Assembly: GCA_050178385.1 (NCBI GenBank)
Contig: JBFXGD010000089.1
Coordinates: 1 to 13,640, forward strand
Source: Calditrichaceae bacterium
Lineage (GTDB): Bacteria > Calditrichota > Calditrichia > Calditrichales > JBFXGD01
DNA: 13,640 nt
Direction of reading: 5' to 3'
Both the position numbers and the translations under genes were made by a program. The notes beneath the pieces were generated by a model. That model was not told the DNA's origin. It was given only the letters and a program-made list of their open reading frames with translations, and did not search any database. Of the stretch, positions 1 to 13,640 are shown piece after piece. Numbering within the stretch: position 1 is the first letter of the stretch; each line of letters starts with the position of its first letter.

Positions 1-76
1 ACTGCAGTGTTATAGATATTCATGCCGATTATAATAATTCCATTTTGTTCTCTATTCTTTAAATATGAAGTTCTTA

Positions 77-1327
77 TTACTGAACAGTACGTACACAACG
101 TACATAATTAAATATCCTGATTGCGTCGCCTTGCGGTCCATGGCCCGTAGGATAATCATCCGGATTACCAACTTTGGGATCGCTGCGCTGGGCACCGGCT
201 CCATGCACATCCTGCCACATTCCATTCATGTAACCCATCGCACGCCCAAAGCTTACATAAACCGCAAAACCGCCGCCCACAGATGACCAGTTGCTGTGCG
301 TGGTGCTTGTCCAATAGAATCCATAGTCAGCCTGCCCGGCTTCATTCGTAATTTCTGTGCAGTTAAAAAGCGGATCGATGGCAGCAGAAGCGTTTGTTCC
401 GGACGAATACGTGTAATCAACTATACTTTGCAGCTCTTTTGCATCCGGCAGCCGCCAATCGGTATAGCCCGCGTATTCAAGATTTTCCGCATAGCTCAAA
501 GCGTCTTCCCAGTTCATGGCCGTTTTGTTGTCATTTTGCATCCACATAAGTCCGGTGGCATCATCACTGATCGTACTGTCGCCGTTATCTCTAAAATTAT
601 TTATGCCGTATCCCGTGTTTCCGCGCGTGTATAAAACAAAGAAGGTTTTTTCACCCGGTCCAAATGGCATTTCCAGACCATACCCTTTGATGCGGCCATC
701 GGCAAAATTTACCCCAAACAATAAATCTCCGCCGGTATATAGGGATGTTGTGGCAAATTGAGAATCAATAATGCGTTCACCGGCTTCCACATCACCATAG
801 GCAAAATCGAAATATTTTGTGTCAATAAAGGGAATAAGCTGGTCCGTTGATACGCCTTCATAGCCGCTTGGGTCAACGCCGCTGAAAACTATAAGTGAGT
901 ACAATTCTTTGATGTCCGGCAACCGCCAGTCATCATAACCGGCCTGATCAAAATCATCGGCCCCGGCAAGCGCTTCCGAATATGTCATTTTATCGTCCGC
1001 ATCAATATCCCCGTCACCATCCATATCCGGACTCTTAGCCCACATCAAACCGGTTACCATGTCCGTAATCGTCCCATCACCGTTATCCACATAGTTTGTC
1101 TCGTTGCGTGAATACATCGCGTCCTGGCCGTAAAACGCGTCACCTTTTGATGGAGTCACAGTTACATTATTATTGTCGTAGAATTTCGTTTGATTGGTAC
1201 TCACAACAGGATAACCACTTATCTCAGAGAGATTATCGTCAGTTAATTCTGTACTTGTTAGCGCATTACTGCATGCTGTAAAAATGGTGAACACCAAAGT
1301 CAGCAAAATAAATATTCTTGATCTCAT
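77..1327 (-). CDS. Lipoprotein with two DUF1566 (Lcl C-terminal-like) domains and an EF-hand-like loop
   Basis: 416 aa ORF with a hydrophobic N-terminus and lipobox FTA-C19. It carries two copies of the DUF1566 pattern (DNGDGTITDMVTGLMW...GYDDWRLPDIKELYSL and DNGDSTISDDATGLMW...GYTDWRLPDAKELQSI) and ends in YVRCVR, typical of the family. A DMDGDGDIDADD loop lies in the first domain. Confidence 0.85.
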   Translation of the reverse strand: MRSRIFILLTLVFTIFTACSNALTSTELTDDNLSEISGYPVVSTNQTKFYDNNNVTVTPSKGDAFYGQDAMYSRNETNYVDNGDGTITDMVTGLMWAKSPDMDGDGDIDADDKMTYSEALAGADDFDQAGYDDWRLPDIKELYSLIVFSGVDPSGYEGVSTDQLIPFIDTKYFDFAYGDVEAGERIIDSQFATTSLYTGGDLLFGVNFADGRIKGYGLEMPFGPGEKTFFVLYTRGNTGYGINNFRDNGDSTISDDATGLMWMQNDNKTAMNWEDALSYAENLEYAGYTDWRLPDAKELQSIVDYTYSSGTNASAAIDPLFNCTEITNEAGQADYGFYWTSTTHSNWSSVGGGFAVYVSFGRAMGYMNGMWQDVHGAGAQRSDPKVGNPDDYPTGHGPQGDAIRIFNYVRCVRTVQ

Positions 1328-1357
1328 TTTTTTGTTCTGTTTTATAGTTTAAAATTC

Positions 1358-1753
1358 TTACCTGCGGCCCGGTCTTTGTTGTTTGCCCGGATTCCTGTTT
1401 TTAATATACGCTTCATATTTAGCGATTTGATCATCATTTAACAGTTCTTTAATCTGGTTATCAAAATCCTTTCTTAAATCTTCCATTGCCTGACGGTTGC
1501 TTTCACGATCGCCTTTATTCGCTTCCATTAATTCTTTGGCGTCCGCAAAATGTGTAAAATGCAGATCAGTTATCGCGGATTTCTGCTCTTCCGTCAAAGT
1601 AAGCGCTTCAGCCAACTCATCCACTATTTTTACAATTTGCGCGGAATCGGGCAGTGCTGGCGGTCCTTGCCGCTGAGCAAACAAATTGCCTGTAATAATC
1701 AGACTTATCAGCATCACCAGCATCGGGTAAGTTCTTTTTCTTTGATTAATCAT
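1358..1753 (-). CDS. Secreted helical protein, Spy/CpxP-like (LTxxQ motifs; DUF4890-like)
   Basis: 131 aa with a Sec signal ending LFA|Q, two LTxxQ-like motifs (LTLTEEQK, LLNDDQ) and charged helical composition. RBS AAGGAG at 1761-1766 (minus strand). Confidence 0.7.
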   Translation of the reverse strand: MINQRKRTYPMLVMLISLIITGNLFAQRQGPPALPDSAQIVKIVDELAEALTLTEEQKSAITDLHFTHFADAKELMEANKGDRESNRQAMEDLRKDFDNQIKELLNDDQIAKYEAYIKNRNPGKQQRPGRR

Positions 1754-1794
1754 TGTACTTCTCCTTTTGTTTTAATGATATTTTCTGTTCTAAT

Positions 1795-1829
1795 ACTTGA
1801 GACGTTAACCAGGAAAAAAACTTGTGGTT
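1795..1829 (-). promoter_or_regulatory. Putative ECF sigma-factor promoter, copy 1 (-35 CCACAAG, -10 CGTC)
   Basis: Minus strand reads AACCACAAG-TTTTTTTCCTGGTT-AACGTC-TC-AAGT, about 45 nt upstream of the ATG at 1753. The same motif with the same spacing occurs at 4605-4639. CGTC is a common ECF -10 core. Confidence 0.7.
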
Positions 1830-1861
1830 GGATTTAATTTTTTATCCGCGAGTATTTAATG

Positions 1862-1899
1862 GATAAAATAACCCTTCACCAACTGTTAGTGAAGGGTTA
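1862..1899 (-). terminator. Rho-independent terminator after the flavoprotein gene
   Basis: Perfect 11-bp inverted repeat TAACCCTTCAC (1869-1879) / GTGAAGGGTTA (1889-1899), followed on the minus strand by TTTTAT. It lies 25 nt past the stop codon at 1925. Confidence 0.75.
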
Positions 1900-1924
1900 A
1901 GTATGTGTTATCGCTGTAACCAGG

Positions 1925-3694
1925 TCAGGAATTGACAAACGGCTGTTTTTCAAACTTCATAGTTCCGTCTTTTCCTTTATAGATATTTATCCATACACGC
2001 CAGTTCTTATCGTCCATATCGGGATAATCCAGCCTGTAATGGCTACAGCGGCTTTCTTTACGCATAATGGACGCTTTGAGCTTCATCTCGGCGCTGATAA
2101 TCATATTGGCGGTCTCATGCGCAAGTCTCAGCTCGTGCATATCCGTAGCCTTGAGCATAGGCATGTGGTGATCGCGCAACTCTTCAATATTAGCCAAAGC
2201 GGCTTTTAACAGATTCTCCTTTTTTATATAAAGTATAAAGTTGGGAATCATGATGCCCTGCAATGTTTGTGTAACCCAGGCAGGGCTATAACCGGCTTCT
2301 TTTTTTAACGGCGCGAGCATCTCTTCCTGAACTTTATCCCGTTTTGATTTTGAGATCTCAGATAATTCAACATTTTTTGAGTATTCGGCTGCTGCCTCTG
2401 CCGCTACGGCGCCCTGAACCGCGGAACCGGCTAATGATGATCCAATCTGTGTATAGATAGCCCCGGCCATATAAGATCCCAAAGCATCACCGGCTGCATA
2501 CAGACCCGGAATATTGGATTCACATTTTTCATTAATCGGCACAAGTCCTTCGGATTTATGAATGGACATACCGGCAGAAGATCCGCCAACGGCGGAACCG
2601 CCCATTCCCGGAGGTCCGTCGCCTTCGCCATCAGGTTTTTTCCCCCCGGGCCGGGAACCTTCGCCACGAGGTGGTCTGTCACCATCCGGTCTGTCGCCGC
2701 CATCCTGAGGGCCGTCCTGATTAAATTCAGCAGGCCGGTAAGGTCCTCCTTCAATTTGTTGAGATTGCTCCGTTCCCGGAGGCCCCATTTGGACTGAATT
2801 TCCGCTCATATAAGCCATGTAATTCAACTCAACACCCAAATCGTGGCGAATACCTACGCCGGTTGTACCCGGTTTTTGTTCAAACATGCCATGCCAGCCA
2901 TCATAACAGGCCGCGGCATTGGTAGCCTGACCCGGATGACCGTCGTTCCACTCTTTGCCGGTGATTTTGGCGCCAATGTTATAAGCCATAACGGTCCCAT
3001 CATGTGTGAGATCGCAAATGGGAAATCCGTTTGGCTTAAAACCACCGGCTCCTGTACATAGAATAACACTTTTTGCGCGGAAAATATGGACCTTTTCTTC
3101 GTCCAGACTAAATCCTGCCGCTCCGGCAATACGGCCATTTTCCTTTATAAGATGTGTTATGGTGATCCGCTCCATAACCGGTATTTCGCGCTCATCAATG
3201 GGTTTGCGGAAAGAGTTATTGTACAGGTTGGAATCAAAGAAACCCCATTCCCGTAATTCATTTACGCGAGCCAGTGATTGCTCTGCCATTTGCCGGGTAT
3301 AAACCGGATTATTTGTACCAAGGGCAGAGCGGGAGACCGATTCTACAAACTCATCAAGCGTGACATGTTCCTTTGATGAATCAAACGAGAATATGCCTTT
3401 TGCGAATGGTGTTTGTCCGGATGAGCCTAAGCGACCCTTTGAAACGAGTAATGTCTTTGCCCCGGCGTCATGAGCTTTTACTGCTGCGAATAATCCTGCC
3501 ATGCCGCCTCCTATCACCAACACGTCGCTGTCAGTTTCGGTAAACCTCATCTTAGTGATATCCACTACAGGGCGTTCAGAAGACCAGCCGTATTTCAGTC
3601 CCATTGATGCGAGGGCCGCTAAACTTAAAGCACCGCCGGCCATCGTAATAAATTGACGTCTGGAAAGATCTTTGTTTTTACGCGGCTTTTTCAT
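1925..3694 (-). CDS. Tat-signal FAD-dependent oxidoreductase, succinate dehydrogenase/fumarate reductase/APS reductase flavoprotein superfamily (substrate unknown)
   Basis: 589 aa. N-terminal SRRQFI twin-arginine motif plus hydrophobic stretch; Rossmann motif DVLVIGGGMAG; AKSVILCTG; SNIPGLYAAGD; SdhA/AprA-type C-terminal RKESRCSHYRLDYP. RBS AGGGAG. Confidence 0.85.
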   Translation of the reverse strand: MKKPRKNKDLSRRQFITMAGGALSLAALASMGLKYGWSSERPVVDITKMRFTETDSDVLVIGGGMAGLFAAVKAHDAGAKTLLVSKGRLGSSGQTPFAKGIFSFDSSKEHVTLDEFVESVSRSALGTNNPVYTRQMAEQSLARVNELREWGFFDSNLYNNSFRKPIDEREIPVMERITITHLIKENGRIAGAAGFSLDEEKVHIFRAKSVILCTGAGGFKPNGFPICDLTHDGTVMAYNIGAKITGKEWNDGHPGQATNAAACYDGWHGMFEQKPGTTGVGIRHDLGVELNYMAYMSGNSVQMGPPGTEQSQQIEGGPYRPAEFNQDGPQDGGDRPDGDRPPRGEGSRPGGKKPDGEGDGPPGMGGSAVGGSSAGMSIHKSEGLVPINEKCESNIPGLYAAGDALGSYMAGAIYTQIGSSLAGSAVQGAVAAEAAAEYSKNVELSEISKSKRDKVQEEMLAPLKKEAGYSPAWVTQTLQGIMIPNFILYIKKENLLKAALANIEELRDHHMPMLKATDMHELRLAHETANMIISAEMKLKASIMRKESRCSHYRLDYPDMDDKNWRVWINIYKGKDGTMKFEKQPFVNS

Positions 3695-4337
3695 TTTGGT
3701 TTAGCTCCCTTGTTTTTATCTGTTTAAAAAAATATGTTTTTAGAACAAGTATTTCACTGCCCATTGCCAGAGTAATAATATAAATGGACATGGCCAGGTT
3801 GGTGTGACGACCAAGATCTATCATATGCCATGTGGCAATCGCAACAAAAATCATCGCCAAAACACCATGAATATATCTCCAGTTTGTATAGCTCAAAGAC
3901 AGCCTGTCGCGAAAGAATGAAAGAATGCCCAAGGTCAGCATTAAACTCCACGCGACTATCCCAAGTATCACCCCCAAACTGTCAAATGTAGTGATGATAG
4001 TAACAAATGCCTCCAGAGGGGCAACACCGGCTTCAAAAAATCGTGATACGACTAATAGAAACGGGTGAACCAGGAAAACCGCTACGGCCGTATATCCAAT
4101 GAATTTGTGGTATTTAACAATCCTGCTCATCCTGAACAATTTTACAGCTTTCCCGTTGCTTCTTGTGAGAAAAAAAAGTCCAAGCATCATGGGAAAGGCA
4201 AGAATGAACAAAACTGACAAGGATTCTTTCAAGACAGTTTTACGAGCGAAATCTCCCAGGATATATAGCATTAAAGGGAAACCAACAAAAAATCCTGTTA
4301 CAGGAACAAGCCAATCTTTCTTAGTATATTGCATCAT
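3678..4337 (-). CDS. Ferric reductase-like transmembrane (di-heme cytochrome b, MsrQ/YedZ-like) protein
   Basis: 219 aa with about 6 hydrophobic segments and two His-x13-His pairs in TM helices (YHKFIG...LVHP; IHGVL...TWH). WRYIH resembles the family's WxxxH motif. No C-terminal FAD/NAD domain. Overlaps the flavoprotein start by 17 nt. Confidence 0.8.
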   Translation of the reverse strand: MMQYTKKDWLVPVTGFFVGFPLMLYILGDFARKTVLKESLSVLFILAFPMMLGLFFLTRSNGKAVKLFRMSRIVKYHKFIGYTAVAVFLVHPFLLVVSRFFEAGVAPLEAFVTIITTFDSLGVILGIVAWSLMLTLGILSFFRDRLSLSYTNWRYIHGVLAMIFVAIATWHMIDLGRHTNLAMSIYIITLAMGSEILVLKTYFFKQIKTRELNQNEKAA

Positions 4338-4341
4338 TTTT

Positions 4342-4557
4342 TCACCCCCACGAAACGATAACCGGAATCGATTTTTCCGGTGAAATGGTTATAGCATCAA
4401 CCGGACAATACATCCGGCACAGATGACAGATTTGGCAATCGGCAGGATACATGATAACTGCTTTATTTGTATCGGGATCAATACGAATCACATCTGTAGG
4501 ACAGGTCTCTACGCAAATTCCGCAACCGATACACCCGTTTATGCTTTCTATTGACAT
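4342..4557 (-). CDS. 2x[4Fe-4S] dicluster ferredoxin (AprB-like small subunit)
   Basis: 71 aa with two CxxCxxCxxxCP motifs ([24 protein letters not shown]) and no signal peptide. RBS AAGGAAAGGA upstream. Confidence 0.92.
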
Positions 4558-4604
4558 TTATTTTATTCCTTTCCTTTTTACCGGAATAATTTAGTTGCTT
4601 TATA

Positions 4605-4639
4605 ACTTATGACGTTTTTTTGGGAAATCTCTTGTGGTT
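4605..4639 (-). promoter_or_regulatory. Putative ECF sigma-factor promoter, copy 2 (-35 CCACAAG, -10 CGTC)
   Basis: Minus strand reads AACCACAAG-AGATTTCCCAAAAA-AACGTC-AT-AAGT, about 50 nt upstream of the ferredoxin ATG. Conserved blocks and spacing are identical to the copy at 1795-1829. Confidence 0.7.
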
Positions 4640-4655
4640 TGTTTTGAGTTTTATT

Positions 4656-4692
4656 AAAAAAAAGAGCCCTTCATTCTGACAAATGAAGGGCT
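4656..4692 (-). terminator. Rho-independent terminator after cotH-like gene
   Basis: Perfect 11-bp stem AGCCCTTCATT (4665-4675) / AATGAAGGGCT (4682-4692) with a 6-nt loop, followed on the minus strand by C and T8. It lies 32 nt past the stop at 4725. Confidence 0.88.
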
Positions 4693-4724
4693 TGAAAAAT
4701 CGGATGATTTAGCTGTGATGGATT

Positions 4725-6110
4725 TTAATTCACGTAATTCATTACCGTGTTATAGCGGCTGCTCACATGGGAGATTAAATAATTCACAGCCGTATTAAAA
4801 TCGCTGTCAGATTCTAAGAATGTATAATAAGGCTGTTCGCCATCAGCACCAACTACATAATCGGAAATCAGATTCTGGTAATATTGATATTTGCTTGTCA
4901 TTTTTGCCGGTTCAAACGCGGTCTCAACAACTTGTCTCAGATAGGTTTTGTAGCTGTTTAAATATTGCTCATCATCCAATAAATAGCGTATTAAGGGCCA
5001 GGAACTATTTACTTCATAGCAGGAAACCGAAAGAGCCCCCGTTTGTTTCCCTGTTTGCAAGGCTTCGTTGTTGTCCCAGGGGATCCATGTTAACCAGGCA
5101 TGTTCAGGATCATTATAAAGATAATAATTATGAGGCATCCGGCCATAGGTATCCCAGTTTTGAACCGCAATATTAACAGCAAGCCATCTTAGAAATCCAT
5201 TCACATTAAAAACCGTCTCCAGGGAAGCCCTCCAGGAAGCGGCATTGGTTGTTCTTTCGGATGAATGCAAAACATCAAAAAGCGCTTCAACATCCGACCA
5301 ATCACCGTCTTCATTGGTCTTCTTCTCAAAATAAGATGTACTGAACGTGTTGGCGGCAAAACTGGCGCCGCTGCCTTCAGGTTTATAAACATTACCTTCA
5401 TCCTCAGCAAACTGGTTTTCTATCATGGTGTCATCCACAATTTCGATCATCGTATAAAGGCCAAAATATGTAGGTCCATCGCCATGATCGATATAAATGC
5501 GATAAAAGGCGGTTCGCGGTGCGGGTACACCAAAATCCCTGAAAATTTCCGGAACAACTTTTTCACGGAGTAAGGATTCATCATCGAAATTACTGGAAAG
5601 AGAAAGTTCTTTAAACCCATAAAAGCGCTGATTGGTGATCTGCGGAATCTCATCTTCAAACTGGTCAAAATTAAGCCTTAATGGTAATTTCCATATTCCA
5701 CTTGACCAGGTGGATTGTAAGCTGGAATTTCCTTTAAAACGAACACCAACCTGATACCACTCGATACCATTTGAAAAAACAGAGCAGGGGACATAAACCG
5801 GATTCTCGTTTGAGTCATCCGCGGGCGCAGTGGCACGCGATCCGAAACTACCGTAGTTCTGTTCCATTTCATCCAGCATCACCTGCCAGTTGTCGCTGTC
5901 TATTACAAGATCCAAACGATTTACCCGGTTTTGAGGAAAAACAATATCATAGTCGGGATCGGCGCTTTTCCCGTGTGTGGTTTCAGTCCAGTCAGGAGTC
6001 TCAATTCCCGTATCAAAAATCAGTTGACTTTCGGTGCTGTTTGTACTTGTATCTTCACAACTAATCAAAATTGACAGGAACAGCAGCACAGATATAATTT
6101 TGATATACAT
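4725..6110 (-). CDS. CotH kinase family lipoprotein
   Basis: 461 aa with lipobox LIS-C18. CotH motifs: VGVRFKGNSS, LRLNFD, FYGFKELSL, LLREKV, GVPAPR, YFGLYTMIE, NWDTY...HNYYLY, WIPWDNNEA. RBS AAGGAG. Confidence 0.9.
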   Translation of the reverse strand: MYIKIISVLLFLSILISCEDTSTNSTESQLIFDTGIETPDWTETTHGKSADPDYDIVFPQNRVNRLDLVIDSDNWQVMLDEMEQNYGSFGSRATAPADDSNENPVYVPCSVFSNGIEWYQVGVRFKGNSSLQSTWSSGIWKLPLRLNFDQFEDEIPQITNQRFYGFKELSLSSNFDDESLLREKVVPEIFRDFGVPAPRTAFYRIYIDHGDGPTYFGLYTMIEIVDDTMIENQFAEDEGNVYKPEGSGASFAANTFSTSYFEKKTNEDGDWSDVEALFDVLHSSERTTNAASWRASLETVFNVNGFLRWLAVNIAVQNWDTYGRMPHNYYLYNDPEHAWLTWIPWDNNEALQTGKQTGALSVSCYEVNSSWPLIRYLLDDEQYLNSYKTYLRQVVETAFEPAKMTSKYQYYQNLISDYVVGADGEQPYYTFLESDSDFNTAVNYLISHVSSRYNTVMNYVN

Positions 6111-6138
6111 GTCCTTCTCCTTATGGGTATAAATTTTT

Positions 6139-7800
6139 TCAATTTACAATCGTTATTGTGTCGGAAATGATGAGACTTTTGTACAGACTCCCGCCCGCGT
6201 ACGTTCCGTCCTTATATAGCCCGTCAGTAGAAGTTCCGGTGCAACTACCACCTGTGTAAACATTGTACGAAGTTCCTTTGACAAGTTTTGATGATGAAAA
6301 GACAACGGACTGGTATGATTTTGCGGGGCTAAAGGTTAATATCTCTTCACCGCTTTGGGATTCCATGTGTATTAATGTTCCGGCGTCTTTTGTTGAGTTG
6401 AAGTTTACAAGAATACAATATTGTTCTGATGATGTGCACGGAGCTTTTGTCATTGTGAAATAACTACCCGCCGCTACCAGAAATCCACCGTTCATCTCAA
6501 ACGTACCATCATAATCCAACGCGCTGCTTGATGTGTCTGAAGAACCGCTGACGAGTAAGGTCCCATCGGTCATTAATATTGAAGAGTTTGCGTCAATGCC
6601 ATCACCATCCGCGTTTACTACAATATAACCTCCGTTAACATAAATATAGCTGCCGCTCTCCGCTGCCAGGTTAATGCCGTCGTCACTTGAGACAATGTGT
6701 ATCTCACCGCCGTTAACGGTAATATCCCCCTTGACGCTTTCAATACCTTCAAATGACTTTTCAATGTTAATCTCCCCGCCGTTTATGACCAAATCATAAT
6801 CGGCATGAATAGCATCATCATCGCAAGAAATAGTTAGGATACCATCATTGATTGTGATCAGGCCATCGGAATGAATTCCATCATTACCGGAATTTATTGT
6901 GATTGTACCTCCATCAATAGTCACACTTATAGATCCATTGATTCCTTGTCCACCGGATGATATTGAGATTTCCCCGGAACTGATATCCACATCTTTTTGA
7001 GCAGCTATGGCTTCACTGGAGGCGGTTATGTCAATAACACCTTTCTCAATAGTAATGTACCCCATTGAAGCGTCATCGGCATTATCGGATTTCAAACCAA
7101 TACCGGCAGCATCCACAGTGATATTTCCATCTTTCACAATAAGATAATCTTTTCCCCTGATACCATCATCAACCGCATGGACCCGGATATTTCCGCTTGT
7201 AATTATCAATCCGTCCTTACCTGAAATACCGTCATTGTAATTTCCAAAGACCGTTAAGCTGCCATTTCCATAGAAAGTAAGATCAGCTTTACTGAAGACA
7301 GCGGCATTGGGTTCAGCCACATCCGTGTTTGCATAAGTATATGATGACCCGTCCTTTAAATAATTTTCTGAATTATCCGCAAGAACGATCATTACCCTGG
7401 CTGCCTTCTCAACATACACAGGCGCATGTGTCGAGCAGTTGATATCCACGTTATTTAAAATGAGCCGGACAATTTCATTATCATCGGTATCAACTACTAT
7501 CCGGCCATCTTCAAGTGAACCGCTTATATTATATGAACCCGCTGATGTAATTGCTAAGATGCTTCCCTCCGCGATGGCACCGTTTCCATCAACAGTAATG
7601 CTGTTTCCATTTAACATGATTGGAATTTCTTCAGAGCTGTCCCAGATATAATCTCCCGCATCATCATGACTTTTAGCATCATCAACAATTGTTGTTTCGG
7701 TTTCATCTGCAGTATCATCTGCATTTGTAGAATTTTGGCAGGCGATGAATCCTGTCGTTACTAAACTAAATATCAGCAATACATATATTTTGTTATACAT
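6139..7800 (-). CDS. Cthe_2159-family (DUF4353) carbohydrate/metal-binding beta-helix lipoprotein
   Basis: 553 aa with lipobox FIA-C21. N-terminal pattern ITSAGSYNISGSLEDGRIVV...VRLILNNVDI...AAVFSKADLTFYGNGSLTV. Repeated ~22-aa beta-helix rungs (DDGIRGKD, NDGIHSDG, DDAIHADY, DDGINLAA, GDGIDANS) and ALDYDG. RBS GAGG. Confidence 0.85.
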   Translation of the reverse strand: MYNKIYVLLIFSLVTTGFIACQNSTNADDTADETETTIVDDAKSHDDAGDYIWDSSEEIPIMLNGNSITVDGNGAIAEGSILAITSAGSYNISGSLEDGRIVVDTDDNEIVRLILNNVDINCSTHAPVYVEKAARVMIVLADNSENYLKDGSSYTYANTDVAEPNAAVFSKADLTFYGNGSLTVFGNYNDGISGKDGLIITSGNIRVHAVDDGIRGKDYLIVKDGNITVDAAGIGLKSDNADDASMGYITIEKGVIDITASSEAIAAQKDVDISSGEISISSGGQGINGSISVTIDGGTITINSGNDGIHSDGLITINDGILTISCDDDAIHADYDLVINGGEINIEKSFEGIESVKGDITVNGGEIHIVSSDDGINLAAESGSYIYVNGGYIVVNADGDGIDANSSILMTDGTLLVSGSSDTSSSALDYDGTFEMNGGFLVAAGSYFTMTKAPCTSSEQYCILVNFNSTKDAGTLIHMESQSGEEILTFSPAKSYQSVVFSSSKLVKGTSYNVYTGGSCTGTSTDGLYKDGTYAGGSLYKSLIISDTITIVN

Positions 7801-7829
7801 TCATACCTCTGTTAATTATACGGTTCATT

Positions 7830-8504
7830 CTAAATCTGTTCTTCGTCAAAGAAGAGATTGATATTTTTAACACCATTTGAATTATCCAGGGCGTTTATAA
7901 ATTCCGGGTTTTTATCCTTGTTCTTCAACCTGACATAATAGGATAGCTCCAATATACCCTGATTTTCGATTGTCCGTGTGTTTATCACCTTATGCCATCG
8001 GCAATACCTATCCAGGATCGGTATGTAGGAGAGGGGATCGACGCCATTTGGCTGAAAAGAAAATTGCAGTAAATAATCATTTTGCCGCGCAGCAGTAATA
8101 TTCGATTTTGCCAGTAATAAAATAATTATCCCGACAAAGACTGATCCAAAGATGGCAATTTTATAATATCCCACACCGAATGCCATACCGATCGCCAGCG
8201 CAAAAAATATGAAAACTATATCCTGAGTGTCTTTAACAGCCGTCCTGAAACGAATGATCGACATAGCGCCAACCAGTCCGAACGCGCGGGCAAGATTATT
8301 ACCAATAACCATGATAACGATGGCTGTGATCATTGTAAGAATAATCATCGAATTTACAAAAGCCGCCGAATACCCGGCCCCGCGGTAGGATTTTCGGTAA
8401 ATGTAAGCGATAAAAAGTCCACAACACAAAGCGACGATGATGTTTTTCATTATTTCAAATATGGATACAGGAAACAGATTTAGACTTTGCATTTCATTAA
8501 ACAT
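7830..8504 (-). CDS. DUF4956 family membrane protein
   Basis: About 5 TM segments plus a soluble C-terminal domain, with the family signature GNNLARAFGLVGAMSIIRFRTAVKD. ATG at 8504 is 7 nt after GGAG; the alternative start is GTG at 8507. The start overlaps the 3' end of the VTC gene. Confidence 0.88.
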   Translation of the reverse strand: MFNEMQSLNLFPVSIFEIMKNIIVALCCGLFIAYIYRKSYRGAGYSAAFVNSMIILTMITAIVIMVIGNNLARAFGLVGAMSIIRFRTAVKDTQDIVFIFFALAIGMAFGVGYYKIAIFGSVFVGIIILLLAKSNITAARQNDYLLQFSFQPNGVDPLSYIPILDRYCRWHKVINTRTIENQGILELSYYVRLKNKDKNPEFINALDNSNGVKNINLFFDEEQI

Positions 8505-9276
8505 CACAGCACTCCCTGCTTATGATCATGTTCCGCCTGCTAAAGCGTTGATTTTTAAACTCCGCGTGTGTTTCCAGAGACATGGTGTACTTTGATAATG
8601 CCCGTCGGTTTAATCCATATTTGCTAATAAGCGATATGATCCAGTTGGGCAGGCTTCCAAAAAATTTTACTTCAAGAATAAAGTGGTTGATCAATGCAGA
8701 TTTAACGTTATCTTCTTCATAAAGATGCTTTAGGTCGGGATAAATAACACTGCGCAGGTTTTTATCAAATGTTAAACGCAGAGATGGATCCATTTTTCCC
8801 TGAAAGGCTTCACGATCGTAAATCACCAATACAGCCGGGCGTAAATTTTTCACATAATAATAATAAAGAAATTTCCGCGCGTCTTTTTTCTCCGCGCCAT
8901 TTCCACTAAACGACAGCACAACATCATCTATACGTCTTGAGACTAGTGCTGGGGTAATATTTGCATAATAAAGCGGCGCCCGGCTTTTTGATATACAATT
9001 TGTGTTTTTGTGTTTTATTTCCAGAAAAATTAAGCTTTCTTCTGAACACTCATCATACCCTCTGATGCGGAATTTATTTCTGATTTGTACGCCGTCAATT
9101 TTTTCTTTGTAGCATGTAAACTGCGGCGAGTCATAATAAATGCTTCTAACAGTGTATTGCCCGTCACTCTGTTTTTTTGCAAAATTATCCAACTCCATAT
9201 AAGGACTCAGCTCTGTCCTGAGCTTATCAACAAGGGTGTTAGGGACTAAATATTTATATTCATATCTCGAAGCCAT
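8497..9276 (-). CDS. VTC-domain (polyphosphate polymerase-like, CYTH/TTM superfamily) protein
   Basis: Motifs RYEYKY, YTVRSIYYDS, RNKFRIRGY, FLEIKHK, YDREAF, RLTFD, ILEVKF and SKY are typical of bacterial VTC-domain proteins. Start reassigned from 9336 to the ATG at 9276 (MASRYEYK), which has AGGAAAG upstream and avoids a 52-nt overlap with the upstream gene. Confidence 0.9.
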   Translation of the reverse strand: MASRYEYKYLVPNTLVDKLRTELSPYMELDNFAKKQSDGQYTVRSIYYDSPQFTCYKEKIDGVQIRNKFRIRGYDECSEESLIFLEIKHKNTNCISKSRAPLYYANITPALVSRRIDDVVLSFSGNGAEKKDARKFLYYYYVKNLRPAVLVIYDREAFQGKMDPSLRLTFDKNLRSVIYPDLKHLYEEDNVKSALINHFILEVKFFGSLPNWIISLISKYGLNRRALSKYTMSLETHAEFKNQRFSRRNMIISRECCDV

Positions 9277-9284
9277 AATCTTTC

Positions 9285-10346
9285 CTAATTTAAAATAATC
9301 TGTTTCAGATAAAACGGAATGGACAACGGGCTGCATTTAATTTTGGCCGGCGTAAGCATACCGGAAATAAAGTCATTTGATATTGAATTAACGGTCGCCA
9401 GAACAATAATACACTGCTTCCCGCCTATGAGCTGCATAACCGGTTGAGTCATCTGAACTTCACCGGATAATTGCGATTTAAGGTCAGGTGAATCAAAAAA
9501 AACATTCCCGCCTTCCCGGACAAACGCAGCGTCTTTCAGCGGGACAGGGATACAGGCAACCGCCGAATCAAAATTTGACAAGATCAAAAGGGTATCATTG
9601 GTAAATGACCTTTCAACGCGGCCACTAAATGGCGAAATAATCAGGTTTTGCGAATCCATTTGTTGTTTTAAGAAGAAAATCTCATTTTCAACCGCGTTAA
9701 TTTGTTCTGTCAATTTGTGTATTTCCTCAACTTTCTCACCACTCATGCTCGATTCCAGTTCAGCCTGCCGAACGTTTACGGCTTTAACCAGAGTATTTAA
9801 TTCATCGGCCGCTATCTGGTATTCTTCCCCGGCGATAAGATCTTTATCAAACAATTCCTTAAGCCTCGCGGTAATTTTTTCCTGTTTATCCGATTCCGAT
9901 TGGGCCATGGCCAGTCTTTCTTCCGCCTCCCGCACTTCTGTTATTTTGTTGCCACTCATGCCTGATCGCAGCGATGCTTTCAGAATCTGCAGTTCGCCAT
10001 CCAGTTGAATAAGGTTTTCATGCTTTCTGCTGGAGTAGATAATAGCCAGAGTATCTCCCTTAGCAACAATCTGTCCGTTGGAAAGCTCAGGATTCAGCGT
10101 TAAAACGATTGATTCGCCCCGTTCAAATGAAGTAAGCTGATAGGAATTATTTATTCCGCTGCTAAAATTAATCGTGCTGGTCAAAATCTGCCCGTCATTT
10201 CCGCGGGACAAAATCCATTGTTGAGCGGGCAATATTTTTGCTATACTGTCAATTGTATGCGGCACTTTAATTGGTAAAAAGAAAATGCCCATAGCTGCGA
10301 GAACTATGCCGATGATAATTAGGATACGATGGTTTTTTCCCGACAT
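9285..10346 (-). CDS. Atypical HlyD-like periplasmic adaptor / membrane fusion protein
   Basis: 353 aa with one N-terminal TM helix, a lipoyl-like half-motif (NGQIVAKGDTLA), a long coiled-coil hairpin (RLKELFDKDLIAGEEY), a second half-motif (IISPFSGRV) and a C-terminal beta-barrel-like region ending FISGMLTPAKI. Confidence 0.7.
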   Translation of the reverse strand: MSGKNHRILIIIGIVLAAMGIFFLPIKVPHTIDSIAKILPAQQWILSRGNDGQILTSTINFSSGINNSYQLTSFERGESIVLTLNPELSNGQIVAKGDTLAIIYSSRKHENLIQLDGELQILKASLRSGMSGNKITEVREAEERLAMAQSESDKQEKITARLKELFDKDLIAGEEYQIAADELNTLVKAVNVRQAELESSMSGEKVEEIHKLTEQINAVENEIFFLKQQMDSQNLIISPFSGRVERSFTNDTLLILSNFDSAVACIPVPLKDAAFVREGGNVFFDSPDLKSQLSGEVQMTQPVMQLIGGKQCIIVLATVNSISNDFISGMLTPAKIKCSPLSIPFYLKQIILN

Positions 10347-10384
10347 TATTTGCCCTTTTATTGTAATGATTCTTAATATTAAAT

Positions 10385-11605
10385 TTACTCATGCCTGAGT
10401 GCTTCAATAGGATCCAGTGCCGCTGCTTTACGTGCCGGGTACCAGCCAAAGAACACGCCGATAAACGAACAAAACAAAAATGATAATAGAATGGATTCCA
10501 TCGTAATCAACACCGGCCAGGACATGATATTCTCAACCGCGCTTGAAGCAAGGATACCGCCGGCTACGCCTAAGACACCTCCGGTTACACTCAACAAAAC
10601 AGCTTCAAGAAGGAACTGCATTAATATATCTTTTCCTTTGCCGCCGATGGCCAGTCTTAATCCTATTTCGCGGGTGCGCTCCGTAACGGACACATACATG
10701 ATATTCATAATACCAATCCCGCCCACGACCAAAGATATAGCAGCTATAGAGCCAAGTAAAACCAGCATCATTTCGGAAATTGAGCCAAATGTACTGATCA
10801 GTTCGGCCTGCGTCCGTAATTCAAAATCATTGTCTTCACTGTCCTTTAATTTATGCGCAAGACGCATGGCTTCTTCAATCTGTGTACTTGCCTCGTCAAT
10901 TTGATCTTCGGATACAGCAGACATAACAATTGCGCGCAGATGCGTTTGGCGGATAACTCTTTTCATAACGGTGGTGTACGGCGCGAGTATGATGTCATCC
11001 TGGTCCTGTCCAAAAGTATTTTCACCTTTTTCTTCCAGTACTCCGATCACTTTAAACGGTATCTTTTCAAAGCGGATGGTTTGGCCGACAGGATCAATAT
11101 CGTCGCCAAATATATTCTCAACAACAGTCTGTCCAATCACGACTACTTTTGCGGCGTTTTTTATATCCTGGGATGATAATGAACGGCCGCTGGCAATATC
11201 ATACTTTTTGATATATGTATATTCTTCGTTTCCGCCGTAGATTTGGGTCGGCCAGTTATTCGTTCCAAAGATAACCTGACCGGAACCATCAATTTCCGGG
11301 GATACAGCCGAAATTTTATCACAGTTTTCCCTTATAAAATCAACATCTGCAACTACCAGTGTTTGTGACATCTCCCTGCTGTGTTGGACTCCGCTACTAT
11401 TTCTGCTGGCGGGTTGGATATGAATAAGATTTGTACCCATGGAAGATATTTTTTCCTGGATACTGGCATTGGATCCTTCTCCGATAGCAAGCATGGCGAT
11501 AACCGATGCCACACCAATTATGATTCCCAGCATCGTAAGGAAGGAGCGTATTTTGTTTCTTTTTATTGCAGCAATGGCAATTTTAATTACGTTTAATATT
11601 TTCAT
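10385..11605 (-). CDS. MacB/FtsX-family ABC transporter permease
   Basis: RSFLTMLGIIIGVASVIAM, a large periplasmic domain, SLVVGGIGIMNIMYVSVTERTREIG and FFGWYPARKAAALDPIEALRHE. ATG at 11605 follows GAGAG; the alternative start is TTG at 11611. Confidence 0.95.
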   Translation of the reverse strand: MKILNVIKIAIAAIKRNKIRSFLTMLGIIIGVASVIAMLAIGEGSNASIQEKISSMGTNLIHIQPASRNSSGVQHSREMSQTLVVADVDFIRENCDKISAVSPEIDGSGQVIFGTNNWPTQIYGGNEEYTYIKKYDIASGRSLSSQDIKNAAKVVVIGQTVVENIFGDDIDPVGQTIRFEKIPFKVIGVLEEKGENTFGQDQDDIILAPYTTVMKRVIRQTHLRAIVMSAVSEDQIDEASTQIEEAMRLAHKLKDSEDNDFELRTQAELISTFGSISEMMLVLLGSIAAISLVVGGIGIMNIMYVSVTERTREIGLRLAIGGKGKDILMQFLLEAVLLSVTGGVLGVAGGILASSAVENIMSWPVLITMESILLSFLFCSFIGVFFGWYPARKAAALDPIEALRHE

Positions 11606-11626
11606 TTTCAACTCTCGTTGTACGGG

Positions 11627-12400
11627 TTAGTTTGCATCTATTAATAAATCAAAAACGGCATCTTCTTCTTTTAAGTTTTCAAGTGCCGTTTGGGCTTCCG
11701 TTAGTGTGTTTACCAGAATATCTTTAATTATCCGGCCGTCACGGAAAACTATATTTCTTTTTGTAAAAGCCGCGATATCGGGCTCATGAGTTACAAAGGC
11801 AATGGTTATCCCGTTTTCATTTAACTCCTGGAACAGGGCCATAATCCCGAAAGACGTCCTGGTATCAAGATTACCGGTTGCTTCATCGGCCAGGATCAGT
11901 ACAGGATCGTTTACCAGCGAACGGGCGATGGCCACACGCTGCTGCTGACCGCCGGACATTTGATTGGAAAGATGGTTCATACGGTCTGCTAAACCGACCG
12001 CATCCAATGCATACTCCGCTTTTTCCCGGCGTATTTTAGCGGTAATCTTAGGATTGTACAACAACGGCAGTTCCACATTTTCCAGGGCCGTGGTTCGCGG
12101 TAACAGGTTATAGGACTGAAACACAAAACCCAGTTTCAAATTGCGTACATCAGCCAATTGGTTTTTATTAAGTGATTTAACATTTGTACCATCAAGCCGG
12201 TAGTCGCCTGCTGTTGGTCTGTCCAGACACCCAAGAATATTAAGCAGGGTAGATTTGCCGGATCCACTGGCGCCCATAATGGCCACAAACTCGCCGGCAT
12301 TTATTGTCAGGTCAATACCACGCAGCGCTCTGACTGTTTCAGTCCCCACCCGGTAATCTTTTTGAAGATTTTCTATTTCGATTATTTTATTGTTTTTCAT
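11627..12400 (-). CDS. ABC transporter ATP-binding protein (MacB/LolD subfamily)
   Basis: Walker A GASGSGKS, Q-loop GFVFQSYNL, signature MSGGQQQR, Walker B/D-loop ILADEATGNLD, H-loop VTHE. Confidence 0.95.
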   Translation of the reverse strand: MKNNKIIEIENLQKDYRVGTETVRALRGIDLTINAGEFVAIMGASGSGKSTLLNILGCLDRPTAGDYRLDGTNVKSLNKNQLADVRNLKLGFVFQSYNLLPRTTALENVELPLLYNPKITAKIRREKAEYALDAVGLADRMNHLSNQMSGGQQQRVAIARSLVNDPVLILADEATGNLDTRTSFGIMALFQELNENGITIAFVTHEPDIAAFTKRNIVFRDGRIIKDILVNTLTEAQTALENLKEEDAVFDLLIDAN

Positions 12401-12459
12401 TTTTCAGCAATTCTTATTTTTGTCAGGTTAATGTTTTTGAGTTCATAATTTGTTAAATG

Positions 12460-13640
12460 TTACCTGCCCGGGCGTCCCGGAGCTTCCTGGACAAACGGGC
12501 TTTGTGTTTCTTCGCTCTTTGCAACATTTTTGCTTGTGTTACTCCCCGCTTCCATAGAAGTAATAACCTGGTCACCCTCATTCAATCCCGAAATTATTTC
12601 AACGCTTACTCCATCTGTTACACCGGTTTCTACTGCTACAGGCTTGATAATTGATCCGTTTTTTACCCAAACGCGTTTGATATTATCAGGGATCTCATCT
12701 TTTTGAACTTCAGATTGTTCTGTCGTTTTTTGTGAACCGGAAGCCGGTCTTTGTGGACGTTCACTCTCCGGAAGGCTATTGAAATAGTCAGTCATTTGCT
12801 CTCGATCCGGTGTAAAACGTATGGCTTTTCCTGCTACAACCAGAGCATCTGTTACTTCTTCAACATATACAGTGATGCTGGCCGTCATACCCGGTTTTAA
12901 TTTTAATTCAGTGTTCTGCGCTGAAACAATCACGGTATATGTAATAACATTCGATGTTTCAGTTGGTTGTAACCGTACTTCTGTGATCGTGCCGGTAAAA
13001 GTTACCTCGGGAAAAGCGTCTACGGTAAATTCCACACGCTGTCCTTCTTTGACCATGCCAATATCTGCTTCGTCCACATTTGCTTCAACCTGCATTTCCG
13101 AAAGATCATTAGTGATTGTAAACAGTTCAGGTGTGCTCATACTGGCTGTAACGGTTTGCCCTTCTTCAACCGCGCGGTTAAGAACAACCCCGTCAATCGG
13201 AGAATAAATATTGGCATAAGCCAAATTTAGTTGTGCTTTATTTAAATTGGCATTGGCCGACTTCAAACCTGCCTGGCTTTTTTTATAATTATATTTGGCC
13301 AGGTCATAATCGCTTTCTGACAGCAAATCCTTTTTAAAAAACTCTTCATTTCGTTCAAAGTTGGCTTTTTGATATTCAAGTTCTGCCTGCGCGTCAAACA
13401 AATCTGCTTCGGCATTTTCCAAACTTGACTGCAAAGTCGATTTGTCGAGTTCAGCAATCAATTGCCCCTTTTCTACTTTCGAATTAAAGTCCACAAACAA
13501 CTTTTCGATCACGCCCGATACCTGGGTTCCAACAATAACAGTATTCGTTGCTTCCAATGTCCCGGTGGCGGTAATTGTGTTGCTTACCGTGCCTTTTTCT
13601 ACGATTGTTGTCTCGAAAACGTAATCGTTGTCATTGATTC
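12460..13640 (-). CDS. MacA-like efflux periplasmic adaptor subunit (5' end beyond the window)
   Basis: The frame stays open from 13557 to the window edge (...YVFETTIVEKGTVSNTITATGTLEATNTVIVGTQVSG). Motifs VEKGQLIAELD, IYSPIDGVV, VDEADIG and LKPGMTA are typical of MacA/HlyD adaptors. Confidence 0.92.
   Translation of the reverse strand, partial: INDNDYVFETTIVEKGTVSNTITATGTLEATNTVIVGTQVSGVIEKLFVDFNSKVEKGQLIAELDKSTLQSSLENAEADLFDAQAELEYQKANFERNEEFFKKDLLSESDYDLAKYNYKKSQAGLKSANANLNKAQLNLAYANIYSPIDGVVLNRAVEEGQTVTASMSTPELFTITNDLSEMQVEANVDEADIGMVKEGQRVEFTVDAFPEVTFTGTITEVRLQPTETSNVITYTVIVSAQNTELKLKPGMTASITVYVEEVTDALVVAGKAIRFTPDREQMTDYFNSLPESERPQRPASGSQKTTEQSEVQKDEIPDNIKRVWVKNGSIIKPVAVETGVTDGVSVEIISGLNEGDQVITSMEAGSNTSKNVAKSEETQSPFVQEAPGRPGR

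Follow-up and report, generated by a model that had tools for sequence, protein, structure and literature searches.

Open reading frame calling on the window, by which we mean the whole 13,640-nt stretch of Calditrichaceae DNA analyzed here, placed three genes on the minus strand: one for a 71-aa ferredoxin with two [4Fe-4S] clusters (4342-4557), one for a 219-aa membrane protein with a ferric reductase domain (FRD; 3678-4337), and one for a 589-aa FAD flavoprotein of the SdhA/AprA superfamily, presumed to be the catalytic subunit (1925-3694). As read from the sequence, a 4-nt gap (4338-4341) lies between the ferredoxin and FRD genes, whereas the FRD and flavoprotein genes overlap by 17 nt (3678-3694). 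Terminator-like hairpins on the minus strand flank the trio. One consists of a 14-pair stem followed by TTTTATCCAT, including a T-run, 3' of the flavoprotein gene (1869-1899), and the other of a 12-pair stem followed by CTTTTTTTTA, 3' of the upstream CotH gene (4665-4692), where it marks the 5' boundary of the trio transcription unit. A terminator-like hairpin and the gap and overlap of the self-contained unit described in the initial annotation are all present. The promoter-like motif that it also reported was not reproduced, as a scan of 4558-4664 for the sigma-70 consensus, which does not cover other promoter types, gave no site upstream of the ferredoxin gene. An Rfam scan of the whole window returned no match.

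Conservation and gene context of the trio

A collection of 185,579 species genomes was searched, and 360 of the 449 pattern-matching stretches encode a relative. Eighty loci from at least nine phyla were kept, with flavoprotein identities of 64-94%, and 75 of them had at least 900 nt upstream and could be assessed for gene order. The ferredoxin, FRD, and flavoprotein genes occur in the same order and on the same strand in 70 of these 75 loci. This confirms the trio as a genuine three-gene unit, far beyond chance, and bears out the expectation that the genes are conserved together. Four of the 75 (L027, L033, L061, and L072) retain the ferredoxin and a Tat-signal flavoprotein but have no FRD gene, which shows that the anchor is not strictly required. 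Carriers number in the hundreds and are mostly marine and sediment bacteria. Among them are aerobic Flavobacteriaceae (Lutibacter, Maribacter, and Winogradskyella), and cultured carriers include Paracoccus seriniphilus DSM 14827, Labilibaculum filiforme, Lutibacter spp., and Desulfogranum marinum. A quick tree of 72 flavoproteins, used solely for the Calditrichota placement and for cross-phylum mixing, grouped the window sequence with Calditrichota (98 SH-aLRT) and displayed some mixing of phyla; it excluded four loci whose ORF is incomplete, as well as ORFs of less than 560 aa or with no FAD motif.

Several kinds of genes recur next to the trio. In the window, a gene at 1358-1753 on the minus strand encodes a secreted, LTXXQ-like small protein of the Spy/CpxP type (Pfam LTXXQ 2.6e-4, below the cut-off), a possible accessory with homologues in 26 of the 80 loci. 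Pairs of OmpR/HAMP-kinase or LytTR/His_kinase genes form neighbor clusters that cover 9-12 loci each. On a plasmid of Paracoccus seriniphilus, a two-component system lies divergently upstream of the trio, and a two-component system also accompanies the trio in Desulfobacterota loci. Small Cys proteins and EF-hand proteins also recur. The window further encodes MacB-type ABC and HlyD adaptor proteins, and a putative RND-type pump (ORFs of 1042 and 1050 aa) with putative adaptor and outer-membrane components lies 3' of two of the two-gene variants (L061 and L072). Neither the 13 window proteins nor the recurrent neighbors showed a molybdopterin-enzyme domain, and no iron transporter (e.g., VIT1) was seen among the latter. 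The recurrent two-component systems, taken with the LTXXQ-like or small Cys proteins that are secreted, suggest induction of expression by a signal from outside the cytoplasm. As to the envelope repair or detoxification raised in the initial annotation, the neighboring genes hint at an inducible function in the envelope.

A more distant relative is encoded on pILYOP01 of Ilyobacter polytropus, with a 71-aa ferredoxin (45% identical) and three flavoprotein paralogues of the 47% class, the third being the only one with an RR signal. The genes tatA-tatC-tatA directly follow these ferredoxin and flavoprotein genes, and a NapH-like membrane protein with Fer4_5 and FMN_bind domains replaces the FRD protein. 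This swap would point to modular electron donors. Homology between the window LTXXQ-like protein and the Ilyobacter lipoprotein is not claimed because their pairwise similarity is weak (E 0.001).

The three proteins and their predicted pairing

The ferredoxin matched Pfam Fer4 (6.9e-11) and Fer4_7 (1.2e-10) and contains two CxxCxxCxxxCP motifs, whose eight Cys are invariant in all 75 aligned homologues, in agreement with its earlier description as a 2x[4Fe-4S] protein. The accompanying label of AprB-like does not reach beyond generic similarity of this kind, with a score of 28.2 bits against the cut-off of 135.65 for the NCBIfam aprB model (TIGR02060). Orthologues across phyla are 73-94% identical and share a conserved C-terminal tail that ends in SWG. 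The protein has no signal peptide, its first Cys ligand being residue 9, and it aligns co-linearly with 8a8o_C (6.6e-9). A search for longer homologues retrieved P0381 (61% identity), which bears its own N-terminal RR-type extension. Three further candidates gave no Rosetta-stone evidence: P0379 (Sulfitobacter) looks like a read-through from an upstream ORF, with no Pfam domain in the upstream part, P0380 looks like a frameshift artefact, and P0383 is a separate GltD-like enzyme.

The membrane protein matched PF01794 (Ferric_reduct; 8.2e-12, 45.7 bits, cut-off 28), and its AF2 model (pLDDT 89.3) contains six long helices. Its best PDB fold matches were the transmembrane domain of Streptococcus pneumoniae NOX (8qt6; 3.4e-3, TMq 0.59), followed by STEAP4/1/2 and NOX5. 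Two His-x13-His pairs (H77/H91 and H157/H171) form bis-His heme-type sites on helices 3 and 5, as in NOX, and all 74 aligned homologues keep these four His. The initial annotation had called this a MsrQ-like di-heme protein. Its two-heme part stands on the four invariant His; its MsrQ-type part does not, as MsrQ and STEAP proteins combine one heme with a flavin. Because His occupies all four positions, the anchor is, judged by its residues, of the NOX type rather than the MsrQ type. The NCBIfam scan returned no model at E<=10, and Pfam found PF01794 alone in the 219 residues, with no dehydrogenase domain; the homologues retrieved range from 158 to 273 aa. The count of Lys and Arg in the loops favors an N-in topology, and most of the other invariant residues (E102, G104, P107, G176, R177, and H178) fall in predicted periplasmic loops.

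Both PF00890 (FAD_binding_2; 1.7e-22) and PF02910 (Succ_DH_flav_C; 9.6e-15) matched the flavoprotein, as expected for the SdhA/AprA superfamily to which it had been assigned. None of the NCBIfam cut-offs was reached by this protein or by 18 representatives of its family: the best match was PRK08275 (168.2 bits vs 587), and scores were 120.5 vs 567.3 for sdhA_frdA_Gneg, 119.5 vs 557 for PRK06854, 84.4 vs 641.75 for aprA (TIGR02061), 82.5 vs 932.7 for fum_red_Fp, and 54.6 vs 1100 for MFR_Fp_SdhA. The AlphaFold2 model (pLDDT 85.2) has the alpha subunit of a PAPS reductase (8a8o_A) as its top Foldseek match (1.9e-27, TM 0.67/0.71), which was also the best match of a profile search (2.1e-88). FrdA and SdhA (TM about 0.67) and the AprA fold were matched as well, and identity to any solved structure was 20% or less. 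These results keep the flavoprotein outside the characterized families. Names in JGI and NCBI include 'succinate dehydrogenase/fumarate reductase flavoprotein subunit', and the ESM Atlas offers generic ones such as 'FAD-binding protein'.

We take the defining sites of SdhA and FrdA to be the His that binds FAD covalently (8-alpha-histidyl) and a substrate-binding Arg in the G-x-N-R-L-G region. In an alignment to Mycobacterium smegmatis SdhA they correspond to Gln94 and Tyr414, both invariant in a 17-sequence flavoprotein alignment, and two active-site His are apparently kept (H253 and H379); these four equivalences come from HMMER profile alignments rather than from superposition with ligands. 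The APS-binding residues of Archaeoglobus fulgidus AprA are presumably Asn74, Trp234, Arg265, and His398, with the numbering checked on the alignment used here. In a poorly aligned region, Trp234 corresponds to Phe224 and His398 approximately to His379, and Arg265 and Asn74 have no clear counterpart. As far as these alignments indicate, the active site is suited neither to the chemistry of fumarate nor to that of APS, and the enzyme is neither a fumarate reductase nor an APS reductase. A Gly/Pro/Asp/Arg-rich insertion at about residues 306-366 (2597-2779, minus strand) is predicted to be disordered, with pLDDT <50 at residues 306-313 and 328-366, and its length differs between orthologues.

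The N-terminus of the flavoprotein carries a putative twin-arginine signal core at residues 10-30 (3605-3667, minus strand), in which SRRQFI (residues 11-16) precedes a hydrophobic stretch. Scanned alone, the first 50 residues reached the NCBIfam TAT_signal_seq model (TIGR01409; 18.2 bits, cut-off 16.7) and missed the Pfam TAT_signal cut-off (13.7 vs 22.7). Of 76 complete ORFs from orthologues, 74 contain the motif [ST]RRx[FLIMV], and the two without it are truncated. Thus, the motif singled out in the initial annotation is present, and a conserved Tat signal on the flavoprotein is supported at the level of sequence. With an RR motif and hydrophobic region on the flavoprotein and none on the ferredoxin, the pair follows the pattern expected of a Tat hitchhiker.

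Co-folding was applied to the ferredoxin and flavoprotein and predicted that they pair, with an ipSAE of 0.87 (0.85, 0.87, and 0.88 in three runs) against 0.00 for the best of three controls, contact agreement of at least 72%, and partner pLDDT of at least 81. Among solved complexes, 116 of 157 reach that mark, compared with 2 of 215 mismatched pairs. The predicted interface joins ferredoxin residues 17-22 and 36-50 to flavoprotein loops 86-97 and 220-228, which adjoin the FAD-site loop, and resembles solved AprAB-type pairs. The dicluster subunit is therefore predicted to dock beside the FAD in an AprAB-style heterodimer, although, as the tool itself cautions, the score may echo the known alpha-beta structures of AprAB and PAPS reductase. 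Such docking would be consistent with the earlier suggestion that the signal-less ferredoxin is exported piggyback through Tat.

A proposed periplasm-facing oxidoreductase and its alternatives

We consider it reasonably probable that the trio forms one membrane-bound oxidoreductase that faces the periplasm. The flavoprotein would fold and take up FAD in the cytoplasm and bind the signal-less dicluster ferredoxin at the site used by SdhB/AprB-type subunits, after which the pair would be exported together through Tat on the flavoprotein signal and dock on the FRD protein from the periplasmic side. The two bis-His hemes of the latter, one near each membrane face, would carry electrons outward. 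Since the FRD protein has no dehydrogenase domain, it needs some donor on the cytoplasmic side, which could be quinol or a cytosolic reductase. Electrons would then pass from the inner to the outer heme b, on to the distal and the proximal [4Fe-4S] cluster, and finally through FAD to a periplasmic substrate, which would be reduced. We infer the outward direction by analogy with other FRD proteins.

The same complex could also run in reverse, with the exported flavoprotein oxidizing a periplasmic substrate and the electrons reaching the quinone pool through ferredoxin and hemes. The SdhA/NadB superfamily does include dehydrogenases and oxidases, the sdhA and nadB NCBIfam models gave hits, inviting comparison with succinate dehydrogenase and L-aspartate oxidase, and aerobic Flavobacteriaceae carry the trio. 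However, carriers such as paired [4Fe-4S] clusters and NOX-type hemes usually have low potentials, and the closest solved relatives by profile and fold are reductases (of PAPS and APS). Moreover, NOX, STEAP, and MsrQ proteins all move electrons outward from the cytoplasmic side, according to passages of PMC12525009, and we regard reversed flow as unlikely. It is quite unlikely that the ferredoxin stays in the cytoplasm as donor to the inner heme while the flavoprotein alone is exported and reduced directly by the outer heme. Such an arrangement would agree with the missing signal peptide, with the gene order of ferredoxin, FRD, and flavoprotein, and with the need for a cytoplasmic-side donor. 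Against it, the co-fold model places the ferredoxin at the FAD-proximal loops of the flavoprotein, the four loci without an FRD gene keep both soluble partners, Ilyobacter keeps the ferredoxin despite another membrane partner, the homologue P0381 has an RR-type leader of its own, and most conserved FRD residues other than the heme ligands fall in predicted periplasmic loops.

Other readings concern the substrate. The FRD protein is named 'predicted ferric reductase' or 'ferric reductase-like' in its sources, efflux systems lie nearby (MacB/HlyD in the window and the RND-type pump in two other loci), and LTXXQ-like proteins, EF-hand proteins, and two-component systems recur, all of which would suit a reductase of iron or another metal, serving iron uptake or the detoxification of periplasmic metals or metalloids. 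Yet these names are automatic domain labels, the recurrent neighbors include no iron transporter, and a flavoprotein of the SdhA/AprA type with a buried FAD would be superfluous if the FRD heme reduced the metal, which makes a metal reductase very unlikely. An ordinary succinate dehydrogenase, fumarate reductase, or APS reductase, as the JGI and NCBI names and the FrdA, SdhA, and AprA fold matches would have it, is extremely improbable: all equivalog cut-offs, those of sdhA_frdA, aprA, and MFR_Fp_SdhA among them, are missed widely, Gln appears to replace the covalent His and Tyr the substrate Arg, a dicluster ferredoxin of 71 aa takes the place of an SdhB-type subunit, and a Tat signal is present.

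Returning to the outward-flowing, membrane-bound complex, we conclude that the trio is a real, widespread, and undescribed variant of periplasm-facing reductase complexes. Each part is known, namely the FRD heme wire, the dicluster ferredoxin, and the Tat flavoprotein of the SdhA/AprA type, and what appears new is their combination. A full-text literature search that covered few of the subscription journals retrieved no description of it. Tentatively, the trio may even represent a class of extracytoplasmic reductases in which a two-heme wire of the NOX type, lacking an NAD(P)H domain, drives an AprAB-like FAD/[4Fe-4S] enzyme that is exported through Tat and has a novel active site and a new substrate class, the whole being spread through many phyla of marine and sediment bacteria and induced through dedicated two-component systems for envelope stress or repair. 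Periplasm-facing reductases decide which compounds are respired, detoxified, or repaired outside the cytoplasm. If characterized, the complex would extend a well-studied enzyme superfamily to a new class of substrates and provide a bacterial NOX-type heme domain that serves a protein partner. Since cultured carriers exist, the question is directly testable.

Comparison with known systems

The flavoprotein shares with SdhA and FrdA the FAD_binding_2 plus Succ_DH_flav_C architecture and the fold, but its partner is the 71-aa dicluster ferredoxin, whereas SdhB-type subunits carry 2Fe-2S, 4Fe-4S, and 3Fe-4S clusters. AprAB, the dissimilatory APS reductase, is cytoplasmic, while the window enzyme bears a Tat-type signal and probably has a membrane heme partner. 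AprAB and PAPS reductase (PDB 1jnr/2fja and 8a8o) nevertheless resemble it most, both in profile and in fold: they too combine an FAD alpha subunit with a small dicluster beta subunit, and the predicted alpha-beta interface likewise lies at the FAD-proximal loops. For AprAB and the AprAB-like PAPS reductase of Methanothermococcus thermolithotrophicus, passages of PMC10322725 describe an FAD alpha subunit of the fumarate reductase family and a small beta subunit whose eight Cys hold two [4Fe-4S] clusters. On the other hand, the aprA and aprB models are missed by the window proteins, identity in the fold alignment is just 19%, and the beta subunit 8a8o_C has 104 aa against 71 in the window ferredoxin.

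The methylmenaquinol:fumarate reductase of Campylobacter and Wolinella (MfrABE) has an iron-sulfur subunit and a membrane anchor of the complex-II types, whereas the window partners are a 71-aa ferredoxin and an FRD protein. It also reduces fumarate, while the fumarate-binding Arg appears as Tyr in the window enzyme, which falls far below the MFR_Fp_SdhA cut-off. Mfr does provide a precedent for an exported flavoprotein of the complex-II type: MfrA of Campylobacter is an SdhA-family flavoprotein that faces the periplasm, and its export requires the Tat system and the twin-arginine signal that it carries (passages of PMC4148689). The initial annotation had missed this precedent.

In the periplasmic methionine sulfoxide reductase system MsrPQ (YedYZ), as proposed for the trio, electrons pass outward through an unfused PF01794 membrane protein to a periplasmic enzyme of the Tat type. 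In Escherichia coli, msrPQ adjoins the divergently encoded two-component system hprRS, a layout similar to that of the Paracoccus and Desulfobacterota loci. However, MsrP is a molybdoenzyme, in contrast to the FAD/FeS pair, and in E. coli MsrQ, according to PMC12525009, a single heme (His91/His164) is accompanied by FMN, and Arg77 replaces the NOX heme His at the inner site (STEAPs are likewise given one heme and a flavin there), whereas all four positions are His in the window protein. The NOX/FRE type, represented by S. pneumoniae NOX, is closer in its six helices and two bis-His heme sites. It differs in its fused C-terminal FAD/NAD(P)H dehydrogenase domain, while the window protein ends at residue 219, and in its acceptor, which is O2 or Fe(III) in NOX/FRE and is proposed to be a protein partner here. 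Finally, the flavinylation-associated clusters of Meheust et al. 2021 are defined by ApbE/FMN_bind genes, neither of which was found in the window trio by Pfam, and the trio is not described in the passages of PMC8238504 on these clusters. Those passages do present NapH-like and MsrQ-like clusters in which a membrane conduit is combined with interchangeable extracytosolic redox enzymes. The trio would follow the same modular logic, and the Ilyobacter membrane protein with Fer4_5 and FMN_bind domains is of that kind.

A conserved three-gene unit

The trio occupies positions 1925-4557 on the minus strand and consists of ORFs for a 71-aa ferredoxin (4342-4557), a 219-aa membrane protein with a ferric-reductase domain (FRD; 3678-4337) and a 589-aa flavoprotein (1925-3694). 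As read from the sequence, the ferredoxin and FRD genes are separated by 4 nt, the FRD gene runs 17 nt into the flavoprotein gene, and an AGGGAG motif is found ~10 nt 5' of the flavoprotein ATG. Terminator-like hairpins were located just upstream of the trio, ending the CotH gene (4692-4665), and just downstream of it (1899-1869). Given the small gap, the overlap and these flanking hairpins, the trio plausibly forms a single transcription unit. The promoter-like motif named in the initial annotation was not reproduced by a sigma-70 consensus scan, and an Rfam scan of the whole window gave no match. G+C content was 0.50 in the flavoprotein gene (window 2001-3500) versus 0.38-0.46 across the remaining window, which is partly due to a Gly/Pro-rich insertion and could also be compatible with acquisition by transfer.

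A word-index search identified 1552 relatives among 8000 scored candidates, and the 120 relatives listed of these 1552 were 67-100% identical and carried generic names only. Pattern matching across 185,579 species genomes gave 449 stretches, 360 of which encode a relative, and the best 80 of these 360 were analyzed as loci. Within them, phmmer detected the flavoprotein in 76, the ferredoxin in 74 and the FRD protein in 73. After exclusion of five loci with <900 nt upstream of the match, the order ferredoxin-FRD protein-flavoprotein was found on the same strand in 70 of the 75 assessable loci. The module described in the initial annotation is real and is conserved; the searched literature yielded no description of it. 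In four loci (L027, L033, L061 and L072) the ferredoxin directly precedes a flavoprotein with a twin-arginine (RR) leader and there is no FRD gene, while no ferredoxin ORF was detected in L030, where the flavoprotein ORF is broken. The RR motif was present in 74 of 76 complete flavoprotein ORFs, both misses being truncated ORFs.

Carriers include Calditrichota, Bacteroidota (Bacteroidales, Flavobacteriaceae), Thermodesulfobacteriota, Campylobacterota, Planctomycetota, Cloacimonadota, Ignavibacteriota, Bdellovibrionota and Pseudomonadota; Labilibaculum filiforme and Lutibacter species are among the cultured examples. In a quick flavoprotein tree, from which no transfer events were inferred, the window sequence grouped with Calditrichota (98 SH-aLRT), and clusters mostly followed phylum with some mixing, such as a Bacteroidota clade that includes one Ignavibacteriota sequence. 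Two copies of the flavoprotein locus were present in three Desulfobacterota genomes, one from a strain (L031 and L064) and two from MAGs (L025 and L026; L013 and L034), which suggests paralogous systems, possibly with different substrates.

The flavoprotein and its predicted ferredoxin partner

The flavoprotein carries the Pfam domains PF00890 and PF02910. Its N-terminal 50 residues reached the cut-off of the NCBIfam Tat-signal model (18.2 vs 16.7) and did not reach that of the Pfam Tat-signal model (13.7 vs 22.7). The top-scoring NCBIfam model was PRK08275 (168 bits vs a cut-off of 587), and the curated models for sdhA/frdA, aprA, nadB, TfrA and MFR were all missed by wide margins. Among 1.84 billion cluster representatives we recovered 343 relatives at E<=1e-30, and none of 18 scanned representatives attained a curated cut-off. 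Relatives at 38-50% identity that also have a Tat signal include P0231, P0232 and P0235-P0244. The AF2 model (pLDDT 85.2, pTM 0.86) matched PAPS reductase alpha (8a8o_A, 1.9e-27), FrdA and AprA to a similar degree, with 15-20% identity, and a family-profile ranking placed 8a8o_A (2.1e-88) ahead of Mycobacterium smegmatis SdhA (2e-82) and AprA (5.8e-76).

HMMER alignments were used to compare active-site positions, with AprA numbering (Asn74, Trp234, Arg265, His398) verified by counting in the alignment. Gln94 aligns with the covalent-FAD His of Sdh/Frd and Tyr414 with the Arg of the G-x-N-R-L-G substrate loop, at what we take to be the positions of these residues in Frd/Sdh. FAD is expected to be bound non-covalently. 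Retained residues are H253, the His of the 'HPT' motif, and H379 in an H-K-S-E-G motif, which corresponds roughly to AprA His398. A Gly/Pro/Asp/Arg-rich insertion (residues 306-313 and 328-366) is predicted to be disordered in the AF2 model, and its length varies among orthologues. The flavoprotein is not a known enzyme.

The ferredoxin is of the 2x[4Fe-4S] type (Fer4 6.9e-11, Fer4_7 1.2e-10 in Pfam), and all 75 of the 75 sequences compared retain its eight Cys. Orthologues across phyla share 73-94% identity and a C-terminal tail ending in SWG. Since the first cluster Cys is already residue 9, the N terminus is too short to hold a signal peptide. Co-folding of the ferredoxin with flavoprotein residues 40-589 gave an ipSAE of 0.87 (runs 0.85, 0.87 and 0.88; best of three controls 0.00), with contact agreement of at least 72% and partner pLDDT of at least 81. 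Among solved complexes, 116 of 157 attain the mark that this pair passes, as do 2 of 215 mismatched pairs. These figures are approximate for the alignments used here, and resemblance to solved structures such as AprAB and PAPS reductase alpha-beta may lie behind the pass. Confident contacts involve flavoprotein residues 86-97, 220-228, 261-263 and 520-524 and ferredoxin residues 17-22 and 36-50, the latter surrounding the cluster ligated by C19, C41, C44 and C47. We infer from this model that the second cluster would be turned outward, available for contact with a membrane partner.

Gene neighborhood

Downstream of the trio lie an LTXXQ-like gene (1358-1753) and, on the minus strand, a gene for a lipoprotein in which the Lcl_C (DUF1566) domain occurs twice (77-1327). 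Directly upstream, a minus-strand run (4725-9336) was assigned by Pfam to CotH kinase-like (4725-6110), Cthe_2159 (6139-7800), DUF4956/MgtC-like (7830-8507) and VTC-domain (8497-9336) proteins, a cluster for which no explanation was found in the searched literature. The trio is also preceded by a MacB-type efflux system (9285-13638, minus strand) comprising a HlyD-family adaptor-like protein with weak matches (9285-10346), a MacB_PCD/FtsX permease (10385-11611), an ABC ATPase (11627-12400) and a second HlyD-family adaptor-like protein with a strong RND_mfp match (12460-13557), which runs off the window end. The ORF at 8497-9336 shares 52 nt with the one at 9285-10346.

Among the 80 kept loci, the recurrent neighbors were LTXXQ-like secreted proteins (26 loci), Lcl_C lipoproteins (21, sometimes in arrays of 3-5), a small secreted two-Cys family (20, mostly Thermodesulfobacteriota or delta-proteobacterial MAGs), CotH (16), OmpR-type regulators and DUF4956 (12 each), LytTR regulators, His_kinase sensors and VTC (11 each), EF-hand proteins (10) and HAMP kinases (9). 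In several Bacteroidales/Lentimicrobiaceae loci (L023, L024, L032 and L080), 3-5 tandem Lcl_C paralogues stand just 5' of the ferredoxin gene. In the two-Cys proteins (~85-125 aa; members in L006, L019, L027, L033, L051, L054 and others, and at L081 3272-3553), a Pro-rich motif precedes the pair of conserved Cys, and some members have a lipobox-like Cys; the family matched no Pfam entry. Such a protein might act as an accessory factor, as a substrate or as the ligand of a sensor. These recurrent neighbors suggest an inducible, envelope-related function, and the neighborhood does not identify the substrate.

Proposed electron route and related systems

The FRD protein matched PF01794 (8.2e-12), no NCBIfam model at a threshold as loose as E<=10 and no PDB sequence. 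The closest folds to its AF2 model (pLDDT 89.3) were the transmembrane domains of Streptococcus pneumoniae NOX, STEAP4/1/2 and NOX5 (E 3.4e-3 to 0.35, TMq 0.39-0.60). All 74 of the 74 sequences compared keep H77, H91, H157 and H171. Loops carry ~16 Lys and Arg on the N-terminal side versus 5 on the opposite side, and an N-in topology is therefore favored, which would put H77/H157 close to the cytoplasmic face and H91/H171 close to the periplasmic face.

We propose that the flavoprotein and ferredoxin would assemble in the cytoplasm, be co-exported through Tat and dock on the FRD protein. Electrons would then pass outward by way of two hemes and two clusters to FAD, which would reduce a periplasmic substrate. 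Annotated plasmid records and a metagenomic protein lend independent support to export and pairing. In Ilyobacter polytropus pILYOP01 (L082 1428-9723), a NapH-like membrane protein that combines Fer4_5 and FMN_bind domains stands upstream in place of the FRD protein, followed by a 132-aa lipoprotein, a co-linear 71-aa ferredoxin (45% identical) and three flavoprotein paralogues, only the third with an RR leader; tatA, tatC and tatA come next. This gene order points to several flavoproteins in one complex, with a dedicated Tat system exporting it on a single signal. Plasmid p599725 of Paracoccus seriniphilus DSM 14827 carries the full trio (locus tags JHW44_RS16195-16205; flavoprotein 64.5% identical) adjoining a divergent OmpR-type regulator and HAMP histidine kinase; a two-Cys family member also adjoins this trio. 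Finally, a 134-aa ferredoxin homologue (P0381, 61% identical, on a single short metagenomic contig of 636 nt) starts with an added N-terminal segment that combines an RRREF-type motif with a hydrophobic region and looks like a Tat-type leader of its own.

We consider it improbable that the ferredoxin, which has no leader in the window, remains in the cytoplasm. Electron flow in the reverse direction through the same complex is somewhat less improbable, though still unlikely, and a metal reductase, a reading that would fit the domain name of the membrane protein, is slightly less probable than a cytoplasmic ferredoxin. By far the least credible is a canonical Sdh/Frd or Apr enzyme; the flavoprotein shares the fold of these enzymes and departs from Sdh/Frd at Gln94 and Tyr414, and neither fumarate nor APS is expected to serve as its substrate.

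Outward electron transfer to a periplasmic substrate, our preferred reading, can be compared with two known systems. FRD domains are described as generally binding two hemes via two bis-His motifs, with MsrQ and STEAPs as a special group having only the outer heme plus flavin (PMC12525009). According to the same source, the outer-heme ligands of MsrQ are His91/His164, Arg77 occupies the position of a NOX heme His, and the electron donor is a cytosolic NADH oxidoreductase, not quinol. Unlike MsrQ with its Arg77, the FRD protein has His at all four positions and is therefore NOX-type in its predicted heme sites. In the "MsrQ-like di-heme" label of the initial annotation, "MsrQ-like" holds only for the likeness to a stand-alone FRD serving a periplasmic partner. 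The quinone step proposed there is thus one candidate for the electron source. A Tat-exported periplasmic SdhA-family flavoprotein is not unprecedented, Campylobacter MfrA being an earlier case that is reported to face the periplasm (PMC4148689) and resembles the window flavoprotein in family and in the export and orientation predicted for the latter. Judged from sequence, the trio is best placed as a new variant among periplasm-facing membrane-bound reductase complexes.

Follow-up and report, generated by a model that had tools for sequence, protein, structure and literature searches.

The constant unit of the locus described here is a set of three genes, encoding a periplasmic adaptor, a stand-alone VTC domain and a DUF4956 membrane protein, and in three phyla VTC and DUF4956 strongly co-occur with exported CotH kinases. 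We propose that these proteins make polyphosphate (polyP) at the membrane and export it to feed CotH kinases beyond the cytoplasm, where ATP is in short supply, a reading to which we give slightly less than an even chance. The occurrence of extracellular kinases has been described as unexpected, for want of a known phosphoryl donor (PMC12774918). If our reading is correct, polyP export by the cassette would explain the donor of exported CotH kinases, prokaryotes would have their own version of a machine that couples the synthesis of polyP to its translocation, and DUF4956 would gain a function.

Organization of the locus

The window, i.e., the whole stretch of DNA that was analysed (13,640 nt from a Calditrichaceae bacterium), contains the following features:

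10385..13640, minus strand: genes for MacA (incomplete at the edge of the contig), an ABC ATPase and the MacB permease; probable co-transcribed context outside the conserved core
9285..10346, minus strand: membrane-fusion protein of 353 aa, the periplasmic adaptor; anchored in the membrane by its N-terminus and with a long helical hairpin
8497..9276, minus strand: 259-aa protein made up of a VTC domain alone (Vtc4-like triphosphate tunnel); basic and cytoplasmic, a candidate for polyP polymerization
7830..8504, minus strand: DUF4956 inner-membrane protein, 224 aa; MgtC-like, candidate channel subunit
6139..7800, minus strand: Cthe_2159-family beta-helix lipoprotein, 553 aa; optional accessory
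4725..6110, minus strand: CotH kinase-family lipoprotein, 461 aa; D320 and D346 retained
4655..4692, minus strand: intrinsic terminator-like hairpin (12 pairs, 4692-4665), followed by a T run

All five ORFs from the adaptor to CotH lie on the minus strand. With corrected starts (ATG 9276 for VTC and ATG 8504 for DUF4956, in agreement with the database proteins P0001 and P0121), the adaptor gene ends 8 nt before VTC, VTC and DUF4956 overlap by 8 nt, and the two remaining gaps measure 29 and 28 nt. An earlier note on this DNA had described five packed genes, an overlap of VTC with the DUF4956 start and a single terminator at the end, all of which we recovered. The gene identities it gave also hold, as VTC, DUF4956, CotH and Cthe_2159 all score above the Pfam cut-off in profile searches and the adaptor is recognized from its fold model. 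A terminator-like hairpin follows CotH in three of three relatives examined as well. Since macA, the ATPase gene and macB are co-oriented and lie 38 nt upstream of the adaptor, up to eight genes may share one transcript. A promoter candidate with a perfect sigma-70 match (antisense, 6071-6098) was discarded, being lost in three relatives.

The assumption of a fixed five-gene unit had to be abandoned: of 38 loci of the phylum, a single one, in a genome of the same genus, has the exact set. In 30 of these 38 loci the adaptor gene lies next to VTC, CotH is frequent near the core and Cthe_2159 is rare. The constant unit is adaptor-VTC-DUF4956 and is smaller than five genes.

Properties of the encoded proteins

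The VTC protein matches its Pfam family (PF09359) with an E value of 7.7e-45 and the Vtc4 structure 3g3q with 1.1e-18 in profile comparison, and all ten of its PDB profile matches are Vtc2, Vtc3 or Vtc4. It is a single-domain protein of 259 aa without an SPX domain or a hydrophobic segment. The triphosphate and Mn ligands of Vtc4 (K200, R264, R266, K281, Y359, R361, E426, S457 and K458; 10.1101/2023.01.27.525886) correspond to K8, R70, R72, K88, Y153, R155, E202, S228 and K229, nine of nine being kept as counted on the profile alignment. R70, R72, K88 and R155 are present in 70/70 bacterial VTC ORFs, and E202 and K229 in all 67 of these that are of sufficient length. The position equivalent to Y359 is F in 7 of the 70, a residue that lowers polyP in yeast when placed there (10.1101/2023.01.27.525886). 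K458 is not diagnostic of a polymerase, because the hydrolase AtTTM3, which does not act as a polymerase, carries its equivalent and has an almost identical tunnel centre (PMC4641920). Hydrolytic tunnel enzymes have four glutamates at sites that are basic in Vtc4 (PMC4641920); in the window protein, mapped by sequence only, three of the four sites are basic (R4, K97 or R99, and K204) and one is acidic (E6), with E or D conserved there in 69/70 bacterial VTCs. The homology to 3g3q and the complete ligand set support the Vtc4-type assignment made earlier, and judging from these residues the protein is probably a polyP polymerase. A quick tree of 67 rows (three short rows omitted) was used solely to place the window VTC, whose clade spans several families. 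VTC-DUF4956 double-domain ORFs were seen in 3 of the 10 longer matches, each a single sequence, and were discounted as fusions; two lack the last VTC motif and look like frameshifts.

The DUF4956 protein (Pfam E value of 1.6e-13, above the cut-off) consists of five helices (residues 15 to 133) followed by an ACT domain (143 to 219). Its similarity to MgtC/SapB (E value of 2e-7) is below the Pfam cut-off, and it is therefore regarded as MgtC-related but classed as DUF4956. The ACT fold resembles the C-terminal domains of MgtC (Z of 7.7, rmsd of 3.2-3.4, 83 aligned), a middling value among many ACT folds, and the membrane part yielded just unnamed Atlas matches at 0.76-0.77. The most conserved helix, residues 71 to 87, carries R73, R85 and R87 and is followed by K91 and D95. 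Its R-F-R motif is almost invariant (R87 in 67/67 and R85 in 65/67 proteins), whereas R73 is found in 40/43 adaptor-linked DUF4956 proteins versus 1/24 others. Homology to Vtc1 was considered and gained no support: no Vtc1 chain appeared among the matches listed by sequence or fold, the fold lists being taken up by the ACT domain. VTC plus DUF4956 had been suggested to form a split analogue of the yeast VTC machine. The Vtc4-type active site and the conserved DUF4956 arginines agree with this, but the membrane partner resembles MgtC, carries an ACT domain and showed no Vtc1 likeness among the matches listed; the pair is therefore probably analogous to the VTC channel and not a homologue in two parts. 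On balance, we favor a role of DUF4956 as a conduit.

For the adaptor, HlyD/MFP Pfam matches were sub-threshold only. Its predicted model (pLDDT of 85) shows a membrane-fusion-protein fold, with a Foldseek match to MacA/EmrA (E value of 1e-14), i.e., the adaptor fold of the MacAB-TolC and EmrAB-TolC systems. The window adaptor differs from tripartite efflux systems in that no ABC, RND or MFS pump accompanies it and no TolC is encoded at the locus. Among the 38 phylum loci, no cognate pump travels with the adaptor beyond MacAB, which precedes the cassette in three, and a TolC gene was found neither in the window nor among the 91 of 113 neighbours scanned; elsewhere in the source assembly there are 27 OEP matches. 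In a second phylum, the adaptor lies directly upstream in 9/18 loci and DUF2490 in 5/18, while neither abuts the core in any of 12 Bacillota loci. These envelope partners are confined to diderms in the samples surveyed.

The CotH protein (PF08757, E value of 5.6e-68) is the sole CotH match in the source assembly. It aligns with Bacillus CotH (5jd9) at an E value of 4.8e-16, D320 and D346 matching B. subtilis D228 and D251 (for catalytic residue roles, see PMC7821199), and has the motif WDNN where Bacillus CotH has WDYD. Bacillus CotH is a spore-coat kinase, whereas the window protein is an extracytoplasmic lipoprotein and its diderm host does not sporulate. ATP is the donor for B. subtilis CotH, whose aspartates the window CotH shares, which counts against polyP as the donor. 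The Cthe_2159 protein matches its Pfam family with an E value of 3.2e-108 and the structure 4peu with 1.3e-37. Both proteins carry the lipoboxes ascribed to them earlier (LIS-C18 in CotH and FIA-C21 in the Cthe_2159 protein) and are strongly acidic, the latter with a net charge of -54. The Cthe_2159 protein might be an optional acidic accessory that binds cation-polyP or a glycan substrate. That CotH is a client of the cassette we rate as an even chance or a little better.

Distribution and relation to known systems

In a gene-neighbourhood and co-occurrence survey of the source phylum, CotH was present in 37/37 genomes with VTC versus 20/49 without, and none of 20,000 within-family shuffles equalled this association, genomes inside one phylum being non-independent observations. 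The median number of CotH matches was 4 with VTC and 1 without. CotH was likewise found in 16/16 versus 16/85 genomes of the second phylum and in 9/12 versus 3/89 of a Bacillota sample, in which two of the three exceptions have 360-368 aa, the size of spore-coat proteins. The recurrence of VTC, DUF4956 and CotH stated in the earlier note is hence seen in three phyla; B. thetaiotaomicron, the search control, has matches to all three. Exported CotH kinases occur in 57/86, 32/101 and 12/101 genomes of the three samples. Strong DUF4956 matches are accompanied by CotH in 38/38 and 27/27 genomes of the own and second phylum, and 19 of 57 own-phylum genomes with CotH are without DUF4956, including the closed genome G006. 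A contig search with a single protein query returned four loci only.

In a sister subfamily of long-form DUF4956 proteins, VTC is present in 0/80 loci. Of 40 such loci with at least 2 kb downstream, 34 have a secreted CotH-like gene and 24 have PPK1. When loci are clustered at 70% identity, those with PPK1 are limited to 8 of 20 clusters; of 27 PPK1 genes, 10 are on the opposite strand. The middle gene resembles CotH only weakly (hhalign probability of 10%, E value of 0.003; CotH Pfam match in 0/10), and this family (A12) has no PDB sequence match. The replacement of VTC by PPK1 and a secreted CotH-like gene points to polyP as the common product. VTC as a mere substitute for PPK1 was rejected, since PPK1 is found in 27/37 own-phylum genomes with VTC versus 22/49 without; because those 27 have PPK1, VTC is more than a stand-in for storage polyP. 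The source assembly (94% complete) has no PPK1 or PPK2 match, and a same-genus relative has PPK1.

The trio of CotH, polymerase and DUF4956 has been published before as a neighbour of pel operons, with no function assigned: cotH, a polyP polymerase gene and a DUF4956 gene are accessory genes of Gram-positive pel loci (10.1101/768473), as in SIR_1592-1594 of S. intermedius (PMC12345266) and NELoc-2 of C. perfringens (PMC2879425). The pel trio shares with the window the adjacency of the three families, a secreted CotH and an MgtC-type membrane domain with ACT. The window differs in its diderm host, the fixed periplasmic adaptor, the lipoprotein nature of CotH and the beta-helix lipoprotein, and its 12 scanned proteins include no pelDEAFG or glycosyltransferase products. 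Raju et al. state that they did not encounter the trio outside pel loci; we find it in many non-pel loci. In S. intermedius, deletions of the DUF4956-type and CotH genes reduced aggregation and shifted Pel in opposite directions, while for loss of the polymerase gene no decrease in aggregation was reported; cytoplasmic retention of polyP is suggested by the authors (PMC12345266). The earlier remark that these neighbourhoods have no demonstrated function is correct biochemically but overlooks these published phenotypes. The sfz cluster (PMC8250860) is a different system. We found no publications on the adaptor form or on export; preprint supplements may bear on the reported spread of the trio.

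With the yeast VTC complex (Vtc4/Vtc3/Vtc1; 3g3q, 7ytj, 8i6v), the cassette shares a tunnel domain that is homologous and keeps the catalytic residues of Vtc4, as well as a membrane partner with conserved basic residues, which in DUF4956 lie at the likely cytoplasmic end of the most conserved helix. Unlike the bacterial polymerase, the yeast catalytic subunit has an SPX domain and three membrane helices. The membrane partner is a three-helix Vtc1 unit in yeast and MgtC-like with ACT here, the target is the vacuole versus a would-be periplasm or surface, and the adaptor and kinase have no counterpart in the yeast complex.

Proposed polyphosphate export and alternative readings

In the proposed mechanism, VTC would use ATP to polymerize polyP on the cytoplasmic side of the inner membrane, and an oligomer of DUF4956 would form the conduit, the arginines of helix 71-87 resembling the basic rings of the yeast channel. 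The ACT domain may dock or gate the polymerase, and the adaptor may prolong the path across the periplasm, leading either to clients there or to a TolC-type duct whose gene lies elsewhere. Judging from co-occurrence, the exported polymer could serve exported CotH kinases as phosphoryl source, directly or via NTP; their targets would be envelope proteins or glycans, and a single cassette could serve dispersed CotH genes. A wider version, in which DUF4956 is a widespread polyP channel for Vtc4-like polymerases or tunnel-domain-fused PPK1, extended by adaptor, TolC or a DUF2490 barrel and powering CotH without ATP, seems rather unlikely to us. If this channel reading is true, bacteria would possess a secretion system dedicated to polyP and, with it, a way to phosphorylate targets beyond the cytoplasm.

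In the second phylum, DUF4956 follows CotH better than VTC does (27/32 versus 16/32 genomes with CotH), and 11 of 27 genomes with DUF4956 and CotH have no VTC match; other profiles, tried on five and nine of the 11, found none, and CYTH was negative in five. PPK1, which is common, was present in all five checked. Operons of DUF4956, adaptor and an OEP-like gene (weak match, E value of 0.002) are found in VTC-less relatives. Such operons, the ATP-kinase aspartates kept in CotH and the restriction of the streptococcal phenotypes to the kinase and the membrane protein would fit a release of a small donor (ATP/NTP or triphosphate) through DUF4956 and adaptor for an ATP-dependent CotH, with VTC or PPK1 as buffer or regenerator at the channel mouth. 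We regard this as a minor possibility, as the polymer-guiding basic residues in VTC are nearly invariant, the same slot is taken by two polyP polymerases that are unrelated, and the VTC-less genomes seem to be largely one clade, ten of the 11 having a common operon layout.

The polymer might also act after export as a polyanion, in the periplasm or at the surface, where it would chelate cations, deposit minerals or modify the matrix, with CotH and Cthe_2159 acting on or binding it and drawing no energy. The acidity of both lipoproteins, the ties to pel and glycosyltransferase loci, and the ECF sigma factor, probable anti-sigma and Metal_resist-family genes that precede the cassette in relatives (four loci) are consistent with this. 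It is nevertheless improbable, because it leaves unexplained the CotH with intact aspartates in nearly all VTC genomes and their higher CotH copy number.

Retention of the polymer, as proposed for S. intermedius, would make VTC a cytoplasmic polyP polymerase and DUF4956 an MgtC-like regulator of phosphate or ATP balance, in line with the MgtC/SapB similarity and the ACT fold, while the adaptor would serve another pump such as the MacAB encoded 38 nt upstream. However, MacAB has its own MacA and rarely precedes the cassette, the adaptor usually abuts VTC, PPK1 is already present in most VTC genomes and the DUF2490 and adaptor partners are limited to diderms in our samples, so that we consider this reading quite improbable.

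Finally, that VTC is a triphosphatase, short-chain polyphosphatase or cyclase in a unit importing or degrading polyP is very unlikely: although the AtTTM3 tunnel centre, the conserved E6/D6 and two loci in which CYTH genes abut the adaptor would allow it, the second-metal acidic patch is mostly basic here, the PDB profile matches are solely of the Vtc2/3/4 type, and adaptors of such a fold serve export pumps.

The cassette and its surroundings

The contig, which the window spans entirely, belongs to a 3.9-Mb assembly, and the nearest named homologues came from Calditrichaceae, Calditrichia, and Melioribacteraceae records. The packing reported in the earlier note was confirmed, with five genes on the minus strand separated by 8, -8, 29, and 28 nt (VTC start at 9276, DUF4956 start at 8504), as were both lipoboxes and the terminator. 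HMM searches placed the CotH, Cthe_2159, DUF4956, and VTC domains above Pfam cut-offs; the adaptor exceeded none, and its predicted model resembles MacA and EmrA. Each gene is present in a single copy within the assembly, whose sole CotH match is that of the cassette. On the same strand, a macA-ATPase-macB set lies 38 nt before the adaptor. In close relatives, a second CotH of ~770 aa that bears an LTD and a C-terminal sorting domain separates macB from the adaptor (comparison loci L072:11666-13984 and L037:6046-8349), where the window has those 38 nt only. Two further features of the window are as follows.

77-4557, minus strand: downstream unit encoding a 71-aa ferredoxin, a ferric-reductase-like membrane protein, a 589-aa flavoprotein, an LTXXQ/Spy-like protein, and an Lcl-domain lipoprotein
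6071-6098, plus strand: perfect (12/12) sigma-70 motif match, antisense to the CotH start

The flavoprotein seems to start with a twin-arginine leader and contains an insert rich in Gly and Pro, and the LTXXQ/Spy-like protein and Lcl-domain lipoprotein also border the cassette in L003 and L071. The sigma-70 match was rejected as a promoter; it is absent in three relatives and probably a by-product of coding.

Distribution across genomes

VTC is present in 37 of 86 genomes of the own phylum, Calditrichota, and 38 of the 40 other VTC matches entered the locus comparison. In 30 of these 38 loci, the adaptor precedes VTC by no more than 100 nt (one further locus ends at a contig edge). Scripted detection placed DUF4956 next to VTC in 31, and coordinates add another four. 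Among the 26 loci having 5 kb on both sides, CotH was found within 5 kb of VTC in 14 and Cthe_2159 in one, from a same-genus genome. Most of the CotH proteins near VTC are large, secreted, and equipped with LTD and C-terminal sorting domains (91 of 113 neighbors scanned).

In a quick tree, the window VTC falls in a group with three others, which come from the same genus and two further families (76 to 83% identity). At those three loci, the cassette is preceded by genes for an ECF sigma factor, a probable anti-sigma factor, a small helical protein (Metal_resist match, E = 4e-4, in the one copy scanned), and MacAB. This lead-in suggests that the cassette of this clade is a mobile, envelope-stress-controlled island.

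ECF sigma, probable anti-sigma, and Metal_resist-family genes were seen upstream of the cassette in L037, L068, L071, and L072; L068 has them immediately ahead of VTC, which there belongs to another clade. CYTH genes lie upstream of the adaptor in L045 and L059, CotH is followed by PPK2 in L074, and an SdiA-regulated/phytase-like propeller gene lies downstream of DUF4956 in L045, L052, L075, L122, and L124, which include VTC and long-form loci.

In the second phylum, that of a Melioribacteraceae genome, the adaptor lies directly upstream in 9 of 18 loci, one shows a weak downstream adaptor match, and in 5 a DUF2490 gene takes the adaptor's place. No adaptor abuts VTC-DUF4956 in 12 Bacillota loci, where the usual neighbor is CotH or Cthe_2159. 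Because of this pattern, the VTC-DUF4956 pair is taken as the conserved core, to which diderms add an envelope partner. Loci in which DUF2490 replaces the adaptor (L083, L085, L086, L087, and L090) share a VTC clade whose residue 6 is D, residue 59 H, and residue 153 mostly F. Diderm VTC/DUF4956/CotH sets lacking the adaptor also occur within glycosyltransferase, flippase, or O-antigen-ligase loci (L063-L065, L067, L069, L070, and L084), one with PEP mutase upstream.

VTC and CotH co-occur in the own phylum, with CotH in 37/37 VTC-positive genomes versus 20/49 others (27/27 versus 12/29 when limited to the 56 with completeness of 90% or more) and a median of 4 versus 1 CotH matches. None of 20,000 within-family shuffles matched the presence or the median-copy figure; since related genomes are not independent, the pattern weighs more than p-values. 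CotH was likewise found in 16/16 VTC-positive versus 16/85 other genomes of the second phylum and in 9/12 versus 3/89 of the Bacillota sample. DUF4956 tracks CotH better than VTC does: all genomes with strong DUF4956 matches carry CotH in the own (38/38) and second (27/27) phyla, leaving out two weak matches (E = 1e-8 to 1e-10). The Bacillota strong matches, leaving out six weak ones, are exactly the 12 VTC-positive genomes. The implication is one-way, as 19 of 57 CotH-positive own-phylum genomes have no DUF4956.

VTC-less and PPK1-linked forms

Both DUF4956 and CotH occur in eleven genomes of the second phylum that gave no VTC match; the searches could have overlooked a divergent enzyme. In ten of them, the operon runs DUF4956-adaptor-410-aa with a weak OEP match in the last gene, and one has the order CotH-DUF4956-adaptor-416-aa; PPK1 was present in all five tested. 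Neither VTC nor CYTH was detected in the CotH-rich genomes that carry DUF4956-adaptor-TolC-like operons (L109-L112 and L114-L119), and YceI and DUF6580 genes precede the operon in those of the ten like-ordered loci that were read upstream.

An own-phylum genome with a long-form DUF4956 carries PPK1 two genes downstream. A metagenome scan with this subfamily yielded the best 80 of 198 loci. The arrangement seen among long-form loci is as follows.

L122:2509-6654, also L155, L159, L168, L192, and others of L125-L204: long-form DUF4956, a CotH-like protein that is secreted and unannotated, and PPK1 with an extra N-terminal tunnel-like domain

Among the best 80 of 198 from the scan, VTC was found in none, PPK1 in 27 (17 on the same strand), and the secreted gene (360 to 385 aa) in 60; all three genes occur together in 21 of the 40 with 2 kb downstream. 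The extra N-terminal domain of this PPK1 is weakly CYTH- and VTC-like. The secreted protein has the CotH motifs in order at a weak score (hhalign probability, 10%) and an Atlas value of 0.97 to a cluster with PF08757 in 11% of members. Finding two unrelated polyphosphate (polyP) polymerases next to a single membrane family and an exported kinase-like protein makes the strongest comparative case that polyP is the product, the PPK1 arrangement coming from few lineages (8/20 clusters at 70% identity).

Candidate functions of the module

The module is real and widespread, in print but unexplained, and its version in this diderm has an adaptor of its own. The trio is described as an accessory of Gram-positive pel loci (10.1101/768473) and within a Clostridium perfringens locus (PMC2879425). 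No paper on the adaptor-linked form, export, or the PPK1 variant was found in a search largely confined to journals outside subscription.

The best explanation, held tentatively and at somewhat under even chances, is that polyP is exported to feed exported CotH kinases, as the earlier note had proposed. In the predicted DUF4956 model (pLDDT 76, pTM 0.59), five helices accompany an ACT domain; hydropathy gave four strong segments and missed helix 71-87, the most conserved stretch. If the ACT domain faces the cytoplasm, this helix would have R85, R87, and K91 at its cytoplasmic end and R73 at its outer end. All 67 sequences compared keep R87, and R73 occurs in 40/43 adaptor-linked proteins versus 1/24 others, two groups that are also clades. 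In yeast VTC, Lys/Arg rings on five first helices are needed for translocation (PMC9911596). The resemblance is one of design; the DUF4956 sequence points to MgtC, and limited comparisons found no Vtc1 likeness. The main evidence against polyP export comes from streptococcal deletions, which misfit a simple linear pathway: in PMC12345266, aggregation in sputum medium was >50% lower for the membrane-protein and CotH deletions, Pel shifted oppositely between these two, and no decrease is reported for the polymerase deletion.

Release of a small phosphoryl donor is an unlikely alternative. The window CotH aligns to Bacillus cereus CotH (E = 4.8e-16), its D320/D346 corresponding to D224/D247, whose spacing of 23 residues equals that of the essential Bacillus subtilis aspartates D228 and D251 (PMC7821199). 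B. subtilis CotH uses ATP as its donor. A surface polyanion as the end product is slightly less probable still. The window Cthe_2159 protein matches a PDB structure (4peu), and Cthe_2159 binds Ca and glycans.

A cytoplasmic regulatory role appears doubtful; the PMC12345266 preprint points out the VTC likeness and suggests that polyP stays cytoplasmic. Least probable is VTC acting as a hydrolase: the lysine at the K458 position also occurs in the hydrolase AtTTM3, and the distinction is placed at four positions that are glutamate in hydrolases and basic in Vtc4 (PMC4641920).

Polymerase is the likeliest activity predicted for the window VTC, whose profile matched only Vtc2/3/4 in the PDB (10/10; best E = 1.1e-18). 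All nine Vtc4 ligands required for polyP synthesis (10.1101/2023.01.27.525886) are present, counted along the profile alignment, and near-invariant among 70 bacterial VTC proteins. Three of the four glutamate positions, mapped by sequence only, are basic, and E6 is still acidic.
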